From Cetorhinus maximus (taxonomy: Eukaryota): a DNA stretch of 64,000 bases. This document shows positions 1-64,000 of the stretch, one piece after another (the stretch's first letter is position 1; every line of letters begins with the position of its first letter). A model generated the notes under the pieces. The model did not search any database, was not told where the DNA came from, and saw only the letters and a list, made by a program, of their open reading frames with translations. The stretch spans positions 46,500,001 to 46,564,000 of the forward strand of contig NC_135884.1 in NCBI RefSeq assembly GCF_964194155.1. The letters run 5' to 3'. A program made the position numbers and the translations under genes.

Positions 1-3000
1 ATTGGTTGGACATTCCCTGAGATGAAAAGGAATGACACTGAGGGACAGGAGGACTGCGGCCATCTCCCCTTGCCTTCAATTTATGCCTCCTGGAATCTGG
101 CAGTGATTAAAGTGTCATGGGCACATCTCCCATGTCTTGCTTCCTTTTTGGCATTGTGATCTTCAAACTGACCCTCATCACCCTCTTGAGGTTCCTGGGC
201 TCCCTGATCTTCATCCTCCGAATAGCTCTCATCCTGCTCCATTTCATCCTTTAGCAGGGGTTCAGCTCTTGGCATTGCCAGATTGTGAAGGGTGCAACAC
301 ACTGCGATGATGTGGGAAACCCTGTCAGAAGTGTATTGGAGTGAGCCACCTGAGCAGTCCAAGCATCTGAAGTACATCTTCAAAAGCCCAGTGGTCTGCT
401 CGATAGGGGAGCGTGTGGAGCTGTGAGTAGAGTTGTACCTCTCCTCGGACAGACTCTGAGGGTGGCCACCAGTGTCATCAGCCAGGGTTTCAGTGGGTGC
501 CCCTTATCCCCAAGCATCCATCCCTGTAGATGTTCAGGCCCTTCAAAAACCTCAGGCACCTGGGAGTGACTCAGAATGTAGGAGTCATGGCAACTCCCAG
601 GGTACCTGGCACAGATGTGCAGTATGTGCTTCTGATGATCACACACCAGTTGTACATTGTTGAAATGGTTGCCCTTGCAGTTTATGAACATTAGGGGCTG
701 CTGCCCCGGAGCTCTTAAAGCCACATGGGTACAGTCGATTTCACCCTGCACTCTTAGGAAGCCTGGGAGAAATGCAAAGCTGATGAATCTCGCAGCCTGG
801 CTATCTTCATCCAGAGTAAACATCACATAGTGATGTGTCTTCGTGTAAAGGGCATCTGTGATCTCGATGCATCTATGTATTGTTGACTGCGAGATGTTGC
901 ACAGGTCCCCTGTGTCTCCCTGGAATGACCCACAAAGAAATTGAGCGCAGTGGTCACCTTTAAAGCCACTGGCAGGGGATGCCCTCCCACTCCATGGGAC
1001 ATCAGGTCTTCATGAAAAATCTGGCAGATGTGATCTACCAAAACTCGGGACACGCACAGATGTGCCTGGCATTGTCTCTCACTCATTTGTAAATAGGAGA
1101 ACCTTCTTTGGTATAGCTTTGGCCTGGCAATTAGCCTCTGTGGTCTGGGTCTCTCCTCCTGACCCTCCTGTTCATGCTCTGGCTCCCCTTGACCCTGGAG
1201 ATCAGGCGGGGTCTCCTCCTGGAGCTGCGCTTGGTATCACCTTTCCCCCCTTCACCTCCTCCATTGCATTAGGACCCTCAAAAAGGCAGCATTGAGCCCT
1301 GGGTCCATTTCTGCTTTGACCTTGTCTCTGAAATGCAGCTTTGCAGATATTAATGAGGAATGGTCCTAGATATTGAAGCTCACAACCTGTTACCAATAGT
1401 AACTGTGATGGTCTACAGCGGTTTCTGTCCTACTTGCATTGTACCTGATGCTGCCTTGTCGTTGAGTCGCTCCCACCCACACTGAGGTGACCAAGATGTC
1501 ATCCCAGAAACGTTACACTTGAATCCCTCATTGCTATTTTGGGAGGTTTGAATGACAAGTGCTACCTAACCTGGCTCAGTGCTCCAATCTCTCCTCTAGC
1601 ATTCTAATGAACGAGAAGTTGCTCCTGATTAATGACTGGCTGCCCTTTGCCCTGTCAGGAATGCAATTCCGGAAAGCACATAAGTGGCCTCCATTAATGC
1701 AATGCCATGTATGCTGCATCTGTGCCTCTTTACCAATTGCCTGCCTTCCTAAATTTTACATTCCGATGTCTTAGCATTGATATGCTGCGAATGTTGTGTG
1801 TCAAGCCATCAGGTTATGTGTATCCCTCTTTCAGTGCTGGTAAAGGTTTATACGATGTGAAGGTAGAGCTCCTCCTGTTATTCTCCAGCCTCCCCCAGTA
1901 ATACTGGATCCCATTGTTGTTGTGGTCAAATTTCCTACCCTCCCCCCTGAGCCCATCACTGCTGATGTGCACATGCCCATGCCCCATGTGCACCTGTACC
2001 CTCCTTATCTAGAAGCTGTATACACAGTCACCTACCAAGATGAACCCCGCCCCCCACCCCACTCCCCCCATTGGAAAGCTTCACGTAACCACACTGACCC
2101 TTTTTTATGTGTTCCCCAAATACAGGCTGCAGATGCCTCCCATCACAATCACCACACCATCTGCAGCCCAGTACAAGGCAAGCCAATGGACAGTGGCTGT
2201 GAACCTGCCCTGCACACCAAGCTGTGCATTATTCTGACTGAGTACACAGCCCTTGCCCCTCCCTGGAGTGGGAGTGCACCATGCTCCCAACGATTACTCC
2301 TGCAGCATGCCCAGCACTGTCTCCACTCTCTGCCTGTTGACCGTGAGGTCCACACAACCCGGGGACTGTCTCCACTCTGACTCTTGACTGCGAGCCACAG
2401 ACCAACGACTTTGCCCTTCACTGAATTCCCCATTGCCCTCAGGATGAAGACTACACTGTCTCCCTTCCAAACCTTCCCTCCTCCACCCCTCCCACTTATG
2501 AGTCTGCATGCGACCCATCCTCCTTGTGGCATACTAGCAACTCCCCTCCCTTTCCTATCTGAGAGTCTGCATTCATCCCCTCCCATTCATACATGTGGTA
2601 TGCCTTTCACCCCCTTGTTTGTCAGCATTTCAGTTATCCTTGACGGGCTCCAGCTTCCCATTCCTCAGTCTACCCTTTGCCTCCCATTGTTCCCCCTCCT
2701 CCTCCACCTCATTGCAAAGCCTTCCTGCCCCTCTGCCTTCCATCATGCCCCCTTCTCCACCCCCCAGCCCCTTGCAAAGTTTTCCTTCACCATTGCCCCA
2801 CTGTGTTCACCCTTCCCCACCACCAACCTCCCAGCCTCTCCCAATTCCTTCCCCGGTCGAAATGCTGGTTTCTGAATGCTCAGTCCTGTATGAGCACCGC
2901 TGCACAGTGCTGTCCTTCTGGGCAACGGCAGCACCCACCGGGAGCAGACCACCCCTAAACCCCACCCCGGTCGCATTACCAGTCAATGTCTGGAAGGTGA

Positions 3001-3456
3001 GTCCTGCCTGAGTACCATTGCACAGTAGTGACTATGGAGGCAAACACCGGCAGCAGACTAGCCCTCCAGCACCAACAGTGTGGCATTCCACTGCGTCTCA
3101 CAATGAGACCAGCACAGCACTACTGAGGTAGACTATATATGTTGCACTCACCTCAAAGTCATGAGTGAAATGAGGTCCAACATGTGCCCGCTGCCCTTTT
3201 TCAAATGAGAATCAGACCGACATGACACATGATTGGAAGGCTGCACTTGATTCCGGCGAGAAGCTAATTTAATGAGCATTCATGAGGTGGTAATGATTAC
3301 AAATGGTGATGCCGCCATTACACAGCGAGATATCCAACCTGTTCCCACCATCAGGAGAATCGTAAAATATTTTTACGCCAACGGGTTTCTGATTTTTTGG
3401 CTCCTGTTAGATTTTCCGTTTTCGCCTGGCACCAGCGAGATGGGAAAATTCCGCCC
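1..3456 (-). mobile_element. PIF/Harbinger DNA transposon, decayed; left end probably outside the window
   Basis: HARBI1-like transposase remnants at 81-1086. A right-end TIR-like sequence, GGGAAAATTCCGCCC, ends at 3456 (GGGC-type terminus shared with MITEs in this window). Confidence 0.75.
81..1086 (-). pseudogene. Harbinger (HARBI1-like, DDE_Tnp_4) transposase, frameshifted over three ORFs
   Basis: Motifs LPVALKVTTALNFF, GEIDCTHV, NVQLVCD, YPGSCHDSYIL, WMLGDKGHPL, IEQTTGLLKMYFRCLD and IIAVCCTLHN are spread across ORFs 823-1086, 380-826 and 81-383. Confidence 0.93.
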
Positions 3457-3724
3457 ACAGTATCAGTTTAAATGTGTTAATTAAAAAGCAACTATTGGTC
3501 TTGTATGCAAGGTCACTAAGGTCATAATGCACTTATCAACGTAAAATGTAATAGGTCAAAAAATGTTCAAACAAGGAATTGACAGGCCCTCAGTCCCACC
3601 AATGCCTGTACATGACAGATTAACCCCAGTCCTTTTGTAATGGAAACTCAGGTGGTTGTGCATCTAAGCAGCACTAGCCTCACAAATCCCAACCCCAAAT
3701 ATTAGAGATGGAAAATCCAAAGGT

Positions 3725-4618
3725 CCAGACACCAGCACAACCTCAGCTCCAGACACCGGCACAACCTCAGCTCCAGACACCGGCACAAACTTAATTCCAG
3801 ACACCGGCACAACCTCAGCTCCAGACACCGGCACAACCTCAGCTCCAGACACCGGCACAACCTCAGCTCCAGACACCAGCACAACCTCAGCTCCAGACAC
3901 CGGCACAACCTCAGTTCCAGACACCAGCACAACCTCAGCTCCAGACACCAGCACAAACTTAATTCCAGACACCGGCACAACCTTAGCTCCAGACACCGGC
4001 ACAACCTCACTTCCAGACACCAGCACAACCTTAGCTCCAGTCACAGGCACAACCTCAGCTCCAGACACCAGCACAACCTCAGCTCCAGACACCGGCACAA
4101 CCTCAGTTCCAGACACCAGCACAACCTTAGCTCCAGACACCGGCACAACCTCAGCTCCAGACACCAGCACAACCTCAGCTCCAGACACCAGCGTAATCTC
4201 AGCTCCAGACACCGGCACAACCTCAGCTCCAGACACCGGCACAATCTCAGCTCCAGACACCGGCACAACCTCAGCTCCAGACACCGGCACAACCTCAGCT
4301 CCAGACACCAGCACAACCTCAGCTCCAGTCACAGGCACAACCTCAGCTCCAGACACCGGCACAACCTCAGCTCCAGACACCGGCACAACCTCAGCTCCAG
4401 TCACCAGCACAACCTCAGCTCCAGACACCGGCACAACCTCAGCTCCAGTCACCAGCACAACCTCAGCTCCAGACACCAGCACAACCTCAGCTCCAGACAC
4501 CAGCACAACCCCAGCTCCAGTCACAGGCACAACCTCAGCTCCAGACACCGGCACAACCTCAGCTCCAGACACCGGCACAACTTCAGCTCCAGTCACCAGC
4601 ATAATCTCAGTTCCAGAT
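3725..4618. repeat. 24-bp minisatellite (CCAGACACCGGCACAACCTCAGCT)n, about 37 units
   Basis: Tandem repeat visible directly; it produces the 8-aa periodic ORFs (VVPVSGAE). Confidence 0.97.
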
Positions 4619-5834
4619 CAGCCAGCTGAGACACCAGGTTCTTTCTTCACATCTCTTTCCAGCATCAGTGAAGGCACTGATTCACATGTTGGCAATTAAT
4701 GTCTCCAATTAATTTGGTGACGCTGCTTGCTATGTATGTATAAACAGATCCATACCAATGGGCAGCCCTAGGACAGAACAAACCACTGCATACTCATTCA
4801 ATTAGACTTGATGGCCTCTCTCACAGGCTTGCTCATTGATGTGGTCTTTGATTGCCCAAGTGTACATTGTGCAAATTGATATACAGTGTGCAGGAGTCCC
4901 TTCATAACCTGAGAGACACCATATCTCTGAGTTAATACCAGCCTCATTCACATTTGTGTCTATTATTATGAATCATATCATAAATCATGACACTTCATAT
5001 TTAACAGGTTTGAATAACACATTTAACAAAGGAATGAAGGAACAATGATTGCCACACTCTTAGCTCCTTCAAAACCTGTATTAGTCCTGAAGCATTTCAT
5101 TTAACTCATTGGATACACTATTTATATATACATTATATATAAATATATAAGAGAGAGAGATAGAGAGCACCTTGGTATCAGAAGGGTAAGATCATAGCAA
5201 CAGTAGGTGCATGCTTTTTATAACAATCTAATGATACATAATAGCCTCATAATGTAAAACAATGCAAAGTCAATATATACATTAAATTCAGAGGGGATGG
5301 GAAACTTGGTAATAATTTGAATTCTATCTGACAGGAATAATGAGGCTGATGTCAACCAGGCAATAACAAACTGAAATGCTGTAAAACCTAGCATTACTCA
5401 ATATGCATACAAGTGGATTTAACTGTTTCCTTCCTTTGGTTTGTTTCCCTTTGCTTTCTACACACTGTTCTTACCTCCCTGAATGTTTCTGTTTTTGTTC
5501 TTTCGCAGCTAGGAGGACATCATCCTATTAACTCTTCATCTCTAGAGACTTACAGCACAGAAGGCCGGTCAGGGCGATCCAAAACTAATCCTTTGGGCCA
5601 GGTCTCTCACCACAGCCGTGTAACTTTCTCTGCACCAAATACTTATCCACTGTTCCGTTAAAATATACAGTGGGTTTGGCCTCAACAACTCCCTGTAGCA
5701 AAGCAATACATGTTCCAACAACCCTCGATAAAAAGGGATGTGGGTGTCACTGGCTAATCTGGCATTTATTGCCCATCCCTAAGAGCCCTTGAGAAGGTGA
5801 TGGTGAGCTGCCTCCTTGAACTGCTGCAGTCCAT

Positions 5835-6520
5835 GGGCAAAATTTTTACCACGGTGGGTAGGCGCGCGCCCAGACCGCTCAAGCGTAAAATGACGCGCGT
5901 TGGCGTCAGGCGAGTGTCCCAACGTCAACACACAGTCGCACGATATTTCAGTCGGCAAGCATGTGCAGGAATCAACAGTGTACCCACCCACAATTAAAAG
6001 GCCTGTTAAGGCCATTAAAGTCTCAATTAACTTACATTTTTCACTGCCTGTCCAACCTTACAGTTGGCGGGCAGGCGAAAAGGCCAAGCGGCCTTTGCAC
6101 TTTTTAGGAAACCTCATCCATGGGCAGGATGAGGTTTCCAAAAGCAAATAAAAATTAAAATTTTTTAATTTAATTAACAACATGTCTCTGCTCATGTAGC
6201 AGAGTCACATGAGGGGACATGTTTTATAACATTTTTCAATTCTTTATTATCTTTTTTGAAAATTCTTCATCTCCTTGAGGCAGTTCTGTGCCTCAGGGAG
6301 ATTCTCAAGTGCGCACTTGCGCACATGCGTGAAGTTTGCGATCACCCTGCTCGCCCTCCTTCCCCAAACAAGCAGCGCTGCTCACGTTTCAAGCTGGGTG
6401 GGCCCTAATTGGCCGGCCAGTGTGAAATCACCTTCCAGCCTCGATTGCGAGCGGCAGTTGGCTTCCCAATCGCCCCCACCCACCCCACTGAGCCTGCCCA
6501 ACGAGGGCTAAATTCTGCCC
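5835..6520. mobile_element. Non-autonomous Harbinger-type MITE (~686 bp) nested in the LINE
   Basis: TIRs GGGCAAAATTT...AAATTCTGCCC. Internal hairpin GAAACCTCATCC-n-GGATGAGGTTTC. An inverted homolog lies at 26385-27022. Confidence 0.85.
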
Positions 6521-7326
6521 ATATGTTATAAGAACACCTACAGTACTGTTAGGGAGGGAGTTTCAGGATTTTGACCCAGTGACAGTGAAGGAATGGTGAT
6601 ATAGTTCCAAGGCAGGATGGTGTGTGAGATGGGGAACTTGCAGGTGGTGGTGTTCCCATGCATCTGCTGTCCTTGTCCTTCTAGGTGGTAGAGGGCGCAG
6701 GTTTAGAAGGTGCTGTCTAAGGAGCCTTGGTGAGTTGCCGTAGTATATCTTGTAAATAGTACACAATACTGCCACTGTGCGTTGGTAGTGGAGGGAGTGA
6801 ATGTTGAACGTAGTGGATGGGGTGCCAGTCAAGTCGGCTGCTTTGTCCTGGGTGGTGTCGAGTTTCTTGAGTGTTGTTGGAGCTGCACTCATACAGGCAA
6901 CTGGAGAGTATTCCATCACACTCCTGAGTTGTGACTTGTAGATGGTGGACGGGCTTTGGGGAGTCAGGAGTTACTCGTTGCAGGATTCCTAGCCTCTGAT
7001 CTGCTCTTGTAGCCACAGGATTTATATGGCTAGTCCAGTTCAGTTTCTGGGCAATGGTAACCCCCAGGATGTTTGATAGTGGGGGATTAAGTGATGGTAA
7101 TGCCATTGAACATCAAGGGGCAATGATTAGATGCTCTCTTGTTGGAGCTGGTCATGCCTGGCACTTGGGGAGCATGATTATTACTTTCCACTTATTAGGC
7201 CAAGCCTGGACATTGTCCAGGTCTTGCTGCATATGGACATTGAGTGCTTCAGTATCTGAGGAGTCACGGATGGTGCTGAACATTGTGCAATCATCCACAA
7301 ACATCCCCACTTCTCTCCTTATGATG

Positions 7327-8210
7327 GGAGGAGGATGCAGAGATGCTTCAGGGTGATTTGGGCAAACTGAGGGAGTGGGTAAATGCATGGCAGATGCAAT
7401 ATAATGTGGATAAATGTGAGGTTATCCACTTTGGTAGCAAAAACAGGAAGGCAGATTATTATCTGAATGGCTTTAAATTGAGAGAGGGGAATATGCAATG
7501 AGACCTGGGTGTCCTTCTACACCAGTCGCTGAAGGTAAGCATGCAGGTGCAGCAGGCGGTAAAGAAGGCAAATGGTATGTTGGCCTTCATAGTGAGAGGA
7601 GTTGAGTACAGGAGCAGGGATGTTTTGCTGCAATTAACAGGGCCTTGGTGAGACCACACTTGGAATATTGGGTGCAGTTTTGGTCTCCTTATCTGAGGAA
7701 GGATGTTCTTAGAGGGAGTATAGTGAAGGTTTACCAGATTAATTCCTGGGATGGCGGGACTGACATATGAGGAGAGATGAGTCAGTTAGAATTATAATTG
7801 CTGGAGTTCAGAAGAATGAGGGGGGATCGCATAGAAACCTATAAAATTCTAACAGGACTAGACAGAGTAGATGCAGGAAGGATGTTCCTGATGGTGGGGG
7901 AGTCCAGAGCCAGAAATCACAGCCTGAGGATATGGGGTAGACCAGTTAGGACTGAGATGAGGAGAAATTTCTTCACCCAGAGAGTGGTGAGCCTGTGGAA
8001 TTCGCTACCACAGAAAGTAGTGAAGGACAAAACATTGTATGTTTTCAAGAAAGAGTTATATATAGCTCTTGGGGCGAAAGGGATCAAAGGATATGGGGAG
8101 AAAGCGGGAGCAGGCTATTGAGTCGGATGATCAGCCATGATCAAAATGAATGGTGGAGCAGGCTCGAAAGGCTGAATGGCCTACTCCTGCTCCTAGTTTC
8201 TATGTTTCTG
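7327..8210 (+). mobile_element. 5'-truncated CR1 LINE nested in the HER1-like LINE
   Basis: CR1 ORF2 C-terminus (RRMRGDRIETYKIL, FFTQRVVSLWNSLP) and a TTTCTATG-type tail. Flanking duplication TTATGATG at 7319-7326 and 8211-8218. Confidence 0.9.
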
Positions 8211-10649
8211 TTATGATGATGGGGAGATCATTGATGAAATATTTGGAGATGGTTGGGCCAAGGGTACTACCCTGAGGAACTCCTGAAACGATGTCTCTGG
8301 ATTGAGATGATTGACTTCCAACAATCAGAACCACTTTCCTTTGTGCTAGGTATGACCTCAACCAGTGGCGAGTTTTCCCCCTGATTCCCATTGACTCCAA
8401 TTTTGCTAAGGCTCCTTGATGCCACACTCGGTCAAATGCTGCCTTGATGTCAAGAGCAGCCCCTCTCACCTCACCTCTGGAGTTTAGCTCTTTTGTTCAT
8501 GTTAGCACCAAAGCTGTAATAAGGTCAGAAGCTGAGTAGCCCTGGTGGAACCCAAACGGAGCGTAAATGAGCAGGTTATTGCTGAGTAAGTGCTGCTTGA
8601 TAGCACTGTCGACGACACTTTCCTAATTCTTTGTCTCACTCTCTGTGATTGTTTTGAATTGATGACTCTCCATTTCCCCAGCCAAAGAAAGTGGTATTTC
8701 TCTATTCAGTCTATCAAAACCCTTCATAACTTAAAAAAAAACCCATTAAATCTTCTTTTAACCTTCTATGTTCCAGTGCAAATAATCACAGTATTTCAAA
8801 TCTCTTCTTGTTGCCAAGGTTCTATGCTTTACACTCTCTAAGGCTTTATGTTCTTTTGATGATGAGTGCCCAAAACTACACATAGAGATCAACAATGACC
8901 TAACAAATTTCTTTTTATAAATTCATCATAATCAATTGCACTTTGATACACTCTGCCCCTGTTTATAAAATCCTCGTTCTGTTGAAAGCAGATGGGCTGA
9001 GCTGTTCTGCTCTCTGGTTACGAACCTGCAATTTCAAAATGAACGAGCTGAAAATGGAAATCCCAGGAACAATCCTCATTTTATTTTTATCTTTTTTCCC
9101 AGGCTTCAGAGCTGCAGAATTCCTTACCTCCCACCCCTACATTATCTGTACAGCTTTAAACCCTGAGCTTGGCATCATCTAATTACCACATGATTAATCT
9201 CCTCTTCTCTTCAGCTCTTTTCAACATTGGCAATCCCATTTCTACAGGCCTTGGTGCTTGATCTAGGTTTCTCAATCAAAAAGCCATTTTTTTTACACCA
9301 CAGGGGCATCAAGTTACAAGTATAGAAATTAAAAATCAATATAACCTGGAGAAATAGATGATTGCTTTCATTTAACAGATACAAACTGCAATGCTATCAA
9401 GTACACATGACAGTTAATGAAGAGTAAGAGCATTCTCAGATGTCTGATGGGTTATAATGTGCAATCACATGAAGCTCAGTTTGAGTATCCAGTGAGAGTT
9501 GTTGGGGAACTGCTTACCTGAGTGGCCCCGTGGGTGGTGACTGGAGGCAGACAGCAACTTGCAGCAAAGCATTAAAGCGGAGATGAGCAGCAGCCAGTGA
9601 GTGAGGAGCATCGATTTTGGACAGAATCTCATCCTGATAGAGAGAATAAAAATACAAGCAGAGAAAAACAAGTTGCAGCGATGTGGAAACGGATCAGCTA
9701 CATTTGAAACATCAATGCAAGCATCCAGGCCCCATTCATGGACAATGCATGGAGAAACTCAGGTGCATTTTCTCTCACTAATGCTCACCTCCTATGGAAA
9801 ATAAGAGTCAGAAGAAGGTTAACCAGTTCCCTGAAATTTATGTTAGTCCATCATGTGCCCACCGGCGCTGGAAGATGTGGGATCACGTCCACGACTCAGC
9901 ACTGGACAAGCTGCTGACCCCCATACTATCAGGGAAGGTACCTGCCTTCTGTTCTCCAGATTCTCACCAGGAAGGAGGAAGAACTTCATACCTAGCTATT
10001 CTGGCGCACTCTTCAGTTACAGAGGGGCAGTAGCCTCGGAGCAGCTGACCCACCCTAAAGAAGACTCAAGGAGACTAATGAAGGGGGAAGAGTATATCTG
10101 TGAGAAAACTTACAAAGGAAAGGGACTATATAAATCAGCTTGTGGAATGATGATATAAAAGATTTTGTTATGTTTTGATGAATTAGCTCACACACATTAA
10201 AGATTAAGACGGGATAGGACAATTTCTTGACATTCCTTGGCAGAGGATCAGCTTACATCAAGCAGGGAGAGTGAGTTGAGGTCAGACTGGGTACTAAAAG
10301 TGGGTGAGATTCAGGTAATGGATGGTGTTAATCTGCGCAGGGGGGAGCAATCAATTGATCTTTAGAATTACTACCATTTTCAATCACAGCAAAGTGAATA
10401 AGTATGCATTTCTGTTGAAAATCAGCAGTAGCTCCATTCAATCACATAAAAACCTCTTCAGATGTAGATAAAGGTCCTTTATTTTACAGACTTCTGTGTG
10501 CAATTTGCCAATTGAACTAGTTAGTTATTGTTGCAGCTGAAGGATGAACTCAAAATGAGGACGCAGAAGAGGAAATCCTGAATTCTAGCAGCAGAATTTT
10601 CAGTACAGCTGCGCCTATTGATAAACAGTCAGAGAACACCTCCATATCC

Positions 10650-12520
10650 TATCAGGAGGCCCAACCAACCCCATCCATCACCACTCTCCCACACCTGGCT
10701 GAACTTGTTTTCAGATTGAACAATCCTTCACTCCACTCATTTCCTCCAAATAAACCTCCAGATGGGTCCTAGCTATGCCTGCCTATTTGTGAGATATGTG
10801 GAACATTCTTTGTTACAGTTCTGTTCGGGCCTCCTCCCTCACCTCTTTTTCCAGTACATTGATGACTATATCGGTGCCATTTCCTACTCTCAGCCTGAAC
10901 TGGAAGATTTCATTGACTTTGTCTCCTTCTCTCATCTTCACGTGGTGCATCTCTAACCTTTCCCTTCCTTTCCTTGACATCTGTCTCCATTTCTGGCTAT
11001 AGGCTATCAATGAATATTCACTATAAGCCCACTGATTCCCACAGCTACCTCGATGACAGTTCATTACACCCCACTTTCTGTAAGGAATCCATTCCATTCT
11101 CCCAGTTTCTCCATCTCCAATGCATCTGTTCAGATGACGCAACCTTTCATTCTAGCACTTCCAATATGTTTTACATTTTCCTCAACCAAGAATTCACCCC
11201 ACCATGATTGACAGGCCCCTCCACTGTGTCCATTCTATTTCATGTACTTCTGCTCTCACCTCTTCCTCTCCCTCTCAGAACCATGATAGAATTTCCCATA
11301 TCCTCACCTTCTACCCCACCAGCCTCCGTATTCAACAGATCATCTCATCTGCCATTTCCGCCGCCTCTACCGTGACACCACCACCCAGCACGTCTTCCCA
11401 TCTCTTCCACTTTCAGCATTCAGAAGGGACCATTCGCTCCATGACACCCTGGTCCACTCCTCAGTCACCCACAACAACCCATCCTTTTCCTATAGAACCT
11501 TTCCATGCAAGTGCAGGAGATGCAACAGATGTCTTTTTAACTCCTCCATTCTCACCAACCAAACACCCCTTAGATGAAACAGTGATTTATTTGAGCTTCT
11601 TTCAATTTAGTTTGCTGTATTCACTGCTCATAATGCTGTCCCCCCTACATTAGGGAGACCAAGCACAAACTGGATGACCACTTTGTGGAACACCTCCATT
11701 CAGTCCGCAAAAATGTTCCTGAGCTTCCAGTCACCTCCCATTTTAATTCTCCACCCTGCTCCCATTCTGACCTCTCTGTCCTTGGTCTGCTGCAGAGTCC
11801 CAATGAGACTTAACACAAGCTTGAGGAACAGAACTTCATTTTTGACTGGGCACTTTACAGCCTCCTGGACTCAACATTAAATATAACAATTGGAGGTCGT
11901 AACCTCTGCTTCAATTTTGTTGTATTTTTCTTTGATGGTTTGGATTTTCTTCTCTCTAGTACTCACTTATTTCTTCTACTTTGCTTTCAGATGACAGCCA
12001 TTCAGGATCCTCTAGGCATATCTTTTGTTTCTTTACTTATCCCATAACCATTTTAAATTCTCTTCCCCAGAAAGCAGTGGAGACTGGGCTATTGAATTTA
12101 TTCAAGGCTGAGTTAGACAGGTTTTTGATAGACAAGGAAGTCCAGGGTTATAGGACAGACAGAAAAGTGAAGTTTAGACCACAATCAGATCAGCCATAAT
12201 CTTATCGAATGGCGGAGCAGACTCAAAGGGCCAAATGGCCTACTCCTGCTCCTAAGTCCTATGTTCCTATGTACCTGTTGACCTTGCACCGTGAATCCTT
12301 CTGTTATTTAATCTCTTCTTTGTTCTACCATATCACATATCTTTCCTTTTGTTCTTTCTCCTATCCTCCCCTCTTTCACTTATTCAAAGCCTAATACATT
12401 TCCAACTTTCCTCAGTTCTGATTAAAGGTCACAGACCTCAAGCGTCTACTCTGTTTCTCTCTCCATAAAATGCTGCCAGACCTGCTGAGCGTTTCCAGTA
12501 TTTTCTGTTTTTATTTCACA
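10650..12520 (+). mobile_element. Penelope-like retroelement fragment (RT, GIY-YIG endonuclease and 3' tail), with a CR1 3' piece inserted at ~12045-12272
   Basis: MGPSYACLFV, FFQYIDDYIG, IHYKPTDSHSYL and SIPFSQF motifs; a YIRETKHKLDDHFVEHL GIY-YIG remnant near 11650; tail ...GATGCTGCC.GACCTGCTGAG..TTTCCAG. Confidence 0.88.
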
Positions 12521-13854
12521 GAACACCCAGGTCCTCCTCTGCCTAAGTCATTGCAGCAGTAGCTCCACATTCTTATAAAGTACTACCCAATTCCCTTTCC
12601 TCTCTTTCTCTTCGTTCCCCCCAGCTTCTGCTTTGTGAACCCTGGGGCATCACAAACAGCATCGAGCCTCTATTCAATCAGTCGCAGATTGCTCCTCACT
12701 GTTGTATCCAAATGAGTGCAACAGATTGTGCCAGTTCACACCTCCAAGGTTTTTGCAACCATCGCTGAGCTTCCTCGATGCCTCTTGACACAATCCCATC
12801 AAAGTTAATCTAGGAAGGTCAGGCATGGGCAGAGGAGACAGCTGTTTTCTCAAGGTTGATAGTTAATTACCTTTGCTGGTCTGATTGAGGGGTTTAGCCA
12901 GCTAACCAAAGGCTATTGTCCAGCTGACCTTTTATCCCATATTTGGCTCTCCGGTTTTCTCCTCTTCTGAATGCATTGATTCATGCTGAAGTGCTTCGAC
13001 CATTACAGTCCAGTTCTCTGGCCCTCACATGGCCGTTCTTCATATGAGAACTTGGATAGTGAGTTTGGGCATGCCATTTCACCGTGAGGCAGCACAGCCG
13101 ATCTGATAATGCAGCCACCAGACATCTGCATGCATAGCGTGGAGCGGTGACTGGCTAGCATAGGTTGCATCATAGGCCAAAGACACAAAAGCCAGTTGCA
13201 GTGTCTTAAATACAGAAGTGACTAATATCAAAAACTCACCATGGACTAGGAATCGAATCAGGGATCTCCCTAAGCTGTAAAAGGCATTATGGTCTCTCCA
13301 TCTTCCCTCTCTGTTCAGGCCAACATTTTCTCATCCCTTGTGCCAATTCATTCTGCCACTTGACCTTTCCTTTATCTCACATTCTTCTCACCCCACCCTC
13401 ACTCCCTTTGTCTACATTGACATTGCTCTGCCTCTCCTTCCTTTCTTCCGACATCACTCTTTGTGCTCTTCTCCCTCCCAAATTTAAAACCAACAACTTC
13501 ATCCTACTTCACTGCAAGTCACGTCAGCACTGTCCTTCCTTCCCTCTCAGTTTCCATTGGAACGTTCTCCTTTCCCCCTTTATCACCCATGGCTGTTATC
13601 CAATGCTTATGCTGCGCTGGAGATGGAGCTCTGCTTTATGCTGTATGTGGGAATTCCTGAACTCTCAAGCTGTGACAAGAATTGTTGTCCAGACATATGA
13701 TAGAATTCCAGTGCTTGGAGCAGCAGCAGCATCAGAAATGAGTCAGGAACAGCGCTGATTGTCATCGCAAGCATACTGAAGCAGACACTGGCTTCAAAGC
13801 ATTATTCAAAACACATATGGTTGGAATGTTTGTAATCCACAACATATGTGCATT

Positions 13855-14060
13855 GTGAGGTTCACTTTCCACTCAAGCTGTAAAGTGCTTCAGCAGGAGG
13901 TCAGGCAGTGAAACAAGACCATGTTTGGCATGAAGCCGTGCAGACACTGCAAAGAAAGTAGCTCAGCAGCAGTGGCAGGAAATTGCCAAGACAGCAATTG
14001 CCAATATGGCCAAACCATACATGGCAGCTGAATGTCAGAGCAGGGAAGCTCAGAGGAGCA
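13855..14060 (+). pseudogene. Myb/SANT-like DNA-binding ORF remnant of a second Harbinger element
   Basis: Manual translation across a frameshift gives KVLQQEVRQ*NKTMFG...KKVAQQQWQEIAKTAIAN..KPYMAAECQ, matching the Myb_DNA-bind_5/NAIF1-like pattern. Confidence 0.6.
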
Positions 14061-14699
14061 GCATTTCAGGATGTCAGGAAGGCAGTTGCAGTTACCTCAC
14101 CTATTAAAATATTTGAATTGCTTTCAAATGTTACTCAGGGGGCAGCACGCCCTCAATCTTCAGCTGCAAGTGGTCCTTTCCTCACAGCCTTACATGCAAT
14201 CACCTCACTAAAAACCACAAAGAGAACATCGCTACTTGGTGTATGTACCTGTCATCACACCTATAGCAGGCTGCATGCTGGCTCTAGGCTTTATTATATC
14301 TCATGATAACTGAAGGTAATTTTCACTTCCTGCATTTGTTTTAAAGGAAAAGACACGCCATGATAGCAGACAGAGAACAATGACTGATAATTGACCCTCA
14401 AAGCTCCACCATCACAGAAACTGCTGCTTTTCCTGTAAAAACCCAACAGGTTTATTAATGTTCTTTAGGGCAAGAAACCTGCCACCCCGACCTAGTCTGG
14501 ACTACACATGACTTCAGTCTCATACTAAGAAGTTGAATCCTAATGTCCTGAGAGTAACAAGGATGAGTAATAAATAGTGCCTTGTCAGTGTTGTCAACAT
14601 CACAAGAGCAAATAATAAAACATACCATGGTGATGGGACCAAGAAGGGCAATAAGGATGATCATTGCACAATTAAAGATAAACTTGATGCCAAAAGTTT

Positions 14700-15170
14700 G
14701 TACTCACTATGGAGGTGCAGATTTAGAGAAGGTGTAATCCAAGTGTTTAAGGTTATTAAAGTAATTAGCAACATGCAAGTAGAAATGTGCTTGAAATGAT
14801 GGATTCAGGTAAAACTAGGAGCAGCACATATAAGCTGAGAAAACAGAGGCTGAGGTTGGCTATCTGGAAGTTTTACTTCTCTCAAAAGTGATCAAAGTGT
14901 GGAAAAGATTTCAGAAGGAGGTATCGAAGACTATTGCTTTACAATCTTTCAAGAGAGATTGGATGGATTTCCGGTGACAAAAGTGTATGGGAGATGAGAG
15001 GAAATTATTCTCAGAGATTGTGGGACTTGTCTGGTCATGAAGAGTTAGAGAAGAATTAATTTTTGAAAGAGGAATGCAAACCAGCAAAATGTCTCGGGTT
15101 ATGCGCCTCTTGCAGGAAATGGAGGCCGGTACACAGAGCTGAAATGGATGGGGCCAAGAACTATATGGGC
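14700..15170 (+). mobile_element. Old CR1/L2-like LINE 3' fragment
   Basis: Degenerate RGDL..VFK and FSQ.V..VW..L-like coding remnants followed by a GATGGGCC.A...GGCCT 3' UTR motif. Confidence 0.55.
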
Positions 15171-15179
15171 CTAGTGTCA

Positions 15180-15930
15180 TTTTCTCTAGCTGGACATATG
15201 ACTGAAAAGACAGAGGGTCATGTCACCCAAGCAGTTGCACACAAGTTGTAACCTGCAGTAGGTCCATCTCAGAATTTAGCTACTGTGAATCAAGAGCTAC
15301 GTCAGTACAAAAAGCTCTATGATGAACTTAACATCCCAACCACCTTACACAGTATTCCAACAGGTTCTTGGAGAGGCACAAGGCTTCAGTCACAAACAGA
15401 AATAAAAGGAATCGTAACAGCTCCCTGGTTAGTGAGCATTCACCTGTATGATGGTTTGGCAACGGTAACAAAGGAGCTGCAGATTGAGAGAATTGGGATT
15501 CATCCCATTGATCCACATATGGCCATTGTTGAAGGAAGCATGCATGGCCTTACCAGCCCATGGCTCCTTGCACTATGAGAATCCTCACACTCTGTAAAAT
15601 TGAAGTGCCAGTCATGGCTGTCATCAGTTCTCCATGCAGAGAGTAATAAACCGATAGCGCTAAAGAAAAATGCAACTGTGACTTGCAGCTTGATGCATCT
15701 GTGAACAACTGTTTGGCTTATGCTTTAGATGTGGTGATGGGACAGTGCCAGCATAATCTGAAGAGAGAGGAAAAATGCCAGCTTGAAGCAAAGGGACAGG
15801 TGATGAAGACGGCCAACTTGAAAACAGACAGCAGAAGAAAAAGGCTCCCTCCATGCACTGACAGGACTGGAGCAGGCTAGCGTGAACTGAGAGGAGGAGG
15901 AGAAGAGTATCAGCAGGAATTGAGAGGTGG
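15180..15930 (-). pseudogene. Second, heavily decayed Harbinger transposase
   Basis: Manual translation of ~15405-15495 gives NSLNLQLLCYRCQTIIQVNAH*PGSCYDSF, homologous to NVQLVCDHQKHILHICARYPGSCHDSY of the first element. Confidence 0.7.
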
Positions 15931-15932
15931 AG

Positions 15933-16832
15933 GAACATAAACGAATCAGGAGCAGGAGTAGACCACTCAGCCCCTCGAGCCGGCCCCGTCATTCAATAAG
16001 ATCATGGTTGATCTAATTTTAACCTCAGCTCTACATTCCTGCCTGATAACCTTTCATCCCTTTGCTTATCAAGAATCTATCTACCTCTGCCTTAAAGATG
16101 TACAAAGGCTCTGCCTAAACCACCTTTTGAGGAAGAGAATTCCAAAGTCCCGCAAGACCCTGAGAGAAATTTTTTTTCCTCATTTCAGTCTTAAATGAGC
16201 GACCCTTTATTGTTAAGCAGTGACCTCCAGTTCTAGATTCTCCCACAAGAGGAAACATCCTTTCCACATGCACCCTGTCATGACCCCTCAGGGTCTTATA
16301 TGTTTCAATCAAGTAATCTCTTACTCTTCTAAACTCCAGCGGATACAAGCCTAGTCTGTCCAGCCTTTCCTCATAAGACTACTCGCCCATTCCAGGTATT
16401 AGTCTAGTAAACCTTCTCTGAACTGCTTCCAATGCACTTACATCCCTCCTTAAATAAGGAGACCAATACTATATACAGTACTCCAGATGTGGTCTCACCA
16501 ATGCCCTGTATAACTTTAGCATAACCTCCCTACTTTTGATTCAATCCCCCTCTCAATAAATGATAACATTCTATTAGTTTTGCTAATTACTTGCTGCACC
16601 TGCATACTAACCTTTTGTGATTCATGCACTAAGACACCCAGATCCCTCTGCATCTCAGAGCTCTACAATCTCTCACTATTTAGATAACATGCTTCTTTTT
16701 TATTCATCCTGACAAAATAGACAATGTTTGTTTCCACATTATATCTCATTTGCCAGATCTTTGCCCCTTCAGCTAACCTATCTATATCCTTTTGTAGCCT
16801 CATTATGTCCTCTTCACAATTTACTTGGGGAT
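15933..16832 (-). mobile_element. 5'-truncated CR1 LINE
   Basis: EFRRVRDYLIETYKTLRG, FSQGLAGLWNSLPQK and LQKDIDRLAE motifs plus a CR1 3' UTR. Confidence 0.9.
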
Positions 16833-18818
16833 AGATAACTGGCATGAACTGAGGAGAGGCCTGAGAGGAGACAGGAGGGAGAAGAACCACCATGAACTTG
16901 GGGGGGCAGATTGCTGATGTGAACTGAGGGTGGGGGAAAACATAGAAAGAACAATGACAGCATTAACTGCGTGGGGTAAGGGGAGAAGAGTGCAAATGTA
17001 AACTGGCAGAGGGTGAAGAAGAGCATCCATGTGTTACTCTGACAAACATATAAAAAATAAATTACTGATCAGTTTGAGAAATTAAGTGTGCTAATACATA
17101 TCCACAATAGAATACAATTTCTCCAAAAGAAATAGGTGATAACTCTAACATTTTGCATCAAATTTATCTACTATACAAGTAATGACATGTTGCGTATACC
17201 TGTAGCTTGTTATGACAAGCCCATATCCCTCAGCACTTCCAGTGTAACTTTTCATCATTAACATATGGTCAGGCTATTTTTGAGTTGTCAGTTTTTTGAA
17301 GCTATATCAGCTTTTTTAACAGTTGCTGATGAGTTTTTTTTTTGATTTTCTAGGTTGGCATGCATTGTCCTTCAAGATGTATCACTATAAAATATGTAGT
17401 TTGCTTGTCTGCCAACAGTTTTGGTATTCCATCATCTGTCTAGGTTGCGTAAAGTTTTTTTTTAGTTTGCAAGTTGGTGCTGCCTTTAAACAGCTGTTTA
17501 ATATATTTAAAATAATATTTAAATGGAAAATTGTCACTTATCTTACCTTGCAGATTATTATGTTCAGATGAAAATCTGTTTCAACACATTCTTCATGGGT
17601 TTAGATCCCCAGATGATATAGACTAGAAGCATCCCTAAGTACCTCTGCTCAGCCTCTCTTCATTGGAAGCTGTCAAGAAAAAGAGCAGCATTTTAGACTT
17701 CCTATTGACCTCAAGGAATGTTGGAATCAAGAGGCATATTCCTGAAAATCACCCAATGCATGTTTCAAACTTAAATCACAATAATACTATAAACAGGAAA
17801 GGACCACTTATTTCTGAAAGTTTGGCAATAGCATGCCAGTCACTTGACTCCATCTATCTTCTTGACTTGGAATTTATCTATTTATCTGAATGGATAGTGC
17901 AACAGTGGAAAGGATACATTCCAATTGAGAGGAGGAGGGAATTTTGCACACACTTCTTGCCAGCCAATGCTTAGGTATCTTTACCAGTGAGTCTGTGGTA
18001 CCAAAGCAAGGAACGTTGACATTGATAGCCAAGGTCTAACTTGTGATAACACAGGAATTGGCAACTCTGTTTGCTTGCCTTTTGAGCAAATACACATACC
18101 TTTCTCTGCAACAAAGGAATTTCAGATTGAAAGGCATAATAAAAATGTCATTGTATTCAGTTATCCAGTGTATGTGTTTTCCTGGTGTATTGTCAATTGA
18201 GCTTTGCCAACCTTTCTGTGCTAGCCGTGAATGTGCCCTATTATTTCTAAACTCTATCAGGGCCGCTACATGAATGCCATTAAATGTAAAAAAACAGATA
18301 AACCTCCTGTCACCCATCATTCTTTTTCACCTGCCAAATGCACTCATTTTCAGTTAGCAGCTCTTATCTCTCTGCATCCTTCCAGTCCTTGGCTAAAATA
18401 AATATGTAAACTCAGTAGTTTCTTGGTCTCTCTGAACACGCCAAGGCCAACTTTGCTTAAATCGGAGCTCTCAAACTTTTCAGGCTAGGCCCCAATTTTT
18501 TAATTTTCTTCAGTCAACATCTCACTGAAAAATTTCACAACTTCTCATGCCCTCTAGCTAAGGATGTTTGTTTCAACAGTGCTTATGTTCAGGGAAGCTT
18601 CTCATCACGTCATTCTCAAAGCAAACTGAAAAAGTGAGGGAAATTTATTTTTATTTCTGTATATGGAAAACATTGTAATGGTTTCTCGCTGATTTTGATA
18701 TTCTATCTCTGCCTTCTATAACTTCCTTCTCCCTCCTTTCCTTTATTTGCCTATGATATTTATTTACATGGGGACTACAAACCCGGGCAATTAGCTGAAC
18801 CTAGGGAACATTATTAGG

Positions 18819-19160
18819 GGAGACGGTAGCTTGGTGGTAATGTCACTGGATGAGGAATCCAGAGACCCAGGCTAATTCTCTGGGGGTATGGGTTCAAATC
18901 TCATCATGGCACCTGGTGGAATTTAAATTCAATTCAGTGAAAGCTATCATCAATTATTGTAAAAGCCTATCTGGTTCATTAATGCCCTTTGGGGAAGGAA
19001 ATCTGCCTTACTTACCTGGTCTGGCCTACATGTTACTCCAGATCTACAGCAATGTGGTTGACTCTTAACTGCCCTCTGAAATGGCCTAGCAAGCCACTCC
19101 ATTCAAGGGCAACTAGGGATGGGCAATAAATCCAGGCCTCGCCCACATCCCATGCAAGAA
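18819..19160 (+). mobile_element. HE1-type tRNA-derived SINE
   Basis: Pol III A-box-like head, B-box GGGTTCAAATC, and a 3' tail GGGATGGGCAATAAAT...CACATCCCATG shared with the HER1-like LINE. Confidence 0.88.
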
Positions 19161-19766
19161 TTTTTTTTTTAAATCATGCAATAAGAAGGAAGGTGTGACC
19201 CAGGTTCGAAGAAAAACAAATGCATAAACATTTAATGGTGAAGGAGAAAGTTGACTGGTAATTTAGTGATCACAACGTAGGTGACAGACTGAACACAGAC
19301 AGGTAAAATAAATTTTCAATACACTTCCACTTGTTAAACCATTAGTGTGTCAGTTCCAATGATGCTTGGAGTTCTGCCAGTAGAAGCAGTGTTCCTTTTC
19401 CAACGTACAGAGAGAATGAATCAATACCTGAGTAATTGTTCCCTTTAACCAAAAATCCTAATTAGCGGTATGTCCATTATAAGAATCTATGTGAGGAGAT
19501 TATAATTGTCATAGCTTTCAAGCATTCCACTTTAATCAAGTTGTTCTGACATTCACGGCTGAGAAAATCAGAAGTTGCCCACAAGACTCCCAAATCAGTA
19601 AAATAACTGACAGACAAACTTTACAGAATATCTCATTTCAGTCCTTACAGCAGATCCAAATTCTACCTGCCCAGTACCACGGTCAGTAGATTGATTATTT
19701 TGTTATATTCATTGTATACCTGATGTTAAATATTTAAAGTGAATTGAAACCCTTAAGTTACACTTT

Positions 19767-19844
19767 GGTCGGAATTTTCCACCCTCCTCCCCCACGAGCC
19801 ACTCAAACTTCAATTCACTTTGTCGGGACCGGAAAATCCTGCCC
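19767..19844. mobile_element. 78-bp Harbinger-type micro-MITE
   Basis: TIRs GGTCGGAATTTTCC / GGAAAATCCTGCCC flanked by a 3-bp TTT duplication (19764-19766 and 19845-19847). Confidence 0.75.
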
Positions 19845-19884
19845 TTTGAGTGTGTGCTATGTCTTTAGCTGCATTTGAAATGTG

Positions 19885-20597
19885 GCGCTGGATTTTACGC
19901 TCCCCCTTCCCGCCACCCCGTCCCCACCGGTCATGCTTTATTAGGGGGTTGAGGGGGGGGAGTCACGTAAAATCGGATGGGTGACTGACCCACTGCTTTG
20001 CCGCTCACCCCAAACCCATCCCCCATAACAGGGTGGGGTGGGTGGGTAAGGTGCCCGCTAACCCGCCTGCTCTTAAGCCTTTTGAAGCCCTCAACTGCCC
20101 AATTAAGGGGTAATTACAGGCTTCATTCTGCCTCTGCCACTATAATATGTTTGGTGGTGGAAGGTGGGCAAAAGTGGCCAAGCCACTTTTTCACCAGCTT
20201 TGGTGAAAGCGTGAGAAAGGAAGGGGGTGTTGCACTGTGCACATCAGGGACTTCTCCACCCCCCCTCCTCAACCACCACCCTTTTCCACCACAAAATATG
20301 CCAATCCCTCCCTCCCCTCAGCCTTCAAAATTCAACCTCTCACCCCTCCCCTAGGATGCCTGATCCCTCCCTGCCCAAAAGTCCTGGACTTACCTCAGGC
20401 CAGTATCCATGCTGTCTTCTTTGTGGGACTGCCTGCAGTCCCAGCCAGAGCCTAGTACTGAGTGCTGATACTGCTGGGACTAGGATGTCCTTCCACTGAG
20501 GCATGGAAGTCTTGCTAACCTTGCTAAGGACACCTGCAGCGTATTATCACTGCAGGCACCCTTTTTTAAAGTCGGTCAGTTCATGTGAAATTCACCT
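19885..20597. mobile_element. Harbinger-type MITE, second subfamily
   Basis: Termini GCGCTGGATTTTAC / GTGAAATTCACC. The interior (GGACTTACC...GGGACTGCCTGCAGTCCCAGC) is homologous, inverted, to 23545-24125. Confidence 0.65.
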
Positions 20598-22016
20598 CCT
20601 GGTTTACTTTATCCATAAGCTTAGGCAAGCAAACTAGGATTTGGCAGTGGAAACCTAGTCCAGTTGAAATATTCTCAGTTGGCAAGGATGTCCCCTCAGA
20701 ATAGGATTGGGCGTTATGTTGTGCTTTTGGCTCTACAGGTACTGGCTGATCTGCTGTGTATTTACAGGAATCTGTTGTTTTTAAACAGTGCATATACAGT
20801 AATGTAATTTTAAACTCGTGGCACCATCAAGTCCTTCCTTGCAAAATTGAATGAATTCAAAATTCCAGTAAGCCTTTGTCCTAAATTTAATCAGATTCTA
20901 GGTTCTTTAGAACAAGCAATGTTTCATGAACAGAATCCCATTCAACCAGAGACAAAGTTGTGTTTTCCAATTACTGTCATGTGACAAAAGCTGTCCAATA
21001 GTGCAGATTGTGGGATGACAGATGGGTGAATGAAATCATCCAGAAATACAGGGAGAAAGAGAAAGATCAGAGCAAAGTAAGATTAGGTAAGGGAGAGATA
21101 GAGTGGAAAGATCATGCAAATAAGTCAAAGGATAGAGAGTCGAGCGCAAAGCAAAGTCAAAGGGACAGAATAAAGAGTCACAAAGATCAAAGATGCAGCG
21201 AATTCGCTAAGAATAATATCTCAGAAAATGAATTAATAATATATCAAACATTTTGACAAATTTACAGATGTTACACTTCCTGTAAGTGCTCCTTACATCC
21301 TGTAACTTTTCCCCAGTTAAAATTTCTCCATCACACTTTGTTGACTAGGGCTGAAAGTAATATCGGAACATAACAGAACTGAAGTAGGAAGCATACAAAT
21401 GAAAGGTAAGGGAAGCAGCTAAAAGTAATTGCCAATAAGAAATTGCTGAAATCTTATGAAAACAACTGATCCTGAATGGTCAATTAAGAAACATATCAAT
21501 TAAAGTAAGAAGGTGAACTAATCATATTGCTTTTTGAAAACAGTTTCATCTACTTTTCTCAGTTACTGAAACTTCAATTGTCAAAATAAGATTTTTAACA
21601 AAAGAAAAACACCAAAAAAATTCATAATGTGATTAAATTTGCCCATTGAATTTTGTGGGAGTTTTTTCACCTTTATTAAGGTTTTCCTTTAAGCCCCCAG
21701 CCTGTCAGAAAATCTGGGCTATGACTGGCTATTTATCCCTTGAACAATTGTTGCCAATTGTTGCCAAACACATTTGTGGATTCTGAGTATGTACAGTTTG
21801 AGGAGTTTCCAAGCATACATCAGTGGGATTCTCTCAGTGAACGTGAAAGGGTGCTCCCTCTCATCCTGTAACTGTCTCAGCTTTTTTTTTCTTTCAAAAG
21901 ACTTCAAAGCAAATAGAAGATTGAACTCTCAAAACTTTTATTTTAAGCAAGGTTCACATTTTAAAAATGAATAACTTCTCATTTTCTCTTATAGACTACT
22001 CATTTTCACTTCAGAG

Positions 22017-24197
22017 TGTTACTAATTTTAACAACACCTACGTCCACCCTCCACAAGACTTACCACACCAACCACATCCTGACCCTGCAACACCATAGAG
22101 TGGTCACAAACTTCTACAGTACCCTCCCATGGATTCCTTTATTCCCTCTAGACTCCCTCTACTGGTACATGTGTGTATGGTAGCCTTAAGTGGACAACAT
22201 GCATGATACAATAGACTACATAGCTCCACTTCTTAGTGAATGAGAAGCTTAGCATGTTTCAATGGTTTGTTTCCAAAAATGTAAAAAATAAACTTAAGCA
22301 TGACATGGACGTTCAACTTTACCAGTAACACTGTTACATATTCTAACTTTTCTACTAATTCACCAATACACTCAATCATGTACAATGAAATGAAAGATTT
22401 GTTCAACAACTGAAAATAGTTCATTTTGTAACATAATAATTTAGGTATGATGGACATTTTCTCTGATGAGTAAGATATCATTTGACATCAGGTGTGGTCT
22501 CATGTAACTTACATTCTTCATCTGAGATGTTGATGTGGAATCAGATTCAATGCTTTTGAATGGTGCTTTGAAGAATGACATGTTTTGTGTGATGGTTTGT
22601 GAACAGCGCTTAACAGTGATCAGTCATCCTTTTGTGTTGGTCACAATGGATGGATGTCATAAGAGGTTATTTGCTTTCCAACATGACTGCCACACAAGCA
22701 CTTCATCTCTTGGCTTTAGTGGTATAGCTCTAAATGTCATGTTTTGTTGTGCATTTACTTTCATTCAACCCTTCTCTTCTCAATTGCATTTATGTTCACG
22801 TTGATCATTAGCTCCATGGGGCATCTTGTTTTGTTGCTTTGCTGTTAGCTAGTTTTAGTGATTTCGGCACTGCAATTAGACTAACGTAATTAAGATGTTG
22901 TTCAGCAACCTTTTCCTCACGACCATGGAACTTTGAGTATCCAACCTCTAATCGAGTAGATGGTTTGCTGTGTGGATTGTTGAACAAGCTTCCTAGTGGA
23001 CTATGATCAGTTATTACTTCAAACTCACTTCCACATAAGTAGAGATGAAAGTGTAAGATACCCCATGTAATTGAGAGTGCTTCTCTCTCTGTTTGCAAAT
23101 AATGCTGTTCTACATTAGCAATTTGCTACAATCACAATGATTGATGGGGTGCCTGCCTTGTCTTTCTGAATGAGAAATGCACCTAACCCCAACTGAGCTT
23201 GCATCCATGACTAACTGGGTGGTTTTCTCAAGGTCGAAATAGGCATTTGTGTAACTTGCTAATAACTATTGTTTAATCTGCTGTACAACCTGTTTGTGTG
23301 ATTTAGTCCACTCCCACTTGGTGGTCTCTTTAGTTAGATCGCATAGAGGGCAAATAATGTAGCAAGGTCAGGAATGAAGCGACTACAGTATATGATGAGC
23401 CCTAACAGACTCCGGACTTTCTACACATTCTGCAGTGTTTGCAATAGCTTCAACTTTCCATGGATCAGGTGATACTCCTTCTCCGATGAAAAGGTGACTG
23501 GAGAAATCGATTCTGTTTCATTGAACAGGCACTTGTCTTTGTTCAAGGTGAGGTTCCATTCTCCCCCAGAGAGCTGCCAGTCAACCTGATTGGCCCACAA
23601 CTCTGTAGTCCCAGCAGCGCCAGAAGACAGTAGTGGCCACTGCTGGGACTACAGGCAATCCCAAGGAAGAAGTGAAGATGGATACCGGGCTTCAGGTAAG
23701 TCTGAGGATTTTGAGCAGGCAAGCTGGGAGACCCCACTGAGGGTGGGGGGGTCGGGTTAGAGAGATCATGGTAGGGACAAAGGGAGGTACAATCTTGGGG
23801 GTGTACCACTCATGGGCACATCCCCCAAAGGAGATACCTCTCCTTCCTGCCCAACAGCAGCCCACACTGTCAAAGCTGCTGGGCTGCTCAGCTTGCTTCA
23901 GTTTTCACCCACAGCCCGAAAAATTGCAGCAGAGGCAGAATGAGGCCCTTAAGTGGCAGTTAATTATCCCCTTAAGGGTTCAATAGGCCTAACGGTGAGC
24001 AGGTTGCCTGACAACTTACTTGCCTACCATAATATGGAGGACAAGTCAGAGGTGGGTTGCCATCCACTTTACTTTACATGCCCCCTGCCTTCAAATATGC
24101 CAGCAGTGGACAGTAAAATACACCCTATGGATTTCTTTATTCCCCTTCTAGACTCTCTCTGCTGGTACATGGTAGCCTTAAGTGGACATAGTCCACA
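22017..24197 (-). mobile_element. Internally deleted Gypsy LTR retrotransposon (3' LTR ~22017-22220; 5' LTR remnant ~24127-24197)
   Basis: RNase H motif QTEREALSITWGILHFHLYLCGSEFEVITDHSPL (22808-23098) and RT end TLNKDKCLF...GVSPDPWKVEAI (~23440-23548). Direct repeat 22129-22196 = 24127-24188. A purine tract precedes TGTAG on the minus strand at 22220. Confidence 0.75.
23545..24125. mobile_element. Truncated Harbinger-type MITE inside the Gypsy remnant
   Basis: Ends in a TIR-like GTAAAATACACCC; inverted homology to 19885-20597. Confidence 0.6.
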
Positions 24198-26384
24198 ATG
24201 CCATTTTCAATACACTACACTCCTGTTGCCTCAAAAGATGGAAAATAACACTACCAGATCAATGTTAACAGGCTAACGCTACTTGATTTGTTTTTTTTTT
24301 CACAGAAGAAACAATATACAAAAGCAAAGATCAAGATGCCAGAACCTGCCTCCCAACTACTCAAAGAAACCAGAAACCCACTCCTAATGAGTCCAATTAC
24401 AAGGACATGCCCCATTGCTCCACAACCCACTTTCCAATACTCCCAGACTCAGGGTCCACTCCCAGAGTACTTCCACAACCCAATAATGTCAGACCCCAGA
24501 TCCCATCCCAGTGCTGCCAGATCCCAGGCTTCCCCCACCCTCCCCATACTGATTAATCAATGTCCCTGATAACATGCAGAACAGCCCTGTTCTCATAAAA
24601 CTTCCAATTCACTATCAGTAATACCACAGGACATCAACTAGTACACATACTATACAGAGCTTTAATATAATTATTATTACTATTTTAATATCTTGCCATT
24701 GTCTTTTTGCATTTGTATATTTTTCTTCTGTAAGTAAATCAGATCAAGTAGTAGCCTGTTTAAACTGGTCTGGTGGTGATATTTTCCAACTTTTGAGGTG
24801 ACAGAAGAATATGATGTACAACCCGCATATTTTTCCCAGTTAACAATATAGCTTGGGATTAATTCTTAAAAGCTGTGTACACTAGTCTGGACATGGAAGA
24901 GAATAAACATACAGGTTTTAGTTCAGAAGATATTTGATCTGTTAAAAAAACTGCTGTCTAATATGAACACAAATGTAAGTGCTGTGAAAAAGCCTGAACC
25001 ATACCAGTGGCAATGTAAGGACATTTGCAAATATTTTCTCTATTCCAAAGTAAATTGGAAGCATTCGAAAAGAGTATACCTTTGGTTTAGCTAGAAATGC
25101 TAAGTAAAGGAAATTTTCACACAATTGCACAATGTTACTGCACACAGCAGCCTGGCAAATTCTTATTTCGGGATAAGCTACTATTCATTCTCTCAATTCT
25201 CTACATTCCAAGTTTCAAAGCTCATCAATGCCATTCGAGAAAATATCCATGTATCCACTCTCACCCTCTGTCGCGGCCAACCACATCCACTCCCAACCCG
25301 CCAGACTACCAAGAACCTTCACTACCCCATAAGATCACCCACTGTGTTTTATAACCTCCACTCAGAAATTTGAAGAAAACCACTTGCCCGACCCTTCAAC
25401 AGTTGATGGTGCATGACACAGGGTAACCAAGAGGAGGGCTTTTTTTTAAAGAAGAGTGATCGGTGAGGGTGGGCGTGGCTCATGCTTATCAACAAAAATG
25501 GCTGCTGAATGGCTTTCCAGCGTATGTATCCTAGTGACCGCAAAGTGCTGAAAGCACAGTTGCTGAAAATGTACTGCAGATTATTTATCATATTCTCAAT
25601 CAGTATTGACATTCAAACTCTTAAAAGCTCCATAAACATGAAAGTAATCAACCTTCTTCCATTATTTACCCCATCCATATGTGAAGTGCTTCATAAAGAA
25701 TGCTACTCCATGCCACACGGCTATTTCATATTCAATCCCTTCGAGGAGAACTCCAAGAGTAATTTCCCTGCCACTTAGCTTGTTTTTTTTTATTTTTGCT
25801 TGGGCTAAATAATTTATCAGGTGATAAAAGATAAGTTGTTCATCACCTACTCTGCCCCAGTCTATACTAAGTGTTGCAAAGCCATTTGCTTAATGAAGGT
25901 TTACATTAATGAAGTTCCTAGTACTTCACACAATCACAGTTTAGTTGCAACTACAGAAAAACACAAAATGTGGACAGTTATTTGTAAAAGTGTATTTCAT
26001 TAAATACAGTTATAAGATTATAAGCAAAGACACATGATTTGCAAATATTTCCTGGCAGATTCGATTGAACAAAACTTCTTTGAAATATTCAACCTTCTTT
26101 TACCTAAAACAGTTTTCAATCAAACCCCAACAGCTAAGTGCGTGGGAATAAATTCAGCAATCAGATGCAAAGTATTTAAACAGCAAATCACTGGCAAACC
26201 ACTGCCCGGTTGCCTGTTGTAATCTCTGGTTAATTAACATCAGAAATAGAAAAAGACTCTGCTGTTAATTTAGTCATTTATCAGAATCCAGAACATCCAC
26301 CTGTTTCTCCCTCAGTCACTGCTGTGCATTCCAGGCACTCTTCTATATATTTTTCCTGGGGAAATCATTGCCTTATTTCACATA

Positions 26385-27022
26385 GAGCAAAATTTTCCCC
26401 CTCTCGGGGGTGGGGGGAAGCGTGGGAGCGGGCATGGGCGGGCGGCCTTCCGATCGGCGCCCCCAATCGGGGGCGCGGTGCCATTTTTCGTTGGTGGGCC
26501 AATTAAGGCCCGCCCAGCGTGATGTCCACACGGAAGCGCTGTGCAGGGGGGGAATGGCAAATGCGGAAGTGCGCTCTTTCGCACATGCGCACGAAGGAAC
26601 ACTCCGATCTCCATCAAACTAAGTGCTGCCTCAGGGAGCTCGGTTCCCAAAGTGAAAAAGTTATTCTCTCAAAAATGTCTCCTCATGTGACAATGTCGTA
26701 TGAGTTGGGACATGGACATAACTTTAAGTAAAAGTGAATCTTAATTTTTTAATTCAGTCACGAAACCTCATCCCGCCTGTGGATGAGGTTCATGCTTTTC
26801 CAGGTGGCCGCCAGTGCTCCCGACCTACCCGCCAGCCTTAAGGTTGGACGGGCAGGTCCACTAAATTGGTTTAATTGTTTTTTGAATGGCCTCAATAGGC
26901 CGTTGACAGGTCGGCGGGTACGCAACTGACTCGGCTGTGCACCCACCCCCCCGGCAACCTGAAAATGCAAATTTTACGCATCGGCAAGTGGGCCCCTGCT
27001 CGCCGACAGGAAAATTCTTCCC
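26385..27022. mobile_element. Harbinger-type MITE, inverted copy of the 5835-6520 family
   Basis: TIRs GAGCAAAATTTTC / GAAAATTCTTCCC, ATA duplication on both sides, and the same internal GAAACCTCATCC...GGATGAGGTT hairpin. Confidence 0.85.
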
Positions 27023-27074
27023 ATATTGAACATAGATAGGTGTAGCAAAGGGATGATACAGAAACAAAGGCAAA

Positions 27075-27250
27075 ACATTGCAGATGCTGGAAATCTGAAA
27101 CAAAAAATGATGGAAATAATCAGTATCAGAGCTAGTATTTCAGATCAATGAAAAAGGGTCCTGATGAAAGGTCATCATCAACCTGAAATACTAATTCTGT
27201 TTCTCTCTCCACAGATGCTGCCTGACCTGCTGAGTATTTCCACTGTTATA
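27075..27250. mobile_element. Palindromic Penelope-tail-derived short element
   Basis: GCAGATGCTGGAAATCTGAAA... followed by the opposite-orientation PLE tail TCTCTCCACAGATGCTGCCTGACCTGCTGAG. Confidence 0.65.
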
Positions 27251-28354
27251 TGTGGTACAGGAAAACCAGTCCCATGGTTCCACATTCCCAACAAGCAGCG
27301 GCACTGACGGGGAACGTTTCACAAGCACACAGTCCCACATTTCACCCATTAAAATGAATGAACAGAAAATCAGCAGCTGCGAGTCAATGATTTCCTATAA
27401 AGTGTTGCCTCATGAGGGCTGCTTCCTGGTGAGTTATCAGCCTTGGGGAGTCATGTTATAAGCATCCACATCAATTTATTGGAAATGTTTTATTTTTGTA
27501 TGGGCCACATTTTTAATAGCCTTTTAATACAATTTTAACTTCCTTTCAAAACAGTTTGATAAAATCAATCTGTAGCCATTTGCAAAGGCTGTTGTAATGT
27601 GATATGCAAACAGTATGAAAGATCAGTTCATTACTTTTAAATTTATAATCTAACAGATCTTCTGGCATTTATCATAGAGACTCAGAAATTGCATTCCTGC
27701 AAGAGAGAGAGAGCCAGGAAAGGATTTCACCTTTCCACTGAAATCATATAAAGAGATGTTTCCAAGAGATCCACTCAGAAATGGTAGGTGCTTTGTGATT
27801 AGTAATAAATAAAGTGTTTTCCTAACCCATTAAATAAATATCACAGAAATAAATCTCCACGTGTTGTATATAATGGGAGATGATTTTTTTTTGTTTAGGG
27901 CACAGATATTTTTAACAATGAATGCCAAGAAACATAAAAACATAAGAAAAGATTAACTAATTTGCATCTTTCCTTCCTCAGCACTTAACAAAATGTTGCA
28001 TTAAAGTTTATATATTATTTAGAGCCTTTCTGCAAACTTAAATAGCATTACAGTCCTTCTAGAGCTTACTATTTGTCTGTTTAGAAAATAGTTGCTTTTG
28101 AGTTCTGAGTATAAACTTATATAAAAGATTGTTTAAATCATTTTAATTACAATATTAAGTGTAAAGAACTGTAACAATGGATTCTGCACTTGCTAATTTC
28201 AGAGACTCAGCTGCATTAGCCTGATAGTCTGACAGTACTTGCTAGCTATATTTGTGGGAGATCAGCTCGTATGTGGCACATGCCAATTTTGATTTTTAAA
28301 CTATCTCAGATAAACATAAACTGAAACTCTTGTTCTGATATTTTGTTCAATAAA

Positions 28355-28690
28355 AATGCAAAACAGAAACTCGCCAAAGGACCTTTGACAGCACCTTCCA
28401 AATCCATTATCTCCACCACCTAAAAGAACAAAGGCAGCAGGTACATATGGGAACACCACAACTTGCAAGTTCCCCTCCAAGTCACACGCCATTGTGACTT
28501 GGAAATATATCACCATTCCTTCAAATGTTCCTGGGTCTAAATCCCAGAACTTCCCACTTAATGCACTACCTACACCACATTGAATGCAGCAGTTCAAAAA
28601 TGGGGTTGACCACCACATTCCCTGGGGTCATTAGAGATGGGCAATAAGTGTGTTGGTTTTGCCAGCGACACTCATATGCCTTAAACAATT
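28355..28690 (+). mobile_element. HER1-like LINE 3' fragment
   Basis: Homologous to 30985-31320 and to the reverse complement of the 5735-6740 LINE tail. Confidence 0.8.
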
Positions 28691-29224
28691 TTTTAAAATT
28701 CTGTTACCTGTAAATATAGCTTCCCTGGGAGTTTTGTTCTGATAACTGAAGAGCTTAAACAGGATTGCGGCCTACAGCTCCCAGTATCCACCTCTGCCTA
28801 CAACTTCGGGAAATGTTTATGATTAACAGTGCAGCTGATCATCCACTGAGAAGATCGGGACTTACTGCTTAAAAGCCCAGTTCCTTCCAAAGGTTACCTG
28901 GCCTGGCCCACATGTGACTCCAGACCCACACCAATTTGTTTGACTCTTAACTCCCTCTGAAATAGCTGAACAAGTCACTCAGTTCAAAAGATGGACGGAC
29001 TCATCTTTCCAGTGATGCTCACATCCCAAGAATTAAAAAACCTGTCATAGCATTTGGTCAAAAAGGTGTGATTTCAAGTCCCTATGTGCACAGTAACATA
29101 GTGGATTCATAGTCCTTGTGGAGACAAAGCCTTGTCTTCACACTTGAGGATACTGTCCATCGCATTGTGTAGCATTACCACCAATCTGATCTTCAGCTCA
29201 AACTAGACATCCTTGAGGCACAGA

Positions 29225-31325
29225 GGGCCATTAACAGCAGCAGAATTGTATTTAACCACAATCTGTAACTTCATGTCCTGGCGTATCCCTCACTCAGCCA
29301 TTACTATCAAGCCAGGGAATAACTCTGATTCAATGAAGAGTGCAGGAAAGCATGCCAGGAGCAGCACCAGGCATATCTAAAAATGAGGTGCCAATGTGGT
29401 GAAGCTACATGCTTCACATTAGGTGCCAATGTAGCAAAGCTACATGCATGTCCAACAGTGGAAACAGCAAGCGATAGACAGAGCTAAGCAATCCCACAAC
29501 CAACAGGTCAGGTCTATACACTGCAGTCCTGCCACATCCAGTAGTGAATAGTGGTGGACAATTAAACATCAAATGGAGGAGGAGGCTCCACAGATATCTG
29601 CATCCTCCACACATCAGTGCAAAAGACAAAGGCTGAAACATTTGGAACCATCCTCAACCAGAAGTGCTGAGTGGATAATCCATCTCAGCTTCCTCTGGAG
29701 GTTCCCAGCATCACAGATGCCAGTCTTCAGCCAATTCAATTCACTCCACATGTTATCAAGCACTGGATACACAAAAGCTATGGGCCCTGGCAATATTCTG
29801 GCAATAGTACTGAAGACTTGTGCTCCAAAACTAGCCACATCCCAAGCCAAGCTGTTTCAGTATAACTACAACTTCGGCAACTACCTCACAATATTGAAAA
29901 TTGCTCAGATATCCGCAAAAAGCAGGACAAATTCAAACCAACCAATTATCGCCCCATCAGCCTACTCTCAATCAACAGCAAAGTGAAGAGGAGGTGTCAT
30001 CAACAGACCAATAAGTGGCACTTACACAGCAATAACTAGCTCACCGCTCCTCAGTTTGGGTTCCGCTGGGGCTACTCCAGATCTCATTATGCCTTGATCC
30101 AAAATTGGAGAAAAGAGCTGAACTCCAGAGGTGGGGTGAGTGACTGCTCTTGTCATCAAGGAAGCTTTTGACCATGGGCAGCATCAGTAGCCCTAGAAAA
30201 ACTGAAGTCAATGGGAATCAATGAAAAAACTCGCCACTGGTTAGAGTTACCTAGCACAAAGAAAGATGGTTGTGGTTGTTGGACATCAGTTATCTCAGTC
30301 CCAGGACATCACTGCAGGAATTCCTCAGGGTAGTGTCATAGGCCCATCCATCTTCAGCTGCTTCATCAATGACCTTCCCTCCAAAGTAAAGTCAGAAGTG
30401 AGGATGTTCACTAACGATTGCACAATGTTCATTACCATTCGTGATTCCTTAGTAGTGAAGCAGTCTGTGTCCACATACAGCGAAAAGTGGGCCACATTCA
30501 GGCTTGGGATGATAAGTGGCACGTAACATTCAGATCATACAAATGCCAGGCAATGACCATCATCAACAAAAGAGAATCTAACCATCCTCACCTGACATTC
30601 AATGACATTACCATTGTTAAATCCCCTCAATCAACATTCTGGGTGTTACCATTGACCAGAAACTTAACTGGACCTACCATATAAATACTGTGGATACAAC
30701 AGTGACCAGAGGCTGGGATCTGTGGAGAGTAACTCACCTCCTGACTCCCCAAAACCTGTCCACCATCTTCAAGGCACAAGTCAGGAGACAAAGCCCACAT
30801 GACAAGTGATGGAATAATCTCCACTTGCCTGAATGAGTGCCACTCCATCAACGCTCAAGAAACTCAACACAATACAGGACAAAGCAATCCGCTCGATCGG
30901 CACTCTATCTGCCACCTTCGCTCCCTCCACCACTGGCACACAGTGGCTGAATAGTGTACCACATACATAATACATGGCAGTAACTTACCAAACCTCATTC
31001 AATAGCACCTTCCAACCCACAGCCTCTACCACCTGAAAGGACAAGGGCAGCAGACGCATGGGAACACCACCACCTGCAAGCAGCCCTCCAAGCCACTCAC
31101 CATCCTGACTTGGAACTATATCACCATTCCTCCATTGTCACTGGATCAGAAACCTGGAACTCCCTTCCTAACAGCACAGTGGGTGTGCCTACATGGGTGT
31201 GCCTACACCACGTGGACTGCAGTAGTTCAAGAAGATGGCTCACCACCACCTTCTCAAAGGCAGTTAGGGATGAGCAACAAATATTGGCCTCACCAACAAT
31301 GTTCACATCCCATGAATGAAAAACA
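29225..31325 (+). mobile_element. 5'-truncated HER1/CR1-clade LINE
   Basis: KAMGPGNILAIVLKTCAPKLA, GIPQGSVIGPSIFSCFINDLP and MFTNDCTMF motifs; 3' tail CACATCCCATGAATGAA. Confidence 0.9.
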
Positions 31326-31687
31326 AATTTATTGGAATTGATAATATTCAATACTAAACAAAGCCCATGTGGCAAGCACTCGTTACTGGTAAAACATGCT
31401 GCTCTTTCTGATGGCTATTTTATAAGTCACATCTAACAGCAAGATAGAATAATAACTGGTATAGATAACTTCTTCACAAAAACTATTATTGAATCAGAAG
31501 ACATCTCATGTGTATTTAAGCACTCAATCATCCCTGAACTCCTGTTGGTTTAATTTATAAGAGATGAACCTTTGGTTTTTGGATGAGGAAGTCAAAGGAA
31601 AATGAGGCAAGGATTTGACACTGGCTAAATTTCTAGTAAGTAGCATGGTAAAAATTTGGCAATTTTCAGAGATTGTGTTGAGACTAT

Positions 31688-32687
31688 TGTTATGATCCCA
31701 GCTAATGTTACTACTAGGCAAGCCAAATCCCAGGATGGAACTCGACTTGATGGATTCTAACTTTTTTTTCTTTAGATACGTGGAGAGTGGCTACTGAACA
31801 GAGTCACAGGAGTCAGCTAATGAACTTTTAACAAAAGCATAAGACATTTATTAAACAAGAAAAGATGAAATATTTTACAATATTCCTTCACCCACAACTA
31901 TCCATGTCAACAGAACACCACTGCTTCACATGCCCACAGTAAAGAGTTTCAGACCTTCACTATCCCCTTGGATCTTCTGGCTTCTCTCACGCTGATATTG
32001 CTTTAAATCTGCATCCTGCAGCTTTCTCCCAATAAGCTTACACCCTTCCCCTCTGCTCCTTCCTTTCACTTCCACAGAACAGGATCTTTTTCCAGATTCC
32101 TGTCCTCGTCCTTTGACTAGACTGTCCTCTTGTGACCTTTCCTTTTCCACTCCCTTAGATTTGGGAAGTTTTTAGTTTCTGGAACCTGCAGTTTCTTCTT
32201 CTGTGCCCTGCCTCTCTGGCAGCTGGCTTCAGCTTTAATTTGAGACTTGCTACCTGACCCTCTGCTGTCCAGCCTCTCTGGAATCCTGGCTTCAACTGAA
32301 CTTTGGTTTGGGACCAGCTATCTGTCCCTTCTAGGCTGCCTCTGCTGGCAACTTCTCCCAACTGAACTCAAACTGCTTTCAACTGAACTAAAACTACTTT
32401 TCTGGTTCTGTGGGGCCTCCTTCTCTGAACCCTTTTGCTAGACAACAGCACAGTTTTTTTCTACTTTTGTTTGCTTTAACTCCCCTTCAAGCTTTATAAA
32501 ATCTCCATTAAATGCAGGTATATTTTAAAGTGAAATTAAAACTCAACTTCTCCTTTTCTTAACGCACAAATACAGAAATGCAAATCAAACTTAAACATTA
32601 AAGCTAAAACTTAACATAAAGATATGCCTTATTCCTAACACACCCAAATACAAATATAACTTACTTAACTATCTCTATTTCCTAACA
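31688..32687. mobile_element. Solo LTR (~1 kb)
   Basis: TGTTA...TAACA inverted termini; flanks CTAT/CTAG (4-bp TSD, one mismatch); no coding capacity. Confidence 0.7.
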
Positions 32688-34757
32688 CTAGAACTGACTT
32701 TAAAATTGTTGTGATGAAAGCCTCCATTTCCTCTGTTTCATGATAAATGGTTTACTTGTTTTGACTCCAAGTCATTCTAGTCTCATTCAACGGCCGGAAT
32801 CTTCTGCACTTATAAAGTTCTCATTTCCAGGTCCCAATTCCCTCGCGTCAATGGTGTTCCAGAGCAGACCTTACAGGAAGTGGGCCACCTCCGTGTTTGC
32901 TAAGGCGTGTGGAAGAGGGACTTGGGATGGCACTCGGGAATGGTGAGTTGGCAACCCCACAGGGAGAAGGAGACGTAGGTGGTGCCTTAAAAAGGAGGCG
33001 CTCGTGAAAGTGTCCAACATCAGTTTACATTTAAAAAACACAAGACTCGGAATGCCCCAGACCGCGGTGAGGCAAGTCGAAGGCTTGCGGCTCCAAAATA
33101 ATATCAGCATTTCATTCAGTCTCCAATGGCGCTCGATCTGACCCCCCCACTAAGAGACTGCTTCTGAAGCATTGTGGGGCTCCTGACACAGTGCAGGGGG
33201 GATGGGGAGTGTGTTGCATGACATCAGGAAAATTCCAGTCACACCAGAAAATGGCCCTTGATTGAAGCTTTAATCATCCCTGCACCATTAGGGCAAATGG
33301 AAAAACCTCGGATATGGTTCCATAATAACCTTAGCATGAAATAAGTCATTGGGAAAATACAAAAGGATCGTTGCCTAACTGTCTTATTAACTTTTATTAA
33401 ATTATGAATATAATTTCGAAGCGTTTTTTAAAAAAAAACCTGCTGTGTGAGAGTCTCTTAGTCAGCATGGTGACAGTTCTAAGCTTCCATCCAGTGTGTA
33501 GGTGACCTCCATTTAATCTCAGCTCCCAGGATTTTGGGATCCAAGGGAAAATGAAGAGATGTCACATTTCTGTTTGGAACAGCTTTAAAGATGAAACCAT
33601 TAATCAAGGAGCCCGTGCATATTTGGTGCAGTTTTGTTTATAAAAATACATTTTTTAACCAAAGAAGCAATACACGCTCCATGAAAACTCGAGATAACAC
33701 TATTGTAGGTAGCTTTATGTTGCCATGTTTCATTAAAAGTGTATCTTCCTTGTACTGGCCATCCTATAGTAAATCCCAAAGGTTGCTTTAAAGCATCATC
33801 TTAATCCTTAACCACGATTTGCACATTTATTATTTTTCCTGATCTTTTCCTGGTCTGGGTCGATCTAAATCCAATTATATGTCCCCCTAATCATTCCGAG
33901 GGCTTCCCAGATAAAAGACTGGAGATTATGGATCTCACATTGACAGTGGCAAGATTGTTTACTTTAGAATCCACTTCTTGAGAAATGAGATCCCTTCGTA
34001 ATGAGTTATTGACCCTTCGTCAAGAATTTCTTTCATATTCAGGAAGTGCAGCTGCAGTAATAGCTACTGAGGCGTGATCCGGGATTATAATTTACTCGGG
34101 CGAGACACTGATGAGAGAATGTGAAATTCTTTGGCTTCCTAGGTTTCTGTCTGTCTGCGAGTCGACACTGTGGCAGGGGAATAGCAGCAATTATGCCCTG
34201 CAGTCAGACTATCTCTCGAACAAAACATATATCCGTCCCCTCGCGTTGAAGGAGCGTGACATCTATGTTCCTGCTTCTGGTGAACTCCTTCTTGTGGTAA
34301 ATCAGTGCTGCTGGTGACGGGTCTGTGACTGGGTTAAACCTTCAGGGCCTATTGATTACTTCATTTGACACTGCTTTATTATAGAATTTATTATAGAATA
34401 CAATGCTATAAAGTATTAGTCTTGTCACCTTAAATTACTGAGCTGCTGAGGTCACAAGGACTATAAGGTTATACCTGCCTCAGACACTTGTCGTGTTTAA
34501 TAATGCAAAACTCCAAATCAGGACTAAAGGGACCATGTTCAGCTCTGCACCTGATTCTCCCATGCCCCTTCAACAAACGTTGTCAACACTCTCCTCTTGA
34601 TGTACTCACCCATAAAATAAAGGCAAAGTCCACTTCAATACATGGAGCTTAAACTTAAAAAGTAGACAAGAGGCGATTTAAAGTGCAGGACTCTCAAAGT
34701 TTTCCTCTTTTTGGACTGTTCAGAGGGTTAAAGTGAGGTGGTTGTGCCTTCAGTTGT

Positions 34758-34985
34758 CTAGGCCCCAAGCTCTGGAATTGCCTCCCTACACCTCTCCGCC
34801 TCTCTACCTTTCTTGCCTCCATCAAGCCACTCCTTAAAACATACCTCTTTGGCCAAGCTTTTGGCCATCCGACCTAATATCTCCTTATGGGGCTCAGTGT
34901 CACACTGATTTATAATGCTCCTGTGAAGCATCTTGGGACATTTCATTGCCTTAATGGAGTTTTATAAATATAAGTTGTTGTTGTC
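34758..34985 (+). mobile_element. L2-type LINE/SINE 3' end
   Basis: P.LWN.LP-like remnant, TGTGAAGC..CTTGGGAC and a TATAAAT..AAGTTGTTGTTG tail. Confidence 0.7.
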
Positions 34986-35110
34986 ACCATATGACCGCCT
35001 ACCCCTCAACACCCACTATGAAAAATTATCTTAATTTTTCTGCATTCAAAGTAATTGGATATAATGGATAGCAACAATTAAAATGGATAAACTTAAAGAG
35101 ATAGACAAAC

Positions 35111-35296
35111 TACTGCAGATGCTGGAAATCTGAAATAAAAACAGAAAATGCTGGAAATAGTCAGGAGGTCTGGCAGCATCTGTGGAGAGCAACAGAGTTA
35201 ATGTTTCAGGTCTGTGAGTGGATCAGATTTTGATGAGAGGTCACAGACCTGAAAAGTTAACTCTGTTTCTTTCTCCACAGATGCTGCAGGCCTGCT
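35111..35296. mobile_element. Palindromic Penelope-tail-derived short element
   Basis: Inverted arms CAGCATCTGTGGAG...ACAGAGTTAA..TTTCAGGTCTGTGA and TCACAGACCTGAAAAGTTAACTCTGT...CTCCACAGATGCTG. Confidence 0.75.
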
Positions 35297-38200
35297 AAAC
35301 TAAATAGAAAATGATTATGATCCAATAATAATTTTTAAAGAAGTGAAGAGCATTTTCTAGAAAAGAAGAGAGTGGTGGTGAATGGTTGTTTACAGAGAGT
35401 AGTGGTGAACAGTTAACAGAGATTAGGGGTGAATGGTCATTTACTGAGAGTGATGGTGAACAGTTGTTTACAGGAATTAGTGGTGAAAAGTCTATGGAGA
35501 GCAGTGGTGAATGGTTGTCTACAGAGTGTAATGGTGAATGGTTGTTTACAGAGAGTAGTGGTGAACAGTTATCTACAGAGTGTAGTGGTGAAAGGTTTAC
35601 GGAATGTAGTGGTGAATGGTTGTTCACAGGGAGTAGTGGTCAACAGTTTAAAGAGAGTAGTGGTGAATGGTTGTTTGCAGTGAGTAGTCGTGAATGGTTG
35701 TTTACAGGGAGCACTGGTGAACAGTTGTTTACAGAGAGTAGTGGTGAATATTTATTTACAGAGAGTAGTGCTGAACAGTTGTTTACAGAGAGCACTGGTG
35801 AACAATTGTTTACAGAGAGTAGTGGTGAACAGTTTACAGAAAGTAGTGGTGAACAGCTGTGTACAGAAAGTAGTGGTGAACAGCAGTTTACGGAGAGTAG
35901 CAGTTGTGTACAGAAATTAGTGCTGAACGGCAGTTTACAAAGAGAAGTGGCAAATGGGTCTTTACAGAGAGTACTGGTGAACAGCTGTTTACAGAGAGTT
36001 GTGGTGAACAGTTGTTTACAGAGAGTAGTGCTGAACAATTGTTTACAGAGAGTAGTGGTGAACAGTTGTTTAAAAATAGTGGTGGATAGTTGCTTACAGA
36101 AAATAGTGGTGAATGGGTGTTTACAGAGGTTAGTGGGAAGACTTTACAGAAAGTAGTTGTGAACAGTTGTTCACAGAGAGTACTGGTGAGTGTTTGTTTA
36201 CAGAGAATAATGGTGAATGGTTGTTGACTGAGAGTAGAGGTAAGAAGTTGTTTACAGATTGTAGTGGTAAAAAGCAGTTTACAATGTGTAATGTTGAACA
36301 GCTGTTTAAAGAGAGTAGTGGAGAATAGTAGTTTATAGAGAGTAGTGGTGAATACTTGTTTACAGAGATTAGTGATGAACGGTTGCTTACAGAGAGTAGT
36401 GGTGAACATTTGTTTGCAGAGAGTAGTTGTGAATGGTCGTTTAAAGAGAGTAGTGGTGAACAGCAGTTTACAGAGAGTAGTGGGGATTGGTTGTTTACGG
36501 TGAATGGTGGTGAACGGTTGTTTACAGAGAGTATTGATGAACAGTTGTTTACAGACTGTAGTGCTGAATGGTTGTTTACAGACAGTAGTGGTGAAGAGTC
36601 ATTTACAGAGATTTGTGATGAACATTTGTTTACAGAGAGTAGTGGTGAATGGTCATCTACAGAGAGTAGTGGTGAATGGTTGTTTACAGAGAGTAGTGGT
36701 GAACAGTTTACAAAGTGTAGTGGTGAATGGTTGTTTACAGAGAGTAGTGGTGAATAGTTTACAAAGAGTAGTGGTGAATGGTTGTTTGCAGAGAGTAATG
36801 GTGAACAGTTCTTTATACAGAATACTGGTGAACGGTGGATAACAGAAACTTCTGAGCAGTTGTTTAAACAGAGTAGTGGTGAAAGTTTTTTACAGAGAGT
36901 ACTTCTCAGCGGTTGTTTACACAGAGTAGTGCCGAACAGTTGTTTACATGGAGTAGTGGTGAACAGTGGTTCACAGAGACTTGTGAACAGATGTTTATAT
37001 AGAGTAGTAGTGAATGGTTGTTCACAGAGAGTAGTGCCAAACGGTTGTTTACAGAGAGTAATGGTGAATGGTTGTTTACAGAGAGTAGTGGTGAACAATT
37101 GATTACAGAGAGAAGTGGTAAGTACTTTACAGAGTAGCAGTGACCAGTTTACAGAGAGTAGTGTGCACAGTTGTTCACAGAGAGTACGCGTGAATGGTTG
37201 TTTACAGAGAGTATTGGTGAACGGTTGCTGACAGAGAGTAGTGGTGAACGGTTGCTGACAGAGTAGTGGTGAACGGTTGCTGACAGAGAGTAGTGGTGAA
37301 CGGTTGCTGACAGAGAGTAGTGGTGAATGGTTATTTTACACAGAGTAGTGGTGAATGTTTTGTTACAGAGAGTATGGTTGAACGTTTGTTTACAAACAGT
37401 AGTGTTGAACAGTTGTTTACAGAGAGGAGTGGTAAACAGTTGTTTACAGAGAGTAGTGGCAAATGATTGTTTACAGAGAGTAGTGATGAACAGTTGTTTA
37501 CATGGAGTTGTGGAGAAGAGTTGTTAACAGAGAGTAGTGGAGAACGGTTGTTTACAGAAAGTAGTGGTAAATGGCTGTTTACAGAGAGAAGTGGTGATCA
37601 GTTGTTTACAGATAGTAATCATGAATGCTTTTCTACAGAGAGTAACGGTGAACGGTTGTTTAGAGAGAGTATTCGTGAGCAGTTATTTACAGAAAGTAGT
37701 GGTGAACTGCTGTTCACAGAGTGTAGTGGTGATCAGTTGTTTACAGAGAGTAGTGTTGAACAACTGTTTACGGAGAGAAGCAGTAAATGGTTGTTTACGG
37801 AGAGTAGTGGTGTACAGTTGCTTACAGATAGTAGTGGTGGACATTTCATTATAGAGAGTAGTGGTTTATGTTTTTTACAGAGGTTAGTGGTGAATGGATG
37901 TTTGCAGAGGGCAGTAGTGAATGATCATCTACACAGAGTAGTGTTGAACAGTTGTTTACATAGAGTAATGGTGAACGGTTACTTACAGAGAGTAGTGCTG
38001 AACGGGTGCACTCAGAGAATAGTGGTGAACAGTTGTTACAGAGAGTAGTGCTGAACAGTTGTTTGCAGAAATAAGTGGTGAACATTGGTTTACAGAGAAT
38101 AGTGGTGAATGGTTGTTTACAGAGTGTAGTGATCAACAGTTGTTTACAGAGAGTAGTGGTGAACATTTGTTTACAGAGTTTAGTGATGAACGGCTCTTTA

Positions 38201-41200
38201 CAGACAGTAGTGGTGAACAATTTTTTTCAGGGAGTTGTGTTGAACAGTTGCTTTCAGAGAGTAGTAGCAAATGGTTCTTTACATAGAGTAGGTGAACAGT
38301 TGTTTACAGAAATGCTGGTGAACATTTGTTTACAGAGAGTAGTGGTGAACGGCACTTGATAGGGTGCAGTGTTGAATGGTGGTTTACAGAGACTGGTGGT
38401 GAAAAGTTGTTTACAGTGAGTATCGGGTAACAGTTGTTTACAGAGAGTAGTGGTGAGCAGTTGCTTACAGAGAATAGTGCTGAATGGGTTCTTTCAGAGA
38501 ATGGTGGCGAGCAATTGTTACAGAGTGTAGTGCTGAATGGTTGTTTACAGAGAGTAGTGCTGAACATTTGTTTGCAGAGAGTAGTGCTGAACGGTTGTTT
38601 GCAGAGAGTAGTGCTGAATACTTGTTTACAGAGAGTAGTGCTGAACGGTTGTTTACAGAGAGTAGTGCTGAATGGTTGTTTACAGAGAGTAGTGCTGAAC
38701 ATTTGTTTGCAGAGAGTAGTGCTGAACGGTTGTTTACAGAGAGTAGTGCTGAACGGTTGTTTACAGAGAGTAGTGCTGAATGGTTGTTTACAGAGAGTAG
38801 TGCTGAATGGTTGTTTACAGAGAGTAGTGCTGAATGGTTGTTTACAGAGAGTAGTGCTGAATGGTTGTTTGCAGAGAGTAGTGCTGAACGGTTGTTTGCA
38901 GAGAGTAGTGCTGAATACTTGTTTACAGAGAGTAGTGCTGAATGGTTGTTTACAGAGAGTAGTGCTGAATGGTTGTTTACAGAGAGTAGTGCTGAATGGT
39001 TGTTTGCAGAGAGTAGTGCTGAACGGTTGTTTACAGAGAGTAGTGCTGAATGGTTGTTTACAGAGAGTAGTGCTGAACGGTTGTTTGCAGGGAATAGTAT
39101 AGAACAGCTGTTTAGAGAAAGTAGTAGTGAATTGTAGTTTACAGTAAGTAGTGGTGATTGATTGTTTACAGAAAGAAGTGGCGGTCAGTTGTTTACAGAG
39201 AGTAGTCATGAACGGTTGTTTACAGAATATTCGTGAACAGCTCTTTACAGAGAGTAGTGGTGAATGGTTATTTACAGAGAGTCGTGCTGAATGGTTGTTT
39301 GCAGAGAGTAGTGCTGAATGGTTGTTTACAGAGAGTAGTGCTGAACGGTTGTTTACAGAGAGTAGTGCTGAACGGTTGTTTACAGAGAGTAGTGCTGAAC
39401 GGTTGTTTGTAGAGAGTAGTGCTGAATGGTTGTTTACAGAGAGTACTGCTGAATATTTGTTACAGAGAGTAGTGCTGAATGGTTGTTTGCAGAGAGTAGT
39501 GCTGAATGGTTGTTTGCAGAGAGTAGTGCTGAACGGTTGTTTACAGAGAGTAGTGCTGAACATTTGTTTACAGAGAGTAGTGCTGAACGGTTGTTTGCAG
39601 AGAGTAGTGCTGAATGGTTGTTTACAGAGAGTAGTGCTGAACATTTGTTTACAGAGAGTAGTGCTGAATGGTTGTTTACAGAGAGTAGTGCTGAATGGTT
39701 GTTTGCAGAGTGTAGTGCTGAACGGTTGTTTACAGAGAGTAGTGCTGAACGGTTGTTTACAGAGAGTAGTGCTGAATGGTTGTTTGCAGAGAGTAGTGCT
39801 GAACGGTTGTTTACAGAGAGTAGTGCTGAATGGTTGTTTACAGAGAGTAGTGCTGAACGGTTGTTTACAGAGAGTAGTGCTGAATGGTTGTTTGCAGAGA
39901 GTAGTGCTGAACGGTTGTTTACAGAGAGTAGTGCTGAATGGTTGTTTACAGAGAGTAGTGCTGAACGGTTGTTTACAGAGAGTAGTGCTGAATGGTTGTT
40001 TGCAGAGAGTAGTGCTGAACGGTTGTTTACAGAGAGTACTGCTGAATGGTTGTTTACAGAGAGTAGTGTTGAACGGTTGTTTACAGAGAGTAGTGCTGAA
40101 TGGTTGTTTACAGAGAGTAGTGCTGAATGGTTGTTTGCAGAGTGTAGTGCTGAACGGTTGTTTACAGAGAGTAGTGCTGAACGGTTGTTTACAGAGAGTA
40201 GTGCTGAATGGTTGTTTGCAGAGAGTAGTGCTGAACGGTTGTTTACAGAGAGTAGTGCTGAATGGTTGTTTACAGAGAGTAGTGCTGAACGGTTGTTTAC
40301 AGAGAGTAGTGCTGAATGGTTGTTTGCAGAGAGTAGTGCTGAACGGTTGTTTACAGAGAGTAGTGCTGAATGGTTGTTTACAGAGAGTAGTGTTGAACGG
40401 TTGTTTACAGAGAGTAGTGCTGAATGGTTGTTTGCAGAGAGTAGTGCTGAACGGTTGTTTGCAGAGAGTAGTGCTGAACGGTTGTTTACAGAGAGTAGTG
40501 CTGAATGGTTGTTTATAGAGAGTAGTGCTGAACGGTTATTTATAGAGAGTAGTGCTGAATGGTTGTTTGCAGAGTGTAGTGCTGAATGGTTGTTTACAGA
40601 GAGTAGTGCTGAACATTTGTTTACAGAGAGTAGTGCTGAACGATGGTTTACAGAGAGTAGTGCTGAACGATGGTTTACAGAGAGTAGTGCTGAACGATGG
40701 TTTACAGAGAGTAGTGCTGAACGATGGTTTACAGAGAGTAGTGGTGAACAGTTTTCTACAGAGCGTCGTGGTGAACAATTTACAAATAGTAGTGTTGAAC
40801 AGTTGTTTACAGACAGTAGTGGTGAATGGCTGTCTACACAGAGTAGTGATGAATAGTTGTTCACAGAGGGCAGTGGTGAACAGTTGTTTACAGAGAGTAA
40901 TTTTGAACACCTGTTTACAGAGAGTAGTGCTGAACGGTTGTTTACAGAGAGTAGTGCTGAATGGTTGTTTGCAGAGAGTAGTGCTGAACGGTTGTTTACA
41001 GAGAGTAGTGCTGAATGGTTGTTTACAGAGAGTAGTGCTGAACGGTTGTTTACAGAGAGTAGTGCTGAACGGTTGTTTGTAGAGAGTAGTGCTGAATGGT
41101 TGTTTACAGAGAGTACTGCTGAATATTTGTTACAGAGAGTAGTGCTGAATGGTTGTTTGCAGAGAGTAGTGCTGAATGGTTGTTTGCAGAGAGTAGTGCT

Positions 41201-42582
41201 GAACGGTTGTTTACAGAGAGTAGTGCTGAACATTTGTTTACAGAGAGTAGTGCTGAACGGTTGTTTGCAGAGAGTAGTGCTGAATGGTTGTTTACAGAGA
41301 GTAGTGCTGAACATTTGTTTACAGAGAGTAGTGCTGAATGGTTGTTTACAGAGAGTAGTGCTGAATGGTTGTTTACAGAGAGTAGTGCTGAACATTTGTT
41401 TACAGAGAGTAGTGCTGAACGGTTGTTTACAGAGAGTAGTGCTGAACGGTTGTTTACAGAGAGTAGTGCTGAATGGTTGTTTACAGAGAGTAGTGCTGAA
41501 CGGTTGTTTACAGAGAGTAGTGCTGAATGGTTGTTTGCAGAGAGTAGTGCTGAACGGTTGTTTACAGAGAGTAGTGCTGAATGGTTGTTTACAGAGAGTA
41601 GTGTTGAACGGTTGTTTACAGAGAGTAGTGCTGAATGGTTGTTTACAGAGAGTAGTGCTGAATGGTTGTTTACAGAGAGTAGTGCTGAATGGTTGTTTGC
41701 AGAGAGTAGTGCTGAACGGTTGTTTACAGAGAGTAGTGCTGAATGGTTGTTTACAGAGAGTAGTGTTGAACGGTTGTTTACAGAGAGTAGTGCTGAATGG
41801 TTGTTTGCAGAGAGTAGTGCTGAACGGTTGTTTGCAGAGAGTAGTGCTGAACGGTTGTTTACAGAGAGTAGTGCTGAAAGATTGTTTATAGAGAGTAGTG
41901 CTGAACGGTTATTTATAGAGAGTAGTGCTGAATGGTTGTTTGCAGAGTGTAGTGCTGAATGGTTGTTTACAGAGAGTAGTGCTGAACGATTGTTTACAGA
42001 GAGTAGTGCTGAACGGTTGTTTACAGAGAGTAGTGCTGAACATTTGTTTACAGAGAGTAGTGCTGAACGATGGTTTACAGAGAGTAGTGCTGAACGATGG
42101 TTTACAGAGAGTAGTGCTGAACGATGGTTTACAGAGAGTAGTGCTGAACGATGGTTTACAGAGAGTAGTGGTGAACAGTTTTCTACAGAGCGTCGTGGTG
42201 AACAATTTACAAATAGTAGTGTTGAACAGTTGTTTACAGACAGTAGTGGTGAATGGCTGTCTACACAGAGTAGTGATGAATAGTTGTTCACAGAGGGCAG
42301 TGGTGAACAGTTGTTTACAGAGAGTAATTTTGAACACCTGTTTACAGAGAGTAGTGGTGAATGGTTGTTTGCAGGGAGTAGTGGTGAATGGTTGTCTACA
42401 CAGAGTAGTGCTGAACAGTTGTTTAGATAGAGTAATGGCGAACAGCTGTTTGCAGAGACTAGTGGTCAATGGCTGTTTACAGAGAGTGGTGGTGAACAGA
42501 TGTTACAGAGAGTAGTGATGAACAGTTGTTTACAGAGAATAGCGGTGACCAGTTGTTTACAGGGAGTAGTGGTGAACGTTTG

Positions 42583-43612
42583 AAACAAAAACAGAAAATG
42601 CTGGGAAAACTCAGCAGGTCTGACAGCATCTGTGGAGAGATGAAACCAAAGTTAACGTTTCGAGTCCATATGACCCTCTTCAGAGCTGAAGAGAAGCGGA
42701 AATGTGATGAAATTATACTGTTTAAGGGGGTGGGGCAGATGGAGCTGGACAGAAGGCCAGTGATAGGTGGGGTCAAAGGAGAGATTGCCAAAGATGTCAT
42801 GAACTAAAGGACAAAGGGATTGTTAATGGTAGTGCTTAGTGCAAAAAAATAAGGTGCTAATAGTGGAGTAAAGATAAGAAAGTCAAATGTGATTATAGCA
42901 GAGCAAGGATAGCATTGTGTGAAAGAACAACATGGAACAAGTGACAGATGTCCCTGTAGGGGATGGGGTTGGGGGAGGGGATGGTGGCGGGAGAAAAAAA
43001 AGGGTAGAAAATGGTATAAAATTATGGATAAATGAATAAAAATAATAAAAAATATAACAAGTGGGTAAAAAATAACAATAAATATAGAAGAAAGGGGTGA
43101 AAAAAAGGGGTGAGGATGGAGGAGAGAGTTCATGGTCTGTAGTTGTTGAACTCAATGTTAAGTCCAGAAGGCTGTAAGGTACCTAATCAGAAGCTGAGGT
43201 GCTGTTCCTCCAGTTTTTTTTTATTCATTCATGGGATGTGGGCATCACTGGCTAGGCCAGCATTTATTGCCCATCCCTAATTGCCCTTGTTCAGGGGGCA
43301 TTTAAGAGTGAATTGTTGTGGGACTGGAATCACATGTAGGCCAGACCAGGGAAGGACAGCAGATTTCCTTCCCTAAAGGGCATACAATCAACAATGGTTT
43401 CACAGTCATCATCAGACTTTTAATTCCAGATTTTTACTGAATTCAAATTCCACCATCTGCCATGTTGGGATTCCAACCTTGATCCCCAAGGACATTACCC
43501 TGGGGCGCTAGATTACTAGTCCAGCAACAATACCACTACGCCATCGCTTCCCACAGGTTTCATTGGGCTTCACTGGAACATTGCAACAGGCCAAGTACGG
43601 ACATTGGGCATG
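42583..43612 (-). mobile_element. Penelope-like element 3' fragment inserted in the satellite
   Basis: Reverse complement of the PLE tail and the end of the endonuclease region (homologous to 11760-12520), split by a SINE. Confidence 0.8.
43212..43555 (-). mobile_element. HE1-type SINE nested in the Penelope fragment
   Basis: Reverse complement of the 18819-19160 family, with an A-rich tail. Confidence 0.85.
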
Positions 43613-45025
43613 AGTAGTGGTGAATGGTTGTTTACAGAGAGTAGTAATGAATAGTTTTTTACAGACAGTAGTGGTGAACAATTGTTTACGGGACGTCGTG
43701 GTGAATGGTTGTGTACATAGATTAGTGGTGAACTGTTGTTTACGGAGAGTAGAGGTGAACAGTTGTTTACAGAGAGCAGTGGGGACTGGTTGTGTGTGGA
43801 GTGTCGTGCTGAACAGTTTACAGGGAGTAGTATAGAACAGCTGTTTAGATAAAGTAGTAGTGAATTGTAGTTTACAGTAAGTAGTGGTGATTGATTGTTT
43901 ACAGAAAGTAGTGGCAGTCAGTTGTTTACAGAGTGTAGTCATGAATGGTTGTTTACAGAATATTCGTGAACAGCTCTTTACAGAGAGTAGTGGTGAATGG
44001 TTATTTACAGAGATTACTGGTGAACCATTGTTTAGAGAGTACTGGTGAACCATTGTTTATAGAGAGGAGTGGTGAACAGTTTTCTAGAAATCGTCGCGGT
44101 GAATGGCTTACAGATAGTAGTGTTGAACAGTTGTGTACAGAGAGCAGCGATGAACAGCTGTTCATATAGAGTAGTGGTGAACGGTTGTTTACAGAGAGTA
44201 GGGATGAACAGTTTACAGAGATTATTGATGAACGGTCCTCACAGAGAGTCACGGAGAACAGTTGTTTACAGAAAGTCATGGTGAACAGTTGTTTACAGAG
44301 AGTAGTTGTGAATAGTTGTTTTCAGATTGTTGTGGTGAACGTTGCTTTACAGAGAGTAGTGATGAAAGTTTTTCTACAGAGATTAGTGGTAAACAGTTGT
44401 CCACAGAGAGTAGTGGTGAATGCTTGTTTATAGAGAGCAATGGTGGACAGTTGTCTACACAGAGTTTATGCTGAACGGTTGTTTACATGGCGAAATGGTG
44501 AACACTTGTTTACAGAGAGTAGTGGCGAACGGTTGTTTACAGAGAATAGTGGTGAACGGTTACTCACAGAGAGTAGTGGTGAATTGTTGTTTACAGAGAG
44601 TAGTGGTGAACAGATGTTTACAGAGAGTAGTGGTGATCAGTTGTTTACAGAGGGTAGTTGTGAATGGTTGTTGACATAAATTAGTGGTGAAAGGTTGATT
44701 TCAGAGAATAGCGGTGAACAGTTATTTAGAGAGGGAAATGCTGAAATGTTGTTTATAAAGAGTAGTGCTGAATGATTGTTTATGTCAATGTATAAATAAT
44801 CACAGTGCATGGCAATCACCTTGTTAAAGACAATTGCTAGTTAAACAGGTGATGGGCATTGATTTATTCCATCTAAATAAAATAAAAAGATACAGCTGCA
44901 ACATTTCGGGTGGAAGCTACTTGGAAGTCAGTAGCACTGAGGAGTTGTCTTGAAAATAAACCAGCTTGAACCAAAAGGCCAGCCTGGATTAATTCTTCCA
45001 CCTCAACCTCTTATTGTGACTAACA

Positions 45026-45040
45026 TGGTAGCAGAGGATG
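45026..45040 (+). promoter_or_regulatory. Primer-binding site complementary to the 3' end of initiator tRNA-Met
   Basis: TGGTAGCAGAGGATG lies immediately after the 5' LTR. Confidence 0.9.
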
Positions 45041-46945
45041 AACTTTAAGCTTTGCTGATTGATTGCTGTACATGAAGCTTTTTGTCTCAATCCTCTGAGG
45101 GAAAAGAAGTGTACTGTTGCTGACAATTTAAGTTATGGAATGGTGAAAGGATGGTGCAAAATTGCAGCTTTGACTATCCACCAATTCTTTATGACTCTGA
45201 ACCTTATCAGCAATGGAAGGCTGAAGTTGAAATGTGGACCTGGGTTACTTCCATATCCCAGAAGAAGCAAGATATGGCTTTGGTGTTATCATTACCAGCC
45301 AAAAATAAGATAAGGAGCAAAGTATTTTCAGAGTGGAAAGTGGATGATTTGGATTGTGAAGAGATATTGAACCTACTGTTACAATTTTTGAATATGTTTT
45401 ACAAAAAGGATGAGTTATTGGAAGTGTATGAAGCTTGGATGATCTTTGATAGATTTAGGAATTCAGATGATCAGTCCATGGAAAAATATATCATGGATTT
45501 TGATAAATGGTACTGGAGACTACAGTGATTTGAACTTAAAATTCTGGAATCAGTAAAGGCATTTAAATTACTGGGCTGTTCTCACATTTCTCACGTTGAT
45601 AGTCTTTTAGTACTAACAGGGGTTCAATTCTGGGGGAAAGGACCTCTCCTAGATCAAATGGCTGCTGCCCTGAAGAAACATCTGGGGAAACAGTCGTTCC
45701 CTGCCACTTTTTTAGCAAATGCAAACAACTATGCTGTAAAACGAAGGATAGAGGATTCGATGGTGGCTGAATTTTGAGGTTGACCAAATATTAGACGAAG
45801 ATTCCAATGCAAAGATGGGGTTAATGACAAGAGGTCTCAAAATGGTCCTAACCCTAGCCAGTTTGAGAGTCGGGACAAAAAGCACGTCTGGGATGGTGAA
45901 CGTAGGCGTTTAAACCCAAAAAATGCACGGGGAATGGTTAATCGGTGTTTTCGGTCTGATTCCCAGTACCATTACGCAATGAACTGCCCACAGGGAAGGA
46001 ATCGCATTTTTGAAATGACCCACGAGACGGATTCATCTGAATCTGAAAGTGATCATGGTGACTGTCATGATGGAATTGTATTGATCACTGAGAGTTTGAA
46101 TCCGGTGATGAGTGTCTTGATGGTAGATTCCTTCAACTGTGCAGCTCTGCACAGTGGTTGCACTTCTGCGGCGTGCGGCATGGACTGGCTTGACTGCTAT
46201 CTGGAGCCTCTCAATGAGGCAAACTGGCAGAAGGTCAAGGAGTATGAAAGCTCTTCCTGCTTCAGGTTCAGAGATGACAATACATTAACATCCTGCAAAT
46301 GGGTGGTCCTCCCTTGTAAGATAGCAGTGTATCAGTACTGATGTGGTTTCTAGTGAGATACCGCCATTGTTGAGTTGAGCTGCGATGAAGAAGGCTCAGA
46401 TGACGCTAGATATGAAGAATGATAGAGCAGTCGTGTTTGGGAAAAATGTAGATCTCTATTTTACTCGGTCAGGCCATTACTGCTTGCCACTAAGGAAGCC
46501 AGAGATTTCTCATCAAAAAGTTCATGGAGTTTTGTTAACTGCTGAAAATAAGAATTTGGTGGACAAAAAGAAGATCATTTGGAAATTGCATGACAGTTTG
46601 CACATCCAGCACTACAGAAACTGAAGACTCTACTTCAAGATCCGGGAGTGGTCGATAAAGGATATGATGATCTTATTGAACAAATCACTGCTCAGTGTGA
46701 TATTTGCCTTAAATATCACAAGACACCACCACGTCCTGTTATGTATGAGTTTGCCACTAGCCAGGGAGTTTAACGATGCAGTGGCAATGGACTTGAAAGG
46801 CTGGGATAAGGAGAGAGGTAATTTTATACTACACTTTATAGATATGGCAACAAGATTTAGCCTATCTGCTGTGATACATAGTAAAGACAAAAGGACCATT
46901 GTCGATAAGGTCATGGAGAAATGGGTAGGAACGGGCTTAGGAACT

Positions 46946-47381
46946 TGAGTTCGAGTGGAATGCCTGAGGTGACGGCTGCGGTGAAGGGCGGTACATCCTA
47001 ATGTGCAAGGCGTCTAAACAGTCACCGACTAAAGTCACCAAGAAGCCGCCTAAGAAGCGGAGAAAATCTCGCAAGCAGAGCTATTCCAGTTACAAGTACA
47101 GGGTACTGACCCAGGTCCACCCTTCCTCCAGGATCTCGTCCAAAGCCATGAATGTTATGAATTCCTTTGTTGTCGACATTTTTGAGCGCAGCGCCTCTGA
47201 GGCTTCGCACATCATTCACTACAACAAACGCCACACCATCTCGGCCAGGGAGAACCTGAGCGCCGTCCGCCTCATGCTGCCAGGGGAACTGGCCAAACAT
47301 GCCATCTCCAAAGGTACCAAAGTGGTCACCAAATACACCAACTCCGTTTAGGTAGATCATTCTAAAGATTATATAAAAAAA
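46946..47381 (+). pseudogene. H2B: Variant histone H2B retrocopy (ATG at 46960, early stop and frameshift at ~46999, core to TAG 47351) inserted in the Copia integrase
   Basis: [13 protein letters not shown] followed by [11 protein letters not shown]...VHP..ISSKAM..MNSFV.DIFER.A.EAS...YNKR.TIS.RE...[22 protein letters not shown]. It interrupts the integrase between GTGLGT and FFTDNGGEF. Confidence 0.95.
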
Positions 47382-48716
47382 ACAACGTTCTTCACAGATA
47401 ACGGTGGGGAATTCGCCAATGAGGAATTTCGAGATATGTGCAAAAATTTAAACATCATGGTTACGCACACTGCAGCTGAGAGCCCATTTAGTAATGGTCT
47501 TTGTGAAAGAAACCATGCGGCAATAGACGACATGCTACATAAAATATTAGCTGATCAGCCAGATTGTAAATTGCAAATGGCACTAGCATGGGCAGTGCAC
47601 GCAAAGAACTCACTGCAAATGGCAAGGGGGTGCAGTCTTCACCAGTTGGTGTATGGAAGAAATCCAAAGTTGCCTTTGGTGTTGTCAGATGCTCCCCCTG
47701 CTCTAGAAGGGACTAGCATTAGCTCCACCTTTTTTGCTCATCTGAACACTTTGCATGCGGGTAGAAAAGCTTTCATTAAAGCTGAGGTTTCGGCAAAAAT
47801 TCGGCGGGCCCTACGGCACTGTATAAAATAAGGAGACATGGTATATTATAGAAGGGAAAACTGGAAAGAGTGGAAAGGACCTGGCAAGGTAATGGGGAGT
47901 GATGGAAAAGTAGTAATTGTGCAACACGGCAATCAAACTGTTAGGGTACATTTCTGGCGGCTAATTGGTACTGACTATACCTTTACAAGTTCTGAACAGG
48001 ACAGAACACAAGGAGACACCATGCACTTCACTTACACACACACTGGGTAGTTATGAGGAGCAGATGACAGCAGATACAGGGTTGACTGACTATGAACAAA
48101 GTAGCATTGAGGCACAGGATAATGCTATTCATCCAAAAGGTTGACTACCCAAAGTAGGAACAAAGGTAACATACATGCCAGAAGGGACCAGTTTGTGGAG
48201 GGATGCCACCATCATAGGGAGAGCAGGAAAGGCCACTGGTAAATACAAACATTGGCTAAATGTGCAGGATGAAGGACAAGAAGACAAGACCTATTGATTG
48301 GCAAACCGAGGTAAAGATATAGAAACCCAGAAAGTGTAGTATGAGTTCTGACAGTGGACCATAAAGTGGCCGTAACCCTAGAAAAAAATCACGGACTTGT
48401 GAACAGGGTTCTGCTCACATGGGAGGACGATCATATAGTAGCAGCCCAGAAAGGGAGAGGAATGTGAGTAGAGGCCATAGCTTAACAAGAATGAGGAGTA
48501 GAGAGCAAGCTAGCAATCTCAATAGAAGTAGAAGTCCTTATGACAGAGATTCTAGTAGTGGAATGTAAGCTGATAAAGGAAGACAAATGAAAAGGGTTAG
48601 ATAGTTGGAAGGAATTTGGGGTATATTCTGAAATACCTGACAGAGGACAGCCAGCTTTATCTCACAGATGGATCTGTACAGAAAAGGTACTCCCAGACAG
48701 CACATATAAGGCCAAA

Positions 48717-49856
48717 ATGAGATTAGTAGCCCGAGGCTTTGAAGAGAGACTAGGGGATCAGGATGTCAGAGTGGGCTCACCTATTGCGTGGAAAGTGAGT
48801 TTGAAGATTATTTTAGTTATTTTGGCATCCTATTCCTGGGAGTGCAAATCGATTGATGTAAAGGCTGCGTTTTTACAGGGAGAGAAGTTTCAAAGAGATG
48901 TTTTTTTTAAACTGCCCAAAGAAGCCGGGGATGTAGAAGGAAAGCTATGGAAATTGAATAAGTGTATTTATGGGTTGAATGATGCATCAAGAATATGGTA
49001 TTTTTCAGTGAGGTCTGTCCTGTTGAAAACAGGTTGCATTCAGTTAAAGGCAGACCCTGCGATGTTCTACTGGTACCATAAGGAGAAACTAGCTGGAATC
49101 TTTATAATGCATGTTGATGATATCCTGTGGGGAGGCTCTGTAGAATTTGAACAATGGGTAATTGAAAAGATAAAGAAGAAATTCAAGGTCAGAAGTCAGG
49201 CTTCAGAGGCCTTTAAGTACATAGGTTTAGACATTAAGCAGAGCAAGTTAGGAGTGGCATTGAATCAACAATCTTATCTAGAAAATGTTAATCATATCCC
49301 AATAACTCGGGTTAGATCCTCACAAAAAGAGGATCCTGCTACCAAGGAAGGAACGGAACAGTTGAGAAGTTTTATTGGGCAGTTAAACTGGTTATGCACT
49401 CAGGCTAGACCTGACGCTAGTTATGATGTGTTGGAGCTGAGTACTATGATAAAACATGCTACAGTTGAGCAAGTTCTGAGAGTAAATAAAACACTTAAAA
49501 AATTAAATTCTGAGAGATGTGTGCTCAAGTTTACAACCTTGGGTGATCCGGAAGATTTGAAGCTGGTCATTTTTAGTGATGCTTCACATGCCAATCTTCC
49601 AGATGGATACTCTAGCACAGCAGAGTTTATTATCATATTCTTGGTGGGAAAGAATGTTAAATGTTGCCCGCTGGCTTGGGAGACCAAGAAAATAAAAAGG
49701 GTAGTGAAAAGCACCTTTGCTGCTGAACCGCTTGCCTTGGTAGAAGCATTAGATATGGGGGTTTATTTCTCCAATATACTGACAGAAATATCATACAAGG
49801 GGCAATATGGGAAAAGTTTGCCCATAGGATGTTATGTTGATAACCAGTTTATTTGA
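48717..49856 (+). pseudogene. Copia reverse transcriptase / RNase H (largest surviving pol fragment)
   Basis: RLVARGFEE, IDVKAAFLQG, LNKCIYGLNDASRIWY, HVDD, FKYIGL, TQARPD, FSDAS and STFAAE motifs. Confidence 0.93.
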
Positions 49857-50535
49857 GACAACGTTCATTCTACGAAAAGTGTCACTGAGAAAGGCTTAAA
49901 ATAGACCTAGCCAGCATTAAAGAAATGTTAGAGAGAAGAGAGATCTCTAAGATACGATGGGTTGACACAATCCACCAACTATCAGACTGTTTTACGAAAA
50001 GAAGTACCTGCTCTATAAAAATGTATTGGAAGAGGGGTGTCTTATGTTATAATGATGCAATGAAAAAAGAACTTTTTTTTGTTTTATAATTGTGTATATA
50101 TATACGATATATATTTGGTAAAGGAAATACAGCAACTATATATGTGGAAATATGTGGCATTATTTCCTTCTGTTTGTTTTATAAAAAAAAGTTCTTTAAG
50201 TTTTTTCAAAGTTTTAATTTAAAAAGAAAAGAGGGGAATCTGTCAATATATAAATAATCACGCTGTATGGCAATCACTTTGTTAAAGATAATTGCTAGTT
50301 AAACAGATGATGGGCATTGATTTATCCCACCTAAATAGAATAAAAAGATACAGCTGAAACACTTTGTGTGGAAGCTACTTGGAAGTCAGTAGCACTGAGG
50401 AGTTGTCTTGAAAATAAACCAGCTTGAACCAAAAGACCAGCCTGGATTTATTATTCCACCACAATCTCTTATTGTAAATAGCAAGTTGTGGTGAACAGTT
50501 GTTTATGGTGAGCAGTGGTGAACAGTTGTTTGCAG

Positions 50536-53500
50536 AGACACAACTCACTAGGGATAGTGCACTGTAATATCAATCCCCATTGGTCCCCGCGATGCAACAA
50601 ATGTGAAAAGTTTGATCAAACCACCGGATCACTCCACTTCTACCAAATGTTTAATTCCGGTTAACAGAACACAAGCACAGGGTTTGTAAATTTAATAAGT
50701 AAATAACTGTTTATTGAACAAACTGTCATTAACCAGTGGCAAATGAAGGAAATATGAATTGCTAATTTCTAACTCTATAACCTAAACTCTACTCCTTCTT
50801 AAATCTCTATACACACACATCCAAACACATAAGGCACACAAGACATGGATTTTAAGGATGGGATAAAATAGTTCAATAGCACCAATTCCAGAGTACAGGA
50901 TTTGATGGGCTGATTTTGATTGATGTCTTCCAAATTCTTTTCGGTTCTTGTTGATGACACGAGGTGGTCTTCCAGCACTTTCAGTATTTAGTTCACTGGT
51001 TGAGCAATTGCCTTTCAATGTCTCTAACAGCGATTTTCCCCTTTGCCTCTTGACAGGGCTTTTTAGAGAGAGAGCAGGTTATAAAGATACGAAGGGAAAA
51101 AAAGCCAGATAGCTATTATTGTGGAATTACAGGAATCTTCCACACACATGAGCAAGAGGTTTTAGGTCTTGTTCCTTTCAGGCTAGGAGCTATTCTACTG
51201 CACTGCTTTCACACAAAACCTGGTTACCTGGTCAGGAGCCAATTAAGGCATTGTTGCCAGACAGCTCCCTTGGCCCAGGATTCCTTTCTGGCACCATCCT
51301 GTTTTTCATGGCACACTCTGTTCCAGGACTGCAACATTGTATATATCTCTCATCTTGTTATAGTGGACATGTCTTTCAAACTGCAGCCATTGTAATTTTA
51401 ATCCACAGTCCAACAGAAATAAAAGATATGTTCCTTACATGCCTCCAGCTTTATAAGAGATGAAACGCCATTTCAAAAAGTACGTTTCATCACAAGGTTT
51501 GTGACTCATGGACATCAAAACACAAGGTTTACTTTCATTCATCCTTCCTCCCCCTTATACAGTCTTGTATAATCTTCAGCATTTCTTATCCCTTTAACTT
51601 ATTTCAGTAGTTTACACCTGGGAGAATGCACCCGCGATCACATTATCTTTGCCGGCAATGTGAACAATCTTCACATTGAATGGTTTAACCAATAGAATCC
51701 ATCTAAACAGTCTCCCATTTCGAATTTTAAACTTTTCAATGAATGTCAGCAGATTAAAGTCAGTGTAGATTAGTGTTTCTTTGTTATCTTGTCAGACATA
51801 AACTTCAAAGCGTTGAAGAGACAACAACAATGCTAGAGTTTATTTTTCTACTGTAGAGTACTTCCTCTGATATTGATTTAGTTTCTTGGAAAAGCACCCC
51901 ACCAGCTTCTCTATCCCTAATTTATCATTGTGTAATAGGACTGCACCTACCCCCAAGGCACTAGCATCAATTCCCATTTTAAAAGGTTTGGTAAAGTCAG
52001 GGCAGCCAACACTGGTTCATTTATTAAGATTGCCTTCAACTTTTCAGAGGCTGCTTGGCAGTCCGCTGACCATACCACTTTTGCCTGTTTTCTTAACAAA
52101 TTGGTGAGAGGTACAGCTATTGTGCTGAAGTAAGGCACAATCTTCCGATAAAACCCGCACATTCCCAAAAATCTCATGACTTCTCATGCTACTTTACATG
52201 CTCCTGTGAGTCTTTCCAGAAACATGGTCACATAATCCAACATGGAGGATTTGACTTTCTGCTTCAGGAACTTTTCCCTAATCACTTTTAATGGACCTCT
52301 TATTTCATGACTATAGATCAATTTGAATGGACTAAATCCAGTAGATTCATTCAGAGAATCTCTGGTAGCAAATAGTAAGAAACCTAATCCTTTGTCCCAG
52401 TCCTTTGGTTATTCATGGCAATAGGTCTTAATCATGGTTTTGAGAGTTTGATGGTATCTTTCTAAAGCTCCCTGTGTCTGTGGGTGATAGGTGGTAGACT
52501 TTAGTTGTTTGATACCCAAATTGCTGATCATGTCCTGGAAAATTTTAGACATGAAGTTATAACCTTGATGAGATTGTATTTCAATTGGTAGGCCATAACG
52601 AGTGAAAAGCTTTTCCAGTACCACCTTAGCTATAATTGTCCTTAAAGGAATAGCTTCTGGAAATTGTTGTCATATCCATGATTGTACGGGTATACTGATG
52701 TCCTGCTTTTGTTTTACATAATGGTCCTACACAATCTACTAATACGCGACTGAATGGTTCATCAAAAATTGGTATGGTATTAAAGGTGCTGGTTTGATTA
52801 CATGTTGAGGTTTACCTGCTACCTGACAAAATGTATGGCATGTTTCACAAAATTGCACTATATCGTTATGAAGTTTTGGCCAGGTAAAATGCCTGTTTAT
52901 TGATGCTTGAAACCCATAGGGGTTTCATGTGCTACTCTCAATATCTCCTTACAATATTTGGGTGGTGCCACTATCTGATGAACAACCATCCATTCCTCAT
53001 ACACAGGTCTGTGGGGGTGTCTCCACTTCTTCATCAGAACTCTGTTTTTAAGGTAATAGCACTCCTGAACTCCTTTAGCTTCAGCTTCAGTGAGCTGACT
53101 GTGCTAACTTGTTTAACTCTGGATCTATTTTCTGAGCCTCAATTAATGAAGATATGCCAAACACTTCTTTTGAATTATCCTCATCCTTAAAGGTTTTGGC
53201 TACTCTAACATCTGCTCGTGGTATTATTTTGACCTCTGGAGATGGACTTGCTCTGGTCACCATACACGATGGAAAAATACCTGGAACCCGTTCTTGTGAC
53301 CGCTCTGTCTCTTTAGCCTCTCTCGGACTTTCCATAATTATGGGTGAAGTTATAAACTTCACTCCTGCCATATCATTCCCCAGGAGCAAATCAACTCCAT
53401 CCACGGGTAATTTCTTAATCACTCCTACAACCACCAATATAGACAACAAATCACACTTCAATTGCACTTTGTACAATGGAGTATACTTTCCACTTATCAC

Positions 53501-55996
53501 ATTTACCAATACTTTAGCTTTCATTGAACTCTTTGGAGAGAAAACTAGGTCCTTCTCCAGCAAAAGAGTTTGAGTAGCTCCTGTGTCCCTTAATATAGTT
53601 ATGGGTTTAGCTGCATCATTTGGTGAAAAAAGGGCTATCTTTCCTTTAGACAAAAGCCCTTTATATCTTTCATCTGCCTTATTCACTTTACCTGCTTTCA
53701 CAGCAGTGTTTACCTCCAGATCCTCATTTGCTATAGTTAAAGCTATAATTTGATCTGTGGCATTTTCTTTTTAAGTTCCCTTTTCGGCCTCACTCTTACA
53801 AACTCCAATAATCTCCATGTGCTTCCCTCGCAACTTCCAGCATTCTGAAAGAATGTATCCCACTTTATTACAATGGAAATACTTAGACCTTCAAGTTTCA
53901 CCTCCACCTTCAGTACCTTCCTTCCTGATCTGGGGAGGAGATCTCAAGGTATTCCGAGCTATCCATTCTTTACCTTTGCTACTTGCCTTCCTTTTGCTCT
54001 CCCACTTTCTATCCTTTTCAAATTTATGGGGGTGATGGAAAAAAGGTTTAGTTTTATGGGTCAGCTCATAATCATCAGCCCTTACTGCTGCTTGTCTAGC
54101 AGTTGCAACCCTTTGGTCTTCAACATGGATAATTATTACACAAGGTAGGGAGTTTTTACATTCTTCCAAGAAAGTGGTCTCATGAGAACTTCAAAGTTGG
54201 TTTCAACTCCTAATGCTCCTATCCACCTGTCAAAACTACTTTGTTTAATCCTTTCAAATTCAATGTAAGTTTGCTCAGGCTGTTTCCTTAAATTTCAAAA
54301 AATTTTGTCTTCAAGGACCAACTCATATGCATTCAAAATGGCCTTTTTCACCACATCATAATCCCCATAAACCTCCTCTGACAGTGAAGCATAAATTTCC
54401 TGTGCTCTACCTGTCAACTTGCTCTGCATGGGCAATGTCCAGTTTTCCTTTGGCCAGTTCATCTGTTTAGCTATCTTCTCGAATGAAATAAAGAATGCTT
54501 CAACATCCCTGTTCTCAAATTTTGGAAGAGCTTGTACATATGTAAACATCTTCTCACTGGGTTCTGATCTGGAAATAAGTCCTGCCTCACCTACTAGCGT
54601 CTCTTTTTTAACAGTCAGCATTTTAAGCTGGAATTCTCTCTCTCTTTCTCTTTCCTCCTTTTCTAACTTTGCCATTTCTAACTCCCTTTGAAATGTCTTT
54701 TCTCTTTCCTTTTCTGCTGCCTCGAGCTCCAATTTTTTTTTTAATTGCAACTGAATTTGAGCCCATTCCAATGAACCACCCCCTGGGGAACGCGGTTCTC
54801 TCAGGTATTCGTTCCAATTTCAAATGCTGCGCCACCTTTTCAATTATCTCTGCCTTCCTAGCTTTGACAGGCAATCCTATTCTTAATTAACCTGGCTTTT
54901 GGGATCCCTTGTAAAATTGCTGGGGACATCTCTTCCACTTGCATGAAAGCTTTAGCAGTTTCCAGCGCATGTTATTTTTGACTGTACAAACCTGGTGTTA
55001 CCTTTTAGCTTTTATTACTTACTAAATCTGCACCCAAATCATCATTGTTTTTTGTTCCAAAATATCCCGGACCCGATCCCTCAAACTTTATCATGACTCG
55101 CTGAGGATAGTGCGCTGTAATATCAAGCCCCACTGTTCCCTGAGCTGCACCAAATGTGAAAAGTTTGATCAAACCACCAGATTGCCCCAATTCTACCTAA
55201 CTGTTTAATTTAGGTTAACAAAATACAAGCGCCAGGTTTGTAAACTTAATAAGTAAATAACTGTTTTTTTGAACAAACTGCCATTAACCAGTAGCAAATG
55301 AAAGCAATATAAACTGCTAACTTCTAACTCTATAACCTAAACTCTACCGCTTCTTAAATCCCTATACAGACACATACGAGACACATAAGAAACACAAAAA
55401 CATGGATTTTAATGGTGGGATAAAATAGTTCAATAGCACCAATTTCAGAGTACATGATTCAATAGGTTGATTTTGATCCATGTCTTCCAAATGCCTTTCA
55501 GTTCTTGTTGATGACACGAGGTGGTCTTCCAGCACTTTCAGTATTTAGTTCACTGGTTGAGCAATTGCCTTTCAATGTCTCTAACAGCGATTGTCCCCTT
55601 TGCCTCTTGACAGGGCTTTTCAGAGAGAGAGTAGGTTATAGAGATGTCAGGGAAAAAAGCCAGTTAGCTATTATTGTGGAATTACTGGAATCTTCCACAC
55701 ACAGGAGCAAGAGGTTTTAGGTCTTGTTCCCTTCAGGCTAGGAGCTATTCCGCTGCACTGCTCTCACACAAGCCCCAGATCACTTGGTCAGGAGCCAATT
55801 AAAATGTTGTTGCCAGACAGCTCCCATGGTCCAGGACTGCTTTCTGGCACCATCCTGTCTTTCCTGGTACACTCTGTTCCAGGACTGCAACATTGTGTAT
55901 ATCTTTCATTCTGTTCCAGTGGACATGTTTTTCAAACTGTAGACATTGTAATTTTAATCCACAGTCCATCAGAAATAAAAAGATATGTTCTTTACA
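50536..55996 (-). mobile_element. Gmr1-type Gypsy LTR retrotransposon (INT upstream of RT), with the RT core deleted
   Basis: LTRs of ~905 bp at 50536-51439 and 55089-55996; TSD GCAG/ACAG; degenerate tRNA-Pro PBS (TGAGGGATCGGGTCCGGGAT on minus, ~55065-55085). SCAN-like gag (FFISFEKIA..MNWP..W...LTGRAQEIY), protease RDTGATQTLL, integrase YHPQTQGALERYHQTLK, then RFLGMCGFYR / RNase H. Confidence 0.92.
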
Positions 55997-56249
55997 ACAG
56001 AGAGTAGTGTTGAAAAGTTGTCTACGAATTGTAGTGGTGAACGGCTGTTTACAGAGAGTAGTGGTGAACGGTTGTTTACAGAGAGTAATGCTGAATAGCT
56101 GTTTACAGAGAGCAGTGCTGCATGGTTGTTTACAGAGAGCAGTGCTGAATGGTTGTTTACGGGCTGGAGGAAGATGTACTGTCTTGTTCTCCCGGGGTCA
56201 GTATTAATATCGCTGCTTTTCTTGATATGTGTGAATGGCTTAGACAATT

Positions 56250-57058
56250 TTAAAATTTGCAGATGACACAACACTTGGAAATATGTGAACTGTGAGGAGG
56301 ATAGTGACAGACTTAAAGACAACATAGAGAGGCTGGCAGAATGTGCCAGCACGTGGCAGATACAATTTACTGTAGAGACTTGTGAAGTGATACGTTTTTG
56401 AAAGGAGGAACAAGAAAGGGCAATAAGAAAATAAAGAATATAATTCTAAAGAGACTACTGGAGCCAAGGGAGCTGAGAATATATGCACACTAATCATTAA
56501 ATGTGACAGGGCAGGTTGAGAAAGTCAATGGGATCCTGGGATTTATAAATTGGAGTATAGTGCACGAAGACAAGGTATAGTGTAAAATATAAAACACTGT
56601 TTCAGCCTCAGCTGGAGTACTGTGTTCAATTCTGGGCTGTACACTTTAGGAAGGATGTGAAGGCATTCTAGGGGATGCAAAATGACAATGGTTTGCAGGG
56701 GTGATGGACTTCAGTTACTTAGTTTGGAGAAGATTAGGAGAAACTGTTCCCATTGGTGGAAAGGTCGAGAACCAGAGGACACTGACTTAAAGTGAATGGA
56801 AAAAGGACCAAAGGCAGTGTGAATAAAGCTTTTTAATGCAGCATGTGGTTAGGAATACATTGTCTGAGAGTGCGGTAGAGACAGATTCAATCATGGCTTT
56901 CAAATGAGAATTGGATAATTATACGAAGGAAAAAAATGCAGGGCTATGATGAAAAAGTGGAAGAGTGGGAAATGCTGACCTGCTCATACAGAGAGCTGGC
57001 AGGAGCACCACAGGCACACTCGCCTCCCTCTGTGCTGCAACCATTCTATCATTCTATG
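56250..57058 (+). mobile_element. Old 5'-truncated CR1 LINE
   Basis: KFADDT.L and PQLEYCVQFW remnants and a TTCTATCATTCTATG tail. Confidence 0.8.
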
Positions 57059-57084
57059 TTAATAATAATTCCTATTAAAGAAGA

Positions 57085-57185
57085 CCTGAAGAAGGGTTAT
57101 CGACCAGAATCGTTAACTTTGTTTCTCTACCCATTGCTGCTGCCTGCCCTGCTGAGTATTTCCAGCACTTTCTGTTTCTATTTGA
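57085..57185 (+). mobile_element. Penelope-like 3' tail fragment
   Basis: CTGAAGAAGGG...CTGCTGAGTATTTCCAGCA..TTCTGTTT. Confidence 0.6.
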
Positions 57186-60100
57186 GATTAACACACCCAG
57201 TCACCGGAATCACACCGTGTGGTGTAACGTTGTCTCCCTCTGGTGGATTTAACGTTGCACTGCACAACTCGAAAATCATCACGAGGCAACAATGTCACAA
57301 ACGAGAATATAAAGTGTTTCTGCAAAAATCACGAAGAATTGAAATGGCAGGAAGTGTGCCCACAAAATGAAAATTTGGAACAAACAAATGTACAAATATA
57401 ACTCTGCACCGTACAATTGTACAGTTGTATTTTGGTTACTTGTTACCATGATCTCAGCCGGTGCAGATAGAAAAATCACTATTTGCTGTAATGTTATACG
57501 ACCAAACTGTGTAAACCTTCGTGTATTATCGGATCCTATATTACAGAATGTGAAAGCAGCGGGTAGAAACAGATAGTAAATTAGCATATGTTGTAGCTTT
57601 TGCCAGCCGGCAGGAGTATGTCTATTAAAAGACCCTCGGGTTTAATCCTTGCACACACCATGGCTTTGTACAAGTAACTTTCTGCCACAATTACTTCAGT
57701 TTACCGAAATCCAACAGATAGAAAGAAATTGATGACCAAACGATATGTGTCTGAAAGCTTAAGCCTGACACCACAGTCGCTAATCATATCATGTAATGAT
57801 TCCTCACGTGGCTAATTTCTTTCATTTTTGAAGAAGTTTTCCAGTAAAACATCATGTAATCATTTTTACTGCTGATTCTGCATAAATTAGGATCAGAATT
57901 TCAATCTGTCTGACTGAGTTAAAGAGCATCTTTGAAGACAAAGTCGCTCACTACCCTGTACTCATTGTGATGTGGAATTTGCAGCGTTAGGGATGAATGG
58001 CAAATTTTGATAGTCGGTGAAGGGTTTCAGAATTCTCAATAACTGGAGCAACTTTGACTTATCCAAAACGGCAAATGCTAAAGGTGTCCGGAACAGCGAA
58101 GCTGATTGGCGTTGAAGGGCGAGACTGCTGCAATTAGCACGAACACGGTAACAGCTTCTCCAGGTCGAAGCCTTCAGGGGTTGTAATTACAACACTGTCC
58201 CTTCTCTTTCTTTAAACCCCAATGAGATTTCCCATGGGCGGCCTGTCAGTCATTAACACGCTCACTGCGATGGCGTTTTAACGGGCCTCCGGCTCCCCGC
58301 CCTTCCACACAGTGCTTCGGTAACCTAGCAAGATGGCGAAGTGGAAAGTTTGAGACTAAGACGCTGATTAAGAGCGAACAGTTTGTAACTTGATTGATTT
58401 ACCTGTCTGTATTTTTCCAAGAAACATCAGTATTACTGGACAATGACATTGCGTATCCTATGGGTGTAAATGTTGAGCAGCTGATGAATTATATACATGC
58501 GAGTGGATTGTTGTTTGGCTAGGGCTACGATCCTATTGACATATTCGTGTGTCTGTTATGCATGAAGACAACGTTTGTGATTGTAACATGTATATGTGAC
58601 AGCATTACATAAAATACATCCGCGTCTCTCTGCTCTTGTAAATTAATGGAAATCTCGATTATATAGTGTGCATGTTAGTGTTTGTCTCCACACTATATAC
58701 CGTGTATCACTGGAACTATGGCTCTAATTGTGTACATAACACATGTGACAACCTGTGTTGGCACCATAGTTACAGGAATGTATATGCATGAGTATTAAAG
58801 CTGAACCATTAGGGAGACCCCATTAGCGAAAAACGAAATACGGTGTAGGTTCCGGTGTTACAGGGTTGGGTCTAGGCTGCCTACCCTGATTAGTCAGGAG
58901 CCGTTTGCTTTGATTTGACAATGAGACACTTCCACCACCAACTCGTCATTTCAATCCATAAAGTCATATACAACAATGTGACTAAATCGGCTTAAGGAGT
59001 TTCATTTCCATTCCTTCTGGTGCTGGAGCGATAGTGATCCGACTTGCTCGAGTGTCTCAGCCGAGACTCAGGCGGTTAATCCGGTCCCTGTAAAAAAAAA
59101 TCGCTTCAACCGTGTCCCGCAAAGAAGAAATGCCGCCCAGTTGTCCCCGGAAGAGCCCCTGAGTTTGGAGAGGTTAACATGTATTACCGAGCCACATGTG
59201 AGGCTCAAATGAACATCACAGCGGGATGGGCAGCTCGCTTCTCTGTAAATTCAAGTGTGTGGAGGGAGGAGGCGGTGGGGCGAAATAAACTGGGAAACGA
59301 GACGAACCGAACCGAAGAATGGGAAGTGGTTGGGGTTGGGGGGTGGGGGGGGAGGGTGGAGAGGGGGTGAAGAAAGCATAAAAGCTTTTAGGTGTGTGAA
59401 ATCGTCCCACAAGAATGTTAAACAGCACGACGGTATGTTACAGACATTCTGTAACATTTCCAAGCGGAGATCAAATCTTGGAGAAACGGATGTAGAAGTG
59501 AGTCTGTGACAGCTGCATTAAAACACTGTCAGAGGAATGTGAGAAGCTGCAGCCCTTGGCCGAGCGCCGATCTGCCCAAAACTGAGGGATTAATGATCCG
59601 ATAAAGGGCGAAAGGGAGAAGCCCCAGTTGATAGAATCCATAAGAAAGTGCAGTTTGATGGAGTATTTGAAGGTGGGAGGTAATCTCTGTGGTGTAAAGC
59701 AGTTCTGATAGCGAGGTAATGCACCTGTCAATGAGAATTAAAGCGCCACAAACCCTCCTGTGAATCCCGCATGGCAAAACCTACTGCTCCCATTGAGTCA
59801 GGGGACGTCAATCACAAAGAACACCCCCATCCCCCTCCCCCTCCAGACCTCTTCACACTCTGTCCTGTTCCAAATAACAAACTCGGGAACTCTGTACCTC
59901 AGGAGCATTCTTTATATTAAAAAGCATCGCGGTCCATAACTATCTCCTGCAGCAAAATGAGTAGCCCTGTCTTGGTTATGGAGTTGCCGACTATGGCCGT
60001 TTACTTTATTGCTGACCGGTACATCGAGGTGAAGCGACCTTTAAGCGGCGCTTTCTCCACACACCGGTACAGGCTCGGCAGCGAAACGCACGGATTTCCC

Positions 60101-60319
60101 AGCCCAGGGCAGAGCGGTTGATGTTTTTTTAAAAATTGTGTCATCTGCCACGCTAATTACAGCAGAAAACATCGAGATCTGTAGTTAATCTTTTTTAATG
60201 AATGTAGATTGATGGGATATCCTAAAAATAACCCCACCCCCCCAAACAAAATCCAAGTTAGATAGCTGATTAGGAAATTCGCACGGATACATACAAGGTA
60301 ACACGTATTAATAAATATG

Positions 60320-60960
60320 CACATGTAGTAACATATTTACACATTAACAGTCACAAACTAACAAACCAAGGCACGATAACATAGTCATACACTAACACAC
60401 ACACCAACACAGTCACAAACTAACACACACTAGCACACACACATTAACTCACAGACTAATGCAATCACGCATTAAGCCACACATCACACAATAACACACA
60501 CACTAACACACAAAGCCACACATTAATATGTACAATAAACAGATACTAACAGTCACACCTTAATCCACACACTAACACATTAATGCACAAACACGGTGGT
60601 ACACACACTAACACTGATACACACTAACAGTCAGACATCACACTAACACACAATCTCAGTCACACAATGACACACATACAGCAACACACTCAGAAACTTA
60701 CACAAACGTTTTGACAAATAAACATTAACACATGCATAACATAAACACTGACACACCAACTCCCATGAACACCACCACACACTAATGCACTAACAGACAC
60801 ACATACAATAACACACAGCGACACACTGATAAACACACAAACACTTACTAAACACATACAGTAACACATAGACTAATACACACACTAACAGTCACACATT
60901 AACACACACTCACTAACAGACTAATGCACACACTAACACAGACCCACGTTAACACACACT
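60320..60960. repeat. Degenerate CA-rich low-complexity repeat (ACACACTAAC-like)
   Basis: Visible directly. Confidence 0.85.
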
Positions 60961-63900
60961 AGGTAACCCATGAAACGAATTTCTCCAAAAAGAAAGGATC
61001 AGTGTAAACTCCAGACACGTACTGACAATCGATTGTGAAATCGGGAATGATTTAAGTGAGATGCCTCCGACATCCTTCCAACCTGCCAGTGTCATTCATT
61101 CTAATACAGAGATGTGCGGCTCCTGTTCCGCTTCACCGCCTCATCTCAACTTTCCCAAACACGGATCAATAACACAAACCAACCCCAAATTCAATTTGTA
61201 ATCGACTTGAAAAGTTTAAGCCGTCAACTTCTAACCTTATGGATCTGATTGAATGAAAAGCAAACAGGTAGCGGCTCTGAGCTTTGCACGCTGGGTGAAG
61301 CACAAGGAGGGTGAAACTGCAATTCCATTATAAACACTCAACTGACTTTATCTCGGCGGCATGTCACACCCAGCAGAGTCCCGCCAGCCTTGCAAAGCGT
61401 CAGATCGCCGGCTCCTTAAATCGGCCGCGTACACATCGAGATATTGGGCATGAATGTGAGTGCAGCGCCTGCAGTCTCTCTAACCTCACCTGAGAAGAGT
61501 CTCATTGCAGCGCACTGCTCCCTGTCCCCCAGACCTCTCCGCTCAGGGATTTTTCTCCTCTGCACTCTCAGACCGTCACATGTAGATCTCTCCGCTCCAT
61601 AGCTGCGGACACTCCGCAGGGGTTAAAGCCCAGTAACGGGACAGCAACTGCCGGCTCCTCAGCGCCTCCCTATCCCGCAGGAGACAAGCCTTTCCCCAGG
61701 GGGTGGTGACAGATGGCTCCTGCCAGTTCCAGGCTTTCTCTGTTCCTCTCTCTCTCTCTCTCTCTCTCAGTTGTTCGTGTTTTAATTATCCTCTTGATTT
61801 CTTTAAGAGACAGAGAGGGTGATTAAGTATCGTTTATCCATCGAGTTCTCCCTCCAGCGTGTTAGAGGGCCGGTTAAAGGATGGTTCGTTTCAAGGTCCT
61901 TGGTTGGGATCGGGAGTGATAAAAGTTGCAGAAATTGATGCGATTATTCTTTGTAAACTGTGCTCCTCTCTGATCCTCCACTTCTCACGAGATCCCCCTC
62001 TAAGCACTTTGCAAGTCCAGGCGCCGCTCGGCTCCTTGCCTCTCTGCTCGGCAGTTTCAGAAGGGTTATGCTTCAGTGCAGCGGACACTGTGCCCCTGCT
62101 CTGCCATCAGCACCTCCGGCATTAAAGAGAGCGAAGGAGAGACCTGCTCCCATTCCCGCCCAAATGACGTGAAGCCGGCAGCCGCGCCTCTCCGCCGGCT
62201 GAGATCAGTGGGAGCCTCTGCAAGACACTTGCTTTTTATTTCGTTGGGGCTATTCTTTTAATAAGGCAAGAAATTAATCAGTACCCATCTGTTTCCGCCT
62301 CTTCAACTCGCTCGATTTCATTAGAAATAGACAAGAGGATTAGTAGAGACTCAAATCCCTGGGGTCCCTCTCACAACCTTATGCTGCATTGACCTCTGTG
62401 GCCAATAGGAGCGATATACAGGCTGCATTTAATACCCAGGGCTTCCATTTAGTATTTTCTGTTGCTTCTAATTTATTAATCAATAAGATCATTTTTTTTT
62501 ATACAGTAATACCGTCCGGTACCCAGAACCCGCCTTAATTCCTAATTGGGTTTAAATATTTAAAAGCTGCCAAGTTGTTTGAAGCACTGTTTGTAAACCC
62601 TGGCCCTGTGATCCGGGGTTCTGCTGTCTGATGGGTGACAGAATGTTCTTGCCTGACTTGTCCCTGGCAGATTCCGCTGTAAAACCGCGAACCCGTTCAC
62701 TTCTGACCCCACACGAGCTGATGGTGTCGGCGGTTGTGGGGTGGGTTGGGCGGGGTGTGGTTGGGGTGGGGGCGGGGGGTGAGAAGTGGTGAGTTAAGCT
62801 TTAAAAGTGGCTGCAAACCCACCCAGTAATTCAAAGCCCATTTATAGGTAATCTGTGCCCGCTAGCCTGAATGAACTGAATTTAACCGTTTGACATAACT
62901 GATACCTCTTTTCAACAGCCAGTGTTTTAAGGCCAACCGCGGGTCACTGTCCATTTCATTAAGCAGGAACATATCAAGTTTAAAAGAAATGTCCAAGTAT
63001 TGCGAGTGTTATAAAGTACACTTTTAAGCAACTTGACTAAGACTCTGTTGACCCACTGGCTGACGGCCGACGAGTTCCATCTATTGGCGAATATTAACCG
63101 GAAATGCACGGTGGAAGAAATGTTTTTAAACATCTATAACATTTAGAGAGACATCGCACGAGACAAGTGGGTTGTGGTAAAGAGCCCCTCTGTGACTGGC
63201 ATATGCACAATGTTATAGTTAAATAACAGCTCAAGTTACAGTTGCTGCACTTCGAGATCCCATGTTAACACTTCAAATGTCATTCTTAATTTTTGATTAG
63301 GTTTCTACCTTCCTGCAAGAACAAAGCAAGCGCCACGTACCACGGAATCTGTGGGCCGGAGAGATGGAATTAACCCTTTCCGCATCTCTCTAGAATTCCT
63401 CATCAACCAAAACCCAGTCTTCCCAAGCAAGTTTCCGGTTGGGTTCATTATTACACGATTCACGTTTAGTATCGAAGTATTATTTTTTTGCAATGAAATC
63501 TGAATTAAAACCAAAGTAAATCTGTCTCAGTTTGCTTTTCCGAATAATTTAACTACTTGAGAAAAATGTCTTCGGTAATGTGTTTAGCAATTGACTGTAA
63601 TATAACATTAATAACTAGTTAACATTACCAAACCAATCAATATATGAACACCTATGTAGCTGATTCACAGAATAGTATGAATTAGCTACCCAGCGATAAG
63701 ATTGATACAGAAGGAATGGCTGAGAAGACAACTCTGGTCTTAATTTTGTCTTAATATTGTATTATTGATCAGCCATTGTAATTGGTGGTGAACACTGATG
63801 ACTGATTAAGAACATTGTATTTCATGAGTGATTTACAATCCTGTATTAACAACTGGCAATATAGTGAAGCTGATTAACAACCCAATACTAGAGACTGCCA

Positions 63901-64000
63901 ATATATTACAATTGGCAATACAGTATTAATGATTGACAATTTAGTTTTACTGACTAATATAGTAAAACTGATTGACAATTCAAAGCTAATGAGTAATGAT

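Follow-up and report, generated by a model that had tools for sequence, protein, structure and literature searches.

The 64,000-nucleotide stretch of the Cetorhinus maximus genome analysed here (the window) contains a Copia LTR retrotransposon whose integrase is interrupted, in the sense orientation and between both LTRs, by a frameshifted copy of a histone H2B gene. The element and its insert are described on the plus strand. The 5′ LTR (44783-45025) is identical to the 3′ LTR (50241-50483), which has a purine tract upstream, at 221 of 243 positions. The sequence immediately 3′ of the first LTR (45026-45036) is a candidate primer-binding site, and we take initiator tRNA-Met to be the tRNA that fits it. 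The integrase segment 5′ of the insert (46625-46944) matches 39 other places listed at 89-90% and has no Pfam match alone. The segment 3′ of the insert (47388-47831) matches rve (E = 2.4e-4, under the curated cut-off), and the reverse transcriptase region (48591-49856) matches RVT_2 (E = 1.3e-31). An LTR pair and an integrase lying 5′ of an RVT_2-type reverse transcriptase identify the host as Copia, and with both domain matches inside a two-LTR element the original prediction was right that the H2B copy is oriented as its host. A 27-bp G-rich tandem satellite surrounds the element (38000-44780 and 50490-50540), the long open frames in it being repeat artefacts. Just 3′ of Copia, on the minus strand, lie what are, from their motifs, presumably Gypsy-like integrase fragments (51870-53190).

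The insert had been placed at 46946-47381 but starts slightly earlier, at 46943-46945, depending on how the dinucleotide AC (46943-46944) is assigned, which is common to Copia and the H2B 5′ UTR. Alignment to another copy (L104) shows that the 5′ UTR (46945-46959) is of the old type described below and carries a 9-nt internal deletion; ACTTGAGTT at 46943-46951 matches old-type copies and the deletion follows it. This UTR begins a few bases 3′ of the full-length start of the family. The H2B-variant coding copy (46960-47351; Pfam Histone, E = 1.2e-13) is present as claimed, but it is a pseudogene, broken by a 5-nt insertion at 46999-47003 so that translation stops after 13 codons. The 3′ UTR (47352-47382, delimited by reference to the parent gene) contains TCTAAAGATT and an 8-A run. 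That run is indeed found (47375-47382), but it mirrors an A-rich stretch in the genomic 3′ UTR of the parent and is therefore not a poly(A) tail. Next comes CAACG (47383-47387), shared between the mRNA, at the foot of its stem-loop, and the Copia target, and a putative priming site.

By comparison with uninterrupted Copia copies, 5 target bases are missing, or 10 when the shared CAACG is assigned to the H2B copy, and three target bases are missing after CAACG. A loss of integrase bases had been foreseen, although it amounts to about two codons rather than one. At the insert site H2B is absent from 29 of 29 other Copia copies, 22 of which have the standard spacing; a genome search gave 862 first-look candidate places for the integrase segment 46625-46944. 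The window copy lacks a target-site duplication (TSD), as had been noticed from the sequence: the best score is 4, whereas shuffled flank pairs reach 8 in 3% of cases.

A stem-loop H2B gene and its retrocopies

The parent of the H2B copies is an intronless gene (L068/L099, G000:C22:2810844) with CCAAT-like boxes, a TATA box and an intact, CpG-rich ORF of 128 codons. In its 3′ UTR an A-rich stretch leads to AACAAC, directly followed by a histone stem-loop (Rfam RF00032, 34.9 bits against a cut-off of 34), and an intronless ORF with a 3′ stem-loop marks the gene as being of the replication-dependent type. It was thus correctly anticipated that the source was a stem-loop histone gene, that the 3′ junction lay at the foot of the stem-loop and that there was microhomology at both ends. 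The parent has the stem-loop as predicted and CAACG is shared, but the TTC..CACAGA that follows CAACG in the window is Copia's own sequence and not stem-loop. The parent protein is identical to P0010, a protein named from two lamniform sharks, and its closest relatives (83-88%) are elasmobranch, from other sharks and a sawfish. It is apparently an undescribed elasmobranch H2B variant, and its retrocopies would imply expression in the germline.

Copies on C24 and C32 were rejected as parent because they lack the stem-loop, those on C24 also being flanked by TSDs. A poly(A)-ending L1/Tx1-like element adjoining the parent was considered too, and no link between it and the H2B family was established. 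On C32 (L011, L016, L017, L022 and L097), four duplicated H2B-variant copies lacking the stem-loop belong to a histone cluster, where they and an H3 gene are arranged head-to-head, and the ORF is intact in two of these copies; this could be a retrocopy using a histone promoter. About 2.7 kb upstream of the parent (L098:7380-8110, G000:C22) there is also a TATA-led intronless ORF of ~218 codons, proline-rich at its start and lysine/arginine-rich at its end, with a histone-type stem-loop after it. Pfam gives no match for this ORF, which has the appearance of a divergent H1-like gene forming a pair with the H2B variant.

Three genome searches for the H2B family returned 2,203, 1,228 and 1,173 first-look candidates, of which 40 were scored per search. 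A family 21-mer has 183 exact matches in the genome, against 0 for the control, and is present in 28 of 62 sampled copies, which sets a floor of about 400 copies. The 84 independent copies that we read, after setting aside the parent, repeated matches and the segmental duplicates found on C24, C32 and C317, comprise 62 score-ranked ones (the window copy included) and a further 22 drawn from the first 30 matches to a pattern. None of the 84 includes the stem-loop, and their 3′ ends fall in the interval from TCTAAAGATT to the stem-loop's foot, at GATTAT(A) (47 copies), in the A run (27), at AATAAC (8) or at AACAACG (2). One gene has left hundreds of copies that are often full-length. Diagnostic columns, 17 in number, shift stepwise from old to young, and a tree of 76 near-full copies is ladder-shaped, leads to the present-day parent and has just 3 starred branches; together these results fit a single master gene copied over a long time. 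TSDs flank 35 of the 84 copies. In the ranked set, against a null of 3%, young-type copies have one in 24 of 39 cases and old-type copies in 5 of 23, leaving 18 of 23 old-type copies without one, and the window copy belongs to this old type, in which a missing TSD is usual. It is also the only one of the 84 in Copia coding sequence. As the other 83 of 84 lie outside the coding region of the window's Copia, the idea that Copia capture is a route for the spread of histone genes finds no support in this family.

Several members deserve separate mention. Five loci on C24 and C317 (L091-L095) represent one TSD-flanked H2B retrocopy multiplied at least fivefold, with its flanks, by segmental duplication, and four of the five retain an intact ORF. 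At L012/L073 (G000:C15:56238517) two H2B copies are arranged in tandem, head to tail, and within the following 1.4 kb there is what we take, from its translation, to be a ribosomal-protein-like processed copy. In the annotation of two lamniform sharks, many of the single-member 'H2B-like' proteins are probably retrocopies of this family, which would inflate histone gene counts.

Target sites shared with a Tx1 element and a SINE

The sequence upstream of 28 TSDs is biased (G at -7 in 17, T at -6 in 17, C at -4 in 21 and C at -1 in 19), giving G-T-n-C-a-y-C as the upstream target motif of the H2B family. Under a matrix from these 28 TSDs, built without the window copy, the empty Copia site, read at CC/AACG, falls among the highest-scoring 0.5% of positions in Copia, and none of the other 10 offsets scores better; the choice among offsets was post hoc, and the value is ~0.05 if all are counted. 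This offset is the start of the 3′ microhomology. A matrix from 16 SINE sites places the same site at a weaker 1.6%. RTE elements have a signature of their own, a T stretch one helical turn upstream, in the available account (PMC6007223); we did not adopt it, T being only modestly frequent at that position.

Individual copies illustrate how these sites are used. L007 ends at AACAACG like the window copy and sits at CCCACC/AACG without a TSD, in a non-LTR host that we take, from its motifs, to be an L1/Tx1-like endonuclease region. One TSD-flanked copy (L003) and one without a TSD (L192) occupy the same site of the same repeat. A Copia-LTR-like left flank occurs in 13 of the 84 copies, in 12 of the 13 in sense and mostly at the TATA box, and 9 of these 12 sense copies have no TSD. 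In L072 a TSD-flanked H2B copy lies in the 5′ LTR of a Copia element while the 3′ LTR is empty, so there H2B was inserted after Copia had integrated. A second H2B near L009 was considered as a possible copy in both LTRs and rejected, being inverted and 5′-truncated with a TSD of its own.

The TATA region of one Copia LTR family (L238-L257) is a hot spot for a Tx1 element, a SINE and H2B, sometimes stacked. Empty LTR sites were represented by 76 matches, nearly all of them empty LTRs, to a pattern that excludes G upstream. Among 20 LTR sites with altered upstream sequence we assigned, by eye, ~8 to the 3′ end of the Tx1 element, 4 to the SINE and 2 to H2B, and some insertions at these TATA sites are in tandem. 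The Tx1 element is poly(A)-less with a CTCAAAAGAGT-like end. Its reverse transcriptase matches RVT_1, and the assignment to Tx1 is by pairwise identity, Xenopus Tx1 ORF2 (149 kDa protein) being 57% identical over 94% of the query. The LTR TATA site is where 6 of 29 Tx1 copies end; another 12 end at a second site, which is also used by 8 of 30 SINE copies and by two H2B copies (L064 and L078). The SINE (L147-L176, L241, L246 and L248) is tRNA-like, ends in ACTCGAAAGAGTT, is often in tandem and has TSDs; a 27-mer from it has 3,394 exact matches, and its end and target sites are common with the Tx1 element.

The H2B message may resemble these elements at its 3′ end as well. ATTCTAAAGATT is the best match to Tx1 ends in the 480-nt H2B mRNA, and the ends of 15 of 32 TSD copies fall at -3 to +1 relative to it. 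Since a score as high is reached by 2,077 of 20,000 shuffled UTRs, and no fold is associated with the match, mimicry of the Tx1 end by the H2B UTR is suggestive and not significant.

Origin of the insert and comparison with known systems

We consider it very probable that the insert is a tailless retrocopy of the stem-loop H2B-variant gene, likely placed in an already integrated Copia element by target-primed reverse transcription, with a Tx1-clade LINE as the probable agent. In such a scheme the parent would be expressed in the germline, and the Tx1 endonuclease would nick the target at CACC/AACG, a site of its preferred kind. The freed target DNA end would pair with the single-stranded AACG of the mRNA just 5′ of the stem-loop and prime cDNA synthesis, which would extend nearly to the start of the mRNA. 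Joining of the second end downstream would create a TSD, or it might proceed through microhomology with a small loss; at the window copy the 5′ side would have been joined through the AC microhomology, at the cost of a few target bases. That Tx1 provided the enzyme is judged probable from shared target sites and hot spots, and the same argument has been used for SINEU and Tx1-Mar in the available text of Kojima 2015 (PMC4494074). Some observations sit less comfortably with target priming: the window copy has no TSD, a plain nick leaves the three bases missing after CAACG unexplained, and the sense orientation of 12 of 13 LTR-associated copies is what capture by an LTR element would also predict.

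Such a capture was the original prediction, in which the Copia reverse transcriptase copied a co-packaged H2B mRNA by way of two microhomology-guided template switches. The mechanism is documented in animals including zebrafish in the accessible part of Tan et al. 2016 (PMC5131818), and it would account for the sense orientation, the missing TSD, the 5-nt and 2-nt microhomologies, the two LTRs and the 12 sense LTR-associated copies, 9 of them without a TSD. Nor do the ages speak against it. Insert and Copia host are the same age within error, with 21 non-CpG differences in 344 for the insert (6.1%) and 86 in 1,634 for Copia (5.3%); between the LTRs there are 20 in 243, or about 4% in the age comparison. 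Equal ages do not show later insertion for the window copy and are compatible with capture during Copia replication. We nevertheless regard capture as improbable. The Copia site fits the target motif of the family, the same junction occurs in the non-LTR host of L007, and in L072, the sole testable two-LTR case, H2B occupies one LTR; together with TSDs in 35 of 84 copies, the last two points argue against Copia reverse transcription as the maker of the copy. Moreover, only 5-10 bases were lost, whereas the Drosophila cases in the available part of that publication replace part of the element (PMC5131818), and a copy or so in the interior of this Copia family is in any case expected by chance (0.4-2 copies, taking 400-2,200 copies in all and 862 x 4.8 kb in a genome of 3.99 Gb). 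No propagated chimera was found either. Other Copia copies with H2B at the identical position had been suggested as a sign of propagation, but the chimeric 3′ junction has a single match in the genome, the window itself, and of 2,203 candidates the 40 with the best scores include no other full-length match. A loose pattern for the 5′ chimera was uninformative (605 matches against 572 for the control).

Repair of a double-strand break in Copia from an RNA or cDNA template, with microhomology at both ends and no endonuclease nick, would explain the small deletions at or near both junctions and the lack of a TSD. It is nonetheless very unlikely, because the break would have to coincide with the family's target motif and the 3′ end lies inside the family's normal range. 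Least credible of all is an assembly artefact joining two repeats: both parts are high-copy, 27-bp satellite surrounds them and the 5′ junction is bridged by no contig listed (62-88% of each run read), but one short-read contig from run X1, possibly the source sample, runs across the 3′ junction (47355-47432) without a single difference, and the Copia halves meet no more than 10 bases out of register. Among the contigs listed for runs of other organisms (X5, X6, X8, X9 and X11) there was no junction of the window locus; these runs contained empty Copia sites and H2B copies with different flanks.

Returning to target-primed insertion, a broader reading may be put forward, which we hold only tentatively and think somewhat less probable than its negation. 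In mackerel sharks, a single stem-loop H2B variant specific to elasmobranchs may have played the part of a SINE master that codes for a protein, with a 3′ UTR (ATTCTAAAGATT) that mimics the terminal ACTC-AAAA-GAGT of a sequence-preferring Tx1 LINE. Over a long time this LINE would have made hundreds to thousands of copies of the mRNA, with Copia LTR TATA boxes among the sites; the copies would preserve successive stages of the gene as fossils and would include many intact ORFs that are annotated as histone genes.

The class of tailless retropseudogenes is already known. Our literature search, largely of open-access main text, found no shark report of tailless histone retrocopies and nothing in print on this host lineage, scale, full-length copying or Tx1 partnership; the histone table of Noll et al. 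and the supplements of a 2026 preprint on vertebrate retrocopies (10.64898/2026.06.26.734816) could include shark histone copies. With the present family, the range of tailless retroposition widens to include sharks and, probably, a LINE of the Tx1 clade, and a histone mRNA that lacks poly(A) is seen to have been copied in SINE-like numbers. The family is also a caution: an insert within an LTR element may be in sense, lack a TSD and show microhomology, and these features alone do not prove that the LTR element captured it.

The closest parallel is with the tailless retropseudogenes, which the available text of Noll et al. 2015 (PMC5322556) reports from therians and the anole lizard only, ties to L1 with a TT/WAAAAWW target, and illustrates with 51 histone-derived human cases that are 5′-truncated. 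As in that class, the shark copies have no added poly(A), an internal A-rich single-stranded 3′ end complementary to the target, and TSDs (PMC5322556). The window copy has no untemplated poly(A) and ends inside its source RNA, and CAACG falls within the 2-18 nt of complementarity between RNA end and target, with TSDs overlapping the tail in sister copies. It does not pass the strict published filter, which calls for a flanking TSD, and which 35 of 84 family members have, but it likely works in the same way. Neither the poly(A) tail nor the TT/AAAA target of a classical L1 processed pseudogene is present, and the argument that an insert with no TSD and no poly(A) is not the work of a LINE overlooks the tailless class (PMC5322556). 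Differences from the published examples, as far as the available text describes them, lie in the shark host, the hundreds of often full-length copies of one gene, the G-T-n-C-a-y-C motif upstream and the Tx1-clade partner in place of L1 (PMC5322556).

For crocodilian SINEU and Tx1-Mar, the accessible part of Kojima 2015 (PMC4494074) likewise names a mobilising Tx1 from target preference for another transposon, and two crocodilian Tx1 families prefer LTR retrotransposons. TSDs, truncations and unaltered sites all occur in both systems; however, SINEU is snRNA-derived, while in the shark a protein-coding histone mRNA is the passenger and the TATA region of Copia LTRs serves as the hot spot (PMC4494074). 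With the LTR-mediated retrocopies of Drosophila, in which an mRNA replaces part of the element in all cases in the available text and which can re-transpose (Tan et al. 2016, PMC5131818), the window copy shares its position between two LTRs and microsimilarity at both junctions (5 nt and 2 nt). It differs in that Copia is interrupted and not part-replaced (5-10 bases missing), in that there is a single chimera, and in that the sister copies are dispersed with TSDs (PMC5131818). Finally, vertebrate germline H2B variants are known to leave retrocopies, and some variants retain stem-loops, according to the available text of Raman et al. 2022 (PMC8857922). The retrocopied H2B.K and H2B.N described there have introns and poly(A) signals, in contrast to the intronless, stem-loop-bearing shark parent, a contrast of gene structure and not of orthology (PMC8857922).
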